Source of the DNA: Gammaproteobacteria bacterium
Lineage (GTDB): Bacteria > Pseudomonadota > Gammaproteobacteria > CAJXQU01
Direction: 5' to 3'
Length of the DNA stretch: 64,000 nt
NCBI GenBank assembly: GCA_965224825.1
Contig: CBDDAG010000001.1
Span: forward strand, 691,598 to 755,597
Shown: in pieces, positions 1 to 64,000 of the stretch
How positions within the stretch are numbered: position 1 is the first letter of the stretch
Layout of the letters: each line of letters starts with the position of its first letter
The notes under the pieces: model-generated
What the model was told of the DNA's origin: nothing
What the model saw: the letters and a program-made list of their open reading frames with translations, nothing else
Databases searched by the model: none
Position numbers and translations under genes: made by a program

Positions 1-140
1 TCCAGTCAGCTAGGAGTGAATGTTCGCTATCTTGAGTTGAACAATCTTTTTGAAATAAATGAAGATCTTGATCTCGATAAAGTCGCTTTATGTCTTCCCG
101 CAATCGGTGCGGCCCTGGACATGAATGAGGTCGGTTCATG
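1..140 (+). CDS. 3' end of an upstream CDS, likely the MshI N-terminal (PilM-like) part; reading frame 1 ends ...LDMNEVGS*
   Basis: An open frame runs from the window start to the TGA at 139-141, overlapping the next gene's start as ATGA. Operon context matches the MSHA cluster. Confidence 0.35.
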
Positions 141-803
141 AGCCAGATCACACAGCAAGTCAACCTCTACCAAAGTCAGTTCCAGCCAGAAAAAGAACGA
201 TTCACGTTGGCTCATTGTTTGATCGTGTTACTTCTTGTTAGCATTACTTTTGCTGGTTTTAGCTGGTTGAAAATTGATCAGCTGAAACAAATAGAACAAC
301 AAATATCACAACAGGAAAAACAACATCAAACTATGCTGGCTCAATTATCAAAATTGGCTGCAGAAAGTAATAACAATCAAAAAACAGCCGTTAAAGAAAC
401 AGACATTATTGGTAAGGAAGAAGAGCTAAAAGCTCGTCGAGAATTGTTGAGCACCCTGACGGGTGGGAAACATGGAAGCACAGAAGGTTTTTCAGATTAT
501 TTGTTGGCGCTTTCACGACAGCATGTTAATGGAGCCTGGATTACTGGCCTTTCAGTACAACAAGGTGGAACAAAGCTGGCGATTGCGGGTAGTTCTCTGA
601 AGCCGGAGCTGGCACCTGTTTATCTACAAAGCCTGTCTAATGAAAAAGTATTCTCCGGGAAAACATTTGGTGTGATGGAGCTGAGCCGGCAGGATGTAAA
701 GTCTGACGATGGAACATTAAATAGTTCTGATCAGATCGATTTTATATTCCGCACAGACAATAACGATGTGACACAGGTTGAGGAAGTTGAGAATGAATCT
801 TGA
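138..803 (+). CDS. mshI: MSHA pilus biogenesis protein, PilN-like (MshI C-terminal half / MshI2)
   Basis: 221 aa with one N-proximal TM helix (LAHCLIVLLLVSITFAGF) and a coiled-coil, Q-rich region. It sits first in a mshJ-K-L-M-N-E-G gene order. Confidence 0.55.
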   Translation: MSQITQQVNLYQSQFQPEKERFTLAHCLIVLLLVSITFAGFSWLKIDQLKQIEQQISQQEKQHQTMLAQLSKLAAESNNNQKTAVKETDIIGKEEELKARRELLSTLTGGKHGSTEGFSDYLLALSRQHVNGAWITGLSVQQGGTKLAIAGSSLKPELAPVYLQSLSNEKVFSGKTFGVMELSRQDVKSDDGTLNSSDQIDFIFRTDNNDVTQVEEVENES

Positions 804-1497
804 TGCGCTTAATAATCGTGTAAAAACACTGACACTAAAAGAAAGGGTCGGAATTTTTCTGGCGATCAGCGTAGTGATCTATGGCATCTGGGATTTCACT
901 TTTATGCAGCCGATGCTTGAAAAGGAAGCCATGCTCAATAGCAGCCTGGATCAAAAAGGCCAGTTAATTATGACCTTATCTGATCAGGTGCAAAATCTGG
1001 TTGATTCAGACCAAAGTCCACAATTTAAAAAGAACCGTCAACGTTTAGAAAATGTGATAGGTCAACTGGAACTAACGGATCAGAGATTACTTGAGATTAC
1101 TTCAAGTTTAATCGCGCCGGATCAAATGGCCAAAGTTCTGGAAACATTATTGGTGCAGTCAGAAGGATTAACGATTCGACGATTGCATGGTCTGGGTGCA
1201 AAACCATTCCCTGAGAAAGTAGAAAAAACAGATCAGGAACTCGTAAAGAATTCAGTAGGTAAAGAAGTCATCAATGAAGAAATTGAAGTAGAAATGCCAA
1301 CAGCCTGGGAGCACGGTTTACGACTTGAGTTCAGTGGTAGTTATCTTGATACGATGAAATATTTGAAGTCACTGGAAGAACTTAACTGGAAATTTTACTG
1401 GGACAGTGTCGAGCTGGAAGTTGATGAATATCCGAATGTGAACACTGCAATAAAAGTTTATACATTGAGTCTTGAAGAAGAGTGGATTGACGTATGA
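793..1497 (+). CDS. mshJ: MSHA biogenesis protein MshJ (PilO-like)
   Basis: A single TM helix near the N-terminus (GIFLAISVVIYGIW), size, and position in the MSHA operon. ATG 793 with the upstream GAGGAAG RBS is preferred over the TTG at 778. Confidence 0.55.
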   Translation: MNLDALNNRVKTLTLKERVGIFLAISVVIYGIWDFTFMQPMLEKEAMLNSSLDQKGQLIMTLSDQVQNLVDSDQSPQFKKNRQRLENVIGQLELTDQRLLEITSSLIAPDQMAKVLETLLVQSEGLTIRRLHGLGAKPFPEKVEKTDQELVKNSVGKEVINEEIEVEMPTAWEHGLRLEFSGSYLDTMKYLKSLEELNWKFYWDSVELEVDEYPNVNTAIKVYTLSLEEEWIDV

Positions 1498-1889
1498 AAC
1501 CATTAACGAATTTAATCATTATGAGCCTGATGCTCATCATGGCAGGTCTTACAAATGCCACAACAGGATTAGTTGATCCGACGCGTCCAGCCAATCTTGT
1601 CGAGGCAGCAGTAAATGAAGCTGCCGTTCAGAATAAAAGCGATCAAAAAGATGGAACTGAAAGTCAGGAGAAATCTGAGCCGATACCAGATTACAGACTC
1701 AATGCAATCAAAATTGGCCGTTCATCTCGAATGGCAATTATTAATGGTGAAACAGTATCGCCAGGTCAGAAAGTTGGTGTTGCGAAGTTAGTAAAAATTA
1801 ATTCAGATTCAGTCGTGATGGATGTTAACGGTAAAGCAATTACTGTTTCTTTACTCCCTGGTTCGATCAAGACACGTTCATCAAAATAA
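1494..1889 (+). CDS. mshK: MSHA biogenesis lipoprotein/periplasmic protein MshK
   Basis: 131 aa with a signal peptide, sitting between mshJ and the secretin. Its start overlaps mshJ's stop. Confidence 0.45.
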   Translation: MKPLTNLIIMSLMLIMAGLTNATTGLVDPTRPANLVEAAVNEAAVQNKSDQKDGTESQEKSEPIPDYRLNAIKIGRSSRMAIINGETVSPGQKVGVAKLVKINSDSVVMDVNGKAITVSLLPGSIKTRSSK

Positions 1890-3619
1890 TGGAAAGTAAG
1901 ATGAAAACATTTAAATTAAAACGATTATTGTTGATCATTTCATTGATCATGATTTCAGCTTGTGAAAGTACGGCACCGCGTGTCGAGACAATCGATGAGA
2001 TGGATCAGATTCTGGCCGAAGGCGCTAATCATGTTCCTGCGAAGGAGCTTGAAAAGACAATGACCGCTGACGAAGTGAGTAGAGCATTGATGCCTTCGAT
2101 GAAAATGGATCCACCTCCTGCGGACTCGGGTCAGACAATCAAAAATGATAAGCAACGCTTTGATATTTCTGTCAGTAATGTCCCCGCTGATCAGTTTTAT
2201 ATGAGTCTGGTGGAAGGTACAAATTACAATATTGTGGTTCATCCTGATCTAAAAGGAACAATATCTTTGAATCTTAAAAATGTCACGATTACGGAAGTGA
2301 TGGATGCAGTACGTGATGTTTATGGTTATGAATTTGAACGCACGGGTTATGGTCTGCGTGTTTTGCCAAATGCGATGGAAACAAGAATATTTCAGGTGGA
2401 TTACTTGAATGTAGAACGTTCAGGTGTGTCATCGACGTCTGTTAGCTCTGGCACATTGCAATCGAGTTCAGATAGTTCTGGCAGTAACTCAAGTGGAAGT
2501 TCTGGCTCCAGTGGATCGAGCAATACCGGAACACAGGTCACTACACAACAACCGCTTACAAGCTTCTGGCAAGAACTGGATCTGTCTATTAAATCGATCA
2601 TTGGCAATGAAGATGGACGTAGTGTGATCATCAATCCTCAATCAGGTTTGGTAGTAGTTCGAGCGATCCCTAATGAGTTAAGAGATGTTGAAAAGTTTTT
2701 AATAGCGGCTGAACATATTTCCCAACGCCAAGTAATTCTGGAAGCCAAAATTCTGGAAGTTGAACTTAAAGATGAATTTCGTAGTGGCGTAAACTGGTCG
2801 GCTTTGGCAGGTTCTTTCTCAGCTGGTGTTGCCGGTGGTGGTACGTCTTTAGAAAGCGATGCTGGTTTCAGTAATACACGTGGTTTTATTCCAGCAAAGG
2901 GTCAGTTTATTCCCCCGTCCAGTTTTGGTGGTATTTTCTCTTTGGCGATCAATGGTAGTAAATTTAGCGCGCTGGTAGAACTACTAGAAACTCAGGGTAG
3001 TGTGCAGGTTTTATCCAGCCCACGAATTTCGACCATGAATAATCAAAAAGCGGTGATCAAAGTTGGGCAGGATGAATTTTTTGTAACAGATGTTTCTTCT
3101 GAGTCTGCCACAGGTGGCGCGGGTACTAACCAGACGGCTGATATTGAGTTAACCCCCTTTTTCTCCGGTATCGCTTTAGATGTCACACCGCAGATCAGTG
3201 AAGATAATGAAGTGACTTTGCACATTCACCCTTCTGTTAGTCGTGTAAGAGAGCAACAGAAAATATTACAAGTTAATGGTCAGGATCAGAGCCTGCCGTT
3301 GGCACGAAGTACCATCAGAGAGTCTGACAGCATTATCCGTGCACAAAGTGGTCAGATTGTTGTGATCGGTGGACTGATGCAAGACACGATTGATGATCGT
3401 GATGCGAAGACTCCGGGTGCCGGTGACGTTCCTTTGTTTGGGAACTTATTCAAGCACAAAGCACGATCAAAAACTAAAAGTGAGTTGATCATTCTGCTCC
3501 GTCCGATTGTGGTCGATAGCCCTCGACGCTGGGCTGAAGCGATCAATGATTCTCGTCATAATGTTGGCGAAATACGTCAGGGTGTTATGGATTGGAAACA
3601 GCCTGGGACTCCTCAATAA
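1889..3619 (+). CDS. mshL: MSHA secretin MshL (GspD/PilQ secretin family)
   Basis: 576 aa with a lipoprotein-like signal (ISACES). Secretin C-domain hallmarks are present (VIKVGQDEFFVTDVSS, IVVIGGLMQD, PLFGNLFKHK). There is a Ser/Gly-rich linker. Confidence 0.85.
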   Translation: MESKMKTFKLKRLLLIISLIMISACESTAPRVETIDEMDQILAEGANHVPAKELEKTMTADEVSRALMPSMKMDPPPADSGQTIKNDKQRFDISVSNVPADQFYMSLVEGTNYNIVVHPDLKGTISLNLKNVTITEVMDAVRDVYGYEFERTGYGLRVLPNAMETRIFQVDYLNVERSGVSSTSVSSGTLQSSSDSSGSNSSGSSGSSGSSNTGTQVTTQQPLTSFWQELDLSIKSIIGNEDGRSVIINPQSGLVVVRAIPNELRDVEKFLIAAEHISQRQVILEAKILEVELKDEFRSGVNWSALAGSFSAGVAGGGTSLESDAGFSNTRGFIPAKGQFIPPSSFGGIFSLAINGSKFSALVELLETQGSVQVLSSPRISTMNNQKAVIKVGQDEFFVTDVSSESATGGAGTNQTADIELTPFFSGIALDVTPQISEDNEVTLHIHPSVSRVREQQKILQVNGQDQSLPLARSTIRESDSIIRAQSGQIVVIGGLMQDTIDDRDAKTPGAGDVPLFGNLFKHKARSKTKSELIILLRPIVVDSPRRWAEAINDSRHNVGEIRQGVMDWKQPGTPQ

Positions 3620-3788
3620 ATCGTAGAGAGCTCTATATGGGATGTGCTGACGACAGGAAGCGCATCTTTTGCGATTGATGCGCTTCGTCCTCAGCACATC
3701 CTCTGATTGAACAATTCTGGTCTATCCAAATCAGGCACGAGTAATGCATGAGTAAACATACTCATGAAAACCTGGAGGAGGGCAGATC

Positions 3789-4733
3789 ATGTATTTACAA
3801 CATTTTCGTTTAACAGAATTACCTTTTGGTATCACACCAGATACTTCATTTTTTATGAATCGTTCCGGTTATCGGGATGCGCTCAATGTCATGAAAGTGG
3901 CATTGGATATGGGTGAGGGATTTCTCAAGGTTACCGGTGAAGTCGGAACCGGGAAAACATTATTATGCCGGGCGCTGATCAATAATCTCGGTGACGAATA
4001 TGTGACCGCTTATGTCCCCAATCCTTACCTGACACCAGAATCATTATTCCTGACCATTGCTGACGAATTAGGTATTCGTTATATGCCGAATATCAAGCAG
4101 CACGCCTTGCTGAAACGCATTACTTGGTCCTTATTGAAAATGCGTAAAGATGGTAAGCGGGTTGTGCTATGTCTTGATGAAGCGCAAGCAATGCCGATCG
4201 AAACACTGGAAACACTTCGCCTTCTGACTAACCTCGAAACTGAAAAGCGTAAATTGATCCAGGTGGTGTTATTTGGACAACCAGAGCTGGATGATGTGTT
4301 GGCAGAACCTTCTATTCGACAACTTCGTCAACGTATTACTTTTTCCTACAAACTGGCACCATTAAATCGTGATGGGATGAAACGATATCTTGATCATCGT
4401 CTTAGCATAGCAGGCTATATGGATGGTGATATGTTTGATCAGGATTCGCTTGAATTACTCTATGTTGCCAGTCGTGGTATTCCAAGGTTGGTTAATATTC
4501 TTGCGCACAAAGCGATGATCGTAGCCTATGGTGTTGGTGATCTGATTGTGACTCGTAAGCACATGCGTGTGTCGATCGAAGACACAGATGATGCACGTCG
4601 TTGGCATGAAAAATCAGCACGAAAAAGAGATCGGGTTATGCGTTGGGCCTATGGTACGTTTGGAACATTTGCTCTGATCAGCCTGGTTGTCTTTGGTTTG
4701 AACTCACCGGATGTAATGGCGCTGATAAAATGA
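3789..4733 (+). CDS. mshM: MSHA biogenesis protein MshM (ExeA-like AAA ATPase)
   Basis: Walker A GEVGTGKT, Walker B VLCLDEAQ, ExeA/GspA-like architecture, and a C-terminal TM segment. Confidence 0.8.
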   Translation: MYLQHFRLTELPFGITPDTSFFMNRSGYRDALNVMKVALDMGEGFLKVTGEVGTGKTLLCRALINNLGDEYVTAYVPNPYLTPESLFLTIADELGIRYMPNIKQHALLKRITWSLLKMRKDGKRVVLCLDEAQAMPIETLETLRLLTNLETEKRKLIQVVLFGQPELDDVLAEPSIRQLRQRITFSYKLAPLNRDGMKRYLDHRLSIAGYMDGDMFDQDSLELLYVASRGIPRLVNILAHKAMIVAYGVGDLIVTRKHMRVSIEDTDDARRWHEKSARKRDRVMRWAYGTFGTFALISLVVFGLNSPDVMALIK

Positions 4734-5854
4734 GTTTCGTGAATGATGTCCTGGCTGAAGAAGCAGACAGAAAAGACCTCATCTTATTTGAAGACTCTTC
4801 AGTCTTTCGAGATGCTGATTTTTCGCCGATCCATGACAGCGCCAGGTTAAAAAAGAAATATTGGTTAAATTTTCTGCTGGCATTGATCGTTTTAACGATA
4901 GCGATTAACTTTATTGATCAACTTCCTGTCAGTAAAAGTTATTCTAATACGAGTAACAATACTAAATACTCTTATACAGAAAAACTGGATCTTCCCATTT
5001 TGAAACCAACCTTTATTCAGGAAACGGTTGAGAATGAAACCATCGTTGTAGTTGAAGAAAAATCTGATCCAGAGGAAAAGCATTTTGTGCAGGAAGTCAG
5101 TGCTGAAAAAATACTGGAGAAACCTAAACCCCAGTTACAACAGCCAATCCAAAAGTCTTCCCGTGCATTAGTTAAGTCTGATCAAAAAGTTGAGCAAGTG
5201 CTGGATCTGACAAGCGACAAAATTGTTTTCAATAAAAATGTATCAACTGATCAGACACAAATTAAAATTGAGACACAATTCGAGCACGCACAACAATTAA
5301 TACAACAGGGCGAAGTCGCTTCTGCGATCACGGAATTGAAACAAGTTTTGATTCTGGATGATCGTCATCTTGAAGTGCGTTTATTGCTGACAGCAAAACT
5401 GATTGATCAAGGACGAGCTCCTGAAGCGATCAAGGTTTATAAAAAAGGCTTGTTAATTACTCCCGGAGAGTCTCGTCTGGCCAAGCCTCTGGCTCACCTG
5501 TTAGTTGAAAGAGGCAAGATTGATCAATCATTACAGGTTTTGCAACAAGCAGCACCATCTACAAAAACTGATCCAGACTACCATTCATTTATAGCCTCTT
5601 TGCAACAGCAAACTGGCAGGCATGGAAAAGCGATCACAATCTATCAACAAATTCTGAAAAGCCAGCCAGAGAACGGTAAATGGTGGTTGGGACTGGGTAT
5701 TTCATTAATGGCCGAAGCCAGAAATAAAGAGGCACTTATTGCCTTCGAGTCATCTTTGCATGATGAACGGATTTCATCAGCATTGAAACAGTTTGCGAGT
5801 CAAAGAATTCTCGATCTGAAGGATTCTCGATCAGAAAACAGAGGAAACTCATAA
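4730..5854 (+). CDS. mshN: MSHA biogenesis TPR-repeat protein MshN
   Basis: TPR-like repeats in the C-terminal half (AITELKQVLILDDRHLEVRLLLTAKLIDQG, AIKVYKKGL...). ATG 4730 overlaps the mshM stop as ATGA, and the longer ORF starting at 4643 is rejected. Confidence 0.6.
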   Translation: MSFVNDVLAEEADRKDLILFEDSSVFRDADFSPIHDSARLKKKYWLNFLLALIVLTIAINFIDQLPVSKSYSNTSNNTKYSYTEKLDLPILKPTFIQETVENETIVVVEEKSDPEEKHFVQEVSAEKILEKPKPQLQQPIQKSSRALVKSDQKVEQVLDLTSDKIVFNKNVSTDQTQIKIETQFEHAQQLIQQGEVASAITELKQVLILDDRHLEVRLLLTAKLIDQGRAPEAIKVYKKGLLITPGESRLAKPLAHLLVERGKIDQSLQVLQQAAPSTKTDPDYHSFIASLQQQTGRHGKAITIYQQILKSQPENGKWWLGLGISLMAEARNKEALIAFESSLHDERISSALKQFASQRILDLKDSRSENRGNS

Positions 5855-7719
5855 TGCAACGTAAGCGAATTCGGCTGGGTGATCTGCTGGTAGAAAATAA
5901 TGTTATTTCTCAACAGCAATTAGAAGATGCGTTGGAGAAGCAAAAGACCAGTGGATTAAAACTGGGTCGCGTGCTGACTGAAGGCGGTTATGTTTCTGAA
6001 GATGAAATGCTGCGGTTTTTATCTGCACAATTAAAAGTGCCTCTGATTGATCTGACTCAATATCCGCTAAAACCAGAAGTTGTTAAATTAATTCCGGAAA
6101 TCCATGCGCGACGTTTTCGAGTGTTGGCTCTGAGTAATGAAGATGACTCTGTGCTGGTTGGCATGGCTGATCCAACGAATATTTTTGCTTTCGATGAACT
6201 GGCTCGTATTCTGAAAAAGGATCTGATCGTGGCGGTGGTTCGTGAGTCTGATCTTCTACAATCATTAGACACAGCTTATCGTCAGACAGAACAGATTTCT
6301 GGTTTTGCAGAAGAGTTGGATGATGAGCTGTCTGAAAATGATAATTATCTGAATGATCTGGCTGAGAATGTCGATCATTCCGATGCTCCCGTCGTTAAAT
6401 TACTGCAGTCATTGTTGGAAGATGCGATCCGTTCACGAGCATCAGATATTCATATCGAACCAGATGAAACTGTGTTGAGAATTCGTCAGCGAGTGGATGG
6501 TGTTTTACAAGAGCAAATTATCAAAGAAAAACGTGTGGCCAACGCGCTTGTTGTGAAGCTGAAGTTGATGGCTGGAATGGATATTTCAGAAAAACGTCTG
6601 CCTCAGGACGGTCGTTTCAGTATTAAAGTTCACAAGCATAATGTTGATATTCGAATCTCAACTATGCCGATCTATCATGGCGAATCTGTGGTCATGCGTT
6701 TGCTTGACCAGACGGATGGAATTCCTGATCTGAGTGCCTTGGGAATGCCGGATGAAATTCGTGATCGTTTTGAAGCATCCGTCAGGGCACCGAATGGAAT
6801 GGTATTGGTTACGGGGCCGACCGGTAGTGGTAAAACGACGACTTTATACAGCACACTTAAATTATTAAACAAGCCTGAAGTTAAAATTATTACGGTGGAA
6901 GATCCTGTTGAGTATCGCATGCCAAGGATCAACCAGGTGCAGGTTAATACTGAAATAGAATTAACCTTTGCGCGAGTGTTAAGAACAATTCTTCGACAGG
7001 ATCCAGATGTGGTTTTGATCGGCGAAATGCGTGATGCAGAAACTGTTCAGATCGGTCTTCGTGCTGCGATGACAGGTCACATGGTGCTTTCGACTTTGCA
7101 CACAAACGATGCGGTTAGTACTGCAACACGTCTATTGGATATGGGTGCACCGGGTTATCTTCTGGCAACCTCGCTTCGGGCGATTATTGCGCAGCGTCTG
7201 ATCCGACGAATCTGTGATGGTTGTTCAATGGTTCATGAACCGGATGCTGCAGAAAAAAGCTGGTTAAGAAAGTCGGATCAATATGGTTATGAATATCATG
7301 CCGGATCAGGCTGTCAAAAATGTCATCAAACAGGATATTCTGGGCGAATTGCGGTGCAGGAACTATTGACCATTGATGAGGATCTTTCTCTGGCCTTGGC
7401 ATCAGGTGATACAGCTGAATTTATTCGTACTGCAAAACATTCAGATAATTATAAACCTCTAGGTTTGGTTGCTCTGGAATTTGCTCAACAGGGAATCACA
7501 ACGCTTGAAGAAGTGATGCGTATTTCTGCTGAGATTGATTTGGATACTGAGTCGCAGAATGTTCATTCTAATGATGTGGAAAATAGTAGCTCTGTAGATG
7601 AAGAACTATCAAATTTAATCCCGGTTCAGACACCCGTAACGGCTGATGAAGAGAGCCTAATGGAACGAACTTTTGAGTTCAATGATAGTAAATTGTCGCT
7701 GACAACGATAGAAGATTGA
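5854..7719 (+). CDS. mshE: MSHA pilus extension ATPase MshE (GspE family with N-terminal c-di-GMP-binding MshEN domain)
   Basis: Tandem MshEN motifs RLGDLLVENNVISQQQLEDALEKQ and KLGRVLTEGGYVSEDEMLRFLSAQ. Walker A GPTGSGKTT. A CxxC...CxxC tetracysteine motif is present (CDGC...CQKC). Confidence 0.88.
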   Translation: MQRKRIRLGDLLVENNVISQQQLEDALEKQKTSGLKLGRVLTEGGYVSEDEMLRFLSAQLKVPLIDLTQYPLKPEVVKLIPEIHARRFRVLALSNEDDSVLVGMADPTNIFAFDELARILKKDLIVAVVRESDLLQSLDTAYRQTEQISGFAEELDDELSENDNYLNDLAENVDHSDAPVVKLLQSLLEDAIRSRASDIHIEPDETVLRIRQRVDGVLQEQIIKEKRVANALVVKLKLMAGMDISEKRLPQDGRFSIKVHKHNVDIRISTMPIYHGESVVMRLLDQTDGIPDLSALGMPDEIRDRFEASVRAPNGMVLVTGPTGSGKTTTLYSTLKLLNKPEVKIITVEDPVEYRMPRINQVQVNTEIELTFARVLRTILRQDPDVVLIGEMRDAETVQIGLRAAMTGHMVLSTLHTNDAVSTATRLLDMGAPGYLLATSLRAIIAQRLIRRICDGCSMVHEPDAAEKSWLRKSDQYGYEYHAGSGCQKCHQTGYSGRIAVQELLTIDEDLSLALASGDTAEFIRTAKHSDNYKPLGLVALEFAQQGITTLEEVMRISAEIDLDTESQNVHSNDVENSSSVDEELSNLIPVQTPVTADEESLMERTFEFNDSKLSLTTIED

Positions 7720-7728
7720 TAATCAGGA

Positions 7729-8952
7729 ATGGCGATCTTCGAATATAAAGGACGTGATAATAGTGGTGGTTTGATCACTGGCGATATGGAAGGTGTTTCT
7801 TCTGCTGCGATCGCGACACATTTATTAAGCACCGGGATTACTCCGGTCAATATTCATGAAAAAGTTGAGAAGAAAGATCTATTCAACGATTTTGGCGATA
7901 TTTTCAAGAATAAAAAGCCACCTGATATTTCTGAAATGGTGATGTTCTCCCGTCAGATGTATGCACTGTTAAGAACAGGTATTCCTGTTAATCAGGCGAT
8001 TGGTGGAATTCAGCGATCGATCAAGAATGAATATTTCGCCGAAGTTCTACACGAGATCCAAAGTGATCTTGAGTCTGGTCAGGAAATGAGTGCCAGCCTG
8101 AAACAACATCCACGAATATTTTCAGATTTGTTTGTCGCTATGATTAGTGTTGGTGAAAATACGGGGCGGCTTGATGAAGCCTTTTTACAGATCTCGCATT
8201 ATATGGAGTATGACAAGGAAACACGGCAACGTATAAAAAGTGCATTGCGTTACCCGAGCTTTGTCATGATTGCGATCTCGGTAGCGGTTGCTGTGATCAA
8301 TATTTTCGTCATTCCTGCCTTTGCTAAAATCTTTGAAAATGCCAACGCCGAATTACCATTAGCGACACAAGTCCTGATGATGACCTCGAATATGTTTGTC
8401 AATTACTGGCACTTTATGTTGATCACGTTAGTTGTGATCATTGGATCCGTAAGAGCCTGGGTTCAGACAGATTCTGGACGTTACACATGGGATAAGATGA
8501 AACTCAGACTACCGCTGGTTGGTAACATTATTAAGCGTGCCACACTGGGACGTTTTGCTCGTTCCTTCGCCATGTCGATTGGAGCTGGTGTGCCTTTAAC
8601 GCAGGCATTATCTGTCGTAGCGAAAGCGGTCGATAATCGTTTTGTCGGTTCTCATGTGAAGGATATTCAAAATGCAGTCGAGCGAGGTAGTACGCTTACG
8701 CACGCAGCTTCAGAAACCGACATGTTCACGCCATTGGTGATTCAGATGTTGAACGTTGGTGAAGAAACAGGCGTGGTTGATGAAATGATGCAGGAAGTGG
8801 CCGGGTTTTATGAACGTGAAGTTGAGTATGATGTGAAAAATCTTAGTTCAACCATCGAACCAGTTCTGATCTCAGTTATAGGTGTGATGGTTTTGATCCT
8901 GGCACTGGGTATCTTCCTGCCGATGTGGGATATGAGCAGCGTTATGGGTTAG
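7729..8952 (+). CDS. mshG: MSHA platform protein MshG (GspF/PilC family)
   Basis: 407 aa with three TM segments and GspF-type repeats. Confidence 0.85.
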   Translation: MAIFEYKGRDNSGGLITGDMEGVSSAAIATHLLSTGITPVNIHEKVEKKDLFNDFGDIFKNKKPPDISEMVMFSRQMYALLRTGIPVNQAIGGIQRSIKNEYFAEVLHEIQSDLESGQEMSASLKQHPRIFSDLFVAMISVGENTGRLDEAFLQISHYMEYDKETRQRIKSALRYPSFVMIAISVAVAVINIFVIPAFAKIFENANAELPLATQVLMMTSNMFVNYWHFMLITLVVIIGSVRAWVQTDSGRYTWDKMKLRLPLVGNIIKRATLGRFARSFAMSIGAGVPLTQALSVVAKAVDNRFVGSHVKDIQNAVERGSTLTHAASETDMFTPLVIQMLNVGEETGVVDEMMQEVAGFYEREVEYDVKNLSSTIEPVLISVIGVMVLILALGIFLPMWDMSSVMG

Positions 8953-9002
8953 TAATCCGTTATAATCAGTTTTTGCCTGATATCAGGCAAGGTACAGATT
9001 AT

Positions 9003-9854
9003 ATGTCTTCAGCTCTTCCAGAAATTAAACTCAAACCGGGAAGCGATCATTATGCCGTGATGGGTAATCCGATCTCGCACAGTCTTTCCCCGCAAATCCA
9101 TAAACAGTTTGCCGAACAGACGGATCAGAATTTGATCTATCAGGCGATCGAATCACCGTTGGAAAAATTTTCAGAAATAGTTGAGCAATTTCGATCAGCT
9201 GGTGGTCGTGGTCTTAATGTCACCGTACCTTTCAAACAGCAAGCCTGGGAAATCTCCGATCAGCGAACCGAAGTTGCCGAACGTGCCGGTGCAGTGAATA
9301 CGATCTGGTTCGATGATCAAGATTTGATCCAGTCTGATAATACGGATGGTCGAGGTCTGGTTCGGGATATTATGATCAACCATGATCAAATGATCCGTGG
9401 AAAACGAATTTTGATCCTGGGTGCTGGTGGCGCAGTTCGTGGAGTGCTGGAACCTTTGATGAATGAAAAGCCTGAATCTTGTGTGGTTGCTAACCGTACC
9501 GTTTCTCGCGCTGAAGAACTTGCTGATTTGTTTTCTGATCTGGGCAATATTTCTTCGGCCAGCTATTCTGATCTAAAAGGTTCGAGCTTCGATATGATCA
9601 TCAATGGCACCTCAGCCAGCCTCCAGGGAGAACTCCCCCCTTTGCCGGATAATCTTCTTGTCAAAAATGGAGTTTGTTACGACATGATGTATTCAAAAAC
9701 ACCCACGGCCTTCGTAAAATGGGGGCAGAATTGTGGGGCAACATTATCCGTGGATGGCCTGGGAATGTTGATAGAACAAGCTGCAGAGTCATTTTTCATC
9801 TGGCGTGGTGTCAGACCAGAGACAAATTCAATTATTTCTTCGCTCAGGGCTTGA
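9003..9854 (+). CDS. aroE: shikimate dehydrogenase AroE
   Basis: N-terminal YAVMGNPISHSLSPQIH, Rossmann GAGGAVRG, and the NRT motif. ATG 9003 is preferred over the 8925 ORF start. Confidence 0.85.
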   Translation: MSSALPEIKLKPGSDHYAVMGNPISHSLSPQIHKQFAEQTDQNLIYQAIESPLEKFSEIVEQFRSAGGRGLNVTVPFKQQAWEISDQRTEVAERAGAVNTIWFDDQDLIQSDNTDGRGLVRDIMINHDQMIRGKRILILGAGGAVRGVLEPLMNEKPESCVVANRTVSRAEELADLFSDLGNISSASYSDLKGSSFDMIINGTSASLQGELPPLPDNLLVKNGVCYDMMYSKTPTAFVKWGQNCGATLSVDGLGMLIEQAAESFFIWRGVRPETNSIISSLRA

Positions 9855-10023
9855 CTTATTCACATTTTCATCAATAAGCCTCGTTCTCAAGGCTTATCTC
9901 TTCATCCTCCTGTGGATACATTGAAAAGTAACGTAAGTTATTGATTTATGATAAATATAATGGCTGGTTAAAAAGTAACCGTTTTAATAACACTGTAATA
10001 TTGACGGTGGTTGACGGGGTTTT

Positions 10024-10113
10024 GACGCAGCTTATTCACAGAGTTATCCACAGATTTTGTGGGTAAGATTTTTAAGTTATTAAAGACAATGACTTAGCTT
10101 ATTTATGTGATGG
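10024..10113. repeat. direct repeat copy 1 (~90 bp) containing the DnaA-box-like TTATCCACA at 10044-10052
   Basis: cgcagcttattcacagagttatccacagattttgtg...caatgacttagcttatttatgtgatgg matches 12191-12281. Confidence 0.6.
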
Positions 10114-10136
10114 AGTTCACATAAATTACAACTAAG

Positions 10137-11459
10137 TTATCGTTGTAATGCATCCATCGTGTCGGGCAACCAGAGGATCAGTTTTGGGAAAAATGCAATC
10201 AGTAAGATGGCTGCGATCTGGATCATGACAAAGGGGATAATTCCGCGGTAAATTTGCTGGATCCTGATCTCCTTTGGTGCAACAGCTTTCAGGTAAAACA
10301 GGGAAAAGCCGAAGGGTGGGGTCAGGAATGAGGTTTGTAGGTTCACTGCGATCAGGATGGCAAACCAGAGCAAGTCGATTCCCATCTGGCTGGCAATTGG
10401 TGCAAGAATAGGCACGACGATAAAACAGATTTCCAGAAAATCCAGAAAGAATCCCAGAAAGAAGATCAACGCCATGCTGAGAATAATAAATCCCCAGGTT
10501 CCGCCGGGTAGACTGGTGAATAAATTTTCAACCAGCTGATCGCCACCCATTCCTCTGAACACCAGACCGAAAGTTGTTGCACCGATCAGGATCAGAAAAA
10601 CCATACTGGTCAGTCGAGTTGTATGCCGTGAGGCTTCTAATAAATTGCTTAAAGATAATCGTTTATGCAGCGCTGCTAAAATCAATGCGCCGAGTGATCC
10701 AATCGCTGCTGATTCTGTGGGTGAAGCGATACCGAAGAAGATCGATCCGAGTACCGCAATAATTAGAAGCAGTGGAGGCAGGAGGCTCTTAATTACCCGG
10801 CTTGTCATCTTGTCCGTCGAAGAGGATTTGATCGCAGGAGCCGCTTCAGGATTCCGCCAGGCAACATAGCTAATATAGAGAATGAAAAGCAGGATCAGTA
10901 ACAGACCCGGAACGACGGCACCGACGAACAATCGTCCCACCGGAACTCCGATCACATCGGCCAATAAGATTAGAACAATGCTGGGAGGAATAATCTGCCC
11001 AAGTGTCCCAGAGGCAGCTATGGTACCGGTTGCCAGCTCTGGCGAATAATTATGTTTTAACATTGCGGGTAATGCGATCACGCCCATTGTCACGACAGTG
11101 GCTCCAACAACACCGGTGGTCGCTGCGAGTAAAGCGCCGACGATCACGACTGATAATGCCAGACCACCGCGAACTTTTCCGAACAGTAATGCCATCGTCT
11201 CAAGTAGATCTTCTGCCAGGCCAGATTTTTCTAAAACGATTCCCATAAAAATAAATAATGGAACCGCTAATAAAGTAAAATTGGTCATCACGCCCCAGAT
11301 CCGTAAGGGCAATAGTTGAAAGAAATCGAAGCCTAAAAAGATAGTCCCAAACAGAGCGGCGATCGATCCGAGTGTGAAGGCGACGGGGTAACCGATCATC
11401 AAAGCGAGCATGGCGACGGCAAACATGATCAATGCCCAGACTTCCATTGAAAGCATCAT
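10137..11459 (-). CDS. dctM: TRAP transporter large permease DctM
   Basis: 440 aa polytopic membrane protein with typical DctM length and composition. It is translationally coupled to dctQ (ATGA overlap). Confidence 0.85.
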   Translation of the reverse strand: MMLSMEVWALIMFAVAMLALMIGYPVAFTLGSIAALFGTIFLGFDFFQLLPLRIWGVMTNFTLLAVPLFIFMGIVLEKSGLAEDLLETMALLFGKVRGGLALSVVIVGALLAATTGVVGATVVTMGVIALPAMLKHNYSPELATGTIAASGTLGQIIPPSIVLILLADVIGVPVGRLFVGAVVPGLLLILLFILYISYVAWRNPEAAPAIKSSSTDKMTSRVIKSLLPPLLLIIAVLGSIFFGIASPTESAAIGSLGALILAALHKRLSLSNLLEASRHTTRLTSMVFLILIGATTFGLVFRGMGGDQLVENLFTSLPGGTWGFIILSMALIFFLGFFLDFLEICFIVVPILAPIASQMGIDLLWFAILIAVNLQTSFLTPPFGFSLFYLKAVAPKEIRIQQIYRGIIPFVMIQIAAILLIAFFPKLILWLPDTMDALQR

Positions 11460-11980
11460 GTCTGTTTTCCTTGTCTTATGAGATTTATATTTTTCAGAAT
11501 ATCGGCGAGACCCTGCAACATGAGTAAAGAAAATCCGAAAGGGATCATGGCTTTTAAAATCCAGCGATAGGGCAGACCGCCCGGATCAGGTGATGTCTCA
11601 TTGAGTAAAAAAGAATTCTCAACAAAAGGCGATGAGTTGATGATCACCAATAAGCAAAAAGGGATAAGGAAAAACAGGCCGCCGAAAATATTAACCCACG
11701 CTCGATAATGATCACTTAATCGTTCACTTCGGTAGATCAGATCAACTCTGACATGATCATCATGTTTCATTGTATAAGCTGCACCGAGTAAAAATATTAG
11801 TGAGAATAAATGCCACTCCAGTTCCTGTAATGCTATCGATCCGCTCTTAAATATGTAGCGCATGGCAACGTCATAGCTGATCAATAAAACCATGATCACA
11901 ACCAGCCATGCAGTCAGTTTCCCAAGGTTTTCACTGATCCTATTGATGGTTTTGACAAGTGATTGAAGGCTTAATGTCAA
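11456..11980 (-). CDS. dctQ: TRAP transporter small permease DctQ
   Basis: 174 aa with 4 TM helices, immediately upstream of dctM. Confidence 0.7.
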   Translation of the reverse strand: MTLSLQSLVKTINRISENLGKLTAWLVVIMVLLISYDVAMRYIFKSGSIALQELEWHLFSLIFLLGAAYTMKHDDHVRVDLIYRSERLSDHYRAWVNIFGGLFFLIPFCLLVIINSSPFVENSFLLNETSPDPGGLPYRWILKAMIPFGFSLLMLQGLADILKNINLIRQGKQT

Positions 11981-12190
11981 GAGAACTTTATCCCGTTTTA
12001 ATTAAAAAAGTTGTTGACTTATGCACAAAGGTATTTTGAATTGTTACAAAGTTAAACTTGGCAGATATTTTAAGTGTGAAAAATAAAGAAAACATCTTAA
12101 CCATATGATTAATAATGATAAATAGAGAATGTTTATTTTTTGTTCGTTTTAACAGAGTTGTAATAATCATAAGGCTTTCAGGGCTTTGGT

Positions 12191-12281
12191 CGCAGTTTGT
12201 TCACAGAGTTATCCACAGATTCTGTGCATAAAATATTTATCGTTTACAGGTCAATGAGTTAGCTGATCTTGGTAATGATCC
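12191..12281. repeat. direct repeat copy 2 (~90 bp) containing TTATCCACA at 12209-12217
   Basis: cgcagtttgttcacagagttatccacagattctgtg...caatgagttagctgatcttggtaatgatcc, in the same orientation as copy 1. Confidence 0.6.
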
Positions 12282-12312
12282 TCACATACTTTTGCGCCTA
12301 ATTGAACCTTTT

Positions 12313-13122
12313 TCAAGCTGTCTGGTCGTCGAGCCTGTCAGCCATGTGGTTGGCCAGTTTCACGTACTCTGGCATCGTAATCGTATCTGATCGGACTTTG
12401 GGTGAGAGTCCGACTGCTTCAAGATCCTGATCATCAACAAAATCTTTCAATACATTATGCAGTGTTTTACGTCGTTGGCTAAAAGCCTGTTTGACCAGTT
12501 TGCTAAAGAGCTGTTTGTCTTTTAGATGTAAAGGCTGTTTTTTTGGCGTTAAATGAATAATGCTGGACATGACTTTCGGTGGTGGATCAAATGCTTTCGG
12601 TGGCACGTCAAATAAAAATTCGGTGTCACATTGATATTGCAACATCACGGAAAGACGTCCGTATTGTTTTGAACCCGCTTCGGCTGCCATTCGATCGGCA
12701 ACTTCTTTTTGTAGCATAAAAGTCATGTCGGAAATGACGTCGGATTCATCGAGCACAAGGAAGATCAGAGGCGTTGAAATATTGTAGGGCAAGTTCCCGA
12801 TCAGACGGATTTTTTCTTGTTTTTCTACGAGAGATTTAAATGAAAAGTTTAATACGTCGATCTCATGAATACGAAGAACGTCGGGACTAAATTCACGCCG
12901 AAGGTTTGCTGCCAGATCACGATCAAGTTCGATCACATCCAGTGAATCAATTTGTGCCAGTAGTGGTCTGGTGAGAACACCAGTGCCGGGTCCTATTTCG
13001 ACAATGTGTTCGTTTTTTTGCGGAGCAACGGCTGAAATGATCTGATCAATGACGTGTTGATCGGTCAGGAAATGTTGTCCGAAACGTTTTCGTGGGCGAT
13101 GCTTTGGTTGGTCTCTACTCAT
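12313..13122 (-). CDS. rsmA: 16S rRNA (adenine1518/1519-N6)-dimethyltransferase RsmA/KsgA
   Basis: N-terminal KRFGQHFL, the IVEIGPGTGVLT SAM motif, and conserved pdxA-ksgA synteny. Confidence 0.9.
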   Translation of the reverse strand: MSRDQPKHRPRKRFGQHFLTDQHVIDQIISAVAPQKNEHIVEIGPGTGVLTRPLLAQIDSLDVIELDRDLAANLRREFSPDVLRIHEIDVLNFSFKSLVEKQEKIRLIGNLPYNISTPLIFLVLDESDVISDMTFMLQKEVADRMAAEAGSKQYGRLSVMLQYQCDTEFLFDVPPKAFDPPPKVMSSIIHLTPKKQPLHLKDKQLFSKLVKQAFSQRRKTLHNVLKDFVDDQDLEAVGLSPKVRSDTITMPEYVKLANHMADRLDDQTA

Positions 13123-14120
13123 GTGTTATTTTTAGCAGGTATTTCAGAGGCCATTTCAATAGCCATTTCGATCGCAGCACAAAGACTTCCTTCATCAATA
13201 TCACCTGAGCCAGCCAGATCTAAAGCGGTGCCGTGATCAACCGAGGTACGGATGATGGGCAGCCCAAGCGTTACATTCACTGCATCACCAAAGCCCTGAT
13301 GTTTGAGTACAGGAAGTCCCTGATCATGATACATGGCGAGCACCACATCAGTCTGCTCAAGTTGATGTGGTGTGAATGCAGTGTCGGCGGGCAGGGGGCC
13401 ACGAACGTTGACTCCTTCGGCGACAAGTTTTTCCAGCGCCGGAATGATCGTGTCGATTTCTTCCATACCAAGATGTCCGCCTTCGCCAGCATGTGGGTTG
13501 AGTCCGCAAACAGCGATGCGTGGGTTTTCGAGATTGAATCTTGTGCGTAGATCATGATCAAGAATTCGTGTGACCTGAATAATTATATCTTCCGTGATCA
13601 TTCCCGGAATCGCCGAAAGCGGTGCGTGAGTGGTGACCAGTGCGACGCGTAAGGTTGGTGTGGCAAGCATCATGACAGGATGATCGCCACCCGACTTTTC
13701 GGCCAGGTATTCTGTATGGCCGGTGAAAGAAAGCCCTGAGTCGTTGATCACGCCTTTATGTAAAGGTGCGGTGACCATCGCATCAAACAATCCGTTTACG
13801 CAACCGTAACAGGCGGTATCGAGCGTGCTGATCACATATTGAGCATTAGCCTGATCCAGCTCGCCTGGAATGACTTTATTGAGAACAGGTAAAGGTAAAA
13901 CTTTCAGGCTACCGATCTGATATTTTTCTTCAGAGGCAGGATCAAAAGTCTTGATCACCAATGGTAAGTTTCGCTGGTCAGCACGCGCTTGAATAACATC
14001 TGGATCGCCGATAGCAACTATGTCAGCATCAAATTCTTTTTGTGCGATCATGGCACAAAGATCGGGACCAATTCCAGCGGGTTCACCGGAGGTAATAACG
14101 ATACGAACAGGAGTGGTCAA
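13119..14120 (-). CDS. pdxA: 4-hydroxythreonine-4-phosphate dehydrogenase PdxA
   Basis: 333 aa with PdxA signature motifs (TSGEPAGIGPD, HAGEGGHLG, DHGTA). Confidence 0.9.
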   Translation of the reverse strand: MTTPVRIVITSGEPAGIGPDLCAMIAQKEFDADIVAIGDPDVIQARADQRNLPLVIKTFDPASEEKYQIGSLKVLPLPVLNKVIPGELDQANAQYVISTLDTACYGCVNGLFDAMVTAPLHKGVINDSGLSFTGHTEYLAEKSGGDHPVMMLATPTLRVALVTTHAPLSAIPGMITEDIIIQVTRILDHDLRTRFNLENPRIAVCGLNPHAGEGGHLGMEEIDTIIPALEKLVAEGVNVRGPLPADTAFTPHQLEQTDVVLAMYHDQGLPVLKHQGFGDAVNVTLGLPIIRTSVDHGTALDLAGSGDIDEGSLCAAIEMAIEMASEIPAKNNT

Positions 14121-14160
14121 AAGTTAATGCCAGAAGTTAGATGATAGCCAGGCTAACTTA

Positions 14161-15450
14161 TTAACGATACTCAATATAGGCTTCGTCTCGCAGACGGATC
14201 AGCCATGATTGACGTTCTTCTTCGACCTTACGTTTTTTGACTGCTGCCCGAGCTTTGGCCAGAACCAGTTCCTCAGTTCCATCATGTTGACGATGCTCAA
14301 GAACCTGAACCATATGCCAGCCAAACTGGGTTTTGAAAGGTTCGCTGATCTCACCATCCGACAATTGGCCCATTTGTTTTTCGAATACTGGAACCATGTT
14401 ACCGGGACTGCTCCAACCCAGATCGCCACCATCAACAGCAGAGGCACTGTCATCAGAGTTGGAACGCGCGAGTTCACCGAAATCTGCACCTGCTTCAATA
14501 CGTTGTCTGAGTTGTTTGAGTCGAGTTTGTGCATTTTTATCAGTTGTGAGTTCATTGGTTCGGATCAGGATATGTCGAGCATGGGTTTGATCAATCATCT
14601 GTAGATCTGAAGATCGTTTGTCGGTTAGTTTGATGATGTGATAACCGCTACTGTTTTCGATTAAGTCACTTAGGTCACCTTTATTAAGTTCCGATAAGAC
14701 GGAACCGAATATTGATGGGATCTTGCTGGCTTCTTTCCAGCCCATGTCTCCACCGTCAACCGCATTCCCTGCGTCGGAAACTTCAGTGGCTGTCGTCGCA
14801 AAGTCCGCACCAGATTTCAGTTTTTCGAGTACGCTTTCGGCTTCAAATTTTATTTCTTCTTTTTGTTTTTCATCCGCATCATCAGGGATTGAGATCAGGA
14901 TATGTTGAATACGATATTCTTCTATATCATTACCTTGCTGAGATTGTGTCGCAAGATAGTTTTTAACTTCACGATCAGAGACAAAAACTCTGTTATCAAC
15001 CTGTCGTTGACGCAGACGAGTCAGAGTGATCTCATCACGAATATCTTCACGAAATTGGGCAAAATCAAATCCTTCTTTCTCAATCGTTTCACGAAATTGT
15101 TCCAGAGAAATTTTATTTTCAGCAGCAATATTACTAACGGCACGATTGAGCATGCTGTCATCGACGGTTATTCCGATACGATCAGCTGTCTGTAGCTGAA
15201 TATTCATCATGATCAATCTTTCCAGAACCTGTTTTTCCAGGTCGGCACGAGGAGGAAGTTGTGCGCCCCGCGCTGTGGCTTCACCAGCTATCTGTTTAAC
15301 TTTACGTTCCAGTTCACTGGCCATGATCACATCGTCATCAACGACAGCGACAATGGTGTCCAATGGTTCTGAAATGGCATTATTGTGAAAGAAAATTAAT
15401 CCTGCCAGTAGAGGAAAAATTATTTTTTTAAGATTAGTAGTTGAAGTCAT
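14161..15450 (-). CDS. surA: periplasmic chaperone / peptidyl-prolyl isomerase SurA
   Basis: Signal peptide and two parvulin PPIase domains (GGDLGW repeated), with lptD-surA-pdxA synteny. Confidence 0.85.
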   Translation of the reverse strand: MTSTTNLKKIIFPLLAGLIFFHNNAISEPLDTIVAVVDDDVIMASELERKVKQIAGEATARGAQLPPRADLEKQVLERLIMMNIQLQTADRIGITVDDSMLNRAVSNIAAENKISLEQFRETIEKEGFDFAQFREDIRDEITLTRLRQRQVDNRVFVSDREVKNYLATQSQQGNDIEEYRIQHILISIPDDADEKQKEEIKFEAESVLEKLKSGADFATTATEVSDAGNAVDGGDMGWKEASKIPSIFGSVLSELNKGDLSDLIENSSGYHIIKLTDKRSSDLQMIDQTHARHILIRTNELTTDKNAQTRLKQLRQRIEAGADFGELARSNSDDSASAVDGGDLGWSSPGNMVPVFEKQMGQLSDGEISEPFKTQFGWHMVQVLEHRQHDGTEELVLAKARAAVKKRKVEEERQSWLIRLRDEAYIEYR

Positions 15451-15498
15451 AAATGTATTGTAAGTTCTGGTTTATATCTGGGTAAAGTTCAGGAAGAG

Positions 15499-17778
15499 TT
15501 AAAACTCGTAATGATAGCCAGGAATATTCAGCTCTAAAAAGTCTCTTGTTTTGCGACCAAATCCGGCCAGTCCCTTCATTTCAAATTGTAAGAAAATGGC
15601 ATTATCAAAGTCGCCTTCTGTATTACGTAAAAAGTGTCTGCCGACGATCCTCGTTGCCCAACAGCAACTATTATATTCAAGACCTAACAAACTTTCGATA
15701 GTTCGATCATTTTGCAGTGAATAATTGAAGCGTCCGACAACACTCCAGTTTGGGTTCACCGGCCAGCGCATAGAAAAATCAACTTGTTCGATATCAACAA
15801 TGTCTTTGCGCATGCGGTAGGCAGCATTAAAAACAGTATCTCTACGAGGTTGATAACGCATGTTTAATGATGACAATTCGGTTCGGTTATCATGAGGGTT
15901 CCATTGTAGGTCATAGCGTGTTGTCCAGTGGTCACTCAGGCTTAAAGTTGCCTGGGTAACAATATCGGATGAATTTGTTGTTTCGACCAATTGTCCTGGT
16001 ATGGTTACTTCGCGATCTCTGAAGTATTGAATTTGACCAACGCTAACGCTGATCTTTTCCCGACCGGAAACTTTATCAATCAAACGGCTGGTCAGGGCGA
16101 TAGTGAGTTGGTTCGCATCACCAACACGATCAGCGGCATTAAAACGATCATCCCTGAACAATTGTGCAAAAGAGGTATCAAATGCACCGGTATCAAAAAT
16201 TGGAATATCTGCCTGATCAGATTCAGGAATATATAAATAAAACAGTCGTGGTTCCAAAGTATGTAGATATTGCGATTCGCCGAAGGCCAGATCGCCTTCA
16301 AAGAATAAGCCACTATCAAGACTCAAGATCGGTAAGGTTCGATCAGGAGAGTCAGTAACCCCATCATCACGATCAAGGAAATATTGTGTATGACGTAATT
16401 TCAGGCGTGGAACGATGAATGATCCAACATTTCTGATCGGGAAACTAACTTCCGGCATCAGATCAAATCGTCCACCGTTGATACTATTTGTGCGATCAAA
16501 ATAAACGGCCTCGCTGCTAATCTTATAATTTAGCTGTTTATTTTTCTGTGGAAAATGTGTGCGGAAAAGAAACTGTGGTAATCGATCATAAGGTTGTTGC
16601 TCATCTAACAGACTGTTATCTACGTTTTGATAACTCTGGAGTCGGCTCAACATGCTCCACCAACCGCCGTTCCAGGTAACGTCAGCGCGCCGATCCAGTA
16701 GACGCTGACTGGTTATATTGATACTGGTACTCAGATCTTCGAAATACTCTTTGTCAGAAACCTGATTGAAATCGATAAATAAACGGCCACGACCAGTAGC
16801 AAAAGATTTTTCTATTTCCGCATCAAATAAATATCGATCATCATCTTCGAAACGACTATCAGATGGCATGTATTCTAATTCTAACGTGCCTTTACCGGTT
16901 GGTTGAAGATAACGAAACTGCGTGCCCAACATGACACCTCGATCACCAAGAATTCTGGGCGTGATCGTCGCATCTTTATTTCCAGAAATATTCCAGTAAT
17001 AAGGTGTGCGAATATCAAAGCCAGAATCTTTTGTTGTGCCGATCGTCATCGGTAGAAATCCGGACATTCGTTCTTCGGTCAGCGGGAAGCTGATATATGG
17101 GATATAAAAGACCGGAACATCTTTAATTTTTAAAACGGTGTGCAGTGCACGTCCAAAGTTGGCATCGTGATCAAGCTTCAGGTTTTTGGCTTTTAAACGC
17201 CAGGGAGCTTCATCATCAGGGCCGCCGGGGCAGGTGGTGTATTCGACATTCTTCATTCGGGTAATATTTGGCCCCGGTTGATCAACAATTCTTTCAGCCT
17301 TGCCATGACCACGTCTATCCAACAGACGGTAATCACCTTTTCCAAAGGTAGAAACATCTTGATCACGATCAATGGTTGCCTCTTCACCATGCCAGTAAAG
17401 TCCTTCTGTCCAGAATTTCACATCACCTTCAACATTCAGGTTGGCTTTCGATTCATCATAAATCGCATGTTGGGCAAAGATAGTGTTGGCATTATGTCGA
17501 ACCTCAACATTTCCGGAAAGTGTTGTAACGCCTTCCTGAGTGACCTCCATCTCATTTGCATCGATTGATGTTGCATCCAGTTCAAGAACACTTTCAGTTT
17601 TCTTCAGTCGCCATGCAGCATCGGCAGACTCTTCACCGCATAGTTTCCACAGCTCACGATTAGCAACATCTCCAGCCATTGTCGATCTGCATATAAACAG
17701 GACAACGAAAGTGAGACAGATCGTAGTTCTATGGAGATTTTTTGACGTGATCGATGTTTTCAAGAAGTATGTTGGCAA
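15499..17778 (-). CDS. lptD: LPS assembly outer-membrane protein LptD
   Basis: 759 aa. Family assignment rests mainly on size and position upstream of surA. The leader before the predicted signal is unusually long. Confidence 0.85.
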   Translation of the reverse strand: MPTYFLKTSITSKNLHRTTICLTFVVLFICRSTMAGDVANRELWKLCGEESADAAWRLKKTESVLELDATSIDANEMEVTQEGVTTLSGNVEVRHNANTIFAQHAIYDESKANLNVEGDVKFWTEGLYWHGEEATIDRDQDVSTFGKGDYRLLDRRGHGKAERIVDQPGPNITRMKNVEYTTCPGGPDDEAPWRLKAKNLKLDHDANFGRALHTVLKIKDVPVFYIPYISFPLTEERMSGFLPMTIGTTKDSGFDIRTPYYWNISGNKDATITPRILGDRGVMLGTQFRYLQPTGKGTLELEYMPSDSRFEDDDRYLFDAEIEKSFATGRGRLFIDFNQVSDKEYFEDLSTSINITSQRLLDRRADVTWNGGWWSMLSRLQSYQNVDNSLLDEQQPYDRLPQFLFRTHFPQKNKQLNYKISSEAVYFDRTNSINGGRFDLMPEVSFPIRNVGSFIVPRLKLRHTQYFLDRDDGVTDSPDRTLPILSLDSGLFFEGDLAFGESQYLHTLEPRLFYLYIPESDQADIPIFDTGAFDTSFAQLFRDDRFNAADRVGDANQLTIALTSRLIDKVSGREKISVSVGQIQYFRDREVTIPGQLVETTNSSDIVTQATLSLSDHWTTRYDLQWNPHDNRTELSSLNMRYQPRRDTVFNAAYRMRKDIVDIEQVDFSMRWPVNPNWSVVGRFNYSLQNDRTIESLLGLEYNSCCWATRIVGRHFLRNTEGDFDNAIFLQFEMKGLAGFGRKTRDFLELNIPGYHYEF

Positions 17779-17963
17779 CTGTCGCCGTTAAGAGTAAGTA
17801 GAACGTCATATTCTACCCTTTGAGACACATACTATAAAGCTATGATATTCAGATAAGATGATCTTATATTTTCAGCTTTTTGAAACCTGTAACCAGAACG
17901 ATCAATCAGTAAGAGTGGCGGACAGACAGCCTGATTTGCTGACGTTGTCCTTCACAAACTTTT

Positions 17964-20810
17964 TTAATTGATCAGATCAAGTTCTTTGGTGGGCAGGTTT
18001 ATTTCATAATCTTCCAGTGCAAAGATCATTCTATCAAAGGCAAAACGTACTTGAGCAACATCGTTAGGCGTGATATCGATTTCACTTGCCTGATGTTTAT
18101 GGATCAATTTTTCAGCGATTGCGTGCATGGCTTCGTGATCATGCTCAAGTGATTCCAGCCAACTGTCTTCAAAAAGACGTTCTTTTTTAGCACGCTTAAT
18201 CCATGCGCCATGATGACATTTTGTATGACTAAGATATGCCCATTCTTTTGATCCCGATTCCTGAGCCTCTTTGAGTTTGCGGTTGAATTTTTCCCACCAG
18301 TAAAAAGTAGTTAATTTAACCAGAGCAATTTTATTTTCCTTGATCGACAGTTTTGTCTTTGAATGATCCAGCCATTCCTGGTTAGGAACATAATCAGCTA
18401 ACCATTCTGGTAGATCATCCGCCGGCATAGGACGGGCAATGCCATAACCCTGAGCATTCTCACAACCCATTAGTAACAGCATCAGTCCGTGTTTAGTTGT
18501 TTCAACACCTTCGGCAATAACGTCACGATTAAACGCGTCTGCCAGGCCAATCAAACCATCAATAATAGAAAAATCATTTGGATCGTCCAGCATGTCTCTG
18601 ACGAAACTTTGGTCTACCTTGATCGTATTGGCATTTAAGTTTCTTAAATGCGTCAAAGAAGAATAGCCCGTACCAAAATCATCCAGAGCAATATGAACAC
18701 CGAGATCTTGCTGACAAGTTTTGATGATCTTGCTGATCGTTTGCAGATCGCCCAACGCACTGCTTTCCAGTATTTCAAGTTGGAAAGATTGAGAATCAAC
18801 ATCAGGGTGGCGAGCTAAGGCTTTTTCCAGATTGTGTACAAAAGGAGAAGATTGCAGATGGAAAGATGAAATGTTCACGCTGATTTCAAGATTGATACGT
18901 TGTTGGTTCCAGATGTTGAGTTGAGTTAATGCATGCTCGATAACCCAGCCGCCAATTTTTATTTCCAGTTCTGTGCCTTCAATAACCGGTAAAAAATCCA
19001 ACGGTGGAATGAGGCCTTTCTCCGGATGAATCCAGCGAATTAATGCTTCAGCACCAAACACATCGCCTGTTCTCATGTTCACTTTTGGTTGGTAGTACAA
19101 CTGAAATTCATCACGTTTCAGAGCCAGATCAATTTCCTGTAATTGAATTTGTTGTTGAATAATTTTCTGATCATCTGAAGCATCAAACAGGTGAAAGGTA
19201 TTTCTGCCCACCAGTTTTGATTGATACATCGCCTGATCTGCATGGCGAAGGAGCGTATCCAGATCAGAGTTATCAATAGGGTATAAAGTAGTACCGCTCG
19301 ATGCACTAATCAGATGAGACTGTCCGTCGATAATATAGGGTTGAGCTAGTGAGTTATGAATGCGTTTTAATAATTGTATGCATTGTGAGCTTGACCCGAG
19401 ATCTGAAAGAAGAATGGCAAATTCATCACCACCCTGGCGAGAGACCGTGTCTTCTTCTCGAAGAGAAGCCTGTATACGTTTCGCTACTTTAAGAAGAATC
19501 TTATCACCAATGTCGTGTCCGAAATTATCGTTGATCGGTTTAAAATGATCCAGATCGAGGAAGCAAACGGCAAGCAATGTGTTGGTACGTTTACTGTGAG
19601 CAATGGCATGATTAAAACGATCCCTGAATAAGGTACGATTTGGCAAATTAGTGAGTGGATCGTAGTGCGCAATCTGCTCTAACTCCTGTTGGTGCTCTTT
19701 TTGTTGATCAATAACGTTGTTCAATCGATTACTGACAGATTGAATAGCCCAGAAAAGTAGTGCTTCAATGATTAGAAATGCCGCCAGTGCATAGCAAAGA
19801 CTGGCCAGAAGATCGCTGTTGAAAGCAGCATACATCTCTGTGACATCCTGCCAGATGACAACTTTCCCCGCATCAATCTGATTGCCATCTGTACTGCCAA
19901 GATAGTCTCTCATAGTCTGAGTTGCATACAGATAGCTGCGATCATCCATCGATATTATTTTCACATCAATGTCGGAGTCGCCAGCTTCAGGATGATGATG
20001 ATCAGTTTTTAAAACGGCCAACTGTTTAACCTGCTCGCTGGTGGTTTGATCAATATACAAACCATCAATAAGTGGTGATTTTTCGATCATCTCTTTTAAA
20101 ATATCGGGCCAGACACTTTGCTGTAAATGCGCTTCGGAAAGTAAAACTGCTGCATTGACATCAAACTCAGAGAGTAAGTTGTCGAGAACCAGCGAGAATG
20201 ATGCGCCAGCCTCAACCGTACCTACATGCTCTAAAACACCAGCATCGTTTAAAACAGAAACAGGGCTGGTTCCACGGATGCCAGAATAAACTCGTCCGGT
20301 TTCAAACCCGGTGAGTGCACGTTGGTATTTGTTGGTGTCGACAATTGTGTGTCGAACCATATCCATATTGTCGCCAAATTTATGTGGTTTATGCACACGT
20401 AAGAAAGAAGTTGATCCCGGCCCAAGATGAAATTGAAGAACTCGGGTTTTGGACATCTCACGTAATTCTTCCCAACTGGTCGATACCGCGTCGTATAGTT
20501 CTTCTCTAGCATTGTTAGCCGCTTCACCACCAGCGCCACCGCCTTCATTTTCAACGGCCTGTTTTCCTTTGAAGAATAATTCTTGATATTTCGGCGTATG
20601 CGCAAAGATATTGGCAATTTGCAGCATTTTTTCTTGTGTTGCCTGATAGGAAATATTGAAGGCTGAAAAATGCCCTTTCGCGATTTCTTGTTCTTCAGTG
20701 TGCAAACGTTCTTTTAACTGGAAATAAGAGATCGCATAGAAAATACTCGCGGTCAGCGCGAGCAGCAGTGATAGCATCAAAAAGAGACGATTTTTTTGTA
20801 GAAAAGACAT
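17964..20810 (-). CDS. sensor diguanylate cyclase/phosphodiesterase with an N-terminal periplasmic sensor domain, GGDEF, EAL and a C-terminal CZB-like zinc-binding domain
   Basis: Two TM segments flank a ~300-aa periplasmic domain (possibly Cache-type; contains FHLGPGSTSFLRVHKPHKFGD). The GGDEF site is intact (RQGGDEFAIL). The EAL site is intact (EALIRW, DDFGTGYSS). The C-terminus carries CHHGAW and a His cluster (HDHEAMHAIAEKLIHKH). Confidence 0.8.
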   Translation of the reverse strand: MSFLQKNRLFLMLSLLLALTASIFYAISYFQLKERLHTEEQEIAKGHFSAFNISYQATQEKMLQIANIFAHTPKYQELFFKGKQAVENEGGGAGGEAANNAREELYDAVSTSWEELREMSKTRVLQFHLGPGSTSFLRVHKPHKFGDNMDMVRHTIVDTNKYQRALTGFETGRVYSGIRGTSPVSVLNDAGVLEHVGTVEAGASFSLVLDNLLSEFDVNAAVLLSEAHLQQSVWPDILKEMIEKSPLIDGLYIDQTTSEQVKQLAVLKTDHHHPEAGDSDIDVKIISMDDRSYLYATQTMRDYLGSTDGNQIDAGKVVIWQDVTEMYAAFNSDLLASLCYALAAFLIIEALLFWAIQSVSNRLNNVIDQQKEHQQELEQIAHYDPLTNLPNRTLFRDRFNHAIAHSKRTNTLLAVCFLDLDHFKPINDNFGHDIGDKILLKVAKRIQASLREEDTVSRQGGDEFAILLSDLGSSSQCIQLLKRIHNSLAQPYIIDGQSHLISASSGTTLYPIDNSDLDTLLRHADQAMYQSKLVGRNTFHLFDASDDQKIIQQQIQLQEIDLALKRDEFQLYYQPKVNMRTGDVFGAEALIRWIHPEKGLIPPLDFLPVIEGTELEIKIGGWVIEHALTQLNIWNQQRINLEISVNISSFHLQSSPFVHNLEKALARHPDVDSQSFQLEILESSALGDLQTISKIIKTCQQDLGVHIALDDFGTGYSSLTHLRNLNANTIKVDQSFVRDMLDDPNDFSIIDGLIGLADAFNRDVIAEGVETTKHGLMLLLMGCENAQGYGIARPMPADDLPEWLADYVPNQEWLDHSKTKLSIKENKIALVKLTTFYWWEKFNRKLKEAQESGSKEWAYLSHTKCHHGAWIKRAKKERLFEDSWLESLEHDHEAMHAIAEKLIHKHQASEIDITPNDVAQVRFAFDRMIFALEDYEINLPTKELDLIN

Positions 20811-20886
20811 TAGTGTTCAAGCTCCCAACTTGTGTAATGTAAATATCGGCAGGAGTTGATTTTTCATTAACTTTATTTAGATTGTA

Positions 20887-21198
20887 CTAGGCACTGTTTT
20901 CTTCACGCCACCTGTGGATGGCTTCCAGTATTTCTTCTGAAGATTCATTTGAAATCTTGCGCTCTTTATATTTTGATTGACTTATTTTGGCAATCGGTGC
21001 GGAACTGTTGATGACATTCGCGAGTTTTCCCAGAAATGATCGACCTACTTTTTTATAGTCTGACATTTCCTCAGCAGAAAGAAACATCATAAAATCGTAA
21101 CTCACAAAACTGTATTCACAATTCACATCCAGGATCAGACGTTCATTTTCATCTTCAAATAAATACCAGAACCGAGGTTCGTGATCGATGACTCTCAT
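20887..21198 (-). CDS. hypothetical protein (103 aa)
   Basis: An ORF with a plausible intergenic context. I recognise no family. Confidence 0.3.
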   Translation of the reverse strand: MRVIDHEPRFWYLFEDENERLILDVNCEYSFVSYDFMMFLSAEEMSDYKKVGRSFLGKLANVINSSAPIAKISQSKYKERKISNESSEEILEAIHRWREENSA

Positions 21199-21302
21199 TT
21201 GTTGAAACCCCTTTTAATCGCTAAAAGGTTTGATAGTGCCTAAGCTGCTACAATAAAATTAACGTAATTTGATCAAAATGCAAACTTAAGGATCTGACAC
21301 AA

Positions 21303-22463
21303 GTGAAATCATTTATTATTTTTTTAATACTGACAGCTTTTATGGTTTCTGGCTGGGTCTGGCTGGAGGAAAATCGTCCGGAAGTGCAGGCGGAGTTACG
21401 GGAAATTCCAGCGACACGAGTTGAGATCACAAAGGTTGCCAGAGAAGATATTTTACCGTTGACAAAAATTACTGGCCGACTGGTTCCTGTGCGACGAACG
21501 AAATTACGTTTTGAAGTTTCCGGGCAGGTGATGGATCGGTTGGTAGAGCCGGGTCAAAAGGTTAATACCGGTGCAGAGTTGATCCGTATTGATACCGGTG
21601 ATTTTGAAGATGTGCAGACGGAAATGCAGATCCAGCTTGATCAGGAGAAACTGATGATCGAACGTGATCATAAATTGCTGAATCTGGCGAATCGTCAAAC
21701 CAATTTGTTGCGACGAGAAGTAAACCGACTGGAAAAACTCAGGAAACAATCTCTGATCGCACAAACAAAAATCGACGAAATAAACCGGCAATATTTAAGT
21801 AAGCGATCAGAACAGGCGCAGTTACAGCATAGTGTGCAAACCGCCGAAAGCCGATTAAAAATGCGTGAGGTTGCTGTGCATAAAGCGCAACGAAATATGC
21901 AACGCACAGTTTTGAAAGCTCCGGTGAATGCCACGATTAATTCCATTGATGTATCGGTGGGCGATTATGTTTCACCGGGACAGGCGGTGATTGAACTGGT
22001 TCAGCTCGATGAGCTTGAGCTTCGTGTAGATGCGTCAGGAAAAGATGTAGCGGCTTTGAAACTGAACCAGCCTGTGGACGTGATCATCGATGGCAAAAAA
22101 TACGCAGGCAAGCTTTCTTCATTTCAATATGATCCTGATCCAGTGACACATACTCATGCCTTAAAAATTCGTCTTGATGGTGAAGGGCTGTTTCCCGGTC
22201 AGCTAGGCGAAGTACAGCTCACAGGTCAGGCGATGAAAGGTGTATTAGTTGTCCCGATCACGGCTGTGTTAAGAGAAGGTGGTGAGAACTATTTGTTCAA
22301 ACTTGATCAGAATAATAATGAGAATCATGTCAGCAGAGTTGTCATTGCAGTAGAAGGACGAAATGAAGACCAGTTAATAATTTCCGGAGTGGAAGCCAGT
22401 GATCAGATCGTTGCACGAGATGTCTCGTCGCTGGAAGATGGACAAAAAGTGGTTGTAGAATAA
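21303..22463 (+). CDS. RND efflux periplasmic adaptor (membrane fusion protein, HlyD/AcrA family)
   Basis: GTG start, N-terminal TM anchor, coiled-coil hairpin, and a beta-barrel/MP domain. It is coupled to the downstream RND pump. Confidence 0.8.
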   Translation: MKSFIIFLILTAFMVSGWVWLEENRPEVQAELREIPATRVEITKVAREDILPLTKITGRLVPVRRTKLRFEVSGQVMDRLVEPGQKVNTGAELIRIDTGDFEDVQTEMQIQLDQEKLMIERDHKLLNLANRQTNLLRREVNRLEKLRKQSLIAQTKIDEINRQYLSKRSEQAQLQHSVQTAESRLKMREVAVHKAQRNMQRTVLKAPVNATINSIDVSVGDYVSPGQAVIELVQLDELELRVDASGKDVAALKLNQPVDVIIDGKKYAGKLSSFQYDPDPVTHTHALKIRLDGEGLFPGQLGEVQLTGQAMKGVLVVPITAVLREGGENYLFKLDQNNNENHVSRVVIAVEGRNEDQLIISGVEASDQIVARDVSSLEDGQKVVVE

Positions 22464-25400
22464 ATGGGATTAATCCGCTATTCGATTCGCAATCCGCTGA
22501 TCATCAATCTCAGCCTGTTGCTGATCATCATCATGGGTGTTCTATCCTGGCGTTTATTGCCGCAGGAAATGTTCCCGGTCTTTGATCTCGATAAAGTCAA
22601 GATCTCAACCGAATTTCAGGGAGCTTCTCCAGAAGAAGTTGAGGCCCAGGTCTCACTGGTGATTGAAGAGGAATTTGATGGCATGTCGGATATTGATGTC
22701 ATGACATCCACCAGTCGCGAAGGGCATTCCGAGATCAACATCAAACTCAAGCAGGGTACGGATGTAGACGATTTTATTCGCGAGGCCCAAACTTCGCTGG
22801 ATCGTATTACTGATCTACCCGATACCGCAGAGCGACCAGAAATGATGCGCCTGAAAGCACGTTTTCCGGTGATCACAATGACGCTTTATGGTGAAGTTGG
22901 AAAATCGTATATGTACGATCTGGCGGAGGATGTTAAACGCCAGTTGATGCAGATCCCCGGTATTGCCAACGTCGGTGTAGCGGGTGATCGGGAATGGGAA
23001 ATCTGGGTCGAGGTTGATCCGCATCGTTTGTCTGCACTGGGTATTTCACTGAACACGATCATCAAAGCTCTTCGACAGAATATGGTCGATCAACCGGGCG
23101 GTTCGATTCGATCCAGCGAAGGCGATATTCTGCTGCGTGGTAAAGGTGCTGATCCTGATCCGGACACCATGGCAGGTATTGTATTACGCACCAATGCAAC
23201 GGGCGGCAGTTTGAAGTTAGGCGATGTCGCCAAAATCTCTCGTCGTTTTGAAGAAGCTGAAACATTAGCACGGTATAACGGCAAACCAACTGTCAACCTT
23301 ACCGTCACAAAAACCGCAGAGGCTTCCAGTATCTGGTTGTCAGAACAGGTTCACGAACTGGTAGATGAACTTGAAAAAACACTGCCATCTTCGATCAAGA
23401 TTGGATTGCATACCGACACTTCTGTTTATCTGAAAACACGTCTTAATACGGTCAAATCATCAGGTCTTGTGGGCCTTGTTTTAGTACTGATCTCTCTTTA
23501 TGTATTTTTGAATTTCCGAGTTGCCGCGATCACCGCATTGGGAATTCCGGTTTCCTTTTTACTTGCCATTATTTTGATGTTTGTCTTTGGTTATACGATC
23601 AACATGGTCTCCCTGTTTGCTTTTCTGATCGCGCTGGGAATGATCGTCGATGATGCAATTATCGTAACGGAAAATGTTTATCGGCATATGGAGTTGGGTG
23701 AACCTCCCGAGTCTGCAGCAGAGGTTGGGGCGAAAGAGGTTTTCTGGCCGGTGATGGCATCGACGGCTACGACTATCGCAGCATTTTCACCAATGCTGGC
23801 TGTTACTGGCGAGATGGGAGAGTTCATAAAAATTATTCCCTTTGTGGTTTGTGCGGCATTGCTTGGATCATTATGGGAAGCGTTTACAGTTTTGCCAGCG
23901 CATGCGGCACAGTTTCTTCATGTGAAGAAAAATGTTGATCAACAATCTGGCTGGAATAAGTGGCGTAAGTTTTATCGCAGGTTCATGAGGTGGTGTCTAC
24001 GGCATAAACTTCTGATCTGTGCTTTCGTGATTGGACTGCTGGCAGTGAGTGTGAAATATGCAGAAACACGTTTGCCTTATGAACAATTTGGAGATGTCGA
24101 AATTGGCCAGTTTTTTGTTAATGTTGAAGCTCCAATTACTTCTTCTCTGGAAGACAGCGAAGAGCTGGCGATGCGTGTCGAAAAAGAAGTGCTGGCCGTG
24201 ATGCAGGAGAATGAACTGGCTTCCATGCTGACCAATGTCGGGATCAGTTTTATGGATTTCAGTCACATGAGTTTTGGCAGTAACCTGATTCAGTTGGTTA
24301 TTGACCTTGAGCAACCGGAGCCGAAAGGTTTTATTGAAAATTGGATATCGCCGATAGTGAGTTTGAATTTTGATCCGCAAGGTCAGCGAGAAAGATCCAC
24401 CGATGAAATCATCAAGGATGTTCGAAAAGCTGTGGAAAGAATTTCGGGTGTTAAGCACATGAGCATTCTCAGGACGCAGGGTGGGCCGGCGGGAATGGAT
24501 CTGGAAGTTGGGATTGTCGGCAAGGATATTGAGAAATTGACGACGCTGGCAGATGAGCTAAAAAGCTACATAAAAAGAATGCCCGGCGTGCATGATGTTC
24601 AGCAGGATCTGGAAGAAGGAAAACTAGAATATCAGTACGAGTTGAATGATCGTGGGCGTTTGCTGGGGCTGACACAATCACAACTGGCTGATGTGGTTCG
24701 CAGCGGATTTCTTGGCCGTGAAGTTGTGCATGTGACGTGGAAAGAAAAACGCTTGCCGGTACGCGTGATCTTTCCTAAAGAAATGCGCGAGCGATCAGAA
24801 AGCCTGCTTAACTTACCGATTGTGCTTGCTGATGGTCGTAGTGTTTATTTTCATGAAGTGGCTGATTTTCATGTGGGTCGCGGTGTCACCAGTATTCGCC
24901 GCCGGGATTCGCAACGACTGGTGACGATCTCTGCGGATGTAGATTCTCATGTTATGACGCCCATAGAAGTGAGTCAGAGAATTGAGAAAAAGTTTTCTAA
25001 ATATGTTTCAGATCAAGGGTTGGAATTAATATTTCTAGGCCAGAAACATGAGACGGATGAATCAATGAAGGGAATGAAGTCTGCGGGAATTATTGCATTG
25101 GCAGTGATCTTTTTTATTCTGGCGGCTTTGTTTAATTCAATTTTTGATCCGTTGATCGTGATGTTTGTCATTCCTTTCGGATTTATTGGTGTCGTGATCG
25201 GGCATGCATTGTTTGGATATAACCTGCAGTTTTTATCAATGGTTGGTTTTCTTGCGCTGTCAGGAATTGTTGTTAATGACTCATTAATCCTGGTGGATTT
25301 TATTAACAAACTACGTGCGCGTGGTGTTGCGATCGAGGAAGCTGTTTTGCAGGCGGGAGAAGTGCGATCACGTCCAATCATTTTGACTTCGATCACAACG

Positions 25401-25598
25401 TTCCTGGGTGTTTCTCCGTTGATCTTTTTTGCCACAGGTCAGACTAAATTCCTGGCACCGATGGCGGTGAGTCTTGGTTTTGGTTTGCTTTTTACCACGG
25501 TTGTGATTTTGGTGGCTTTACCCTGTTTCTATCTGATCTTTCATAATATGGGTATATTCATCGGGAATATTTTTTCTCGAGGAAAAGTATCAGAATAA
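22464..25598 (+). CDS. RND efflux transporter permease (AcrB/AcrD/MexB family)
   Basis: 1044 aa with 12 TM helices and two large periplasmic loops. The start is adjacent to the MFP stop. Confidence 0.9.
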   Translation: MGLIRYSIRNPLIINLSLLLIIIMGVLSWRLLPQEMFPVFDLDKVKISTEFQGASPEEVEAQVSLVIEEEFDGMSDIDVMTSTSREGHSEINIKLKQGTDVDDFIREAQTSLDRITDLPDTAERPEMMRLKARFPVITMTLYGEVGKSYMYDLAEDVKRQLMQIPGIANVGVAGDREWEIWVEVDPHRLSALGISLNTIIKALRQNMVDQPGGSIRSSEGDILLRGKGADPDPDTMAGIVLRTNATGGSLKLGDVAKISRRFEEAETLARYNGKPTVNLTVTKTAEASSIWLSEQVHELVDELEKTLPSSIKIGLHTDTSVYLKTRLNTVKSSGLVGLVLVLISLYVFLNFRVAAITALGIPVSFLLAIILMFVFGYTINMVSLFAFLIALGMIVDDAIIVTENVYRHMELGEPPESAAEVGAKEVFWPVMASTATTIAAFSPMLAVTGEMGEFIKIIPFVVCAALLGSLWEAFTVLPAHAAQFLHVKKNVDQQSGWNKWRKFYRRFMRWCLRHKLLICAFVIGLLAVSVKYAETRLPYEQFGDVEIGQFFVNVEAPITSSLEDSEELAMRVEKEVLAVMQENELASMLTNVGISFMDFSHMSFGSNLIQLVIDLEQPEPKGFIENWISPIVSLNFDPQGQRERSTDEIIKDVRKAVERISGVKHMSILRTQGGPAGMDLEVGIVGKDIEKLTTLADELKSYIKRMPGVHDVQQDLEEGKLEYQYELNDRGRLLGLTQSQLADVVRSGFLGREVVHVTWKEKRLPVRVIFPKEMRERSESLLNLPIVLADGRSVYFHEVADFHVGRGVTSIRRRDSQRLVTISADVDSHVMTPIEVSQRIEKKFSKYVSDQGLELIFLGQKHETDESMKGMKSAGIIALAVIFFILAALFNSIFDPLIVMFVIPFGFIGVVIGHALFGYNLQFLSMVGFLALSGIVVNDSLILVDFINKLRARGVAIEEAVLQAGEVRSRPIILTSITTFLGVSPLIFFATGQTKFLAPMAVSLGFGLLFTTVVILVALPCFYLIFHNMGIFIGNIFSRGKVSE

Positions 25599-25625
25599 AA
25601 TAATCGATCAAAAACTACAGGCAAT

Positions 25626-25658
25626 AAAAAAGCCCGATAATAAATTATCGGGCTTTCC
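25626..25658. terminator. bidirectional rho-independent terminator between the RND pump and cspA
   Basis: aaaaagcccgataataaattatcgggcttt hairpin flanked by A/T runs. Confidence 0.5.
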
Positions 25659-25693
25659 TTCAAGCAATCTTGAAGTTGTTAGTTAATCTAAGA

Positions 25694-25897
25694 TTAACCT
25701 TTTACAACGTTACTAGCTTGTGGGCCTTTAGGTCCATCTTCAACGTCATAAGTTACTTCTTCGCCTTCAGCAAGGCTTTTGAAGCCATCACCCTGGATTG
25801 CAGAGAAATGTACGAATACATCAGTGCTGCCATCAGTAGGAGAAATAAAGCCGAAGCCTTTAGAGTCGTTAAACCATTTAATTGTACCAGTAGCCAT
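25694..25897 (-). CDS. cspA: cold-shock protein CspA family
   Basis: [18 protein letters not shown]...VFVHFSAIQ contains RNP1/RNP2 motifs, 67 aa. Confidence 0.92.
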
Positions 25898-26077
25898 GTA
25901 GCATACCTCTTTTTAAAACTAAAAAAACTCAACTGCCATTGAGGTAATACACAGGAGGTGCCTTCTGGTAACTTCTGAATCTTATTACAAACAACTAGCA
26001 ATCAAACAAATATCAGAAAGTTGTCACTGCAACTTGTGGAGTGGAAAAACCTTCCGATCCTTGTATTGTAGTCCTAA

Positions 26078-26118
26078 ATCAAAAAAAATCAAATAACCCT
26101 TGTAATTAGGGTTATTAA
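26078..26118 (-). terminator. rho-independent terminator downstream of the acyltransferase gene
   Basis: On the minus strand, a 9-bp stem (aataaccct ... agggttatt) is followed by a U-run (plus-strand aaaaaaaa at 26083-26090). Confidence 0.45.
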
Positions 26119-26152
26119 GAAATAATCAATTACATGGTGAAATGCCTGTTTT

Positions 26153-28078
26153 TTATTGAATGGCTGACCGAAATTGCGGTAAGGCAATAATACTTTGTCC
26201 GAATTTCTTTTCTCCTGCCCATGACCAGTGGCTTTCATCAAAATATAAAAGTTCTTCATTCTCGCTGATAACTTTGCATCGTTTATCTTCAATATCACAA
26301 ACTAGATCGTGAAGATTAATAAAGACATGATCGCGTGTCTGGCTAACTTCATTTAGTTTTTTGGCTATTTCAATATACTCATCTGATCGTGTTTCAAAAC
26401 TTACCGTTTCGAGTTCCTTGCTTGGGCCGAGTTTGTAAGTTGCTTTTAACAGGAAAGGGAATTCTGCTTTATTACCAAGGATCAGGATGTTTGCCTGACT
26501 GTTTTTTTCCAGAAACTCAAGCCCATTTTCAACACCATCCAGATAGCGAAGTGCCCAACGATTTGAGATCAAAATCATATCGGCTTTCTGAAGTTTTCCT
26601 GAGCCTAGCAATTCATCACGCTCATGCTGACAAGTTGAAGCGCGGCCAAGTAATTTATCGCGGAATAGTGGTTGGGCAAGATTAAGGAAGCATCGATCAT
26701 CAAACCGTTGCCAGGCAATTTGAGTGTTTGGCAAAGACTCAATATTGGATGTTAGCGCATTGAATATGTCTTCTGAGTGTGAATCGCCAATGACCAGGAT
26801 GTTCTTAGTTTGATTAGAGTCAAAAACTGTCTGGTGCAATGAGTCAAAATTATTCACGCTTCGAAATTCCATTTCCTCGTTGTTATGAAGAAGCGTTTCG
26901 ATATCGGTATTATTTATACGAAATTTCCAACCATCATTCGCATAAATATGTGATGCCGGGATGATGATCGCCAGGGCAAGCATGGCGCAAGTCAAACCAA
27001 ATTTGGCAGGCTTCCAACCATTCGGTTTCTTGTAACCATGTCGAAAAGGTGTTTCAACCAGAGCGTAAAGAACATAAGACAAGATGATGGATATGGCTAC
27101 AAGTCCCCACTTCTCAGTTTGCGTGATCGGAGCCAAACGAGTGAAAGCGTAGAACACGATCAACGGCCAGTGTACGAGATAGAGTGAATAGCTGATCAGA
27201 CCAATAAAAACTGAAACAGGATTAGAAAGAAGTTTTCCTACGATCGGAGCAGTACCAGCATAGATCACCAATGCTGCACCGATACAGGGAATCAATGAGA
27301 TCAATCCTGGCCAGGGTGTATTTTGGTCGAGCGCAAAAACTGACCATGCTATTAGTGCCAGCCCAATTACGAGCAGCGCTTCTTTGAGCCAGTTTGATCG
27401 AAGCTCAACATCAACAACCCAGACCATCAATGCACCGATCGCCAGCTCAAATATTCTGAAGCCGGTAAAAAAGAAAAGTGCTCTCAGATCAGCAAAGATC
27501 TCTGCCAGAACCAGACTGATAATTGCAACAATGATCAGCACCAAAGGAACAGTCCAGCGAGGAAATCTTGTTGCCAGAAATACCAGACATATCGGCCAGA
27601 TCAGATAAAATTGTTCTTCAACACTTAGTGACCAGGTGTGAAGTAACGGCTTGAGCTCACTGACAGCTTCAAAATAATTTACTTCACTCATGAAGTAGAA
27701 GTTTGAGATTGATGTCAGTGCGTAAATAGCAGCACCGGCAAATCGCTGGAGATACTCCGGAGGGAATATGATCAGGCCGGCGATCAGCGTCGAGGCAACG
27801 ACAACTAACAAGGTTGGAAATAAACGTCGAACTCGTCGGATGTAGAAAGTGGAAAAAGAAAACGTACCTTTATCAACTTGGTTAATGATCAGACGTGTAA
27901 TCAGAAAACCGCTGATAACAAAGAAAACATCGACACCGACGAAGCCACCAGCAAACAGATCAAATCTCGCGTGATAAAACAACACACTCAATACAGCGAC
28001 CGCTCTAAGGCCATCTATATCTGGTCGGTAGCGCGAATCTGCTGCTGTGGAAGGCAGAGCCTTACCCGTGTTTTCCAT
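26153..28078 (-). CDS. acyltransferase family 3 (OafA/YrhL-type O-acyltransferase) with a C-terminal SGNH-like domain
   Basis: 641 aa. The N-terminal ~350 aa has 10-11 TM helices and the AT3 signature (DGLRAVAVLSVLFYH). The C-terminal soluble domain contains GDSHS. Confidence 0.8.
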   Translation of the reverse strand: MENTGKALPSTAADSRYRPDIDGLRAVAVLSVLFYHARFDLFAGGFVGVDVFFVISGFLITRLIINQVDKGTFSFSTFYIRRVRRLFPTLLVVVASTLIAGLIIFPPEYLQRFAGAAIYALTSISNFYFMSEVNYFEAVSELKPLLHTWSLSVEEQFYLIWPICLVFLATRFPRWTVPLVLIIVAIISLVLAEIFADLRALFFFTGFRIFELAIGALMVWVVDVELRSNWLKEALLVIGLALIAWSVFALDQNTPWPGLISLIPCIGAALVIYAGTAPIVGKLLSNPVSVFIGLISYSLYLVHWPLIVFYAFTRLAPITQTEKWGLVAISIILSYVLYALVETPFRHGYKKPNGWKPAKFGLTCAMLALAIIIPASHIYANDGWKFRINNTDIETLLHNNEEMEFRSVNNFDSLHQTVFDSNQTKNILVIGDSHSEDIFNALTSNIESLPNTQIAWQRFDDRCFLNLAQPLFRDKLLGRASTCQHERDELLGSGKLQKADMILISNRWALRYLDGVENGLEFLEKNSQANILILGNKAEFPFLLKATYKLGPSKELETVSFETRSDEYIEIAKKLNEVSQTRDHVFINLHDLVCDIEDKRCKVISENEELLYFDESHWSWAGEKKFGQSIIALPQFRSAIQ

Positions 28079-28144
28079 TTCAAATCCCTTTTTTATTATT
28101 CTTGATGAATTACAGGGATATATTACCTCAGGTTTATTCTCCGG

Positions 28145-29080
28145 TCAGGGTTTAAAGCAATCGAGATCATTGGCGAAAGTGACCTTACCTTCATAAGACT
28201 CTTTTATGAATGAAAGAGTTTCTTTTTCTTTGCCCAAAGTACGCAGCATTCGGTGCGAGAGGACTAGATGTTTTACGCTGGCTTTATCTGCAATTTTTCC
28301 GATCTCGGAAGGTGGCATGTGTAGCTTTCGCCCGAAGCCCGTTGTCCCTTCAGGAATCGCGTTATGTGCCACCAGAATATCAGTATCTTTTGCCAGTTTT
28401 TCGAGCATACTCCATTGATTGCTAGTGTCGCCACTAAATGTGATCGAAACACCGTCAACGTAAACACACCAGGCGATGGCTGGAATTGGGCCATGGTTTA
28501 CTGGAATTGATCGGGTTTCAATTTTGTTATCAAACGATGGGCCATGTTTCCATGCATTAGTCTTGGTTGGAGCAGGATCAAGATCGCTGCTGATAATTTT
28601 CCAGTCACCATTATCTTCTTTGTTTAAATGATTCCCGAGATAGCGATAAGCACCCTGATCAGAATCAAACATGGAAGCAAGAAATTCGGAAGTGGGAGGC
28701 ATTCGATCATTTCCTGCCGGTCCTTGAATGATCAAATCGTTGGTGCGATTTTCAAAAAAGGCAGATTTGATCAGCGCGGGTAGGGCGGCGGTGTGATCAA
28801 CGTGCATGTGTGTGAAAAGAATCGCGTAAAGATCTTTAAATGCCGCGCCACTTTCGCCAAAGCGTAAACCAGCGCCACCTCCAGCATCAACCATTATTCT
28901 GGCTTTACCATCAACCCAGATCAAATAACTACTCGATGCACGTTTATCCTGAACTTCCGGGCCACCTGATCCGAGGACTTGCAGCCAGATGCCGTCCTTA
29001 TCACATTCAGTTTCAGCATTTACTTTTACAGTAAAAAAAGTAAGTGTGATCAATAAAAATATTATTACTCTATTGATCAT
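28145..29080 (-). CDS. secreted metallo-beta-lactamase-fold hydrolase
   Basis: HMHVDH (HxHxDH) motif. The predicted signal peptide is MINRVIIFLLITLTFFTVKVNA. Start chosen at 29080 rather than the ORF-track start at 29182. Confidence 0.7.
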   Translation of the reverse strand: MINRVIIFLLITLTFFTVKVNAETECDKDGIWLQVLGSGGPEVQDKRASSSYLIWVDGKARIMVDAGGGAGLRFGESGAAFKDLYAILFTHMHVDHTAALPALIKSAFFENRTNDLIIQGPAGNDRMPPTSEFLASMFDSDQGAYRYLGNHLNKEDNGDWKIISSDLDPAPTKTNAWKHGPSFDNKIETRSIPVNHGPIPAIAWCVYVDGVSITFSGDTSNQWSMLEKLAKDTDILVAHNAIPEGTTGFGRKLHMPPSEIGKIADKASVKHLVLSHRMLRTLGKEKETLSFIKESYEGKVTFANDLDCFKP

Positions 29081-29219
29081 TGCAGTCTTCATTATTTTCT
29101 TCACATTCTTCGGCATGTCCGGTTCCGCCGATACCACCTTCTTCCATAACCGATGCTGAGTTACAGCCTGCCAGCAATACAAATAATAGTGAAATAAATA
29201 ATAATCTAATTCGGTTCAT
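29070..29219 (-). CDS. small Cys/acidic-rich lipoprotein (about 49 aa)
   Basis: MNRIRLLFISLLFVLLAGC lipobox. The mature peptide has 3 Cys, 1 His and many Glu/Asp. Its stop overlaps the MBL gene start. Short ORF, low confidence. Confidence 0.3.
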   Translation of the reverse strand: MNRIRLLFISLLFVLLAGCNSASVMEEGGIGGTGHAEECEENNEDCNDQ

Positions 29220-30030
29220 CCTGATTCTTCTCCTCAAAATAATATATCCCAACACCAACCCGATGTGTTCCTTTCTCGGTTATTTCAGGGTTACTATCGC
29301 TGTCGTAATTGGCTAATAATTGATCCAGATCTTCCAGACATTCTTGTGCCGTTAGTTGCATTTTCTTACGCAGAAAAGGGATCGAGTTTTCATGAATGGC
29401 GTTGTATGCAACCTTTCTTTGAAAGTAAGGTTCTTCCGGATCAGTAAAAATATTGTGATCAATGGTCGCGATCAGATCACTGACATCCGTACCAAGAATG
29501 CGGATCTTTTCATCCAGATTATGCTCCGGAATATAAGCACTTTGAACCAGCCTGATCTTGCCATTTTCAGAATGTTCGATCGCACCAACACGAAGTAATT
29601 CATCAGCAATTGCGCCCGAAGGAATATCGCCGCTATAACGTTTAACTAATGCTTTAAAACTATTTTTCTCATCATCGAGTGTAAGTTCGGCAGGCTCTCC
29701 ATTAATTTTCTGAAAATCCTGATCTCTGATCCAACCGGAAATAACACGGGCAGCACGATTATATTGTTGAGTCATCGCAGATAGATCGACCGTTTCCAGT
29801 GATCTTGCACGTGCAACTTCTTTCCGGTTAAGTCCTGTCAGGGTAGATATCCGCGACACAGACTGCTTTTTCCCGGGAATAACAAACTCTTTCTCAGCCA
29901 CATCCACATAGAGCTTTTTCAGCAACTCACTTAAAGCATCAAATGCGATTCCATTACGCAATAGCACGCGAACTAGCGGTTTCAGAATCTTTGCTGTTGC
30001 CTGTGTCAGAACCAGTGAAGAATCATTCAT
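29206..30030 (-). CDS. hypothetical protein with an HTH-like segment (possibly DUF6502-like)
   Basis: 274 aa with no enzymatic motifs. VSRISTLTGLNRKEVARAR resembles a helix-turn-helix. Confidence 0.45.
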   Translation of the reverse strand: MNDSSLVLTQATAKILKPLVRVLLRNGIAFDALSELLKKLYVDVAEKEFVIPGKKQSVSRISTLTGLNRKEVARARSLETVDLSAMTQQYNRAARVISGWIRDQDFQKINGEPAELTLDDEKNSFKALVKRYSGDIPSGAIADELLRVGAIEHSENGKIRLVQSAYIPEHNLDEKIRILGTDVSDLIATIDHNIFTDPEEPYFQRKVAYNAIHENSIPFLRKKMQLTAQECLEDLDQLLANYDSDSNPEITEKGTHRVGVGIYYFEEKNQDEPN

Positions 30031-30081
30031 AAGTTAAATTCTAATAGATTGGGCTTGATTTATCAAAATAATGGGCTATTA

Positions 30082-30117
30082 TTCCCAATAGATATAAGTG
30101 GGAAAATAATCCCAATA
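30082..30117. promoter_or_regulatory. dyad-symmetric candidate operator in a divergent promoter region
   Basis: ttccca-N11-tgggaa (30082-30104) plus an extra half-site copy atcccaata (30108-30117). Confidence 0.3.
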
Positions 30118-30157
30118 TTGAAAAGTGTAGTTATAAAGTAATAAAAGGAGAAACAAA

Positions 30158-30979
30158 ATGAATAAAACTTCGCTAGTAGCAATCATCTCAGCTTTCATTC
30201 TAATAACCGGCTGTACTCAGCATGTACAAACAACTTCCGGCCGCGCTTATCTGGAAAGATATGATCACATCACTCCTTATACCGGACGGGAGCAAGAACA
30301 ATCTGATCAGAAGTCGCAGGGTATAAACCAGTTGATCAGACAGGCCGCAGCGGTTGAACCGACTTTACGATTTCCAGCAAGGATCGGAATTGCACGAATT
30401 GATGCTGGGTATTTGACTTCAATTCCGGATACAGAAGTCGAGGCATGGGAAAAAAGTCGTCAGAGGTTGGGCCAAAGTTTTGACAATCGCTTTGGTGAGT
30501 TTATTCCTGTCAGTCCGATGATCGTGAGTATGGTGACGGCATCAACTAATTATGAAGCCCACACAGGCTATGATCACAGAATTACGAATGTTATGAACGA
30601 AATCCGTTTAGGTGCTGCCCGACAACATCTGGATGCGGTTTTGATCTATGAGGTTTATAGCCGTGAAAATAGTGATAGTAATTTACTCTCGATCGGAAAC
30701 CTGACCATTATTGGAGCCTACTTATTGCCATCAAAAGCAGTGACGACGGAAGGGTTTGCCAATGCTATGTTGATCGATGTTATTCAGGGTTATCCGTATG
30801 GAACAGCAGAAGCATCGCTTGATAAAAGTGAAATGACCACGACTTTTGGACGGCGTGAAAAGATGGAGCAGCTTTCAGATGAAATAAAATCTGAAGTGAC
30901 GATCAAATTAGTTGCCGAGGTTGAAGACATGTTTAGAGATTTACAGCTGGAATTGTTGCGTAAGAAAAACGAGTCATAA
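30158..30979 (+). CDS. lipoprotein of unknown function
   Basis: LITGC lipobox, 273 aa, with an RBS aaggag 8 nt upstream. Confidence 0.55.
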   Translation: MNKTSLVAIISAFILITGCTQHVQTTSGRAYLERYDHITPYTGREQEQSDQKSQGINQLIRQAAAVEPTLRFPARIGIARIDAGYLTSIPDTEVEAWEKSRQRLGQSFDNRFGEFIPVSPMIVSMVTASTNYEAHTGYDHRITNVMNEIRLGAARQHLDAVLIYEVYSRENSDSNLLSIGNLTIIGAYLLPSKAVTTEGFANAMLIDVIQGYPYGTAEASLDKSEMTTTFGRREKMEQLSDEIKSEVTIKLVAEVEDMFRDLQLELLRKKNES

Positions 30980-31007
30980 AAAAACCTGTCTAGGATTAGA
31001 AATTATC

Positions 31008-31092
31008 ATCGTCATTCCGGTATGTCTTTGAGCCGGAGTCCATTATATTTATAAGAACTGGATTCCCGCTAGCCCCATGCGGGAATGACGAA
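31008..31092. repeat. ~85-bp imperfect palindromic intergenic element (REP/MITE-like, possible bidirectional terminator)
   Basis: Outer arms tcgtcattccgg / cgggaatgacga and inner arms ccggagtcca / tggattcccg, between two convergent genes. Confidence 0.45.
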
Positions 31093-31122
31093 AATAGTAT
31101 GTGTTTTTAACCCGATTTCAGG

Positions 31123-31539
31123 TCAGGCAGACTTTTTTCTGAGATACCCAAAGAAAAACAAGCTGGTGATCCCCAACAAGATCGACGCTAACATCCAGCG
31201 CTCCACAAAAGTATTTAAAACACCATGATCAGGGTTTTCCGGATCAATCAAAACAGAAATGTTCTGACCAATATTTTCTCTGCAACTTTCTTTGCTTCCA
31301 TACCATCTGGCTTTGATCCGAAGTCCAGATTCCGCTACAACCACCGGTGCATATTTAGTTCTTTTTTTGAACCGTCTACTTTCACAATGGGTAACTCTTC
31401 CAGTGCTGTGTTCGTACTTTGTGAGATAAAAAATGGAACGCCCAGATTCGTAGAGTCCACCTACGGGGATAGCCAGAACGGCGAGTATGGCAAAAAGACC
31501 AAAACCATATACGAAAACTGTTTGCAGGATATTTTTCAT
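31123..31539 (-). CDS. membrane protein (DUF3592-like)
   Basis: 138 aa with an N-terminal TM helix, a central soluble domain and a C-terminal TM helix. Confidence 0.45.
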   Translation of the reverse strand: MKNILQTVFVYGFGLFAILAVLAIPVGGLYESGRSIFYLTKYEHSTGRVTHCESRRFKKRTKYAPVVVAESGLRIKARWYGSKESCRENIGQNISVLIDPENPDHGVLNTFVERWMLASILLGITSLFFFGYLRKKSA

Positions 31540-31572
31540 TCTACTTTATTAGCAGAAGGAAATGATCAAAGA

Positions 31573-32001
31573 TTATTGAACAATAAACGTCGTGAACAGA
31601 ACCTCTTCAATCTTCAGGTTTTTTTCCATCAGATCAAGATGTTTATTCATATTTTCCAATGCCTGCGTCTGTAGCGCTTCGCGGGCTTCGGGTGATTTCA
31701 ATTCTTCTTTTGTTTTGCTGGAAAGCAGCATGACGAGTTCGTGTCTGATCGGTGCGACGTGGTATCTGATTTTGTCAGCCTCATCTTCACCATCTACAAC
31801 TAGCTGCACTTCAGCTTTGAGATAGTTTGATGCCGCGACATTATTGCCCAGGTTGACGATAAATGCAGGTGACATATCGACGTACATCACTTCAGGTGCT
31901 TTTTCTTCTTCCTCGTCTTCATCATCGCCGGCATGAGCAGGGATGAAGCTCATTGATAGAAACAATGTGATCAGTAATAAAAATAATCTCGACTTCTGCA
32001 T
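31573..32001 (-). CDS. FliL-like flagellar basal-body-associated protein paralogue
   Basis: FliL-family core (PAFIVNLG...YLKAEVQLVV) but with a cleavable signal peptide and an acidic DDEDEEEE stretch. No flagellar genes nearby. Confidence 0.5.
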   Translation of the reverse strand: MQKSRLFLLLITLFLSMSFIPAHAGDDEDEEEEKAPEVMYVDMSPAFIVNLGNNVAASNYLKAEVQLVVDGEDEADKIRYHVAPIRHELVMLLSSKTKEELKSPEAREALQTQALENMNKHLDLMEKNLKIEEVLFTTFIVQ

Positions 32002-32111
32002 TCTTTAAAGCTCTCGTAAAATAGTTATCCATTGGCAATATTGGGGCGTAAAAAAAGGCGAACCAGATGGCCCGCCTTTTTTGAAAGTTAATTAACTCTT
32101 CGTAGCCACTG

Positions 32112-34715
32112 TTAACCTATAGCGGCCAATTTCGCCGGAGCTTCAGCTGCTTTTTCAGTATATTCCGGAACTTCATCGAAATTCAGGTAGCGATAGATAT
32201 CATCTGCCATCGGATCGATTTGGCTAGCGTATTCCATATACTCTTCACGCGTCGGAATTTTACCGAGGATTGAGGCCACAGCAGCGAGTTCAGCTGAAGA
32301 CAGGTAAACATCTGCACCATCACCAAGACGATTCGGGAAGTTACGAGTCGAGGTTGAAACAACCGTCGATTTGGCTTCAACACGCGCCTGATTACCCATG
32401 CACAGTGAACAACCCGGCATTTCAGTTCGTGCACCGGCTTTACCGTAGATGCTGTAGTAGCCTTCCGCAGTCAATTGAGCTTCATCCATTTTCGTTGGAG
32501 GAGCGACCCAGAGACGTGTTGGAATTGTCTTGCCATAAGCTTCGAGCAATTTACCCGCCGCACGGAAATGACCAATGTTCGTCATACATGAACCGAGGAA
32601 TACTTCGTCGATCTTCGTACCAGCAACATCAGCCAGCGTTTTCACATCATCCGGATCATTCGGGCAGCACAGAATCGGTTCCTTGATTTCGCTGACGTCG
32701 ATTTCGATCACCGTGTGGTATTCAGCATCGGCATCGGCTTCCATCAATTGTGGATCTTTCAGCCATTCTTCCATTGCTGCTGCACGACGTTCCAGCGTAC
32801 GTGGATCACCGTAATCATTCGCGATCATCCAACGGAGCATGATGATGTTTGATTCCAGATATTCAATGATCGGTTCTTTGTTCAGTTTGATCGAGCAACC
32901 AGCGGCTGATCGTTCGGCAGAAGCATCGGATAATTCAAACGCTTGCTCAACTTTCAGATCAGGCAGGCCTTCGATTTCTAGAACACGGCCAGAGAAGACA
33001 TTTTTCTTGCCCTGTTTCTCAACCGTCAGCAGACCCATTTCGATCGCTTTCAATGGAATTGCATTCACCAGATCACGCAGCGTAATACCCGGCTGCATTT
33101 CACCACTGAAACGAACCAGAACAGATTCCGGCATATCCAGTGGCATAACGCCAGTCGCAGCAGCAAATGCCACCAGACCAGAACCCGCAGGGAAAGAAAT
33201 ACCGATTGGGAAACGTGTATGCGAATCACCACCCGTACCGACAGTATCAGGCAGCAACATGCGGTTTAGCCATGAATGGATAACACCATCGCCCGGACGC
33301 AGGGCAACGCCGCCCCGCGTCATGATGAAATCAGGCAATGTGTGATGCGTGTTCACGTCGATAGGTTTTGGATAAGCAGCCGTGTGACAGAAAGACTGCA
33401 TCGTCAGATCAGCCGAGAAACCAAGACAGGCCAGATCTTTCAGCTCATCACGCGTCATCGGGCCGGTAGTATCTTGCGATCCAACCGTTGTCATTTTAGG
33501 CTCACAATAAGTACCCGGACGAATGCCATCTACGCCACAAGCTTTGCCGACCATTTTCTGTGCCAGCGTGAAACCTTTGCCCGTATCTACAGCAGGAACC
33601 GGTTTACGGAACAGATCAGATTCAGACAAGCCCAGCGCTTCGCGAGCACGCGTTGTCAGGCCTCGACCAATGATCAGAGGGATACGACCACCGGCACGCG
33701 CTTCGTCGAGAATTACGTCTGTTTTCAGACCAAACTCACAGATCGTTTCGCCACTGTCAGCATTCTTCACCAGGCCTTCAAAAGGATAGATGTCGATCAC
33801 ATCACCCATGTTCAGCTTATCTACATCACATTCGATCGGTAATGCGCCAGCATCTTCCAGTGTATTAAAGAAGATCGGAGCGATTTTCGCACCGATGCAA
33901 TAACCACCAGCGCGCTTGTTTGGAATGAACGGAATATCGTCACCCATGTGCCACAGCACAGAGTTAACCGCCGATTTACGCGAAGAACCCGTACCTACTA
34001 CGTCACCCACATAAGCCAGCGGATGACCTTTTTCTTTCAATGTTTCGATCAGTTTGATCGGACCAATCTCACCTTGCTTATCGGGTGTAATACCATCGCG
34101 TTCCATCTTCAACATTGCCAGCGCATGCAGAGGAATATCCGGTCGCGACCATGCATCCGGAGCAGGGGAGAGATCATCGGTATTTGTTTCGCCAGTGACT
34201 TTGAACACCGTAACGGTGATCTTTTCAGCCAATTCAGGTTTGCTGGTGAACCATTCGCCTTCAGCCCATGAAGTGACGATCTGCTTCGCATAATCATTTC
34301 CGGCATCCATTTTTTCTTTCACATCATGGAAAGCATCAAACATCAGCAAGGTGTGCGTCAGCGCTGTAACAGCAGTCGGAGCGATTTCATCATCATCCAA
34401 TGCATCAACCAGCGGCTCGATGTTATAACCACCGAGCATCGTGCCCAGCAATTCAGTCGCTTTAACCTTGTCGATCAAAGGAGAACTTGCGTCCCCTTTC
34501 GTGATCGCAGCCAAAAAGCCAGCCTTCACATAAGCGGCCTGATCAACACCAGCGGGAATACGATTAGTCAGCAGATCAAGAATGAAATCTTCCTCACCCT
34601 TCGGTGGATTCTTCAGTAATTCAACCAGATCAGCGGTTTGTTCAGGCGAAAGCGGCTGAGGAACAACCCCTTCAGCAGCCCGTTCTTCGACATGTTTGCG
34701 ATAAGCTTCAAGCAC
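32112..34715 (-). CDS. acnB: aconitate hydratase B (bifunctional aconitase / 2-methylisocitrate dehydratase)
   Basis: [23 protein letters not shown]-terminus, 867 aa, and Fe-S cysteines in the C-terminal domain. Confidence 0.92.
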
Positions 34716-34919
34716 GATAATTTTCTCCAGAGTTTGTCGGCAACATCCTTGCTGCCAATTGATATTATATTGTTATAAAAGTGAACTCTCTATTATAGAG
34801 GATTTTTGGGGAGAATCGTAGATGAGTTGGGCTGGTTGTGACAAAGAAAAACCTTGTCGTCGCCAATAAATAGTGATTATCTTTATAAGATGTAGGAGCT
34901 TTTTTTATTTACATGAAAT

Positions 34920-36686
34920 TTATTTAACTGAATCGTAATGTGTAATGGCGGCAGAAATACGGTCTAAGAGAGGCTTTAGTCCATTAAAATTAATAGAGCT
35001 TTTCTGTGCTTTAATAACATGTTTTGCAAATGTGATCTTACTCAAATCGGTTTCATCATTTCGTTTATCAACTGTATTAAAGCATTTTCCATTGTGCTTA
35101 ATTAACTGTGTTGCGTTATCAAATAGACATTCTATGTCAGTCTCATCACCTGTTGGGCTTAATGGAGATAAAACAATATACAAATTATGTATTACATGAA
35201 TAAAATCTGCGTTGTGAAAATCATCTTTCTTTAGAGTAGTGGGTACACAGTATGTTGAGTCATTTTTTTTAAGTTTATTAGCTATGGCATCTGAGAAACC
35301 TGAATCATGATCTAACACGATAATAACTGGATATTGAGGTTTTGGTGCTTTATAGAAAACGTAATGTTTATCAAACTTATCAATGAAACTATAAAGATAT
35401 GATGTACCACCATGAAGTTGTAATAAAAATTTCGTGCGCTTTGAATACTCAACAAAACGGATTAGCAGTTTATAAGCACTATCTTTAGTTTTAGCGTCAG
35501 CGAGTTTTGGATAATCTTTTGCTAACTCACTAATTGCAGATTTCAGATAAATATTATCAGTTTTTCCTTCAGTTAGGATTGTTGGCGTGATATTTCCATA
35601 GAAAAATCGGTAGTATAAAAACTTGCTAAAAGTTTTTTCTCTGCCGCTTAGTAAAGGAATTGTATCCTTTCCATGTTTCGCTAAAGCATATACAGGGTTC
35701 AGCGGTGGCTTTTGTCGTAAACGATTAAATAGATCCACTTGGTCGATAAAGTTTAATTGACCTTCTAGTTCGTTAATATTGCCATCCATTTGATCATCGG
35801 CAGCTTTCTTGATAAATGCACCTGTATGAAATAAAGAATGGCATTGTGATTTAGCTGTGCGCCAATATTCTTTTTTTACATTGGGTTTTTTATTTACAAT
35901 TAGGCCTGTTACATCTTGTCTGGAATCTTTGTACTGAATACGTGTTTTGTTATTATTTATAGAAAAACCAGCTCGTATTATTTCGTTTTTTAGTTTTTTA
36001 CCCGCAATATATTCACCGCCCTCTTGTCGCATGATTGGAGGAGGGAAAATAGACTCACGGGTAGAAAAGGTTATATCGTCTGCATATCTTGAATAAGTAC
36101 ACGAATACTTTTTAGCTAATGATGCAAGCCGTATATCAAGTGAATGAGTAATTAGATTTGTTATGACAGGCGAGCAAGGGCTGCCCTGTGGAAGCTTGTT
36201 ATCATAGCAAGCAATTTGAGCGATAACTGTAGCAATATCAGGACTGAGTTCAAAATTCTTATTTTTTATAAAGAAGCCCCTGACCCGACCAAAATTAAAA
36301 CTATCAAAGAAATTGTTAAGGTCAATGTTAAGTACGTTACTTTTATTCAAGTGCATCATTGCATTGGTAAAAATTGAACGTTCTCGAACAAAACCATGTG
36401 CTAAAGTTGATCTCTTGATTTTGGGGTTTGGGTATTTAACTCGGTTAATTTCATCAATACAATCTAGTAATAAATTAGAAAGTCTTGACTGTAAACTTTT
36501 AAGCTGACCTGTGGGAGCGCATATTATGCGTTTATTTCCATTTCGCTTTGGAATTTCAAACTGAACATATTTGTCAGCAGGTTTTAATATGTAGAGGGTA
36601 TAAGTAAGAGCTGAAGGTTTTACTCCTAGTAATTTAGCTAATGCTGATTTAGTAGTAACTTTTTTTAGCGCATCTAACTTATTCAT
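34920..36686 (-). CDS. retron-type reverse transcriptase fused to a C-terminal Toprim domain (Ec67/Eco2-like)
   Basis: RT motifs NIDLNNFFDSF, LPQGSPCSPVITNL and RYADDITFS (YADD). The C-terminus has ILTEGKTD (Toprim Glu) and VIIVLDHDSG (DxD). 588 aa. The AT-rich coding sequence sits directly downstream of an inverted-repeat-bounded ncRNA. Confidence 0.85.
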   Translation of the reverse strand: MNKLDALKKVTTKSALAKLLGVKPSALTYTLYILKPADKYVQFEIPKRNGNKRIICAPTGQLKSLQSRLSNLLLDCIDEINRVKYPNPKIKRSTLAHGFVRERSIFTNAMMHLNKSNVLNIDLNNFFDSFNFGRVRGFFIKNKNFELSPDIATVIAQIACYDNKLPQGSPCSPVITNLITHSLDIRLASLAKKYSCTYSRYADDITFSTRESIFPPPIMRQEGGEYIAGKKLKNEIIRAGFSINNNKTRIQYKDSRQDVTGLIVNKKPNVKKEYWRTAKSQCHSLFHTGAFIKKAADDQMDGNINELEGQLNFIDQVDLFNRLRQKPPLNPVYALAKHGKDTIPLLSGREKTFSKFLYYRFFYGNITPTILTEGKTDNIYLKSAISELAKDYPKLADAKTKDSAYKLLIRFVEYSKRTKFLLQLHGGTSYLYSFIDKFDKHYVFYKAPKPQYPVIIVLDHDSGFSDAIANKLKKNDSTYCVPTTLKKDDFHNADFIHVIHNLYIVLSPLSPTGDETDIECLFDNATQLIKHNGKCFNTVDKRNDETDLSKITFAKHVIKAQKSSINFNGLKPLLDRISAAITHYDSVK

Positions 36687-36715
36687 ATAGCTAAATTAAA
36701 TCTATCAATTGAAGT

Positions 36716-36840
36716 GGCTTATGGGCACTCTTACGCAATACGCACGCTAAACGCTGAAACGTAACACTAGCATAATGGCAATCCAGTCGGACTTTTTTTT
36801 CACTGATCGCGATGCGCGACCCAAAATCTGCCCATAAGCC
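36716..36840 (-). ncRNA. candidate retron msr-msd non-coding RNA (125 nt between a1/a2 inverted repeats)
   Basis: Perfect 12-bp inverted repeats ggcttatgggca (36716-36727) and tgcccataagcc (36829-36840). a2 ends 29 nt upstream of the RT start. An internal GUCGCG-CAU-CGCGA hairpin lies right after a1. Confidence 0.55.
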
Positions 36841-36846
36841 GACATC

Positions 36847-36875
36847 AATGTATCAAGTATTTATGGTGCCATCAA
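36847..36875 (-). promoter_or_regulatory. sigma70-like promoter for the retron ncRNA/RT transcript
   Basis: On the minus strand, TTGATG, a 17-nt spacer, TACATT, then 6 nt to the first G of a1. Confidence 0.4.
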
Positions 36876-36917
36876 ACTAATTTGATATGGAAAAGGGGAC
36901 GCGCCTAGAGTTCAGGC

Positions 36918-36944
36918 ATAAAAAAAGGCATCCGAAGATGCCTT
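36918..36944 (-). terminator. rho-independent terminator of the cupin gene
   Basis: aaggcatc-cgaa-gatgcctt hairpin followed on the minus strand by 7 U. Confidence 0.5.
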
Positions 36945-36951
36945 AATCCAT

Positions 36952-37230
36952 TTAGAAGTGCATGTAGTGCTTTTTCAATGTTTTAGTTACTTGCCAGACG
37001 CTTTTTAAGCCGTCAGGGAAGATAACATAATCACCGGGTACGATAGTTACTGGCTCACCACCATCTGGAGTGACAACAATTTCACCCTCTAAGATGTATG
37101 AGCGTTCGCTTTTGTCGTCAAAATCAAGACGAAACTCAGAGACCGGGCAGTCCCAAATATTCCAACCTGAAACGCCTAATTCTTGTAAACGTGCTTCACT
37201 TAAGTTTTTTTCAATAATAATTTCTGGCAT
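36952..37230 (-). CDS. small cupin-fold protein (DUF861/EutQ-like cupin)
   Basis: 92 aa, with a beta-rich GDYVIFPDG motif typical of single-domain cupins. Confidence 0.55.
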   Translation of the reverse strand: MPEIIIEKNLSEARLQELGVSGWNIWDCPVSEFRLDFDDKSERSYILEGEIVVTPDGGEPVTIVPGDYVIFPDGLKSVWQVTKTLKKHYMHF

Positions 37231-37404
37231 AACTTCCCTACATTGTTAGTAATAATAGATACAAAATCCTGATCGCTTTTAAAGCGAGGAGCCATCACAA
37301 AATGTGAGGCACGGGGATAATAACAGAAGAAAATATCGAGTGGCACTGTAGCTTGGATGAAACGTAGTGGAATCCTTGTTATATCCTCCGGAGAGAATGG
37401 GGCG

Positions 37405-38574
37405 CTATTCTTTTCCTTTGAAAATGTTAGCAACCTGGTTGTATTTCAATGATGTAATCCCATCATCAAACTTAAATCCATCACCCGAGTAGACAAGGTA
37501 GGCTTCTGCTATTTTCGGCGAAAGCTCGACAATTCTTTTTAGTCCTTTTAGCAAAGATGATTTATAGGTCGAGCTGGACTTTATTTCTATTGCCACAAGT
37601 TTTCTTCCTTGTTGATAGAGTATGTCGGCTTCATTGCCATTGCTGTCTCTGTAGAAATACAACTTCGGTAATCTACCTTTGTTGAGCTGTGTTTTTAAGC
37701 ATTCTATGATAATCAAGTTTTCGAATAGATTACCCACTAAAGGATCTCTTGATACTTGCGCAGGGGTTTCTATCCCTAATAAAAAGGAGAGTAAACCAAC
37801 ATCCATAAAATAATATTTGGGTGATTTGATCACACGCTTACCAAAATTTTCGAAATAAGGGTTTAATCTATAGATCACAAAGGAGGCTTCCAGAATTGAG
37901 AGCCAGCTTTTAATCGTTTTTGCAGAAACACCGACATCATTTGCCAACGATGTATAGTCCATTAGCTGTCCAATCCGCCCGGCCAGTAAGTTCATAAATT
38001 TTTCAAATAATGAAAAATCTTTCAGGTTGATGAGCTGCCGAACATCTCTTTCTACATATGTTTGATAATAGTTTGAATAGGCCTGAGTTGGTCGTTGGTT
38101 TTGATCATAAATGCGCGGCAGGAAGCCTTGATAAATATAATCCTGAGGTTGTTCAAATTCGATATTAGCTTCGGTTAACTCTGCAATTGAAAAGGGTAAC
38201 AAGTTAAGAATACTTGTTCTGCCAGCCAAAGACTGGGTGATGGCTTCTCGTAATTCCAGTTGGTGAGAGCCTGTGAGTACAAATTGTCCATTCGTTTGCT
38301 GCTCATCAACAATTGTCTGGATGTAACTTATTAGATCAGGAACTCGTTGAATTTCATCTAATATGACGTTTGACTTGAACTGAGCCAGAAATGCTTTTGG
38401 ATCATCAGTAGCAAACTGGCGTGTTTCGGGATTTTCAAGGTTGCTGTATTGGTAAGATGGTAATGCCATTTTTGCCAATGTCGTTTTCCCAGCTTGCCTG
38501 GGGCCTAAAAGAGTAACAACAGGATATTCATCCAGTTGTTTGTGGAATTCTGATTCTATGTGTCTTTTGATCAT
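37405..38574 (-). CDS. AAA+ ATPase with a C-terminal PD-(D/E)xK-like DUF4143 domain (COG1373 family)
   Basis: Walker A GPRQAGKTT, Walker B VILDEIQ, and a C-terminal D...EADIL...VAIEIKSS nuclease-like motif. Confidence 0.8.
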   Translation of the reverse strand: MIKRHIESEFHKQLDEYPVVTLLGPRQAGKTTLAKMALPSYQYSNLENPETRQFATDDPKAFLAQFKSNVILDEIQRVPDLISYIQTIVDEQQTNGQFVLTGSHQLELREAITQSLAGRTSILNLLPFSIAELTEANIEFEQPQDYIYQGFLPRIYDQNQRPTQAYSNYYQTYVERDVRQLINLKDFSLFEKFMNLLAGRIGQLMDYTSLANDVGVSAKTIKSWLSILEASFVIYRLNPYFENFGKRVIKSPKYYFMDVGLLSFLLGIETPAQVSRDPLVGNLFENLIIIECLKTQLNKGRLPKLYFYRDSNGNEADILYQQGRKLVAIEIKSSSTYKSSLLKGLKRIVELSPKIAEAYLVYSGDGFKFDDGITSLKYNQVANIFKGKE

Positions 38575-38655
38575 ATAAAGCAGTTTAAATTATGTTATAT
38601 GGCATATCAAGTATGATATTGCATAACTATGACCAGGTGGGAGGAAGGAAAATTA

Positions 38656-39030
38656 CTATTTAATACCAGTACTTTCTTCGTAATATACAATCAAGATCAA
38701 AACAAGAATAGGAATATTCTTAGTTAACGGACCAAAAGGATGTAGCCAGAACTCAGGACTAATGATTGTCAGAATTATCGTGTAGGAAATAATAATGATG
38801 ATCTGGATCAAGCAACAGGTTTTGATCCATCTTGAAGAGAGTAGCCAGATCCCCAAAATAATATCTGCGAGGGTTCCTACGATGATCAATCCCGTTGACA
38901 TGTTTCCAGTAATGTCTGCCTTCGCTAGGATTTCGTAACCCAGTTCGGGCGCAAGAAATAATGATGTGATCCCTGTGAAGATCCATAGGCCGGATAATGC
39001 TAATTTGGCCAGTAAAATAAAATTATTCAT
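38656..39030 (-). CDS. small 4-TM membrane protein (DoxX-like?)
   Basis: 124 aa, hydrophobic, overlapping the upstream DUF2269 gene's stop. Confidence 0.4.
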   Translation of the reverse strand: MNNFILLAKLALSGLWIFTGITSLFLAPELGYEILAKADITGNMSTGLIIVGTLADIILGIWLLSSRWIKTCCLIQIIIIISYTIILTIISPEFWLHPFGPLTKNIPILVLILIVYYEESTGIK

Positions 39031-39500
39031 ACGACCGGGAAAGGTTTGAAAACCATCAGCCAGAATATGATCAGGATGGCGGTGAATGCGGGAATGCCTA
39101 GCAGTGTCCAGATACGCATGAGCCTTTTGAATTCAGGACTGACTTCATTGTTATCGACAGAATCCTTTGCTAGATCACGCAAGCGATATTGGATGCGAAC
39201 GACGGGTAGCCAGCAAATTCCGATCAGAATAAACAGACCGATCACCCAAATAAACCATTCGGATGAAAATGAATAGTTGAGTTTTTTCATCAGCATGATT
39301 CCGGTGATCAGTTGTGTGAGAACAGCGGGTGCAGTGAAAATCCAATCTGCGAGGACAACATGTTTTGTTGTTGTATAAATCGCCTGCGGGTTGTTTGATC
39401 GGTTGGCCATAAACATGAAGAAAGCGATGCCTGCTCCTGTGCCTGTGATCACGACGGCTGATAAGATGTGGATCAGCTTTAGCAGAAGATAACTGTCCAT
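39027..39500 (-). CDS. DUF2269-family integral membrane protein
   Basis: N-terminal LKLIHILSAVVITG and 4 TM helices. Translationally coupled to its neighbours. Confidence 0.5.
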   Translation of the reverse strand: MDSYLLLKLIHILSAVVITGTGAGIAFFMFMANRSNNPQAIYTTTKHVVLADWIFTAPAVLTQLITGIMLMKKLNYSFSSEWFIWVIGLFILIGICWLPVVRIQYRLRDLAKDSVDNNEVSPEFKRLMRIWTLLGIPAFTAILIIFWLMVFKPFPVV

Positions 39501-40642
39501 TACCAGGTCTTGATCTCATGTTTAATCGTGAGTCCAAACTTTTCAGCATAGGGTTCGAATTCTTTCAGAGTATAAAAAACCTGGCATGGGAAGGCTCCTG
39601 TCGTTTCCATATCACTTCCCAATTCTCCGGAGAGTAGCTTTTTTGTAATGATGATCGTTGAGAGGGTCGGAATGTATGGGCCAACGCCATTCGGCGCATA
39701 AAGTGTCCATTTTATTTTGTTCCTTTTACCATCGTAATCAATGCCAGATATTTTCACCTGCATACAGCCAACATCTGTTCCGAAGGGTGAAAATAGATCG
39801 CTGGTTTTCACGATTAGTTTTGTTAGTGGAGACCAATTCTTTACCAGTTTAATCTTGGCAAGAAAAGCCATCGTAACCATGCTCAGATGCAAAACAGGTA
39901 ACTCTAATCCTGCCTGGAATCGAACTGATCGCTTAACTGCGTATCGTTCAGGAAATAGTTCCAGATCAGGCAGGTCAACATTGGCTAACCAACGCTTCCC
40001 GACAATGCCTCCAAAGTCCACCTTACGGGCGTCCATCCAGCCGTAGATTTTTTGCCATTGACCATCATAAAACACAGAGAAAGGATGGCCGGTATAAGAA
40101 AGAATTCCTCGAACGGTTGCCGCGCCTCTTTCGGCTTTGTTTCCGGGAACGATGGCAATGTCGATATCCTCTATTCTATTCAGGTAATAATGATAATAAT
40201 CAACAACGGTTGAAGATAAGCCAGGAACAGAACTCGCACCACTGACGATCAGTACATTATTTTTACGAGCAAGATCATCCAGTTTATTAATATCACAAAC
40301 AAAGCGACGATCATCGGCCAGATCAACATAGTGCGCACCAACTTTGATGCAGGCTTCTGGCACGCGATAGTTCTGACCCTGAAAAGGTCCGCTGGTGTGG
40401 ATGACAATATCTGGTGAAAGATCTTTTAAACGCGACTCTAGATCAGGTTTGTTAATGTCTATTTCAATCGCTTTGAGATCGGCTTGTGATCCCTTTTTTA
40501 ATTGTTCGATGAGCTGTTCAGCTTTATTTTTATTTCGTCCCGCGATCAATAAGATCGTATCTGGAAGATCAAGCAAGTTTTCAACTATACGTTTTCCGAA
40601 GTTGCCATAGCCGCCGAGGATTAAAATTGTTTTTTTTGACAT
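39500..40642 (-). CDS. saccharopine dehydrogenase-like NAD(P)-binding oxidoreductase
   Basis: N-terminal ILILGGYGNFGKRI Rossmann motif, 380 aa. Confidence 0.75.
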   Translation of the reverse strand: MSKKTILILGGYGNFGKRIVENLLDLPDTILLIAGRNKNKAEQLIEQLKKGSQADLKAIEIDINKPDLESRLKDLSPDIVIHTSGPFQGQNYRVPEACIKVGAHYVDLADDRRFVCDINKLDDLARKNNVLIVSGASSVPGLSSTVVDYYHYYLNRIEDIDIAIVPGNKAERGAATVRGILSYTGHPFSVFYDGQWQKIYGWMDARKVDFGGIVGKRWLANVDLPDLELFPERYAVKRSVRFQAGLELPVLHLSMVTMAFLAKIKLVKNWSPLTKLIVKTSDLFSPFGTDVGCMQVKISGIDYDGKRNKIKWTLYAPNGVGPYIPTLSTIIITKKLLSGELGSDMETTGAFPCQVFYTLKEFEPYAEKFGLTIKHEIKTW

Positions 40643-40647
40643 TCAAA

Positions 40648-40974
40648 TTACCAGCGATACTTTCCAAACTTTTCTGGGTTTGCCCAATATCGATTGTTCA
40701 ACCAGTCGGGTACTTTTTTATAGTTATCTCGTGCAAAGTACCAGGCATGAAATGTTTCATTCTGCTGTTCAGTTTCTGCAATTTGTCGCAACCCTAGTCC
40801 GATCAAGTCGGTTGTTTTCCATTCTGAATTGTTTGAAAGGATCAGTAATACTTCTCTGGCATGAATATCTCTTACTTGAGCGATCACATGTTCAGCTTTT
40901 TCATGATCCAGTGTTTCGAGCAAATCTTTGATCAAAACAAAATCAAACATGTTGTGTTCTGATAACTGATCCAA
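40648..40974 (-). CDS. hypothetical protein (108 aa)
   Basis: First gene of a 4-gene minus-strand operon. I recognise no family. Confidence 0.3.
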   Translation of the reverse strand: MDQLSEHNMFDFVLIKDLLETLDHEKAEHVIAQVRDIHAREVLLILSNNSEWKTTDLIGLGLRQIAETEQQNETFHAWYFARDNYKKVPDWLNNRYWANPEKFGKYRW

Positions 40975-41101
40975 AGTTTTTTCTGAAAGATGAATTGGAT
41001 CTTTGTTTACCAGAACACCTGATCAATATTCTCTCCAAGTACCAGAATTGACTTTGATCCATCAGAAAGTTTTTTGATCAGATCACTAAGCTGATCCGAC
41101 A

Positions 41102-42559
41102 TTAAAACCTTTCCAGATCTGGAAATGGAGTCTCACCATGATGAACATGCATTGCACCAAGTTCAGCGCAACGTTGCAATGTGGGAACGGCTTTGCCGGG
41201 GTTTAATAAACCATCTGGATCAAAAGCTGCTTTGACTGCATGAAATTGTTCAAGTTCAGGGGCGCTAAACTGTACGCACATGGGTTTTAATTTTTCCGTG
41301 CCGACTCCGTGTTCACCGGTTACGGTTCCACCGACTTCGACGCAGTGTTCGAGAATTTCTGTGCCGACTGCTTCGGCGTGATCCAGATCTCCTTCTTTGT
41401 TGGCATCATAAAGAATTAATGGATGAAGGTTTCCATCACCGGCATGAAAAACATTAGCGACCAGTAATCCATGATCAGTGGCGATGTCATTGATCCTTTG
41501 TAAAACAGAGGCCAGATGTTTGCGTGGGATCGTGCCATCTACACAATAATAATCCGGTGCGAGGCGACCAACGGCCGGAAATGATGCTTTGCGACCAGCC
41601 CAGAATTTTTGTCGTTCGGCGTCATCTTTTGCCACGCGTGAATCTATTGCCCCGTTGTTCATCATGATCGCGGTCACACGTTCGATCTGCGTTTCAACTT
41701 CCTCACGAGTTCCGTCTAGTTCACACAGCAAGATCGCTTCCGCGTTAGAGGGATAACCTGCATGGATAAAATCCTCTGCGGCTTTGATCGTTAGCTTATC
41801 CATCATTTCAAGTCCGGCTGGAATAATCCCTTCAGCAATTATTGCTGCGACTGCGTTACCCGCATTTTTGACATCATCGAAAGAAGTCAGGATCACTTGA
41901 ACCGTTTTTGGGATAGGTAATAATTTTACCGTGACGGCGACGATGACTCCGAGCAAACCTTCTGATCCTGTTGCTAATGCCAATAGGTCAAATCCCGGTG
42001 TGTCCAACGTATCGCCTCCGATCTCCAGAAATTCTCCTTCCATACTCAACATCGTGATCGATTGAATATTGTGTACTGTCAGACCGTATTTCAGACAATG
42101 CACACCACCGGAATTTTCCGCGACGTTGCCTCCGATCGTGCAGGCGATCTGTGAGGAAGGATCGGGCGCATAAAAAAGGCCGTGTTCTGCAACCGTTTCT
42201 GAGATCACAATATTTCGTACACCAGGTTCAACTTTTGCTGTGCGGTTGATCGGATCAACTTCAAGAATTCGTGTGAATTTAGCCAAGCTTAATAGTGCCG
42301 CATCCGGATTCGGACGAGCGCCGCCAGACAGTCCTGTTCCTGCTCCACGCGCAACGACTGGAACTTCGTGTTTATGACAAAGTCTCAGAAGCGCTTGAAC
42401 TTGATCAACGTTTTCGGGCATTAATACGACCAGAGGCAAGCTACGGTGTGCAGACAGCGCATCGCACTCATAAGGACGCTGGGATTCAGCATCTGTGATC
42501 ACTGATTCATGCGGCAAAATCTGACGACAGCTTGCTAAAAAGCTTTCTTTATTTTCCAT
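41102..42559 (-). CDS. FAD-linked oxidase (GlcD / D-lactate dehydrogenase family)
   Basis: FAD-binding PCMH domain (VVARGAGTGLSGGA) and a C-terminal oxidase domain. Start placed at MENKESF (42559). Confidence 0.8.
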   Translation of the reverse strand: MENKESFLASCRQILPHESVITDAESQRPYECDALSAHRSLPLVVLMPENVDQVQALLRLCHKHEVPVVARGAGTGLSGGARPNPDAALLSLAKFTRILEVDPINRTAKVEPGVRNIVISETVAEHGLFYAPDPSSQIACTIGGNVAENSGGVHCLKYGLTVHNIQSITMLSMEGEFLEIGGDTLDTPGFDLLALATGSEGLLGVIVAVTVKLLPIPKTVQVILTSFDDVKNAGNAVAAIIAEGIIPAGLEMMDKLTIKAAEDFIHAGYPSNAEAILLCELDGTREEVETQIERVTAIMMNNGAIDSRVAKDDAERQKFWAGRKASFPAVGRLAPDYYCVDGTIPRKHLASVLQRINDIATDHGLLVANVFHAGDGNLHPLILYDANKEGDLDHAEAVGTEILEHCVEVGGTVTGEHGVGTEKLKPMCVQFSAPELEQFHAVKAAFDPDGLLNPGKAVPTLQRCAELGAMHVHHGETPFPDLERF

Positions 42560-42642
42560 ATTTGATCCGGTACTCACTATTCTTGCCGATTTATGGCGTA
42601 TTAAAGTAGCAACAAACACCCTTTACAGGCAAAATTACACCC

Positions 42643-44163
42643 ATGAGCGAAGAAATTCTAGTTAATGTTACACCACAGGAAACTCGTGTGGCCGTTGTTG
42701 AAAATGGCGTGCTGCAGGAAATTATTGTTGAGCGCACTGCCAAACGCGGTCTGGTTGGAAATATCTACATGGGTACTGTTTCCCGCGTGTTACCCGGGAT
42801 GCAGGCTGCTTTCATTGAGATCGGTATAGATCGCACGGCTTTTCTGCATGTGTTCGATATGGTTGGTCACAAAAATGGCCGTTCTAAAACCGATGAAGAA
42901 TCTCCAGAACCAGAAGTTGCGATCGAACAAATTCTGAGGGAAGGCCAGAAAGTTTTGGTGCAGGTGACCAAAGATCCTCTTGGGAGTAAAGGTGCTCGGC
43001 TGACAACGCATTTGAGCATTCCTTCCCGTTATCTTGTGATGATTCCGGACGAGTCGACGGTTGGTGTTTCTCAGCGTATTGAAGACAGCGGTGAAAGAGA
43101 ACGTTTGAGGGCTTTAATTCTTTCTTGCAAGCAGTCGATCGATGAAGCTGAAGCATCTGGGGAAGAGGATAAAAAAGCAGAAACTTATGGATTTATTTTA
43201 CGAACGGCAGCCGAGGGGATCTCCGATAAACAATTATTGGATGACATGAAGTTTCTGAAGCATTTGTGGCGATCGATAAAAGAAAAATCCACGAGTGTTA
43301 GCGCTGCCCCCAGTATTGTTTATGAAGATCTACCAATGTTATTACGAATGGTGCGATCATTGGATGATACGACCATAGAAAAAATTCGTATTGATTCAAA
43401 AGAAACTTATGATAATGCGGTTTTATTTACTGAGGAGTTTGTGCCTGATCTAATTCCGAAGCTGGAGCACTATCCGGGCGAGCGTCCGATCATGGATCTT
43501 TATGCGGTCGAGGATGAAATTCAGAAAGCACTGGAACGCAAAGTGAATCTCAAATCTGGTGGCCATCTGGTGCTTGATCAAACTGAGGCGATGACGACGA
43601 TCGATGTCAACACAGGTACTTTTGTTGGACATCGCAATTTGGAAGAAACAATCTTTAAGACAAATCTGGAGGCTGCTCAGGCACTGTCCAGACAATTACG
43701 ATTACGTAATCTTGGCGGGATTATTATTGTCGATTTTATTGATATGACTGATCCCGAACACCAGCGTCAGGTTCTTCGTGCACTGGAAAAAAGTCTGTCC
43801 CACGATCACTCGAAAGTTGCGATCAGTGAGATCACATCTTTGGGTCTGGTTCAGATCACACGAAAAAGAACTCGCGAAAGTTTGGAACATATCCTGTGTG
43901 AACCTTGTCCAATATGTAAGGGCAGTGGTTCGATCAAAACGGTCGAAACAACTTGCTATGAAATTTTTAGAGAGATCCTACGTGAAGCCAGACAATTTGA
44001 AGCACGAAAATTATTGGTCGTGGCCTCTCAGGCTGTGGTGGATATGTTGCTGGATGAGGAATCAATCGGCGTGGCTGAGCTGGAAGAGTTCATTAAGATC
44101 CCGATCACTTTCCAGGCTGAACCTATGTATGGTCAGGAACAATATGATGTGGTGTTGTTGTAG
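42643..44163 (+). CDS. rng: ribonuclease G (RNase E/G family)
   Basis: MSEEILVNVTPQETRVAVVENGVLQEI with an S1 domain, DNase I-like motifs, and a Zn-link CPxCxGxG. Confidence 0.9.
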   Translation: MSEEILVNVTPQETRVAVVENGVLQEIIVERTAKRGLVGNIYMGTVSRVLPGMQAAFIEIGIDRTAFLHVFDMVGHKNGRSKTDEESPEPEVAIEQILREGQKVLVQVTKDPLGSKGARLTTHLSIPSRYLVMIPDESTVGVSQRIEDSGERERLRALILSCKQSIDEAEASGEEDKKAETYGFILRTAAEGISDKQLLDDMKFLKHLWRSIKEKSTSVSAAPSIVYEDLPMLLRMVRSLDDTTIEKIRIDSKETYDNAVLFTEEFVPDLIPKLEHYPGERPIMDLYAVEDEIQKALERKVNLKSGGHLVLDQTEAMTTIDVNTGTFVGHRNLEETIFKTNLEAAQALSRQLRLRNLGGIIIVDFIDMTDPEHQRQVLRALEKSLSHDHSKVAISEITSLGLVQITRKRTRESLEHILCEPCPICKGSGSIKTVETTCYEIFREILREARQFEARKLLVVASQAVVDMLLDEESIGVAELEEFIKIPITFQAEPMYGQEQYDVVLL

Positions 44164-44196
44164 ATTACCGGAACTAAAAAAGGACTTTATAAATTA

Positions 44197-47100
44197 ATGC
44201 ATAAACGCATCTCACGCGCTGTCATCCATTTCAGCTGGTTCTTACTGGTTTCCACGATTGTTATTACAACCTTGTTGGTTAGCCTGATCTGGTTGACCAG
44301 TTCAAGCATTGATGACCTTCGACCCAACATTCTTGAGTGGGTTCATACGACGACAGGACAACCCATAGAAGTCGATAATCTGGCTATCGAATGGCGTGGC
44401 ATTATCCCGCATTTAAAACTTTCCGATATCGAAGTGCTTGATCGGAATACTCATGAGAGTCTTACTCACCTGGATCAAGCCAGCCTCAGTGTTGACCTCT
44501 ATCACTCTCTGGTGAACTGGAAAGCAACCATTGGTCACCTGGAACTCTCAGGGCTGAATGTTGAACTTGTGCACAAGAAAGATGGCACGATTTCTTTGCT
44601 TGGTTTAACGGAACAGGCTTCCAGCGGTGATGAATTTACTCAGTGGTTATTAGAGCAACCTCATCTAAAAATAAGTGATTCACAGATAGTCTGGCACGAG
44701 CAGGAACGACAGATTAAGCCGATCAAATTATCTGATGTTGATCTGGAGCTGACAAATCAATCATTAGCGAACACACATCAACTCTCTGGTTCAACCAGCC
44801 TTGCTAACAATGCGGGCAGTATTGAGTTTCAACTTAATGTGACGGGTGACCCGCTGAGCCAAGACTGGGATGCTGATCTGGATCTAACGACAGAGGAGTT
44901 TAAGTTTTCCAATTATTTGCCTGCAGATATAAATGAAAAAATTCAGGCTTCTTTACAGATCAATACAATCTCAATTGATCATTCCAGTTTGAATTCCACA
45001 ACACACATTAACTGGAAAAAGGCAGAGATCTCCGATGTTGATGGTGAATTCTTTCTTAAAAGTACGACCCCGATTTATTCTATTAGTGGTAAATTTACCG
45101 CAGAGAAAACACCGGCTAAAAATTGGTTGTTGACTGCCCCAGATTTAACCATCGCTGCTCAGGATCACCAATGGCAACCGTTCTCGCTAGGACTCCTGAT
45201 CCCTGAAAATTTTTCACAAGACAATCCATCAATAGATGTAGCGATCAACAATCTTAACGTTGAAGATTTGATCACTCTGGTACCGGAGTCGATCAAAAAA
45301 AGTGTGATCAATTTTCAGCCTCGTGGAGAATTGAATGATCTACGAATCCAATACGATCAAAAAAATAGTCAAAGGCCATTAATTTTTGACGGTGAGTTTT
45401 CTGATCTTGAAACATTAGCTTATGAAAAGATTCCGGGCTTTAAAAATCTTTCCGGAAAATTTCAAAGCAACATGGAAGCATTATTGATAGATTTTAATAG
45501 CCACAATCTTATTGTGAATAACCTTTCTGAATCTGGCGAATTAGATCCTCCTATTAAACTCGACAGCCTTATTGGAGAGATCAACTGGAGAAGGCTTGAT
45601 CAAGGTTGGGTTGTTTCGACACCACAGCTCACGATATCAAATCCTGATATTGAATTTCAGCTCACAGGCATTTTAAAAAATGACACGATTAACTCCCCTC
45701 ATCTTGAGGTGCAAGGAACTTTTTTTCGAGGAAATATAGAACCGGTTGTTAAACATATCCCCTCTAACTTAATCCATCATAAAGTAAAAGAATGGCTTGA
45801 TAGTGCGTTAATTGGAGGCCGCGTTACAGGTGGTAACCTATCCTTTCAAGGGGCATTGGATAAGTTTCCTTTTGATAAAAATAGTCAGCAAGAAATTTTT
45901 GAAATTCGTTTGAATGCAGAAGATGGCATTGTGGATTATTTTGAAGGCTGGCCATTAGTTGAAGAAATTACTGCTGAAGTTATTTTTAATAGTCATGAGA
46001 TTATCGTCACGTCACCCAGCGCAAAAATAAATGGTGCTGATGTGTCAAATGTAACTGTCAAAATACCTGAGCTTGTTACTCAAAAGCATCATCTGGTGAT
46101 CACAGGAAATGCTAAAGGCGATATGAAGCAAGGCTTGCAATATATTAATAATAGCCCTCTAAAGTCTTCGGTTGGAAAACAACTTGATCATCTTAAAATA
46201 AGTGGCAATCTGAATCTTGATCTGGATATCGACATACCTCTGTCAAATCCAGACAGAACAAAAATACAGGGCAAAGTACATTTAAGAAAAAATACTTTGT
46301 TGCTTGAATCATTGGATATCAACATAAAATCGCTGGCTGGAGATTTTATATTTGATCAAGATAGATGGCAGGCAAAAGATCTGAAGGCCAGGCTTTATGA
46401 GAGTGCGATCAACATTAATCTTGATATTAATAAAAGCAAAAACAAGCCCAAATCTGATGTAAGGATTACAGGTCTTGCAGACAAAAATTATATTACAAAT
46501 AGAATGATTCAGTTGGGCATGAAGCGTGAGAATTTGAAGGTGCTTGATTCGATCAGTGGTACTACTCACTGGATGGCTCAACTCTCTCTGCCCCCAGGCA
46601 TTGGCGATCCTGATGGAGAAACTGGATTGGTGATCACTTCCATGCTGAAAGGTTTAAATGTTCGTGCACCGGCCCCCCAAGGAAAACTTTCTAGTGAAGA
46701 AAGGGCTTTAAAAATATCGACAACTTTATCTAAAAAATTAGATCGTCAGGTTAGTTTTGAGTACGGCAATATTAAGGGGGAAATTAAACTCGAGGCTGAG
46801 AATGAAAAAACCAGTTTGAAAAATATTGTTTTCCATTTTGGTAATGGTCAGTTGTCAAATACAAAAAATAACAAGCACCTGATCACAGCCAATGGAAATA
46901 TAAAAAATCTGGATCTTTCTGCATGGATAGCATTTTTCGATAAACACTTCGGCCGTAATAATAAGCAATCAGAACCTGATGAAAACTTTTTGAAATTCGA
47001 TCTCACTATTGGTCACTTGAAAGCTTTTGGACAAAGCTTCAAGAAAAGTCATGTGCTGGGTAGAAGCAGTAAGAATACATGGGAACTTCAGGTTGAGGAT

Positions 47101-48078
47101 CATGACAATAGTGGCATGATCAGTATTCCGTATCAGCTGTCCGGGCAAGCTGTGAAAGCTGATTTTGAGCGGCTAAGAATTGTCTCTTCTGATCATGAAG
47201 AAGACAGCGAATTTATTCAGCCAAAAAAAATTCCCGAAGTAATGCTGACAAGCCAGCAGTTTAAATATAATGATCTGCAACTTGGATCATTGCAGTTGCA
47301 TACCAAACCTAAGGAAAATGGTCTAAGTGTTGAAAAACTGGTTTTATCCGTACCGGCGGTCAATATTGATGTTAAAGGTGATTGGACAGGCTATAAAACA
47401 CAGCAATCGAAATTTAACATCCTGGCAAATGGACAGGCACTGAGCCCGATGCTGGGACAATTTGGTTTTGATTCCAGTGGAATAGAAGGTGGAGAAACAA
47501 GTATCGTAATTGATGCTGCGTGGCAAGGTTCGCCTGCTGATTTTGAGCTTGCAAAATTAAAAGGAAGTTTGAGTCTTGATGTCGGAAATGGACGATTTAC
47601 TGAAATAAAAAACAGAGTGGGGAAAGTTTTTGGCTTGCTGAGTATTCAATCATTAGGCAGACGACTCTCTCTGGATTTTAATGATCTGTTCAAAGAAGGA
47701 TTTACCTTCGATAAAATCTCTGCCACTTTTGATATCGAGAGTGGTAATGCTTATACAAACAATCTGAATATCTTTGGGACATCTGCCAAGATTGATATCA
47801 CTGGTCGGGTAGGACTTTCAGATCAGGATTATGATCAACTAATAACCGTTACACCTTCTGTAGCTGATAGCTTGCCTGTTGCTAGTGTCTTGTTCGGCCC
47901 GATCGGTGCCGGTGTAGGTGCTGCGATTTATATTGCAGAAAAAGTATTACCGGTATTACCGGAAGCTATTGATAAGGTTCTTGAAAGACAATACACCTTA
48001 AAAGGGCGTTGGGAAGAACCTGTCGTTGAACCGCTTGTCGTGGCTAAAAAAGAACAGAGTGGAAAGGTTTTTCAGTAG
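44197..48078 (+). CDS. yhdP: YhdP family AsmA-like envelope protein (DUF3971)
   Basis: 1293 aa with an N-terminal TM anchor, located immediately downstream of rng as in Enterobacteria. Confidence 0.85.
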   Translation: MHKRISRAVIHFSWFLLVSTIVITTLLVSLIWLTSSSIDDLRPNILEWVHTTTGQPIEVDNLAIEWRGIIPHLKLSDIEVLDRNTHESLTHLDQASLSVDLYHSLVNWKATIGHLELSGLNVELVHKKDGTISLLGLTEQASSGDEFTQWLLEQPHLKISDSQIVWHEQERQIKPIKLSDVDLELTNQSLANTHQLSGSTSLANNAGSIEFQLNVTGDPLSQDWDADLDLTTEEFKFSNYLPADINEKIQASLQINTISIDHSSLNSTTHINWKKAEISDVDGEFFLKSTTPIYSISGKFTAEKTPAKNWLLTAPDLTIAAQDHQWQPFSLGLLIPENFSQDNPSIDVAINNLNVEDLITLVPESIKKSVINFQPRGELNDLRIQYDQKNSQRPLIFDGEFSDLETLAYEKIPGFKNLSGKFQSNMEALLIDFNSHNLIVNNLSESGELDPPIKLDSLIGEINWRRLDQGWVVSTPQLTISNPDIEFQLTGILKNDTINSPHLEVQGTFFRGNIEPVVKHIPSNLIHHKVKEWLDSALIGGRVTGGNLSFQGALDKFPFDKNSQQEIFEIRLNAEDGIVDYFEGWPLVEEITAEVIFNSHEIIVTSPSAKINGADVSNVTVKIPELVTQKHHLVITGNAKGDMKQGLQYINNSPLKSSVGKQLDHLKISGNLNLDLDIDIPLSNPDRTKIQGKVHLRKNTLLLESLDINIKSLAGDFIFDQDRWQAKDLKARLYESAININLDINKSKNKPKSDVRITGLADKNYITNRMIQLGMKRENLKVLDSISGTTHWMAQLSLPPGIGDPDGETGLVITSMLKGLNVRAPAPQGKLSSEERALKISTTLSKKLDRQVSFEYGNIKGEIKLEAENEKTSLKNIVFHFGNGQLSNTKNNKHLITANGNIKNLDLSAWIAFFDKHFGRNNKQSEPDENFLKFDLTIGHLKAFGQSFKKSHVLGRSSKNTWELQVEDHDNSGMISIPYQLSGQAVKADFERLRIVSSDHEEDSEFIQPKKIPEVMLTSQQFKYNDLQLGSLQLHTKPKENGLSVEKLVLSVPAVNIDVKGDWTGYKTQQSKFNILANGQALSPMLGQFGFDSSGIEGGETSIVIDAAWQGSPADFELAKLKGSLSLDVGNGRFTEIKNRVGKVFGLLSIQSLGRRLSLDFNDLFKEGFTFDKISATFDIESGNAYTNNLNIFGTSAKIDITGRVGLSDQDYDQLITVTPSVADSLPVASVLFGPIGAGVGAAIYIAEKVLPVLPEAIDKVLERQYTLKGRWEEPVVEPLVVAKKEQSGKVFQ

Positions 48079-48135
48079 ATAGAGTTTAGTCAGATTTCTT
48101 TGATCTTTCTTATGCAATGGAACGACTCAATAAAT

Positions 48136-48165
48136 AAAAAAGCCTCATCGAAATGAGGCTTTTTG
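48136..48165. terminator. bidirectional rho-independent terminator
   Basis: agcctcat-cgaa-atgaggct stem flanked by A5 and T4. Confidence 0.5.
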
Positions 48166-48187
48166 GTAATATAGGTTATTGGATCAG

Positions 48188-48460
48188 TTAACTTGAATGA
48201 GGCTTTCTGAAAAGAAAAACCATCGCCGTTCCCAACAACCAGAATGCTGGCGGTACTGGGAAAGAGGAACCTGAGCTAGTTGAACGATTTGCGACAATTG
48301 ACGCAAGATCATTTGTCAGGTCACTGGTCATACCTGCAGTAGCTGTACTCCAAATTGCTTGATCATTAACGTCAACTGCATTGGCTGAAGATACAGCACT
48401 AAAAGTTGTGCTGGCAGCGAATGCGACGGTTAGAGCGAGCATTTTTGATTTTCTCATCAT
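48188..48460 (-). CDS. small secreted PEP-CTERM-sorting-domain protein
   Basis: Signal peptide followed by a Ser/Thr-rich region. The C-terminal PVPPAFWLLGTAMVFLFRKPHSS has the shape of a PEP-CTERM motif (VPEP-like, TM helix, basic tail). Confidence 0.5.
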   Translation of the reverse strand: MMRKSKMLALTVAFAASTTFSAVSSANAVDVNDQAIWSTATAGMTSDLTNDLASIVANRSTSSGSSFPVPPAFWLLGTAMVFLFRKPHSS

Positions 48461-48698
48461 TTATCTCCTTTTCCTTCTGTTAGATGTTTTGGTGTTACTT
48501 GTCATTCTCAATCTACAATGCATAATGCATGCCAATATAAAATAACCAGTAAAAACAAAGGGATAAGGTTTTGCATCTTATGAAAGGAGCCATTTTTACT
48601 GAAAAAGCGTCTCCTGTAGGCGACGCTTTTTAGAGTAAAACAGACTCTTTTGGACTTAAGGTGTAGAAGCAAGGGTAGAAAAACTATTTTTATGAGTA

Positions 48699-50600
48699 TT
48701 ATCCGGTAGCAATATCGACAGGAGATTGCTGATGTCCTTGATCCAGGTAGCTTTGAATGGTTTTGAGTATCTGTGGGGCCGTTAGTCCGCTGTCTTCCAA
48801 CATGTCTGTTTGTGAGCCGTGATGAATAAGACGATCTGGAATACCAATGTGTCGCAAATTAACGACAACACCTGCAGCCGCCAGAACCTCGGAAACTGCG
48901 GACCCGGCACCACCTTCGATGACGTTTTCTTCAATCGTGATCAAATGATCATGATCTTCTGCAAGTTTCATTATCAATTCTGTATCTAAAGGCTTAACAA
49001 AGCGCATATTCACAACGGTTGCATCAAGTTGATCACCAATCTCCATCGCTGGTGTGACCATAGTGCCGAAGGCGAGAAGCGCTACATTTTTGTTCTTACT
49101 CTGGCGACGTATTTCTGCTTTACCAACAGGTAGCGCAGTCATTTCCTTCTGGACTTGCACTCCGGGACCACCACCTCTTGGATATCTGACCGAAGAAGGT
49201 TGATCGAGCTGCATACCGGTATAAAGCATCTGCCGGCACTCATTTTCATCCGCAGGTGCCATGATCACCATATTCGGCAGGCAACGCATGAAGGAATAAT
49301 CGTAGATTCCATTATGGGTCGGGCCATCTGCTCCGACGAAACCAGCTCGATCAATGGCAAAAAGTACCGGAAGATTTTGCAAAGCAACATCGTGTAATAG
49401 TTGATCATAACCTCGTTGTAGAAAGGTCGAATAGATCGCTACCACTGGTTTCAATCCATCACAGGCCATGCCTGCGGCAACATTAACTGCATGTTGTTCG
49501 GCAATCCCCACATCAAAATAGCGATCGGGGTAATCTTGCTCAAACTTAACCAGTCCAGAACCTTCTCGCATAGCGGGTGTGATCGCTACCAGTCGATCAT
49601 CTTCTGCGGCCATGTCGCTGATCCAGTCGCTAAAGATATTTGTGTAGGTTGTTTGTGACGGTTTACCAGATGGAACAATACCCTTTTCAGGATCAAAAGG
49701 TGATACGCCATGATATTTGACCGGGTCTTCCTCAGCCAGCTCATAACCTTTGCCTTTTTTGGTGACAATATGCAGTAATTGTGGGCCTTTGAGTTTTTTG
49801 ATATTTCGCAGAGTCGACATCAAAACAGGTAGATCATGCCCATCAATTGGGCCGATATAATTGAATCCCAACTCTTCAAAAAGTGTTCCGGGGACAATCA
49901 AGCCTTTAGCGTGTTCTTCAAGCCTATGAGCAAGTTCCTTCACCGATGGCATATTGGAAAGTACTTTTTTGCTACCTTCTCGAACGGATGAATAAACTTT
50001 GCCGGAGATGGCTTTTGCAAAATGGTTGGAAAGTGCGCCTACGTTGGGAGAGATCGCCATATTGTTATCGTTATAGACAACCAGTAGATCAGATCCCACG
50101 TCTCCAGCATGATTCATCGCTTCAAATGGTAAGCCAGCTGTCATGCCTCCATCGCCGATGATCGCGACACATTTACGATCAAGGCCAGCATGATCGGCAG
50201 CGATTTGCATTCCTAATGCTGCGCTGATCGAGGTGCTTGAATGACCAACACCAAAGGAGTCGTATTCACTTTCTGCTCGTTTTGGGAAAGGAGAAACTCC
50301 GTCTTTCTGACGAATAGTGGTCATTCGATCTCGACGTCCAGTCAATATTTTATGCGGATAAGCCTGATGTCCCACATCCCAGACCAGACGATCATCGGGT
50401 GTATTAAACAGGTAATGCAATGCGATTGTTAATTCGACCGTGCCCATGCCCGCCGCAAAATGCCCACCACTTTGACTGGCAATATCTACCAGAAAAGCTC
50501 GCAGCTCTTTGACCACCTCCAGCAATTGAGTTTCAGTCAGCTTTCGCAGATCTTCTGGCGAATCTATCTCTGAAAGTAACGGGTATTGAGCATTGTTCAT
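48699..50600 (-). CDS. dxs: 1-deoxy-D-xylulose-5-phosphate synthase
   Basis: TPP-binding GDG...N motif ([11 protein letters not shown]), transketolase-like domains, 633 aa. Confidence 0.92.
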
Positions 50601-50731
50601 TCGTTGTCAAAATCACATTAAATTAATTGTGTAATTATGGAGAGTGAGCACTCAGGATGCAAGGAAGTAAGGAACTTATTGCTATATAATGGTCAGATCA
50701 ATTACATAGATAAAATCAGGAAGATTAAAGC

Positions 50732-51847
50732 ATGGCAGTCCCATTAATTCAGCAATATCGAGTCGCACGATATCTGATCACGCAAAAGCTCAAACGTGTC
50801 GAACGATACCCACTTGTATTGATGCTGGAGCCTTTGTTTCAGTGCAATCTGGCTTGTTCGGGTTGTGGCAAAATTGATTATGAGGATGACATTCTCAGTA
50901 AGCGGTTAAGTTATGAGGACTGCATTGCAGCTGTTGATGAGTGTGGAGCTCCAATGGTATCGATCGCTGGTGGTGAACCTTTGATCCATAAAGAAATGCC
51001 ACGCATTGTTGAAACGTTGATCGAAAAGAAAAAGTTCATCTATCTTTGTACCAATGCATTATTACTGGAAAAACGGATCAAAGACTACACGCCGTCACCT
51101 TATCTGACGCTTTCCATTCATCTTGATGGCAATGAAAAACGACATGACCATTCTGTTTGTCGTGATGGTGTTTACAAAAATGTCGTGAAAATCATTAAGC
51201 AGGCCGTTGATCAAGGTTTTCGCGTCACTGTAAATTGCACCTTGTTCCAGAATGAAACCGCTGAAGAAGTTGCTGAGTTTATGGATACTATGATGGCGCT
51301 GGGCGTCGAAGGTGTTACTATTTCACCGGGATACAGCTATCAACATGCACCGCAACAGGACGTGTTCCTGAAGCGTCTTGGGAGTAAACAGTTATTCCGG
51401 AATCTCTTCAAACTGGCGAAAGGCCGTAAATGGCGTTTTAACCAATCATCACTTTATCTGGATTTTCTGGCAGGCAATCAAACTTACGAATGCACACCCT
51501 GGGGCAACCCAACCCGGAATATTTTTGGTTGGCAAAAACCTTGTTACCTGTTGGTCGATGATGGTTATGTACAGACGTTTAAAGAATTGATCAACGATAC
51601 CAGTTGGGAAAAATACGGTACGGGCAAAAACCCAAAATGTGCTGACTGTATGGTGCATTGTGGTTATGAACCGACAGCTGTCAACGATACTTTTAGTCAT
51701 CCTCTGAAAGCGTTGAAAGTCTTTTTGAATGGGCCGCGTACAGAAGGGCCAATGGCGCCGGAACTACCGATTCTTTATGAAGAACCGGAAATGTCTCAGC
51801 CGTACCTAGTACCGATTAATGATGAAAAAGAGGATCGAGTCGCTTAG
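50732..51847 (+). CDS. hpnH: radical SAM adenosyl-hopene transferase HpnH
   Basis: CNLACSGCGK radical-SAM cluster motif in the hpnH-typical N-terminal context (RYPLVLMLEPLFQCNLACSGCGKIDY), 371 aa. Confidence 0.85.
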   Translation: MAVPLIQQYRVARYLITQKLKRVERYPLVLMLEPLFQCNLACSGCGKIDYEDDILSKRLSYEDCIAAVDECGAPMVSIAGGEPLIHKEMPRIVETLIEKKKFIYLCTNALLLEKRIKDYTPSPYLTLSIHLDGNEKRHDHSVCRDGVYKNVVKIIKQAVDQGFRVTVNCTLFQNETAEEVAEFMDTMMALGVEGVTISPGYSYQHAPQQDVFLKRLGSKQLFRNLFKLAKGRKWRFNQSSLYLDFLAGNQTYECTPWGNPTRNIFGWQKPCYLLVDDGYVQTFKELINDTSWEKYGTGKNPKCADCMVHCGYEPTAVNDTFSHPLKALKVFLNGPRTEGPMAPELPILYEEPEMSQPYLVPINDEKEDRVA

Positions 51848-51922
51848 CGTTCTATTGATCAGTCATGAAAGGTTAATGCTTTCGTTGAGAGGATACTGGT
51901 TCTTTCTATTTAGAGCGATCTC

Positions 51923-52537
51923 ATGAAAAAAATTATTCTCTCAAAACTTGCATTGATCTTGTTGTTGTCAGGTTTTCAGGTGTTCCAGATTAGTCATGCT
52001 GACGCAACGCCGGAGTCGGTTGTTGGCAAGCTGCACCAAACTCTTATTCAGATTATGAAAGAGTCTAAAGCTCTCGACTATGACGGTCGATATAAGGTGT
52101 TGGAACCTGTCGTTAGAGATAGTTTTGATTTCGAAACCATTGCCAGAATTGTTATGGGGCGCTACTGGAGAAAACTGGATGATCAGCAAAAAGCTGAATT
52201 CATTGATGTTTTTTCCCGATTGAGTATTGCAAGCTACGCGACACAATTTGATAGTTTTTCGGGTGAGAATTTTGAATATCTCGAAGATGAAGAAATGAAA
52301 AAAGGTCGGATCCTGGTGAAAACAAAATTCGTAACCAACGATCGTGTCGTACCTTTTAACTACGTTTTGCATCCTCTTCAGGATAGATGGCGTATAATCA
52401 ACGTCATTGCAGATGGGGTGAGTGATCTCTCCCTGAAAAGATCGGATTATGCGGCGATCATGAAGTCAGATGGGTTTGATGGATTGATCAGTAAACTGCA
52501 AGAAAAAATTAAATCATCGTCAGGCAGTGAATCTTGA
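51923..52537 (+). CDS. MlaC-family periplasmic lipid-binding protein (hopanoid-associated HpnM-like)
   Basis: Signal peptide, ~200 aa, Tgt2/MlaC-like, sitting between hpnH and hpnN. Confidence 0.65.
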   Translation: MKKIILSKLALILLLSGFQVFQISHADATPESVVGKLHQTLIQIMKESKALDYDGRYKVLEPVVRDSFDFETIARIVMGRYWRKLDDQQKAEFIDVFSRLSIASYATQFDSFSGENFEYLEDEEMKKGRILVKTKFVTNDRVVPFNYVLHPLQDRWRIINVIADGVSDLSLKRSDYAAIMKSDGFDGLISKLQEKIKSSSGSES

Positions 52538-52573
52538 TGAAACAAGTATAACTACAGAAGTCAGAGGCGCTTC

Positions 52574-53347
52574 ATGAATAGAAAAATACCAAACGTTCTT
52601 ACTTTTCTGAGTATCTTATTTTTGTTTACGGTCAGCCCTTTTAGTGCCGCAGGAGAAGAATCGGATCCGCTCGAAGGAATAAACCGGCCAATATACGAAT
52701 TTAATGATGGACTTGACAGGTACATTTTGAAACCCATCGCCAAAGGTTATGTGGCGGTAACTCCTAAACCAGTTAGAACCGGCGTGACGAACTTTTTTGA
52801 TAACCTGACATACCTGAATGTTATTATTAATGACATCTTGCAGGGGAAATTTCATCAAGCCATCGACGACTCTGCTCGTTTCTTTATCAATAGCACTGTT
52901 GGTATTGGTGGAATATTTGATCCTGCCAGTTCGGGAGGATTGGTTAAGCACAAGGAAGATCTTGGGCAGACATTTGGAACCTGGGGTGCTGGAGAAGGGA
53001 CTTATTTAAACCTCCCACTTGTAGGTCCCAACTCAACCAGAGATGCACCGGATATTGTCACCAGTACTTTGTTGAATCCCATCACCTATTTCGCCACCGC
53101 GATCGCGGCTCCTGTATCAGCTGTCGGTCTGGTTAATAAACGTGCAAATTTACTTGATGCTTCAAAATTCAGAGATGAAGCCGCGCTCGATCCTTACGCC
53201 TTCACCCGCGAGGCTTATCGTCAACACAGAACCTCCTTGATTTATGACGGCGATCCACCCGTTGAAGATCTGGAAGATTTTTTTGACGATGAAGAATTCG
53301 AAGAAATTAATGGTGGAATTCCTGAAGATCAGTTGATCATTGAATAA
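52574..53347 (+). CDS. mlaA: MlaA/VacJ family outer-membrane lipoprotein
   Basis: NRPIYEFNDGLDRYILKPIAKGY...FFDNL...N motifs typical of VacJ/MlaA, with an acidic C-terminal tail. Confidence 0.8.
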   Translation: MNRKIPNVLTFLSILFLFTVSPFSAAGEESDPLEGINRPIYEFNDGLDRYILKPIAKGYVAVTPKPVRTGVTNFFDNLTYLNVIINDILQGKFHQAIDDSARFFINSTVGIGGIFDPASSGGLVKHKEDLGQTFGTWGAGEGTYLNLPLVGPNSTRDAPDIVTSTLLNPITYFATAIAAPVSAVGLVNKRANLLDASKFRDEAALDPYAFTREAYRQHRTSLIYDGDPPVEDLEDFFDDEEFEEINGGIPEDQLIIE

Positions 53348-53472
53348 TCATGAACTAGTCCTTTGAGCCTATGTCCAATCCTTAAGAACATTAAGGATGC
53401 ATTCAGGCTCACCATGTAAGAATTTTCACCAGATTGAAAATTCTTTCAACAAACAAAGTAGAGGACTAGCTC

Positions 53473-53916
53473 ATGAAAAAACTAATCACATTAGCTCTCG
53501 TCTCCACCCTGGTTTTCCTGGGCGGATGTAACAAACAACAAATTGGTACCGGCACAGGTGCTGCTCTTGGTGGACTTCTTGGTAGTACGATCGGTGACGG
53601 TAGGGGGCAGTTGGCAGCAACGGCTGCCGGAACATTGGCCGGAGCCCTGATCGGTGGTTCTATCGGCTCCAGTATGGACGAGCTGGATTTAATGAAAACT
53701 AACCGAACACTGGAACGTACTCGTACAGGAGCGACTTCCAGCTGGCAAAATCCAGATAGCGGAGTTCAATATGCAGTAACACCCACTCAGACATACGAAA
53801 CTTCTTCAGGCCCATGTCGTGAATATCGTACCAATGCCACGATTGATGGTCATCGGGAAACGATTTATGGAACGGCTTGTCGGCAATACGATGGACGTTG
53901 GCAAACGGTGAATTAA
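53473..53916 (+). CDS. glycine-zipper lipoprotein of the 17-kDa surface antigen family
   Basis: Lipobox LGGC, a Gly-zipper (GAALGGLLGSTIGDG...), and a C-terminal W.NPD.G...C.EY.....G......YG.ACR..DG.WQ.VN motif. Confidence 0.7.
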   Translation: MKKLITLALVSTLVFLGGCNKQQIGTGTGAALGGLLGSTIGDGRGQLAATAAGTLAGALIGGSIGSSMDELDLMKTNRTLERTRTGATSSWQNPDSGVQYAVTPTQTYETSSGPCREYRTNATIDGHRETIYGTACRQYDGRWQTVN

Positions 53917-54017
53917 TTCAGATTATGATCTAAAGCATCAGTTACAATGAAAGGCCTGCCGGGAAACCTGCAGGCTTTTTTTTGTGTATTAGTTTTGTAT
54001 TAGAGACATCAGGAAAC

Positions 54018-56597
54018 ATGGCATTAAGCTCAACAAAAACTATCGAAAAACTACTCGGGATCTGGCTGAAAAATGTGCAGAAACATGCCTGGTTATTTTT
54101 GTTGTTTGCACTGATCTTTACAGTCTTTAATGTCATTTATATCAAAGACAATCTAGGCATTAATACTGACACCACTGATATGCTGTCAGAGAAGCTGGAT
54201 TGGCGTAAAAAAGATATTCAGTTTAGAAAATCCTTTCCGCAATTTTCAGATAATATAGCGATCGTCATAGAATCAGAAACACCCGATCAAACTCAAGATG
54301 TAACGATAGCATTAACCGAACGATTAGAAAAAGAACAACAATTTTTCCCTTCTGTTTTTCAGATCAAAAACTCAAAATTTTTCCGTCAAAATAGTTTGCT
54401 CTATCTAGACACAGATGAACTGGAAGAACTTGCTGATAATTTAGCCGCAGTGCAACCTTTTCTGGGCAAGCTTCAACAAGATCAAAATATTCGTGGCCTG
54501 TTTTCTGTTCTGACTCAGGCACTAAAAGAACAAGATCAAGAAGTCGATCTGGATCATATTTTTACAGCCATCGATCAAACAATTTCAGCACATCTGCAAG
54601 GGAGGAGCCAACGCATGTCGTGGCACGAATTGATGAGTGGCCGGGAGAGCACGATGGATGATCGACGTTCTGTGATCACTGTACAACCGAAACTCGATTA
54701 TTCAGAATTGTTGCCTGGTGAACCTGCGGTCAGAATGTTGCGATCAATCATCAAAAGCATCAGGGTAGAGGAAGATTATGGTGATGTACAAATTCGGCTC
54801 ACTGGTGACGTGGCGCTTGCCTACGAAGAACTCGATAGTGTCGCGCGTGGTGCACAAGCAGGCGGACTGATTGCCTTGTTTGCCGTTGCCATCGTTCTGA
54901 TCGTAGGACTCCGATCATTGTCTTTGGTTTTTGCCACATTAACCACCCTGATTATTGGCCTGATCTGGACTGCCGCATTTGCGACCGTTGCGATAGGTGA
55001 ATTGAACATGATCTCCATCGCCTTCATGGTGCTCTATATCGGTCTCGGTGGTGATTTTGCCGTTCACCTTTGCCTGCGGTACAGAGAACAGAGGCAGGAT
55101 CTGGATCAAGAGTTGGCTGTAAAAGAAAGTGGAAAACATATCGGAGTATCGCTACTACTTTGTGCCTTCACCACAGCGATTGGTTTTTATGCCTTTTTAC
55201 CGACGGCTTATTCTGGCGTTGCAGAACTAGGGTTGATCTCAGGTACCGGCATGTTTATTAGTTTGTTTCTTAGCTTGACCGTGTTGCCCGCATTGCTCAC
55301 ATTATTACCTTATAAATCCAGAATACGATCCGATAACTCCTCGAATTGGTTCAGCGGTATTCAAAACCTTCCTTTTACACATGCAAAAACGATCATACTT
55401 GTGTCAACCATTATTGGCTTGCTCAGTATCGTCACATTGCCAAAAATTAAGTTTGATCATAACCCTGTGCATCTAATGGATCCGGAAACTGAATCCGTAC
55501 AGACCTATAAGGATCTGCTTGCAGAAAGTTCACGATCACCACTTTCGATTAATCTTGTTGAAACAGAAATCGGCGATCTCCCGGAACAGCTTGAAGCACT
55601 AGGTTCAGTTGATGAAGTGATCACTATAAATAGTTTTATTCCATCAGATCAAAAAAATAAACTGGCCATTATTGAAGATCTTTCACTCGTTATGAGTATG
55701 CCAATAAGCGATCCTGATCAAAAAACTATTTCAGATCAGGATCGTTTATTGGCGATCAACGAGTTTTCTGAAATTCTAAAAACCAGAAAACCAGATCAGA
55801 AACTTAATAAAACATTGGAGAAGTTGCTTAGCCAAAATACAAAAAAACTGCATTTTTTGGATCAAAAGTTGATCGCCTCATTACCCGGTCGCTTACGCAA
55901 TCTTGACGAAAGCCTCAATGCGGAAGAGATCTCCAAAGGATCACTCCCTTCTGATTTACGTGATCGTTGGCAATCTAATGAAAACTATCGCATCGAAGTC
56001 TTTTCTAAAAACGATCTGAATGACAATAAAATCCTGGAATCATTCGTCAATGATGTTCGCAAGATTGCACCTGATGCCATTGGCGTACCCATCATTAATG
56101 TGGATGCAAGTAGCGCCGTGGTCAGAGCATTTCAGCAGGCCCTAGGTCTTGCTCTTGTCGTGATTATAATTTTGTTGTGGTTATTGCTAGATAAAAAAAG
56201 TGATAGCTTTCTAATATTGGCAACATTGATCCTGGCTGGATTAATGACCTGTGCTGTTAGTGTTTTACTGGGGATTCAATTCAACTTTGCTAACGTTATT
56301 GCTCTGCCATTGCTGCTGGGGATCGGTGTCGATAGTTCGATACATATTTTACATCGTTATCGATCAGCATTGCCTGAAAGTGACTCATTATTAAACACCA
56401 GTACTGCCCGAGCTGTGTTGTTCAGTGCTCTGACGACAACCTGTAGCTTCGGTAACCTGGCTATTTCACCTCATCGGGGTACTGCCAGTATGGGAGTATT
56501 ATTGACGCTTGGTTTGATTTTGACCTTGTTTGTAACGTTGATCGTTTTGCCCGCATTGCTCACTCTGACGGATAATTCAGATAGAATGAAATCATAA
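54018..56597 (+). CDS. hpnN: hopanoid-associated RND/MMPL-type transporter HpnN
   Basis: ~860 aa with two 6-TM bundles and two periplasmic domains, between hpnH and hpnO. Start placed at MALSSTKT (54018). Confidence 0.8.
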   Translation: MALSSTKTIEKLLGIWLKNVQKHAWLFLLFALIFTVFNVIYIKDNLGINTDTTDMLSEKLDWRKKDIQFRKSFPQFSDNIAIVIESETPDQTQDVTIALTERLEKEQQFFPSVFQIKNSKFFRQNSLLYLDTDELEELADNLAAVQPFLGKLQQDQNIRGLFSVLTQALKEQDQEVDLDHIFTAIDQTISAHLQGRSQRMSWHELMSGRESTMDDRRSVITVQPKLDYSELLPGEPAVRMLRSIIKSIRVEEDYGDVQIRLTGDVALAYEELDSVARGAQAGGLIALFAVAIVLIVGLRSLSLVFATLTTLIIGLIWTAAFATVAIGELNMISIAFMVLYIGLGGDFAVHLCLRYREQRQDLDQELAVKESGKHIGVSLLLCAFTTAIGFYAFLPTAYSGVAELGLISGTGMFISLFLSLTVLPALLTLLPYKSRIRSDNSSNWFSGIQNLPFTHAKTIILVSTIIGLLSIVTLPKIKFDHNPVHLMDPETESVQTYKDLLAESSRSPLSINLVETEIGDLPEQLEALGSVDEVITINSFIPSDQKNKLAIIEDLSLVMSMPISDPDQKTISDQDRLLAINEFSEILKTRKPDQKLNKTLEKLLSQNTKKLHFLDQKLIASLPGRLRNLDESLNAEEISKGSLPSDLRDRWQSNENYRIEVFSKNDLNDNKILESFVNDVRKIAPDAIGVPIINVDASSAVVRAFQQALGLALVVIIILLWLLLDKKSDSFLILATLILAGLMTCAVSVLLGIQFNFANVIALPLLLGIGVDSSIHILHRYRSALPESDSLLNTSTARAVLFSALTTTCSFGNLAISPHRGTASMGVLLTLGLILTLFVTLIVLPALLTLTDNSDRMKS

Positions 56598-56610
56598 ATA
56601 GAGGTCTTTT

Positions 56611-58002
56611 ATGTCGTTCAGTATTGCCGAACTTTTTGCTCAACATTTTGATGATAAATTCGATCTGCATGAGCAGCACCTTAATAACCAGATGGTCAGG
56701 GTTCTAAGAACCATTGGTTATGATCGGAATTATAAAAAAGCACAAGGACAATATTTATATGATGAAAATAATAATGAATATTTAGATCTGCTCAGTGGTT
56801 TTGGTGTTTTCGCCATTGGACGAAACCACCCAACGGTGATCAGCGCATTACAGGAAACGCTGACACTGGAACTTCCCAATTTGGTACAGATGGATGTGTC
56901 ATTACTAAGTGGTTTATTAGCAGAAAAACTTCTCGCTACTACGCCTGATCATTTAACAAAAATGTTTTTCTGTAACTCAGGAACCGAAGCCGTAGAAGCT
57001 GCGATCAAGTTTGCTCGATACACCACTAAACGTGATCGAATTGTTCACTGTGAACATAGTTTTCATGGCTTAACCCTAGGAGCATTATCTTTAAATGGTG
57101 AGGAAATATTTAAAGAAGGTTTTGGATCTTTATTGCCGAACTGTGATGCAATTCCTTTTAATGATCTGGAAGCTCTTGAAAAATCATTAAGCGGATCAGA
57201 TGTCGCTGCATTTATTGTCGAACCTGTTCAGGGAAAAGGTGTTTACATTCCAGATGAAAATTATTTTCATGAAGTAGAACGTCTATGTAAAAAATATGGC
57301 ACCTTATTCGTTGCTGATGAAATTCAAACTGGACTAGGTCGTACAGGAAAATTTTGGGCGATTGATCATTGGGGCGTAAACCCGGACATGATCTTAATGG
57401 CAAAAGCATTGTCTGGTGGATTCATTCCGGTCGGTGCGGTGGCGATGACTAAGAAGATTATGGATACCGTTTTTAATCGAATGGATCGAGCGGTTGTGCA
57501 TGGATCGACTTTTTCCAAAAACAATATGGCGATGGCCGCAGGACTCGCAACCCTGCAGGTTATGGAAGATGAAAACCTGGTAGAAAATTCTGCAAAAATT
57601 GGTGATGACATAGTCAACTCCATTAATGCTATGGCGAGTAAATACGAATTTTTGAAAGAAGCTCGTGGTAAAGGACTGATGATCGCTGTTGAATTTCAGC
57701 CGCCGAAAAGTTTGAAACTAAAGGCGGCATGGAAGATGTTAGAGGCCGCAAACAAAGGGCTTTTCTGCCAGATGGTGACCATCCCTTTATTCAAAGATCA
57801 TCGTGTTTTAACCCAGGTTGCCGGTCATGGTATGAACGTAGTAAAACTTTTGCCGCCGTTGAACCTGACTCAAAAAGACTACGATTGGATTGTCGACTCT
57901 TTTGATAAAGCGATCGGAGATACACATCAGGTTCCCGGATCAATCTGGGACTTAGGTAAAAACCTTGCCGGTCATGCTATAAAAAATAAAATGGGTTCCT
58001 GA
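56611..58002 (+). CDS. hpnO: class-III (ornithine-type) aminotransferase HpnO
   Basis: PLP aminotransferase class III motifs (VADEIQTGLGRTG, Lys in MAKALSGG). It closes the hopanoid cluster. Confidence 0.8.
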   Translation: MSFSIAELFAQHFDDKFDLHEQHLNNQMVRVLRTIGYDRNYKKAQGQYLYDENNNEYLDLLSGFGVFAIGRNHPTVISALQETLTLELPNLVQMDVSLLSGLLAEKLLATTPDHLTKMFFCNSGTEAVEAAIKFARYTTKRDRIVHCEHSFHGLTLGALSLNGEEIFKEGFGSLLPNCDAIPFNDLEALEKSLSGSDVAAFIVEPVQGKGVYIPDENYFHEVERLCKKYGTLFVADEIQTGLGRTGKFWAIDHWGVNPDMILMAKALSGGFIPVGAVAMTKKIMDTVFNRMDRAVVHGSTFSKNNMAMAAGLATLQVMEDENLVENSAKIGDDIVNSINAMASKYEFLKEARGKGLMIAVEFQPPKSLKLKAAWKMLEAANKGLFCQMVTIPLFKDHRVLTQVAGHGMNVVKLLPPLNLTQKDYDWIVDSFDKAIGDTHQVPGSIWDLGKNLAGHAIKNKMGS

Positions 58003-58004
58003 GA

Positions 58005-60020
58005 TCAAGACAATGAATCTACACCAAAAGGTTGGGGTGCGACTGGAATGGTCGCGTTTCCTGGATTAGTTTTTTCTGATCGAGTAACAATAGAACACAC
58101 TTGATTACGACCTTTTGACTTGGCTTCATAGACACCAATATCAGCAGCTTTAAGTAAATCGTGATAATTAAGATCTTGATCACAGCGTGTGGCCAGACCG
58201 ATACTGATAGTTACTTTTATTTCATTGTCACGAACTAGAACAGGTAAATCTTCTACGGCCAAACGTAATCGTTCAGCAGTAGATTCTGCTGCAATCATGT
58301 CTGTATTTGCACAGATCACCAGAAACTCTTCACCACCAATACGACAGACTTCATCATCAACTCGCGCTGCATTTCGTAGTCGTTGAGCTATTTCATAGAG
58401 AACAGAATCACCTGCATCGTGCCCATATTGATCGTTGATATTTTTAAATAAATCAATGTCTATTAACATGCAGCTAAGTGTCGTTTGAACACGATCAGAA
58501 GCTGCCCATTCCTGTTCCAGACGACTGGTTGCATAACGACGATTAGGAATGTTTGTTAGCGAATCTGTTAATGCTGCTTGCTCAAGATGTTTATTGGCTA
58601 TTGCCAATTCAGCAAGGATCCGGCGGTTCTCATGACGCTCCTCTTTGATGGTTTGCTGCAATTGGAAAATGCGTTGACCACCACGAATTCTTGCTTTGAC
58701 GATATTTGGACGAACAGGTTTTTCGATATAATCATCAGCGCCAGCTTTGAATGTTTTTATCAGTGATTCTTCATTGGTTTTTGCCGTGAGAACGATGATG
58801 TACATTTTCTGGCCTATACGAGTTTTTCGTAGTGCACGACATAATTCAAGGCCATCCATTCCGGGCATCAGTAGATCTGTGATCAGCAATTGGGGGGTGC
58901 TTTCCAGCGCAATTTGTAAGGCTTCTTTGCCATTCTTAGCAATCGTAACCTTATGCCCTGCATCGGATAATTGTTTATAAAGCAGAGCTGATGTATCTAG
59001 ATCATCATCCACGATCAAAACGTCTAACCCGATCTCCTGGGTTTGATCCAGATCAATCAGTTCAGGCCTGATGTCGAATTCCTGGCTGGCCTTTTTATAA
59101 TCCGCTGATTCGTGTACAGGCACTTCTAATAATTGGCTCCAATCTTTCCAGATACTTAATGTATTCTCAAAAATTTCTTCCAGTTCATCGGAACCGATAC
59201 CTGCTTTGATAGTTTCTTTTTCGAGCGAACGATAAAGCGGATGATCATTTGAAGAACCCTCAATACAGAACGTAGCGATTCTGGCTGAAAAATTTAGATA
59301 TTGTGCAAGCGATCTTGTTCTCGGATTTTTGCTGGTCAGTTTATCTGATTCATACATTCCATAGATCGAATCATAATGAACTTCTGGCAAGCCCCAGTCT
59401 TTCAGCATCGCGCGAGCCATTTCCAGATGATCAGTGTAAAACTCTTTTTGCTCTGCCATCAGAAGTTCATTGATCGGCTTGTCGCCATAAGATTCAAGAA
59501 TTTCACTGTATTGATCTGGGTAAACATTGGCAAAACCAAGGCGACCCACATTACTTAAAAGTCCTACGGTAAATGCTTCATCTCTGGGAAACAGTCTCTC
59601 TCTTTCGCTCAGTAATTCTGTACTGATCCCCATCGCCAGTGAAAAAGACCAGAAGTTCTGATAATCAAAGGCCAGGCATTCGCCTTCCATATTGGTTGAT
59701 AAAACAGACAAACCCAACGTGATATGGCGCGTTACCCCAGGACCAACTCGTGAAATTGTTTCTGACAAGGAAACCGTCGGTCTTGAGTTGTCATTATTAT
59801 CGCTGAATGAATTTGCCAGTTTGATCAAACGACCAGCTAATGCGGGATCAGCCTGAATAGTGCTAGTGATATCGGCATTTGAAACCTGCCGGTTTTGAAG
59901 ATGTTCCAGAACATTCAGCGCGACTCCAGTAGGAGAGGGTAGATCTCCAGTGGCTTTTAGCTCCAGGAATCGATTTTCAGATAATTTTGACATGGTCACT
60001 ATAGCGGCAAATTGGTACAC
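58005..60020 (-). CDS. HDOD-receiver-GGDEF response-regulator diguanylate cyclase
   Basis: N-terminal HDOD domain, REC domain (VLIVDDD...D...K), and GGDEF with an intact RIGGEEF. Confidence 0.8.
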   Translation of the reverse strand: MYQFAAIVTMSKLSENRFLELKATGDLPSPTGVALNVLEHLQNRQVSNADITSTIQADPALAGRLIKLANSFSDNNDNSRPTVSLSETISRVGPGVTRHITLGLSVLSTNMEGECLAFDYQNFWSFSLAMGISTELLSERERLFPRDEAFTVGLLSNVGRLGFANVYPDQYSEILESYGDKPINELLMAEQKEFYTDHLEMARAMLKDWGLPEVHYDSIYGMYESDKLTSKNPRTRSLAQYLNFSARIATFCIEGSSNDHPLYRSLEKETIKAGIGSDELEEIFENTLSIWKDWSQLLEVPVHESADYKKASQEFDIRPELIDLDQTQEIGLDVLIVDDDLDTSALLYKQLSDAGHKVTIAKNGKEALQIALESTPQLLITDLLMPGMDGLELCRALRKTRIGQKMYIIVLTAKTNEESLIKTFKAGADDYIEKPVRPNIVKARIRGGQRIFQLQQTIKEERHENRRILAELAIANKHLEQAALTDSLTNIPNRRYATSRLEQEWAASDRVQTTLSCMLIDIDLFKNINDQYGHDAGDSVLYEIAQRLRNAARVDDEVCRIGGEEFLVICANTDMIAAESTAERLRLAVEDLPVLVRDNEIKVTISIGLATRCDQDLNYHDLLKAADIGVYEAKSKGRNQVCSIVTRSEKTNPGNATIPVAPQPFGVDSLS

Positions 60021-60050
60021 TTCTTAAGAAATTCAGAGAAAGGAACGATC

Positions 60051-60971
60051 ATGTCAGCATCAGGTTCAAAAACAGCAATTTTCGCAGCACTAGCAGGCAA
60101 TGCTTTGGTGGCCGTTACAAAGTTCGTCGCAGCCAGTATTACCGGAAGTTCTGCAATGTTTTCCGAAGGTATTCACTCTGTGATCGACACAGGAAATCAG
60201 GGCTTATTACTTTATGGCATTAAAAAAGCCGAGAAGCCAGCCGATGAAGACTTTCCGTTTGGGCATGGGAAAGAAATCTATTTCTGGAGTTTCGTAGTTG
60301 CAATCCTGATCTTTGCGGTCGGAGCGGGCATGTCGATATATGGAGGTATCCATCATATTATTCATCCGGAGCCGATGGAGAGCGTCATGGTGAACTATAT
60401 TGTTCTCGCCCTGGCTTTTCTTTTTGAAGGTGCTGTTTTTCTCGTTGCTCTAAAAGAATTCAATAAAGTTAGAGGTGAATGGGGATTTTTTGAAGCAGTA
60501 AAACGTGGAAAAGATCCTTCATTATTTGTCGTTTTGTTCGAAGACTTTGCGGCAACGCTTGGATTAGTGGTCGCAGCACTCGGAATTTTTCTTTCACAAA
60601 CCACCGGCATTCTTGAGTTCGATGGTATTGCCTCCGTGATCATTGGCTTGATATTAGGAGCCACTGCTTTCTGGTTGGCGGTCGAAACCAAAGGTTTATT
60701 GATCGGTGAACGGGCAGGGCGAGGAGTCGTTGCTGGAATCAGAGAAATCGTTACAGCCAGACCAGAAATTGATCATGTTAATGAAGTACTCACCATGCAC
60801 ATGGGGCCAGATTTTATTTTGCTCAACATCAGTGCAACCTTTGTCGATTCAGCAAAAGCATCTGACATTGAAGAAGCGATTGAGGCTGTTAGCGTTCAGA
60901 TCAAAGAAGATTATCCTGAAGTGAAACGGATCTTTGTTGAAGCAGAAGCGGAACATCGAAAGATTGTCTAA
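60051..60971 (+). CDS. cation diffusion facilitator (CDF) family metal efflux transporter
   Basis: 6 TM helices with HSVIDTGNQ in TM2 (metal site), plus a C-terminal cytoplasmic domain. Confidence 0.8.
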   Translation: MSASGSKTAIFAALAGNALVAVTKFVAASITGSSAMFSEGIHSVIDTGNQGLLLYGIKKAEKPADEDFPFGHGKEIYFWSFVVAILIFAVGAGMSIYGGIHHIIHPEPMESVMVNYIVLALAFLFEGAVFLVALKEFNKVRGEWGFFEAVKRGKDPSLFVVLFEDFAATLGLVVAALGIFLSQTTGILEFDGIASVIIGLILGATAFWLAVETKGLLIGERAGRGVVAGIREIVTARPEIDHVNEVLTMHMGPDFILLNISATFVDSAKASDIEEAIEAVSVQIKEDYPEVKRIFVEAEAEHRKIV

Positions 60972-60979
60972 TAAGTTTT

Positions 60980-61402
60980 TTAGCCCATAACATTGGCAAA
61001 TGCTGTGGTAAAAGGTGCTTCCTGAAAAGCTTTTAATCCTGTTTCTTTGAAGTCGACAGGTATCGGATTTTTTTGCAGAATACTTTTGATCTCCTGCGAA
61101 GAAATAAGATCAACCTCGATTTCTTCGATCAGCTGAATAGCCGCTTCCATCTTAAAACCAATCGCGCCACCAGAGAATTTCCCCTTCGGTGGACGTTGGC
61201 GAATGATGACTTTTTCTACCTGATAATCAGCCATCAATTTAGCAAAGGTAAATTGAAACTTTCTTATTTCTTCAGTGCTGTTGATATTTAGTAAAGTGAT
61301 CCGGCGTACCCTACAATCGGGAAGTTCGATCAATCCACTGTTTAATGTAAGAAGACAAATATTCGCTTCGTTACTTTTTATTTCAACACCACAGACTTTC
61401 AT
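60980..61402 (-). CDS. hypothetical protein (possibly DUF3010-like)
   Basis: 140-aa ORF with a reasonable context. Family unclear. Confidence 0.35.
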   Translation of the reverse strand: MKVCGVEIKSNEANICLLTLNSGLIELPDCRVRRITLLNINSTEEIRKFQFTFAKLMADYQVEKVIIRQRPPKGKFSGGAIGFKMEAAIQLIEEIEVDLISSQEIKSILQKNPIPVDFKETGLKAFQEAPFTTAFANVMG

Positions 61403-61769
61403 GACTCACCTCAATTCATTAGAGTGGAGATTATAGCGTTAAAATGCTGGTATGAATGATCGAAAGTGTTTACCTACTCTGATGGTTACTCTTTATTTCA
61501 ATAGCAAGGTTCCAAACCTCGCCATGCAGATGATCTAATTGTTGGTTTATTTCGCCATAGCCATTCTTTGAACCATTGCCAATGATGATATCTGTAAACG
61601 ATCCCATTCCTCCGTAGGTAGACAATTTTTTTATTTCTGCGGAGTTAAAGGCTAACAATAGATTTATTGTTGCCAGACTATTCCTAAAAAGGGGTAGCTC
61701 AGTCTAGCTTCTACCTTGGCATAGATCATGCATTATATTTTTAGTGAACCTTTAACTCTAAATTTCAGG

Positions 61770-63017
61770 AATAAACCAATGTATAAAAAAATTTTATCAG
61801 TAAGCGCCATAACGTGCTTATTTTCTTTGCCAGCACTTGCAGAAAGTGGCGATGCGCTAAAAACATTTTTTGTTGATGATGCTAAAGTCGGAATAGCATT
61901 TCGTTATCGTTTAGAAAATGTGGATCAAGATGGTTTTTCAAAAGATGCAACAGCATCTACTTTGCGTACAACACTCAATTATAAAACCGGCCTCATAAAT
62001 AATTTCTCTGCCACATTAGAGTTTCAGAATATTGCTCATATAGGCAATGATAATTTCAATGATACGCTTAATGGTAAAACACTCTATCCCACAGTTGCTG
62101 ATCCGGAAATCACGGCAGTAAACCAGGCTTATTTAACTTATAGTGGACTTCCTGATACAGATGTGACGGTTGGCCGTAAACACTTTAACTTCGATAATAT
62201 CCGTTTTGTGAACACCAATAACTGGCGTCAGCATCATCAATCTTATGATTCGATTTCAGTGTTGAATAAATCACTCACAGATACGGTCATTAATTATGTT
62301 TATGTATCAAACCTGAATCGTTCAGTGGGCAGCGATCATCCTCTGGGTGATATCGAAACCAACCTACACCTGTTTAATGCCAAATATAGCGGCTGGAAAT
62401 ATGGTGCATTTACTGCTTATAATTATGTATTAGATTTTGAAGAAATGGCTTTTCAAGGTAATTCATCAAGAACTTATGGATTGCGTTTTATAGGTAAAGC
62501 ACCACTAAACGATGGTTTAAATGTTTTATATACAGCAGAGTATGCAACACAATCGGATCATGCTGATAACCCTGCAGACTATGACGCTGACTATTTGTTA
62601 GCTGAATTAGGTCTAGGAGGAAGTAACTGGAGTGTCAAACTGGGTTATGAAGAACTCGAGGCGGATGGTACAAAAGGTCGTTTCACTGCGCCATTAGGTA
62701 CAGGTCATGGGTTCCATGGTTGGGCTGACAAGTTTGTATCTGTTCCATCAACAGGAATAGAAGATACACACTTAAAAGCATCTTATACAATAAAGTCGGA
62801 TACGGGCAGCTTCTTAAATGGAATGAAGTTCGACTTTAGATATCATGATTTTGATGCTAACGAAGGCAGTGCCAATTACGGTAATGAGATCGATATTAAG
62901 ATTTCAAAGAAATTCAAAGATCATTACTCAGCGACGTTTATTTATGCTGATTATGATGCAGAAGATTTCGCCACAGATACCACGAAATTTTGGCTTATTC
63001 TAGGTGCAAAATTTTAG
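61770..63017 (+). CDS. outer-membrane beta-barrel protein / porin (alginate-export-like?)
   Basis: Signal peptide MYKKILSVSAITCLFSLPALA, alternating amphipathic beta strands, and a C-terminal aromatic residue (GAKF). Confidence 0.55.
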   Translation, partial: NKPMYKKILSVSAITCLFSLPALAESGDALKTFFVDDAKVGIAFRYRLENVDQDGFSKDATASTLRTTLNYKTGLINNFSATLEFQNIAHIGNDNFNDTLNGKTLYPTVADPEITAVNQAYLTYSGLPDTDVTVGRKHFNFDNIRFVNTNNWRQHHQSYDSISVLNKSLTDTVINYVYVSNLNRSVGSDHPLGDIETNLHLFNAKYSGWKYGAFTAYNYVLDFEEMAFQGNSSRTYGLRFIGKAPLNDGLNVLYTAEYATQSDHADNPADYDADYLLAELGLGGSNWSVKLGYEELEADGTKGRFTAPLGTGHGFHGWADKFVSVPSTGIEDTHLKASYTIKSDTGSFLNGMKFDFRYHDFDANEGSANYGNEIDIKISKKFKDHYSATFIYADYDAEDFATDTTKFWLILGAKF

Positions 63018-63054
63018 TTAGGAAATTGACGACTTGTTAAATGGAAATATGGAC

Positions 63055-63086
63055 TGCTCGTAAGAACGAGCGGTTCGTTTTCATTT
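63055..63086 (+). terminator. rho-independent terminator of the porin gene
   Basis: gctcgt-aaga-acgagc hairpin followed by a T-rich tract. Confidence 0.45.
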
Positions 63087-63145
63087 TATTAAAACAAGTA
63101 AGCAAAACATTTACCCTAAACTTTTCTAATCAATCGAGTCTGACC

Positions 63146-64000
63146 CTGAGAGATCCCCACGAATTTAGCTTCCATGATACTGCGCCTCCAACGCATAGTC
63201 ATTCAACTTTTCCCTTGCCTGTCGAAACAGAGCAATCGGTATTTTCAACCGCCGGTCAGCGATAGCCCTTAACCCTAAAAACTGGAAGGAGATGACTCGC
63301 TTGTTTTTGATTGAGTTAGCCTGATAATCCCGATGTTTTTTTGCCAAGGTGACGGCAATACCGGTTAAGGTTAAAACCATGTTGGCAAGTGTCGTCAGCA
63401 AAATAAGCACCGACAAACGTCGGAGTGATTGGCTTTTATTTTGCTCAAACCCCAACCCGTACTGTCGGCTTTTCATATCCCTGAAACCTTCCTCTATCTG
63501 CATTCTGGTGCGATAAATATTCACAACACGTCGAGCCAGTGTTGAGTCCAATGGTAATGAGGTACTTAATAACCACGGTGTCTTTGCACCTTTGGCGTGG
63601 ACTTGTGAATGCCTGGAACGTTTAGGGACACCCGAACGGTTCAGGCGATGTCGTCCCCGACTTGTTTGTTTGAAAAGTACCAGACGACAATCCAGCGGAT
63701 TGTTGCGTGTTATTTGTCCCGACAAGACTTTGGGCCGGCTGTTCGCCACCTGATACAGTTCGGTAATACATTGCCAGTGTGTTTGTTGTTCGAGTCGATA
63801 GAAGTTGGGTTGTCGTGTGCGTCCGACAAAATCCCAACCCAAAGCTAACACCGTCCGAAACCAGGGAGTCTTGAACCCCGCATCGGTGACGATAATGGGT
63901 TTGCAATCTTTGTTCAGAGCGATGGCCAGTTGTTTCAGAAACTGATGATGGGTGGCTGGTTTTTCTTTGGTCGTGATGTCATGCACTTCTTCGTAAAGTG
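63146..64000 (-). mobile_element. IS10-like insertion sequence (IS4 family), truncated by the window edge
   Basis: The terminal repeat CTGAGAGATCCCC at 63146 matches the IS10 end consensus as I remember it. The transposase ORF begins inside it. Confidence 0.75.
63165..64000 (-). CDS. IS4-family (IS10-like) DDE transposase, N-terminus beyond the window
   Basis: YRTRMQIEEGFRDMK (Y-2-R-3-E-6-K) signature. The C-terminal region resembles IS10 Tnp as I remember it. The reading frame is open to the window end. Confidence 0.8.
   Translation of the reverse strand, partial: LYEEVHDITTKEKPATHHQFLKQLAIALNKDCKPIIVTDAGFKTPWFRTVLALGWDFVGRTRQPNFYRLEQQTHWQCITELYQVANSRPKVLSGQITRNNPLDCRLVLFKQTSRGRHRLNRSGVPKRSRHSQVHAKGAKTPWLLSTSLPLDSTLARRVVNIYRTRMQIEEGFRDMKSRQYGLGFEQNKSQSLRRLSVLILLTTLANMVLTLTGIAVTLAKKHRDYQANSIKNKRVISFQFLGLRAIADRRLKIPIALFRQAREKLNDYALEAQYHGS

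Follow-up and report, generated by a model that had tools for sequence, protein, structure and literature searches.

An apparently intact type I-C retron of the Ec67/Eco2 family, upstream of the acnB gene of an uncultured gammaproteobacterium

Upstream of acnB in the window (the whole stretch of 64 000 nucleotides of gammaproteobacterial DNA analysed here, numbered from its first base) lies a gene that an earlier note, made from the sequence alone, took to encode a retron-type reverse transcriptase (RT) fused to a Toprim domain, and the locus raises the question of whether a complete retron is present and how closely it resembles the prototype, Ec67 (Eco2). Very probably the locus is an intact retron of type I-C (Ec67/Eco2 family), in which 2.05 kb form a self-contained cassette made up of a promoter, a 125-nt msr-msd and an RT-Toprim gene, and which an uncultured, marine-type gammaproteobacterium acquired horizontally upstream of acnB. 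It is a further member of a well-studied family and not a novel type of system. Its features are as follows.

34860..36910, minus strand: whole retron cassette, 2051 bp, GC 0.343 (blastn breakpoints against the relatives L084 and L085, and junction alignments)
34920..36686, minus strand: RT-Toprim fusion gene, 588 aa, a single uninterrupted ORF
35727..36686, minus strand: RT domain (approximately residues 1–320), catalytic YADD at residues 201–204 (36075–36086)
34920..35654, minus strand: Toprim nuclease domain (approximately residues 345–588), with E373/G374/D377 (35556–35570), D459/D461 (35304–35312), E519 and K550
36716..36840, minus strand: retron ncRNA (msr-msd), 125 nt with both arms included, a1 at one end and a2 at the other (inverted repeat, fold, covariance model, Ec67 homology)
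36829..36840, minus strand: a1 arm GGCTTATGGGCA, forming a 12-bp stem with a2
36716..36727, minus strand: a2 arm TGCCCATAAGCC, pairing with a1
36828, minus strand: predicted branching guanosine, ncRNA position 13, the 2'-5' msDNA priming site (invariant in 44 sequences; aligns to Ec67 rG15)
36805..36821, minus strand: msr RNA stem-loop, ncRNA positions 20–36, 7-bp helix (matches the lone RNA stem-loop of Eco2)
36729..36792, minus strand: predicted msd template, ncRNA positions 49–112 (Ec67 landmarks A118 and G52 transferred by alignment)
36847..36875, minus strand: candidate sigma-70 promoter for joint transcription of ncRNA and RT gene (position conserved in family flanks)

The 588-aa ORF occupies exactly 34920–36686, as had been claimed, lies on the minus strand and contains all three of the RT blocks attributed to it (NIDLNNFFDSF, LPQGSPCSPVITNL and RYADDITFS, with YADD at 201–204) together with both parts of the Toprim signature, ILTEGKTD (E373) and VIIVLDHDSG (D459/D461); the C-terminal extension is about 245–270 aa long and not about 200 aa as the note had it. 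The protein is a retron-clade RT with an intact catalytic YxDD. Residues YADD, E373, G374, D377, D459, D461, E519 and K550 are invariant among 77 family members, and all 77 carry EGxxD and DxD (EGKTD at 373–377 and DHD at 459–461 in the window protein), the Toprim motifs IV and V by which type I-C is defined (Mestre et al. 2020, PMC7736814). The residue at the Eco2 metal-B position S513 is an aspartate. We considered this as a possible defect and rejected it, since the family varies freely at this position (517), where aspartate is the residue most often found. The reading frame stays open over its 588 aa in AT-rich DNA, and three more contigs, which come from different samples, encode an identical protein.

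Profile and structure comparisons place the protein in the Ec67 family over its full length. The NCBIfam model NF038237 matches residues 4–584 on model positions 1–572 with 756.8 bits (cutoff 450), the PADLOC RT-Toprim_I-C models PDLC02966 and PDLC02963 give 749 and 747 bits and are the same best sub-models as for Ec67, and a comparison with PDB sequences finds Ec67 at an E-value of 3.8e-144; together with the sizes (588 and 586 aa) and the common RT-Toprim architecture, these agree with the likeness to Ec67 that the note had proposed. Foldseek with the predicted structure retrieves 9lm3, 9i2f and 9s1f (E-values 1e-52 to 4e-48), and in this model, a full-length prediction made with 121 sequences (a C-terminal-only run with 11 sequences was too poor, pLDDT 52), the C-terminal domain adopts a Toprim fold. 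The profile check suggested for the RT and the Toprim/OLD domain succeeded with Ec67-family models; the Pfam generic Toprim models match neither the whole protein (E≤0.1) nor the C-terminal domain (E≤10), and a profile of that domain has Ec67 as its sole match among PDB sequences. In the account of Mestre et al. (PMC7736814) the I-C Toprim forms a lineage of its own, so the absence of generic matches does not define membership. The presence of DxD and not DxE excludes I-C2, and the best PADLOC sub-models are those of Ec67, which may point to I-C1; the published I-C classification has itself been questioned. In the alignment that the note had suggested, the protein is 43–45 % identical to Ec67, to which its own large clade is sister.

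The inverted-repeat-bounded ncRNA that had been proposed upstream of the gene is borne out by a perfect 12-nt repeat (36840–36829 and 36727–36716) enclosing 125 nt, with 29 nt from the end of a2 to the ATG; among 43 relatives the distance from ncRNA to start codon is fixed at 13–34 nt. Its fold has a dG of -52.2 kcal/mol (z = -4.7), a stability reached by none of 200 shuffles. Compensatory changes are found in 11 of the 12 a1/a2 pairs, with 99.6 % of cells paired (81 distinct sequences), and in six pairs of the msr helix, with 99.5 % of cells paired; when the two helices are combined over 83 loci, 19 of 21 pairs co-vary, and pairing of both amounts to 98 %, compared with 82 % in shuffles and 29–39 % in slid controls. 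A covariance model (R1) trained without Ec67 scores 120 bits on the window, where it finds a single copy within the score range of its training set, and it matches the full-length msr-msd at the Ec67 locus (60.8 bits, E-value 4e-12) and all distant RT-Toprim loci, each time directly upstream of the gene, with no match in retron-less relatives. The ncRNA is homologous to the Ec67 msr-msd, the Ec67 sequence being taken from IMG/VR loci 100 % identical to Ec67. Searches of Rfam found no retron RNA family, either at E≤1 over 34–39 kb or, for the entire window and for the Ec67 locus, with the gathering threshold; a PhrS-like match on the terminator of the neighbouring cupin gene was dismissed as chance.

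The guanosine at 36828 aligns to rG15 of Ec67, which is the experimentally mapped branch point (PMC12405507, PMC12916289). Taking Ec67 A118 as the first template base and G52 as the stop, a rule that when applied to Ec67 itself reproduces the published 67-nt msDNA from dT1 to dC67, we predict an msDNA of about 64 nt, 5'-TCTTACGCAATACGCACGCTAAACGCTGAAACGTAACACTAGCATAATGGCAATCCAGTCGGAC, whose 5' end, TCTTACGC, would be templated from A112 and whose 3' end would lie opposite G49. The window and Ec67 hardly differ in the conserved bases beside the branch point and in those that begin the msDNA (TCTTACGCA and TCCTTCGCA respectively), and the central part of the msd is hypervariable across the family. 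Because folding of this variable segment sequence by sequence gave no significant extra stability (mean z -0.6), we do not regard an msd hairpin as supported.

The candidate promoter consists of a -35 element TTGATG (36875–36870), a 17-nt spacer and an extended -10 element TGATACATT (36855–36847), and in 44 upstream flanks that have nothing else in common, TTG and TGnTAnnnT recur at a constant distance from a1. Since it scores under the threshold of a generic promoter scan we infer it as a candidate, from which transcription would begin at or just before a1. The start codon is occluded by an 11-nt hairpin specific to the window (the predicted probability of being unpaired is 0.13, whereas the family median is 0.51) and no Shine–Dalgarno sequence is evident before the ATG, so the expression level is uncertain.

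The cassette sits between the terminator of the cupin gene and the acnB promoter region, and contains only the ncRNA and one ORF, with no separate effector. Among 620 windows of 2051 bp taken over the 64 kb (mean 0.425, SD 0.025) it has the lowest GC content, which upholds the AT-rich island of the note although not its extent of 34.7–38.6 kb; the inserted AT-rich unit is 34860–36910 only, the cupin gene is conserved core DNA, and the AAA_14/DUF4143 ATPase gene at 37346–38672 is a separate indel. Horizontal acquisition, also claimed, agrees with this low GC and with the lack of the cassette in relatives whose AcnB is 92–99 % identical. The closest relative (L084) has a DRT2 system in the same slot and other relatives have unrelated genes there; the slot upstream of acnB is a hypervariable gene-swapping hotspot and provides a clean natural case of alternative defence cassettes, retron or DRT2, in near-identical genomes. 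A search of the junctions for direct repeats or a target-site duplication gave only chance-level matches and a low-complexity 10-nt T/A run. Compact single-gene RT cassettes (retron I-C, DRT2) and other cargo may be swapped at the cupin–acnB slot without integrase, transposase or target-site duplication, and the clade of the window element, dominant by number in the Ec67 family, may have a trigger, an oligomer or an RNA target unlike that of Eco2; that the slot is a recombination hotspot and the clade also functionally distinct is a joint reading that we offer tentatively, at perhaps one chance in a few.

Other readings of the locus must be weighed against an intact type I-C retron. The chance that a protein of another RT class (group II intron maturase, DRT, Abi or retron XI/XII) has been taken for an RT-Toprim is negligible: the RT domain alone does score on type XI/XII and TIR-retron models, but these matches are limited to residues 4–318 and fall below curated cutoffs (PADLOC types XI/XII 330–340 bits, ending at residue 318; NF042941 288.5 bits against 600, residues 14–317 only), and the group II and Drt2 models give 48 (cutoff 300) and 37 (cutoff 390). 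The C-terminal domain matches Ec67 only and is neither a TIR nor a protease domain, and the N-terminal part is RT, with the ATPase domain of the OLD family absent; we regard this reading as refuted by the sub-cutoff scores and the Ec67-only match. The neighbouring AAA_14/DUF4143 ATPase (PADLOC PDC-S01) might form a two-gene system with the retron, like the ATPase-partnered type I-A/I-B retrons, as its gene has the same orientation, begins the neighbouring ORF 720 bp upstream, scores 331 bits on a family of candidate defence proteins and is itself strain-variable. The conserved cupin gene with its own terminator stands between them, however, L100 has an identical ATPase without the retron, and a distant homologue occurs at only two of about 80 other RT-Toprim loci, kilobases off; on these grounds the partnership was rejected as highly improbable, and type I-C is moreover defined as single-gene (PMC7736814). 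Slightly less remote, but still very unlikely, is a decaying or silent relic that is no longer functional or expressed, which the start-codon hairpin, the lack of an obvious Shine–Dalgarno sequence and the aspartate at the S513 position might suggest, but which fits poorly with an uninterrupted ORF with every catalytic residue intact, the variability of position 517, an ncRNA score within the training range, promoter elements in place and the identical proteins from other samples.

The element could also be a genuine type I-C retron and yet have an output or trigger unlike those of Eco2, by cutting DNA, as OLD nucleases and the effector of retron Eco8 do, or another class of RNA, responding to a trigger not of the DenB/A1 type, or being non-trimeric. 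In favour of this are the modest identity to Eco2 and the separate clade, the unconserved trimer-contact loop, the DNA-cutting OLD nuclease that is the closest non-retron structural match of the protein, the hypervariable msd and the range of triggers of Eco2 itself. Against it, the catalytic residues and ncRNA architecture are all common to Eco2, as nearly are the bases at the branch and at the start of the msDNA, and we consider it unlikely, though the most plausible of the alternatives.

For the intact type I-C retron that we prefer, a mode of action can be proposed by homology with Eco2, in which both RT and Toprim sites are needed for defence, the msDNA cages a trimer, and phage nucleases activate tRNA cleavage (PMC12916289, PMC12405507). 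The RT domain would bind the folded ncRNA and start DNA synthesis at the 2'-OH of the guanosine directly 3' of a1 (36828), copying the template from A112 back to about G49 into branched msDNA. Bound msDNA would keep the RT-Toprim protomers oligomeric, with the Toprim active site caged and inactive, until a phage DNA endonuclease directed against single-stranded or host DNA degraded it; the uncaged Toprim would then cleave tRNAs among other RNAs, so that translation stops and the infection is aborted. Eco2 itself forms a 3:3 complex and nicks tRNAs in the acceptor stem, 6–7 nt upstream of the CCA. The Eco2 triggers DenB and A1 are coliphage proteins, and Eco2 also answers to unidentified triggers from several phage families.

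As a retron the window element adds little, as the mechanism of the prototype was solved in 2025–2026 and a curated NCBI model exists, so that a standard annotation pipeline would name the gene. Of wider use is the conservation of the Ec67-type ncRNA across many phyla, where the covariance model detects it and Rfam 15 has no family that does, since msDNA boundaries thereby become predictable for hundreds of uncharacterized type I-C retrons. Eco2 is an outlier; the majority of the family, and with it a prophage-borne retron that about 10 % of complete E. coli genomes carry, falls in the clade of the window element. We found no experiment in the literature on the element or any member of its clade, no publication on that E. 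coli retron (WP_001583222.1), and, in a phage collection, no close relative of Ec67 or of the window protein.

Among known systems, the closest RT domains outside type I-C are those of retron types XI (RT-protease) and XII (RT-TIR), which are likewise single RT-effector polypeptides but have a protease or TIR effector where the window protein has Toprim. OLD nucleases and the OLD effector of retron Eco8 (type I-B2) are separate polypeptides that carry an N-terminal ABC ATPase and cut DNA, whereas the Toprim here is fused to the RT and lacks the ATPase domain. DRT2, too, is a defence system with one RT gene and an ncRNA upstream of it, found in the same chromosomal slot in L084, but its RT is of an unrelated clade (the Drt2 model gives the 37 bits above), it has no nuclease domain and its published mechanism is another. 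The E. coli RT-Toprim retron WP_001583222.1 (611 aa), present in a P2-like prophage in 554 of 5426 complete E. coli genomes and annotated as 'retron Ec67 family', shares a clade with the window protein (55.7 % identity, against 41 % to Ec67) and has an ncRNA of the same family (125 bits on R1); it differs in its prophage location adjacent to pinE and tail-fibre genes and in a 23-aa insertion in the N-terminal region of the RT. Eco2 (type I-C1, E. coli; PDB 9LM3, 9I2F, 9I2G, 9S1F) is the same kind of single-gene RT-Toprim and shares YADD, EGxxD, DxD, the metal-B Glu and the invariant Lys, and the two ncRNAs have the common order a1, branch G, AUUU, one RNA stem-loop, AGUG, a 9-nt single-stranded segment, template, GAG and a2. 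The window element departs from it in clade, in a shorter RNA stem-loop and a predicted msDNA about 3 nt shorter, and in the Asp in place of S513. The region equivalent to the Eco2 trimer-contact loop (Eco2 residues 325–347) is neither conserved nor confidently modelled in the window protein, so its oligomeric state could differ; and where Eco2 resides in a prophage, the window element occupies a chromosomal hotspot of an uncultured environmental gammaproteobacterium.

The cassette between the cupin gene and acnB (34860-36910, minus strand) carries what the earlier note read as a retron RT-Toprim element; that observation is confirmed and its interpretation supported. The ORF lies exactly where that note placed it, and every motif quoted there is found in its translation. 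The features of the region are as follows.

34920-36686, minus strand: RT-Toprim gene, 588-aa ORF with an ATG start
36716-36840, minus strand: retron ncRNA, 125 nt, bounded by an inverted repeat
36840-36829, minus strand: a1 arm, GGCTTATGGGCA
36727-36716, minus strand: a2 arm, TGCCCATAAGCC
36828, minus strand: predicted branch G, ncRNA position 13
36729, minus strand: predicted first template base, A112, by transfer of an Ec67 landmark
36792, minus strand: predicted template stop, G49, by transfer of an Ec67 landmark
36875-36870, minus strand: -35 element of a candidate promoter, TTGATG, followed by a 17-nt spacer
36855-36847, minus strand: extended -10 element of the candidate promoter, TGATACATT, ending 6 nt before a1

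The proposed likeness to Ec67 (Eco2) is borne out by the NCBIfam model NF038237 ('retron Ec67 family RNA-directed DNA polymerase/endonuclease'), which matches the protein end to end at 756.8 bits (curated cutoff 450 bits), and by the PADLOC RT-Toprim_I-C models PDLC02966 (749 bits) and PDLC02963 (747 bits), which match over its full length and are also the top sub-models of Ec67 itself. The suggested alignment to the Ec67 RT covers residues 2-584 with 43-45 % identity (PDB 9LM3, 9I2F, 9I2G and 9S1F; E-value 3.8e-144). Of the two domains expected from profile searches, RVT_1 was found (residues 45-263, 74.9 bits) but Toprim was not, RVT_1 being the sole match reported by Pfam. The family-specific models (NF038237 and PADLOC RT-Toprim_I-C) are decisive as to protein family. 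The element is a new member of a family that is already known and curated and whose mechanism has been solved, and a standard annotation pipeline would name the gene. Models for other RT classes align with the RT half only and score far below their cutoffs: TIR-retron (288 bits against 600), St85-type retron (189 against 235), group II intron (48 against 300) and Drt2 (37 against 390).

Residues required for Eco2 function by mutagenesis (PMC12405507, PMC12916289) were mapped onto the window protein.

Eco2 199-202, window 201-204: RT catalytic YADD
Eco2 E374, window E373: Toprim Glu
Eco2 G375, window G374: Toprim Gly
Eco2 D378, window D377: Toprim Asp
Eco2 D460 and D462, window D459 and D461: Toprim D/D pair
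Eco2 E515, window E519: Toprim Glu

None of these residues varies among 77 family members whose sequences were translated from fetched loci, and neither does a lysine at K550 (Ec67 K546). The position of Eco2 S513 is occupied by Asp517, which is not a defect, since the residue found there differs freely between family members (77-member alignment: D 25, A 24, S 9, M 9, K 5 and others). Both S513 and 'K562' have been named as Toprim catalytic residues of Eco2 (PMC12405507). Residue 562 of Ec67 is Asp, not Lys, the invariant lysines of Ec67 being K546 and K558. The 'K562' numbering may be that of the OLD reference protein. The Toprim fold, the intact catalytic sites and the family membership of the window protein are shown by the analysis.

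An ncRNA bounded by inverted repeats had also been described beside the RT gene, and it is corroborated by a perfect 12-nt repeat (a1/a2) enclosing the 125 nt, by covariation and by homology to Ec67. It lies directly upstream of the RT gene on the same strand, with 29 nt between the end of a2 and the start codon, and its predicted fold (-52.2 kcal/mol, z = -4.7) was equalled in stability by none of 200 shuffles. When a single genome was scanned for each species, 80 RT-Toprim loci from many phyla were obtained; in 43 of them, with proteins 56-73 % identical to that of the window, a1 recurs upstream, the same or 1-2 bases off and followed by GATTTT, and a2 lies about 100 nt past a1, stopping 13-34 nt ahead of the start codon. 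The 44-sequence ncRNA alignment has a conserved 5′ half, a hypervariable central 40 nt and a final 10 nt before a2 (TGCGTAAGAG) that are conserved again, and RNAalifold recovers two elements from it, the a1/a2 stem and a single msr hairpin. The Ec67 locus (L090) was taken from IMG/VR contigs encoding a 100 % identical protein; its ncRNA (L090:1320-1451) is laid out as a1 ACGCATGTAGGCA, G, ATTTGTTGGTTGTGAATCGCAACCAGTG ... GCGAAGGAG, a2, visibly homologous to that of the window, and when numbered from C1 the G following GGCA is G15, the published branch nucleotide.

A covariance model trained on the window clade only, with Ec67 excluded, matches the Ec67 ncRNA over its full length (60.8 bits, E-value 4e-12) and all 37 more distant RT-Toprim loci, each time just upstream of the gene; altogether it recovers the ncRNA in 83 of 83 RT-Toprim loci tested, finds a single copy in the 64-kb window and has no match in retron-less relatives. 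In the 83-sequence alignment, which was fitted to the model and so is biased toward the structure, the paired fraction of cells is 98.0 %, compared with 81.8 % for shuffles and 29-39 % with slid partners, compensatory changes occur in 19 of 21 pairs, and double-change cells number 309 against 70 expected; an independent MAFFT alignment gives the same pattern. At the sequence level this demonstrates a co-varying ncRNA homologous to the Ec67 msr-msd. We do not claim an msd hairpin as supported: of 44 sequences, 33 fold the variable msd segment into a single hairpin, but its stability does not significantly exceed that of shuffles (mean z -0.6). Instead of a hairpin, Eco2 has a three-way junction between protomers in this region (PMC12916289). 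No family in Rfam 15 detects the Ec67-type ncRNA, either that of the window (36716-36840) or that of Ec67 itself, and the covariance model is usable for type I-C ncRNAs.

When the mapped Ec67 landmarks are carried over through the ncRNA alignment, a rule that on Ec67 itself returns the published 67-nt msDNA (dT1 to dC67), the window msDNA is predicted to be 64 nt long and to start TCTTACGCA, whereas that of Ec67 starts TCCTTCGCA. Upstream of a1, the 44 loci share no similarity save for TTG and TGnTAnnnT at fixed distances from a1, and in the window TTGATG and TGATACATT look like a plausible extended -10 promoter with transcription starting at a1; a generic promoter scan scored this candidate under threshold. 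Peculiar to the window element is an 11-nt perfect inverted repeat (36688-36698 / 36630-36640) by which codons 16-19 would pair with the region just 5′ of the RT start codon. The start site is predicted to be unpaired with a probability of 0.13, where 45 relatives have a median of 0.51; the repeat may be a translational attenuator or a chance occurrence. The search for intrinsic terminators between the RT stop and the conserved acnB promoter (34716-34920) found none, so transcripts of the retron may continue into acnB. We note that a DRT2 gene in the nearest relative (L084) has the same geometry relative to the acnB promoter.

The AT-rich setting noticed earlier is upheld by windowed GC: the 2051-bp cassette has a GC content of 0.343 (RT gene 0.336), the lowest of 620 same-size windows across the 64 kb (mean 0.425, SD 0.025). 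Relatives were picked by AcnB similarity and their loci fetched; the closest named AcnB matches are from Gammaproteobacteria MAGs. In L084 (AcnB 99 %, DNA 94 % identical) homology spans the cupin gene with its terminator, as far as about 36911, and restarts at about 34859, a point some 60 nt past the RT stop that lies upstream of the conserved acnB promoter. The slot so delimited is occupied as follows.

Window, L001 and L002 (AcnB 100 %): retron I-C
L084 (AcnB 99 %): DRT2 gene, L084:8529-9812 (PADLOC Drt2, 656 bits), in slot L084:8127-9854
L100 (AcnB 98 %): Spond_N-domain gene
L085 (AcnB 97 %): unannotated 162-aa ORF
L099 (AcnB 97 %): unannotated 172-aa ORF and rve integrase fragment
L101 (AcnB 96 %): almost nothing
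L086 (AcnB 92 %): unannotated 216-aa ORF

With the cupin terminator on one side and the acnB promoter on the other, this slot is hypervariable in genomes whose AcnB is 92-99 % identical, and the exchange of retron and DRT2 at one locus adds some value to the finding. The claim of horizontal acquisition holds, the cassette being absent from relatives with AcnB of 92-99 % identity and having the lowest GC in the window, and the acquisition is recent. No integrase, transposase, significant junction repeat or target duplication was found at the cassette. In a more distant relative (L088, AcnB 89 %) the acnB neighbourhood is full of IS elements, several IS110-type and rve-type transposase genes among them, whereas closer relatives show a clean cassette swap.

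Two further features lie outside the cassette.

37405-38574, minus strand: AAA_14/DUF4143 ATPase, PADLOC candidate defence family PDC-S01 (331 bits), within a strain-variable indel (37346-38672) separate from the retron
25626-25956, minus strand: cspA thermoregulator RNA (Rfam RF01766, 98 bits; gathering score 78), located upstream of a cold-shock gene

The ATPase gene is missing in L084, has an identical copy in the retron-less L100 and shows no link to RT-Toprim genes elsewhere; it is a second, independent indel. The single island of the earlier note thus stands as regards its AT-rich retron but resolves into two separate variable sites flanking the conserved cupin gene.

From Eco2 (PMC12916289, PMC12405507) we infer that the RT would prime on the 2′-OH of G13 and copy the msd template, and that the branched msDNA would remain bound, caging the Toprim active site within an oligomer. 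Endonucleases of the phage that attack DNA, in coliphages DenB or A1, would degrade the msDNA and so release the Toprim domain to cleave tRNA acceptor stems and other RNAs, whereupon translation would halt. The oligomeric state, trigger identity and RNA specificity are the least secure steps by this analogy, the first because the Eco2 contact loop is not conserved in the window protein.

Three contigs besides the 1.74-Mb source contig encode the identical protein in the same setting, and the closest other RT-Toprim protein is 75 % identical. Of the candidates scored in the family search, 5736 proteins reached E<=1e-20. A member of the window clade is present in 554 of 5426 complete E. coli genomes (~10 %): a 611-aa protein, annotated 'retron Ec67 family', with the same ncRNA as the window and 55.7 % identity to the window protein but 41 % to Ec67. 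It sits in a P2-like prophage beside pinE, tail-fibre genes and a GIY-YIG gene (for example NZ_CP128596.1 3868352-3870339, L089), and our search for publications on it found none. That the common clade of the Ec67 family is unstudied adds slight interest. Ec67, the prototype that has been studied, is an outlier within its family, since it has no more than 48 % identity to any of 80 species-representative loci.

Follow-up and report, generated by a model that had tools for sequence, protein, structure and literature searches.

A probable msr-msd RNA gene of a type I-C (Ec67/Eco2-family) retron preceding an RT-Toprim gene

In the 64-kb stretch of DNA analysed here (the window), an open reading frame for a reverse transcriptase (RT) is preceded on the minus strand by a short, perfect inverted repeat. 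A preliminary description took the segment bounded by this repeat for the msr-msd RNA gene of a retron, that is, the template and primer from which the RT makes msDNA. The question is whether the repeat and the letters between its arms do encode such an RNA and, if so, to which retrons it belongs and where its working parts lie.

The RT gene, the repeat and their relatives

The protein encoded next to the repeat points to a known family. The NCBIfam model NF038237 (retron_Ec67_fus, 'retron Ec67 family RNA-directed DNA polymerase/endonuclease') covers residues 4–584 of 588 with 756.8 bits, where the cut-off is 450, and the PADLOC model RT-Toprim_I-C matches residues 1–586 with an E-value of 6.6e-226. 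The best PDB matches are retron RTs throughout, the closest being 'Retron Ec67 protein' (9I2F, 9LM3; E 3.8e-144, residues 2–584); RVT_1 is the only Pfam match. Identity to the Ec67 RT is 43% over the full length. The features first needed are the following.

34920–36686, minus strand: RT-Toprim fusion gene, 588 aa, type I-C, Ec67/Eco2 family, from PADLOC, NCBIfam and PDB matches
36687–36715, minus strand: leader from a2 to the RT start codon, 29 nt and AU-rich, by sequence reading
36716–36727, minus strand: a2 (IRa2), 3′ arm of the terminal inverted repeat, TGCCCATAAGCC, in RNA UGCCCAUAAGCC
36829–36840, minus strand: a1 (IRa1), 5′ arm of the terminal inverted repeat, GGCTTATGGGCA, in RNA GGCUUAUGGGCA

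The RT motifs NAMMH (residues 108–112), YADD (201–204) and VTG (259–261) are present and are invariant among the relatives. The Toprim motifs EGKTD (373–377) and DHD (459–461) align with E374 and D460/D462 of Ec67, and F43 is the counterpart of Eco2 F46, the residue whose aromatic ring stacks on a flipped template base. The ORF is apparently intact, being of full length with every catalytic motif in place. The combination of EGxxD in motif IV with DxD in motif V distinguishes retron subtypes I-C1 and I-C3 from I-C2, which has DxE (Mestre et al. 2020, PMC7736814). Judged by these motifs, the window protein belongs to the I-C1/I-C3 group, I-C2 being excluded by the DxD.

Sequence reading and a repeat finder agree that a1 and a2 are complementary at 12 of 12 positions, so the perfect 12-bp repeat that had been reported is real. 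The arms had been called 125 nt apart; this figure is correct as the total span, but the gap between the arms is 101 nt. The end of a2 (36716) lies 29 nt ahead of the ATG (36686) of the 588-aa ORF, in keeping with the classic retron layout that had been noted. Reading of the sequence reveals no obvious Shine-Dalgarno sequence in this 29-nt leader and no T-run 3′ of a2. The preliminary description had named structure prediction for the 125-nt transcript as a check: the predicted fold has a free energy of −48.4 kcal/mol (z = −3.96), which none of 200 shuffled sequences equals, and both of its ends are paired.

Perfect 12-nt inverted repeats with a span of 60–260 nt occur six times in the window, as against 0.92 in shuffles. 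The other five lie at 4608/4813, 17164/17358, 49200/49343, 59375/59460 and 61098/61262. The chance expectation for such a repeat within 330 nt upstream of the RT gene is about 0.005–0.03. It is thus unlikely, though possible, that a repeat should stand before the RT ORF by chance, and the comparative evidence is the decisive part. A 30-nt imperfect repeat in the same region (36793–36822 with 36896–36925, 73% complementary) was also considered and was judged fortuitous; it is unconserved and overlaps the promoter.

Relatives of the RT-Toprim protein number in the thousands in a protein search, and several are named 'retron Ec67 family'. A scan of species-representative genomes returned 80 of 229 confirmed loci, which span Vibrio, Pseudomonas, Halomonas, Shewanella, Yersinia, Zetaproteobacteria, Bdellovibrionales and others. 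Among the 76 loci that retain upstream sequence, the longest perfect repeat in the 330 nt before the RT is the a1/a2 homologue in 71; these homologues have arms of 9–15 bp, span 117–147 nt and end 13–75 nt before the RT start. The remaining five, together with locus L001, carry the same element with G-U pairs or single mismatches, and in L001 a different repeat scored above the a1/a2 homologue.

Conservation and covariation of the arms in homologous loci had been made the touchstone of the proposal, and both are found in an alignment of 78 sequences, comprising the window and 77 other loci, Ec67 among them. From this alignment RNAalifold arrives at a structure that contains both the terminal duplex and the msr hairpin. 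Counted against a user-specified structure in the 78 loci, 99.5% of the cells are paired in a1/a2 and 99.1% in the msr hairpin; the percentage for the arms is biased upward because in the homologues they were first located by an inverted-repeat search. Compensatory double changes occur in 11 of the 12 pairs of a1/a2, the twelfth being an invariant A-U pair, and in 6 of the 7 pairs of the msr hairpin. Overall, double changes are seen in 22 of 24 pairs, whereas shuffling gives a mean of 13.1 (0/500 reach the observed value) and slid controls give 6–15. The 78 loci have 23 distinct a1 sequences, each complementary to its own a2, and G-U pairs in several loci fit a duplex at the RNA level. The duplex GGCUUAUGGGCA itself recurs identically in 30/78 loci from different bacterial classes. 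Conserved blocks next to the arms, GCAGAUUU and on the opposite side GCGUAAGAGUGCC, fix their position; these blocks and an independent model search argue against circularity.

That search used a covariance model, R1, trained on the 77 other loci, including the characterised Ec67 RNA, with the window left out. Applied to the 64-kb window, it finds 36713–36843 on the minus strand, end to end, with 117.3 bits and an E-value of 3.9e-28; its only other match in the window is the reverse-complement shadow of the element at 17.8 bits. Comparison with a covariance model, another check that had been proposed, therefore singles out the msr-msd element. The element has the features of the family's ncRNAs: one msr hairpin, the GCAGAUUU and GAGUGCC blocks, and a length in the range of about 125–150 nt. 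Rfam yields no match to the retron region at E ≤ 10. Since the validated Ec67 RNA is likewise unmatched, Rfam 15 is without a model for this type of ncRNA and the null result is uninformative; at permissive thresholds only noise appeared, along with weak partial matches to sRNA terminators that are explained by the terminator of the neighbouring cupin gene. An Rfam family could be started from the 78-sequence alignment (A2) together with model R1.

The Ec67-family RT, the covariation across 78 loci and the R1 match together bear out the candidate msr-msd ncRNA. The segment 36840–36716 (minus strand) can with high confidence be read as the gene for the msr-msd ncRNA of a retron of type I-C (Ec67/Eco2 family), presumably co-transcribed with RT-Toprim. 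Retrons of the Ec67/Eco2 type are known as anti-phage systems of bacteria; the family, its architecture and its mechanism have already been described, and the window adds an ordinary member.

Anatomy of the RNA and the predicted msDNA

The landmarks of the window RNA were transferred from Eco2 through the 78-sequence alignment. In the Eco2 structure, rG15 is the branching guanosine and is 2′-5′-linked to dT1 (PMC12405507). In the Eco2 structures, rA16–rU19 form a single-stranded linker, rG20–rU42 a stem-loop and rG43–rU51 a second linker; reverse transcription stops at G52:dC67, with U51 flipped out onto F46. The Ec67 ncRNA sequence used for comparison matches 14 E. coli genomes at 100%, in P2-like prophage, and the matches lie directly upstream of, or overlap, genes annotated as Ec67-family RT. 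Positions 52–118 of this verified sequence give a 67-nt DNA that starts with T and ends with CTGCC, as published, which validates the coordinate mapping; the published rG15 and the U51/G52 point of termination are likewise reproduced. Transferred to the window, the parts are as follows.

36828, minus strand: predicted branching (priming) G, ncRNA position 13, aligned with Ec67 G15/Eco2 rG15
36822–36827, minus strand: linker AUUUU(G), ncRNA 14–19
36805–36821, minus strand: msr stem-loop GGUCGCG-CAU-CGCGAUC, 7 bp, ncRNA 20–36, homologous to Eco2 rG20–rU42
36793–36804, minus strand: single-stranded linker AGUGAAAAAAAA with a conserved GUG, ncRNA 37–48, homologous to Eco2 ssRb
36729–36792, minus strand: predicted msd template, ncRNA 49–112, its ends set by homology
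36728, minus strand: unpaired G, ncRNA 113
36716–36727, minus strand: the a1-complementary arm a2, ncRNA 114–125

The A-G-A at the branch site is invariant in 78/78 loci, and the priming guanosine is probably G36828, directly 3′ of a1. The preliminary description had looked for it in the GUCGCGCAUCGCGAUC hairpin that follows a1, with the proviso that the branching G could not be fixed by eye. That hairpin is present, as the msr stem-loop, but Eco2 rG15 aligns with G36828 and not with a base in the hairpin. The predicted msDNA is 64 nt long, 5′-TCTTACGCAATACGCACGCTAAACGCTGAAACGTAACACTAGCATAATGGCAATCCAGTCGGAC-3′. Its 5′ end is expected to be TCTTACGC, beginning opposite template A 36729, and its 3′ end GTCGGAC, finishing opposite template G 36792; the exact ends and the branch point, taken jointly, seem probable. 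The template A for dT1 is conserved in 77/78 loci and the terminal template G in 68/78. Across the family, predicted msDNA lengths run from 60 to 85 nt with a median of 65, and the ends are conserved as 5′ TCYTACGC and 3′ GGCAATCC....GGAC. The earlier expectation of a short, Ec67-like msDNA agrees with this homology-based prediction, 64 nt as compared with 67 nt in Ec67.

One position departs from the family pattern. The base corresponding to Eco2 rU51 (36793) is A in the window; A occurs in 3/78 loci and U in 57/78. It is possible that this A shifts or weakens the termination of reverse transcription, and with A at 36793 the exact 3′ end of the msDNA could be off by a nucleotide or two.

The predicted msDNA contains no stable hairpin: its fold has a free energy of −3.3 kcal/mol, and 173/200 shuffles fold at least as well. 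The predicted msDNAs of the family, Ec67 included, likewise fold as DNA no more stably than shuffled sequences (median z = −0.4). In the Eco2 structure the msDNA strands are reported to form a three-way junction and no hairpins. The requirement of a long stable hairpin in the msd DNA was accordingly dropped, as such a hairpin is absent here, in Ec67 and in most loci of the family; by these folding calculations the textbook expectation does not hold for retrons of the Ec67 type. At the RNA level, a candidate second hairpin, GUCC-GACU-GGAU (ncRNA 49–60), is supported only in part, being 67.7% paired in the alignment because its register differs between clades, and the segment is expected to lie within the RNA-DNA hybrid of the mature product.

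Transcription, genomic setting and alternative readings

Transcription of the locus can be considered with reference to the sequences on either side of it.

36870–36875, minus strand: −35 element TTGATG, by sequence reading; a TTG at the equivalent distance is kept in homologous loci
36847–36855, minus strand: extended −10 element TG-A-TACATT, with TACATT at 36852–36847 and TG at 36855–36854
36925–36944, minus strand: intrinsic terminator of the upstream cupin gene, an 8-bp stem AAGGCATC/GATGCCTT followed by a T-run
36952–37230: cupin_3 gene, the upstream neighbour of the retron
37405–38574, minus strand: AAA_14 + DUF4143 ATPase, 389 aa, PADLOC candidate PDC-S01 (E 1.6e-99)
32112–34715: acnB, neighbour of the RT-Toprim gene

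The TTGATG-17nt-TACATT promoter is present as it had been described, with a spacer of 17 nt between the elements, and the −10 element ends 6 nt ahead of the first G of a1. With agreement at only 8 of the 12 consensus positions, the site escapes a generic sigma-70 scan, and a position-specific test of conservation across homologs was used in place of the scan. The pattern TTG-(16–18)-TAnnnT, ending 5–9 nt before a1, is found in 55/77 loci, compared with a shuffle mean of 1.1. In the 60 nt upstream of a1 the aligned loci keep, in position, a TTG, a spacer of ~17 nt and TGnTAnnTT; the promoter of the window is offset by 1 nt from the majority position. The start of transcription can reasonably be placed at or near 36840, the first G of a1.

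The strong terminator of the cupin gene lies outside the retron RNA and bounds the transcription unit of the retron on its 5′ side. No further promoter was found ahead of the RT gene, and it follows from these two observations that the promoter at 36875–36847 drives the whole msr-msd-RT unit. Downstream of the RT gene no terminator was found, and acnB has promoter-like sites of its own.

The GC content of the RT-Toprim gene is 32–36% (34800–36600 of the window), as against 41–51% in its neighbours, including acnB, and this low value suggests horizontal acquisition. The composition suggests that the retron is an acquired cassette inserted between the cupin gene and acnB. An identical protein was read on four contigs in the ENA, NCBI and Logan assemblies; these are metagenome contigs. 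Of three of these contigs, two reach beyond the RT gene, and in both the neighbours are the same as in the window.

The PDC-S01 ATPase, a 'phage defence candidate', sits two genes upstream of the retron, and this region and the retron may form a small defence islet. Across the 80 homologous loci, neither the ATPase nor cupin nor acnB is seen again at up to 3 kb from the RT gene, and a functional link between the retron and any of the three was rejected for lack of co-occurrence. The arrangement is consistent with a self-contained single-gene retron cassette that has no conserved accessory effector gene.

The mechanism proposed for the window retron is carried over, in all its steps, by homology from work on Eco2 (PMC12405507, PMC12916289). 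The msr-msd and RT-Toprim (36686–34920) would be transcribed together from the extended −10 promoter at 36875–36847, and pairing of the RNA ends through a1 and a2 would set the invariant G36828 at the foot of the duplex. The RT would bind the msr hairpin, prime from the 2′-OH of G36828, start copying at template A112 (36729) and stop at about G49 (36792). In the resulting branched RNA-DNA molecule the DNA would measure about 64 nt, and its 3′ end would stay paired with ~11 nt of msr. As a trimer joined by such msDNA, three RT-Toprim subunits would keep the Toprim nuclease caged. Breakdown of the msDNA by a phage nuclease (for Eco2, DenB of T-even phages) would then set the Toprim domain free, and cleavage of tRNA or other RNA by the freed domain would shut down translation and abort the infection.

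A bolder extension of this mechanism seems rather unlikely. In it, I-C RTs would read a1/a2 sequence-specifically, the unstructured msd interior would be an evolving 'bait' for phage nucleases, and A36793 would shift the 3′ end of the msDNA. The proposal of a bait and of sequence-specific reading derives from the identity of GGCUUAUGGGCA in 30/78 loci and from the lack of a stable msDNA hairpin; recent horizontal spread accounts for the identity equally well.

Three other readings of the locus have to be set beside the msr-msd assignment. The repeat might be a chance match or the end of a mobile element, and the five other perfect 12-nt repeats of similar span, a number above the shuffle expectation, speak for this. 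The repeat recurs in place, with compensatory changes, in 77 other loci, and R1 matches it with an E-value of about 4e-28, which leaves this reading with no weight at all. It is also conceivable that the repeat is a cis-regulatory leader of the RT gene, an attenuator or a device of translational control, and templates no msDNA: the element forms part of the leader at the 5′ end of the RT mRNA, 29 nt before an ATG that has no clear Shine-Dalgarno sequence, and its predicted fold is stable. Its conserved blocks, however, match the Ec67 msr-msd base for base, and the Ec67 msDNA has been seen in cryo-EM maps. An invariant G at the branch site and a conserved A at the first template position serve no role in an attenuator, and no T-run follows a2. 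A purely regulatory leader is therefore very improbable.

The remaining alternative accepts the homology and holds that the retron has decayed, so that RNA and RT are still recognisable while msDNA and phage defence have been lost. The unusual A at the flipped base associated with termination (3/78 loci) and the weak consensus match of the promoter would fit such a history. They stand against an ORF of intact length, conserved catalytic residues in both RT and Toprim as well as a conserved F43, a full set of intact conserved ncRNA blocks with a high R1 score, and the occurrence of the identical protein in the same context on several independent contigs. Decay is only marginally easier to entertain than a regulatory leader, and a presumably functional msr-msd gene is by far the preferred reading.

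Comparison with known retrons

The retron in the window can be compared with systems at increasing closeness. With Eco1 (Ec86) and other classical retrons it shares the a1/a2 duplex, a branching G at the foot of a1, one or more msr hairpins, and the NAxxH, YADD and VTG motifs of the RT. The classical retrons differ in having a separate effector protein, a longer ncRNA and a stable msd hairpin, and their RTs are distant from that of the window, with E-values of about 1e-25 over the RT domain only. More closely related RT domains are found in retron types XI (RT-protease) and XII (RT-TIR), which share the RT clade (clade 8) and for which PADLOC gives E-values of about 1e-100 over residues 4–318. 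In types XI and XII, however, the C-terminus is a protease or a TIR domain, whereas the window protein agrees from end to end with the models of Toprim fusions.

The closest characterised system is Ec67, or Eco2 (PDB 9I2F/9I2G/9S1F and 9LM3), which consists of an E. coli msr-msd RNA and an RT-Toprim fusion. The two loci share, in the 5′ part, the promoter, a1, the branching G, an AUUU linker, one msr hairpin and a linker that combines GUG with an A-rich stretch; in the 3′ part they share msd, a GAG, a2, a short leader and a single RT-Toprim gene. Their proteins align over the full length (43% identity) with YADD, F46/F43, EGKTD and DxD in common, and their RNAs have in common the blocks GCAGAUUU and GCG(U/A)A(G/A)GAGUGCC. 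The terminal duplexes differ, being GGCUUAUGGGCA (12 bp) in the window and ACGCAUGUAGGCA (13 bp with one G-U pair) in Ec67. The sequence of the msd interior is unrelated to that of Ec67, and the position of the flipped rU51 of Eco2 is occupied by A. The settings differ as well: Ec67 sits in a P2-like prophage of E. coli, and the window copy is a low-GC insert between the cupin gene and acnB in a different host, with identical copies on metagenome contigs.

Annotation of the Ec67 locus itself merits a remark. In E. coli NZ_CP027440.1 (locus L081, 3990–5930), the RefSeq CDS for the Ec67 RT has 646 aa, starts at 3990 and reads through the msr-msd (4001–4132). The characterised Ec67 protein has 586 aa and starts at 4170; the N-terminal over-extension in RefSeq hides the ncRNA gene.

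Small retrons that consist of a single gene, such as Eco2, attract practical interest as means of making single-stranded DNA in cells and of editing, and a divergent orthologue (43% identity) whose ncRNA scaffold is defined might prove useful as a further part. The window retron also offers concrete predictions, namely a branch point at 36828 and an msDNA of 64 nt. Within type I-C as defined by Mestre et al. (2020, PMC7736814), it shares the C-terminal Toprim domain with EGxxD and DxD, the single gene and the upstream ncRNA, and no defining difference from that type is apparent. Type I-C gains, from a non-enterobacterial genome, one well-delimited and apparently intact retron that comprises promoter, msr, msd and RT-Toprim.

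Follow-up and report, generated by a model that had tools for sequence, protein, structure and literature searches.

A candidate phage-defence gene of the PDC-S01 family and an unrelated cupin gene as separate units beside a strain-variable retron slot

The region upstream of the Ec67-type retron in the 64-kb stretch of DNA analysed here (the window) resolves, on sequence comparison, into three independent units on the minus strand: a PDC-S01 cassette of 1.23 kb, made up of a promoter with a palindrome and a single 389-aa ORF (37400..38625); a cupin unit of 0.4 kb with upstream region, ORF and terminator (36920..37326); and, beyond the cupin/ATPase interval, a strain-variable slot occupied here by the retron cassette (34848..36916). 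The reading that we favour, with a probability of roughly 0.6, is that two unrelated, separately bounded single-gene units lie beside the retron slot, and that the PDC-S01 unit would be an autorepressed one-protein immunity gene. Under this reading neither the ATPase nor the cupin would work with the retron or with each other.

The limits of these units were defined by comparison with loci elsewhere. The span of the PDC-S01 cassette (38625-37400) is the exact extent of nucleotide homology to a copy in another context (L007-L010, 82% identity), and homology to a further group of loci (L011-L013, 69% identity) begins at 38626. The conserved nucleotides of the cassette comprise the gene and 51 nt upstream only; 3' of the ATPase stop codon, no conserved sequence element or inverted repeat was found among 81 loci. 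The ATPase and cupin units are separated by a lineage-specific spacer of 73 nt (37327..37399, minus strand), for which no homologous sequence occurs at the other ATPase and cupin loci compared. The span of the cupin unit is likewise the exact extent of 86% nucleotide identity to L017-L019, and identity to L014-L016 reaches 91% across 37266-36931; the contexts in both groups are unrelated to that of the cupin in the window. The ORFs nearby are housekeeping genes (AcnB, GlcD-like, RNase G-like). As a sequence-only reading of this DNA had noted, no tRNA marks the island boundaries, and none occurs within the entire 64-kb window; an Rfam scan of its 30-45 kb portion returned nothing relevant. The AT-rich context described in the same reading turned out to be mild, with a GC content of 0.38 in the ATPase unit and 0.40 in the cupin unit versus 0.424 in the window; the retron cassette alone is clearly low (0.344).

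The ATPase gene was found as described (37405..38574, minus strand), with the Walker A motif GPRQAGKTT and, further along, NEADIL (residues 314-319) and VAIEIKSS (residues 327-334). It encodes a predicted AAA+/winged-helix/PD-(D/E)xK protein, in which Pfam places AAA_14 at residues 18-133 (E = 5.1e-28) and DUF4143 at residues 175-334 (E = 3.3e-49). In PADLOC the protein matches PDLC04790 (PDC-S01) with E = 1.6e-99, residues 1-374 aligning with profile positions 11-410 of 422, and six more PDC-S01 models also match. NCBIfam has no model for either the ATPase or the cupin, and a PDB sequence search with the ATPase gave chance hits only. The near full-length HMM match, the AAA_14 and DUF4143 fusion (COG1373) and the single-gene organisation with no conserved partner are those of PDC-S01, from which the protein is not separable. 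By its sequence, the 389-aa gene is an ordinary member of a common candidate phage-defence family, already catalogued and reported to rank fourth in frequency among the candidate systems of prokaryotes (PMC12988326), so that the earlier label of an uncharacterised module does not hold.

The residues expected to matter for activity are strongly conserved among 26 homologues. In Walker A (residues 24-32; 38479..38505, minus strand), G24, R26, Q27, G29, T31 and T32 show no variation, with K30 conserved in at least 90%; in Walker B (VILDEIQ, residues 70-76; 38347..38367, minus strand), D73 and E74 are invariant. Both motifs, together with the AAA+ fold, place the protein among AAA+ ATPases. A winged-helix DNA-binding segment is predicted from the AF2 model and conservation at residues 209-232 (37879..37950, minus strand), ending in SAKTIKSWLSILEASF; the model gives helices at 207-214 and 218-231 followed by strands at 234-239 and 253-256, in a central part of low confidence (pLDDT 51-65, residues 140-300). 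Residues W224-E229 of this segment are invariant among homologues. The predicted PD-(D/E)xK nuclease core consists of E285, D317 and E330-x-K332 (37573..37728, minus strand); E285, E330 and K332 do not vary, D317 is kept in at least 90% of the homologues, and the window protein has them all, its predicted catalytic residues being intact.

Known systems outside PDC-S01 differ in architecture. The N-terminal AAA+ region comes closest to the archaeal group of 'Walker-type ATPases' and Orc/Cdc6, but SSO1545 (2fna), PABY2304 (2qen) and Orc1/Cdc6 have no nuclease domain, and their identity to the window ATPase is just 13-21%. The C-terminal PD-(D/E)xK domain appears Can2/Card1-like; unlike the CARF-bearing Can2, Card1 and Cdn1, the window protein has an AAA+ ATPase and a winged helix coupled to the nuclease. 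Since it has no CARF sensor, activation would need nucleotide or oligomerisation rather than cyclic oligoadenylate. Compared with the STAND NTPase effectors Avs4 and Avs5, the protein is far smaller (389 aa) and has neither TPR nor sensor repeats; its ATPase is AAA+, not of the NB-ARC type found in STAND proteins, and a Pfam nSTAND3 match is sub-threshold.

The cassette is widely distributed. Relatives of the ATPase at 62-91% identity occur in varied contexts in several phyla, those at 62-78% identity being found in Gammaproteobacteria, Verrucomicrobiota, Bdellovibrionota, Lentisphaerota, Kiritimatiellota and Aquificaceae. A 91%-identical copy, with no cupin, is flanked by rpsT and proB; a 76%-identical one has an acyl-CoA dehydrogenase operon on one side and a FUSC efflux gene on the other. 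More than 80% of the relatives stand alone among housekeeping genes, and no conserved partner gene was found, the largest cluster of shared neighbours covering 9 of 80 loci. Viruses have next to no close relatives: these turned up in 14 of 50,697 phage records and at 2 loci among 2.9 million viral contigs. Some genomes have more than one PDC-S01 copy. A search of the window itself revealed no second copy, but the source genome probably carries a second, diverged one elsewhere, that of L007, as judged from the tetranucleotide correlation between the second-copy contig and the window (r = 0.976) and the presence of both genes in the same four samples. These comparisons indicate that the cassette spreads horizontally and is usually solitary among housekeeping genes. 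The saccharopine-dehydrogenase-like neighbour had no relatives in a metagenome scan, and a scan with the AcnB N-terminus found 80 loci, the closest of which (L103, 90% amino acid identity) is rearranged; as none of the 80 keeps the DoxX_3...acnB arrangement, they offer no empty-site comparator for the insertion of the ATPase or the cupin.

The association with defence that had been proposed for this family stands in part. Specific defence or toxin–antitoxin (TA) models were matched by ∼17 of 145 immediate and ∼9 of 133 second neighbours, counts that are approximate because neighbour genes were called by a crude longest-ORF rule; overall such genes make up ∼10% of the ATPase neighbours versus none of 126 control neighbours. 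This enrichment, the PADLOC candidate status and the scarcity of close relatives in viruses favour the link, whereas a predominance of housekeeping contexts, which had been named in advance as evidence against it, is also what most relatives display. PDC families were defined from instances embedded in BREX, DISARM and type I RM loci (10.1101/2024.01.29.577857). One PDC-S01 homologue has been tested, in E. coli B against phages T7, T5 and T4, and was not among the four candidates reported as protective (10.1101/2024.09.26.614923); no validation of anti-phage activity for any PDC-S01 member was found in the literature searched. Surveys of prokaryotes count PDC-S01 among their most abundant 'defence systems' while its activity is still putative, and the reading of such counts is affected by a family that is mostly solitary in housekeeping contexts, nearly absent from viruses and reported as unprotective in the one published phage test found.

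The upstream edge of the cassette holds a promoter embedded in a palindrome. The palindromic, operator-like element, recognised from the family consensus TATGTAATAnnGGACT-TGA-ACTCCnnnnTTnCATA, occupies positions -51 to -16 (38590..38625, minus strand). Across the family, pairing is seen in 81.8% of cells versus 69.8% in shuffles (0 of 500 as high) and 30-49% with slid partners; the window copy is degenerate, with 9 of 16 Watson–Crick pairs. A promoter scan placed a -35-like hexamer, TTGATA, at the palindrome centre (38605..38610, minus strand) and, supported by homologues, a -10-like hexamer, TAAACT, 7 nt from the ATG (38582..38587, minus strand). The arrangement TTGnnn-17-TAnnnT is present in 50 of 79 homologues versus 1.5% of shuffles, 33 of those 50 place the -10 element 6 nt before the ATG, and SD-like 4-mers occur in only 5 of the 79. 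A -10 hexamer that ends 6-7 nt upstream of the ATG implies a leaderless mRNA, and the geometry of a conserved palindrome around a promoter that abuts the start codon points to a gene that is leaderless and probably autorepressed. This layout is not mentioned in the PDC-S01 literature searched and is a new detail here, and it provides a concrete and inexpensive handle on the autoregulation, inducing signal and DNA target of PDC-S01. In some relatives the palindrome arms extend to 21-28 bp, with covariation at non-conserved positions; since a simple operator requires neither, both features argue against one. An attC-like or single-strand-promoter element was considered and rejected, as the -35 hexamer lies in the loop, not the stem, and the ends show no conserved core-site-like sequences. 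Burkholderiales-type loci (L063-L066) have a distinct operator and a distinct winged helix together, a pairing that is not usable as evidence because it is confounded by phylogeny.

Taken together, the favoured reading would work as follows. A sigma-70 promoter of its own, with the -35 element in the middle of the conserved palindrome, would drive the ATPase gene, and the winged helix of the protein would bind that palindrome and repress the gene. A nucleic-acid cue would then trigger ATP-dependent assembly of the protein, assembly would license the nuclease to cut DNA, and the outcome would be a one-protein immunity or abortive-infection function. Weighing against it are the housekeeping solitude of most relatives, the unprotective phage test, the degenerate palindrome of the window copy and the low-confidence centre of the AF2 model.

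The same observations could be explained if the PDC-S01 gene were not an immune gene at all, being instead a selfish spreading element (addiction- or homing-like) or a DNA-transaction or regulatory protein, with its defence label a case of guilt by association. We regard this as possible, if unlikely: the cassette is solitary, sharply bounded by a long palindrome at its start and the stop codon at its end, shared by several phyla at 62-78% identity, sometimes multicopy and not protective in the one published test found, but it lacks terminal repeats, an integrase and a conserved 3' end, no empty-site or target-site support was obtained, and both its neighbourhood enrichment in defence/TA genes and the origin of the PDC families inside defence loci favour immunity. 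A narrower version, in which PDC-S01 would be an autonomous selfish element and the palindrome at its 5' edge would be both its operator and the DNA site recognised or cut by its own ATPase-nuclease, seems to us improbable. If it were true, recognition or cutting of the palindrome would drive the lateral spread or retention of the gene in a homing-like or addiction-like manner, which would account for transfer between phyla without DNA from the flanks, for several diverged copies in one genome and for covariation by which hairpin potential is kept.

Partnerships of the ATPase with the cupin or the retron are far less likely. A two-gene defence module with the cupin had been proposed; the cupin might then be a sensor or regulator. 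The two genes are indeed adjacent on the same strand, 174 bp apart, and kept as a pair in all three hotspot alleles of the population. They had been credited with separate terminators, of which only that of the cupin was found; the scan gave no terminator-like site on the coding strand of the gap that separates the two genes. However, none of 80 ATPase loci contains a cupin, nor does an ATPase occur in the three other cupin contexts (79-96% identity); the second ATPase copy, probably from the same genome, is without a cupin; the cupin has no PADLOC match; and the homology blocks end between the genes, at 37400 and 37326, on either side of the unique spacer. These sequence comparisons largely refute the module, which would now be very surprising. 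Some retron types use ATPase or nuclease effectors, and the ATPase, which shares its strand with the retron ncRNA and is ∼0.7 kb away from it, might be an accessory or second effector of the retron. We find this scarcely credible. The neighbour was confirmed as an Ec67-type retron (RT-Toprim CDS, 34920-36686, minus strand; NCBIfam retron_Ec67_fus, E = 1.3e-227; a1/a2 repeats GGCTTATGGGCA and TGCCCATAAGCC at 36829-36840 and 36716-36727), and its RT already comes fused to a Toprim effector and aligns with the single-gene type I-C models along their whole length. The cupin and its terminator intervene between ATPase and retron, and no RT family is among the 25 families most frequently matched by the 145 immediate ATPase neighbours. 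Two sister contigs (L001 and L185) retain the ATPase without the retron, which shows that co-occurrence with an RT and ncRNA is not obligate and agrees with the sequence-only reading that the ATPase is probably not part of the retron; for the window, the suspected retron 'companion' is thereby removed.

In these sister contigs, DoxX_3 and the ATPase are identical to those of the window and the cupin is 99% identical at the amino acid level. Homology stops at 36917/36911 and restarts at 34858/34849, and between the same junctions the slot is filled by a Spond_N gene or an Lcl_C-like gene, both unrelated to the retron and neither with a PADLOC match. The comparison indicates that the slot varies between strains and takes several cargos, the retron being one, with ATPase and cupin outside the swappable cassette.

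The 92-aa cupin (36952..37230, minus strand) was confirmed by Pfam Cupin_3 (E = 9.3e-24, profile positions 2-74 of 74) and by alignment with TM1112 (PDB 1lkn, 1o5u) over its full length, residues 3-91 matching residues 2-88 of the 1lkn chain (E = 5.6e-17). Nothing was found to tie the cupin to defence or the ATPase. The metal-ligand motif G(x)5HxH(x)3-4E is absent, with no HxH in the 92 aa, whose two His residues both belong to the C-terminal HYMHF. The cupin is a lineage-conserved TM1112/DUF861 member, probably with a housekeeping role. Its residues 4-76 also align with plant pTAC18/PAP13 (E = 2e-8), and the intrinsic-terminator-like hairpin that had been assigned to it, AAGGCATC-TTCG-GATGCCTT followed by T7, lies 3' of the gene (36925..36944, minus strand) and is kept in all three hotspot alleles.

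All the relevant genes lie on the minus strand. Read 5' to 3' on it, genes for GlcD-like, DUF6231, saccharopine-dehydrogenase-like, DUF2269 and DoxX_3 (38656-39030) proteins are followed by the 389-aa ATPase (37405-38574), the 92-aa cupin (36952-37230), a hairpin plus T7 terminator directly after the cupin (36944-36925), the retron ncRNA with its a1/a2 repeats (36829-36840 and 36716-36727), the Ec67-type RT-Toprim gene (34920-36686) and, last of the series, acnB (32112-34715). A previous sequence-only reading had the coordinates, lengths and motifs of the ATPase and the cupin right. No tRNA lies in the 64-kb window. Of the separate terminators that it proposed, a terminator scan detected the one after the cupin but none after the ATPase. 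Its AT-rich context is marked only for the retron (GC 0.344) and mild for the ATPase and the cupin (0.38 and 0.40, versus 0.424 for the window).

The retron, the ATPase and the cupin are three independent units. In nucleotide comparisons, homology to other ATPase loci was confined to 38625-37400, a block that starts 51 nt ahead of the ATG and ends 5 nt past the stop codon, and homology to other cupin loci to 37326-36920; a unique 73-nt spacer separates the two blocks. Sister contigs of the locus, from the same metagenomes as the window, were retrieved by exact-protein look-up. Two of them (L002 and L006) match the window allele. In L001, whose ATPase is identical and whose cupin is nearly so (99% aa), the retron's place between cupin terminator and acnB promoter is taken by a 255-aa Spond_N gene on the opposite strand. 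L185 bears a third allele, made up of a 54-aa ORF and a 274-aa Lcl_C-like gene. Neither of these alternative cargos matched PADLOC models. All three alleles of this one population (window 34848-36916, L001:5875-6966, L185:3566-4773) share their junctions, the left one immediately past ...GCCTTTTTTTATG (window 36917/36911) and the right one at ~34849-34858. The slot is thus strain-variable, the retron being one of the several cargos that it can carry, and it includes neither the ATPase nor the cupin. The ATPase, kept without the retron in L001 and L185, is not a retron component, as had been supposed.

Sequence upstream of acnB in the closest acnB relative (L103:1-4155; 90% aa) matches window 54771-56575, ~20 kb away; synteny between related genomes therefore breaks at the upstream boundary of acnB as well. 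In L001 (2x coverage), the breaks in DUF2269, which falls into two ORFs of 86 and 72 aa (L001:3289-3764), and in the GlcD-like gene, which is in three pieces, are probably assembly errors, not real pseudogenes.

The proposal of a cupin-ATPase module fails on distribution as well as on the separate homology blocks. None of 80 ATPase loci has a cupin, and the three other cupin contexts, after rpoD, between genes for a DUF2986 and a FAD-dependent protein, and between an HD-domain gene and ackA (L014, L017 and L020), contain neither the ATPase nor any defence gene. Relatives of the cupin (79-96% identity) carry the names Methylophaga or Piscirickettsiaceae, which also hints at the identity of the source organism. 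The protein is a TM1112/DUF861-type cupin, aligned along its entire length with T. maritima TM1112 (PDB 1lkn, E 6e-17); it lacks an HxH metal motif and has no PADLOC match. We read it as a small lineage-conserved, housekeeping-type gene, neighbour of the ATPase by accident. It also aligns to plant pTAC18/PAP13 (E 2e-8), a subunit of the plastid-encoded RNA polymerase complex.

The ATPase itself, taken at first for an uncatalogued family, matches the PADLOC candidate PDC-S01 (E 1.6e-99) and adds a member to this known candidate family; the housekeeping-type cupin next to it is unrelated. The definition of PDC families rested on 'guilt by embedding' within BREX, DISARM and type I RM loci, and their association with other defence genes was described as weaker (10.1101/2024.01.29.577857). 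PDC-S01 is reported to rank fourth in frequency among the systems of prokaryotes and to await validation (PMC12988326). The only phage test found in our literature search challenged a representative in E. coli B with T7, T5 and T4, and placed it outside the four protecting candidates (10.1101/2024.09.26.614923). DUF4143 was assigned to PD-(D/E)xK in 2012 (PMC3424549). The family comprises 23,150 representatives of 50%-identity clusters (E<=1e-3). Alignment of 26 relatives showed K30 of Walker A, D73 and E74 of Walker B, and E285, D317, E330 and K332 of the nuclease to be invariant or almost invariant.

The best 80 loci in species-representative genomes (62-78% identity) belong to Gammaproteobacteria, Burkholderiales, Verrucomicrobiota, Bdellovibrionota, Lentisphaerota, Kiritimatiellota and an Aquificaceae MAG, which implies extensive horizontal transfer. 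No neighbour is conserved among them, the largest shared cluster being a two-component system (9/80); for the most part the gene stands alone amid housekeeping genes. A 76%-identical copy has an acyl-CoA dehydrogenase operon on one side and a FUSC efflux gene on the other. By approximate counts (crude ORF caller, family-level tallies), ~17 of 145 immediate neighbours matched specific defence/TA models (four PDC-S01 paralogues, SoFic, PDC-S04, PDC-S24, PDC-S69, AbiEii, LmuA, PDC-S03 and a ThsA-like protein), as did ~9 of 133 second neighbours (UG17 RT, an HNH restriction enzyme, IetA, AbiEi, NsnB, Cas1, AriA and others); Pfam also revealed TIR, PIN and Phd domains. By contrast, 126 acnB neighbours, with ORFs called in the same way, gave generic matches only (phospholipase, MotB-like, helicase-like, PDC-S07). 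The suspected defence association therefore appears real but minor. Relatives occur in 401 of 72,556 plasmids (all <60% identity). In phages and viral contigs they are very rare, with 14 of 50,697 phage records, most of them unannotated metagenome entries named 'Bacteriophage sp.', and two distant loci in viral contigs.

The sole new element is a conserved palindromic, very probably leaderless promoter of the PDC-S01 family. Alignment of 79 homologous loci gave the consensus TTTATGTAATAnnGGACTTGAACTCCnnnnTTnCATAnnnTAnnnT-(6 nt)-ATG, in which 17 nt separate a -35 hexamer (TTGAAC) from a -10 hexamer (TAnnnT). Of the 79 sequences, 50 have this arrangement in strict form, versus 1.5% of shuffles; the spacer is 17 nt in 49 of these 50, and 6 nt lie from the -10 end to the ATG in 33. 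Since the -10 lies so near the ATG and SD-like motifs are few (5/79), the mRNA of this subfamily is very probably leaderless. A palindrome with 16-bp arms (21-28 bp in some loci) is centred on the -35 hexamer, and the left arm of the palindrome coincides with the 5' limit of the transferable block of homology. Palindrome cells are paired in 81.8%, versus 69.8% in shuffles (0/500 reach the observed value) and 30-49% with partners slid; double-sided changes number 196 versus 95 expected, and covariation includes non-conserved positions. Plasmid homologues at 45% identity from Runella and Allochromatium have similar upstream palindromes with TGTAA/TTACA boxes, the Wolbachia homologue has one without these boxes, and none was found in Thermus. 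In the window (38582-38625, minus strand) the promoter is intact (TTGATA-17-TAAACT, 38610-38582) and the palindrome is degenerate (9/16 pairs).

Domain composition, intact catalytic motifs, its own promoter and single-gene organisation are established for the ATPase. In the mechanism that we propose, its winged helix would bind the palindrome and repress its own leaderless gene; assembly on a nucleic-acid cue, dependent on ATP, would then switch on the Can2-like nuclease, and the outcome might be a one-protein immunity or abortive-infection device. The cassette could instead be a selfish element, a reading for which the palindrome covariation, the very long arms and the cross-phylum movement leave room. 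No flanking DNA, integrase or 3' element accompanies the ATPase cassette, though it is found across phyla. We consider this alternative unlikely, if still worth weighing, in its broad form, and very improbable in a strong, homing-like form.

Apart from these considerations of function, a solitary 91%-identical copy (82% nt; L007:10001-11170) on a 585-kb contig is flanked by rpsT and proB-obgE. The tetranucleotide profile of this contig correlates with that of the window at r = 0.976 (0.972 between window halves; all other loci <=0.90), and the copy occurs in the same four samples as the window gene; it is probably a second, diverged PDC-S01 copy in the same genome. More than one copy was also seen in other genomes (L031 and L032, ~100 kb apart in OY843767.1; L025, L087 and L096). 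Some genomes hold two near-identical copies with downstream genes duplicated too, including one for a ~3060-aa protein, and others have divergent paralogues side by side. The 45%-identical homologue on Runella sp. SP2 plasmid pSP2_2 (7111-8253) adjoins a WYL-domain gene and a TM1802-family CRISPR-associated gene, and is among the minority of clearly defence-type contexts.
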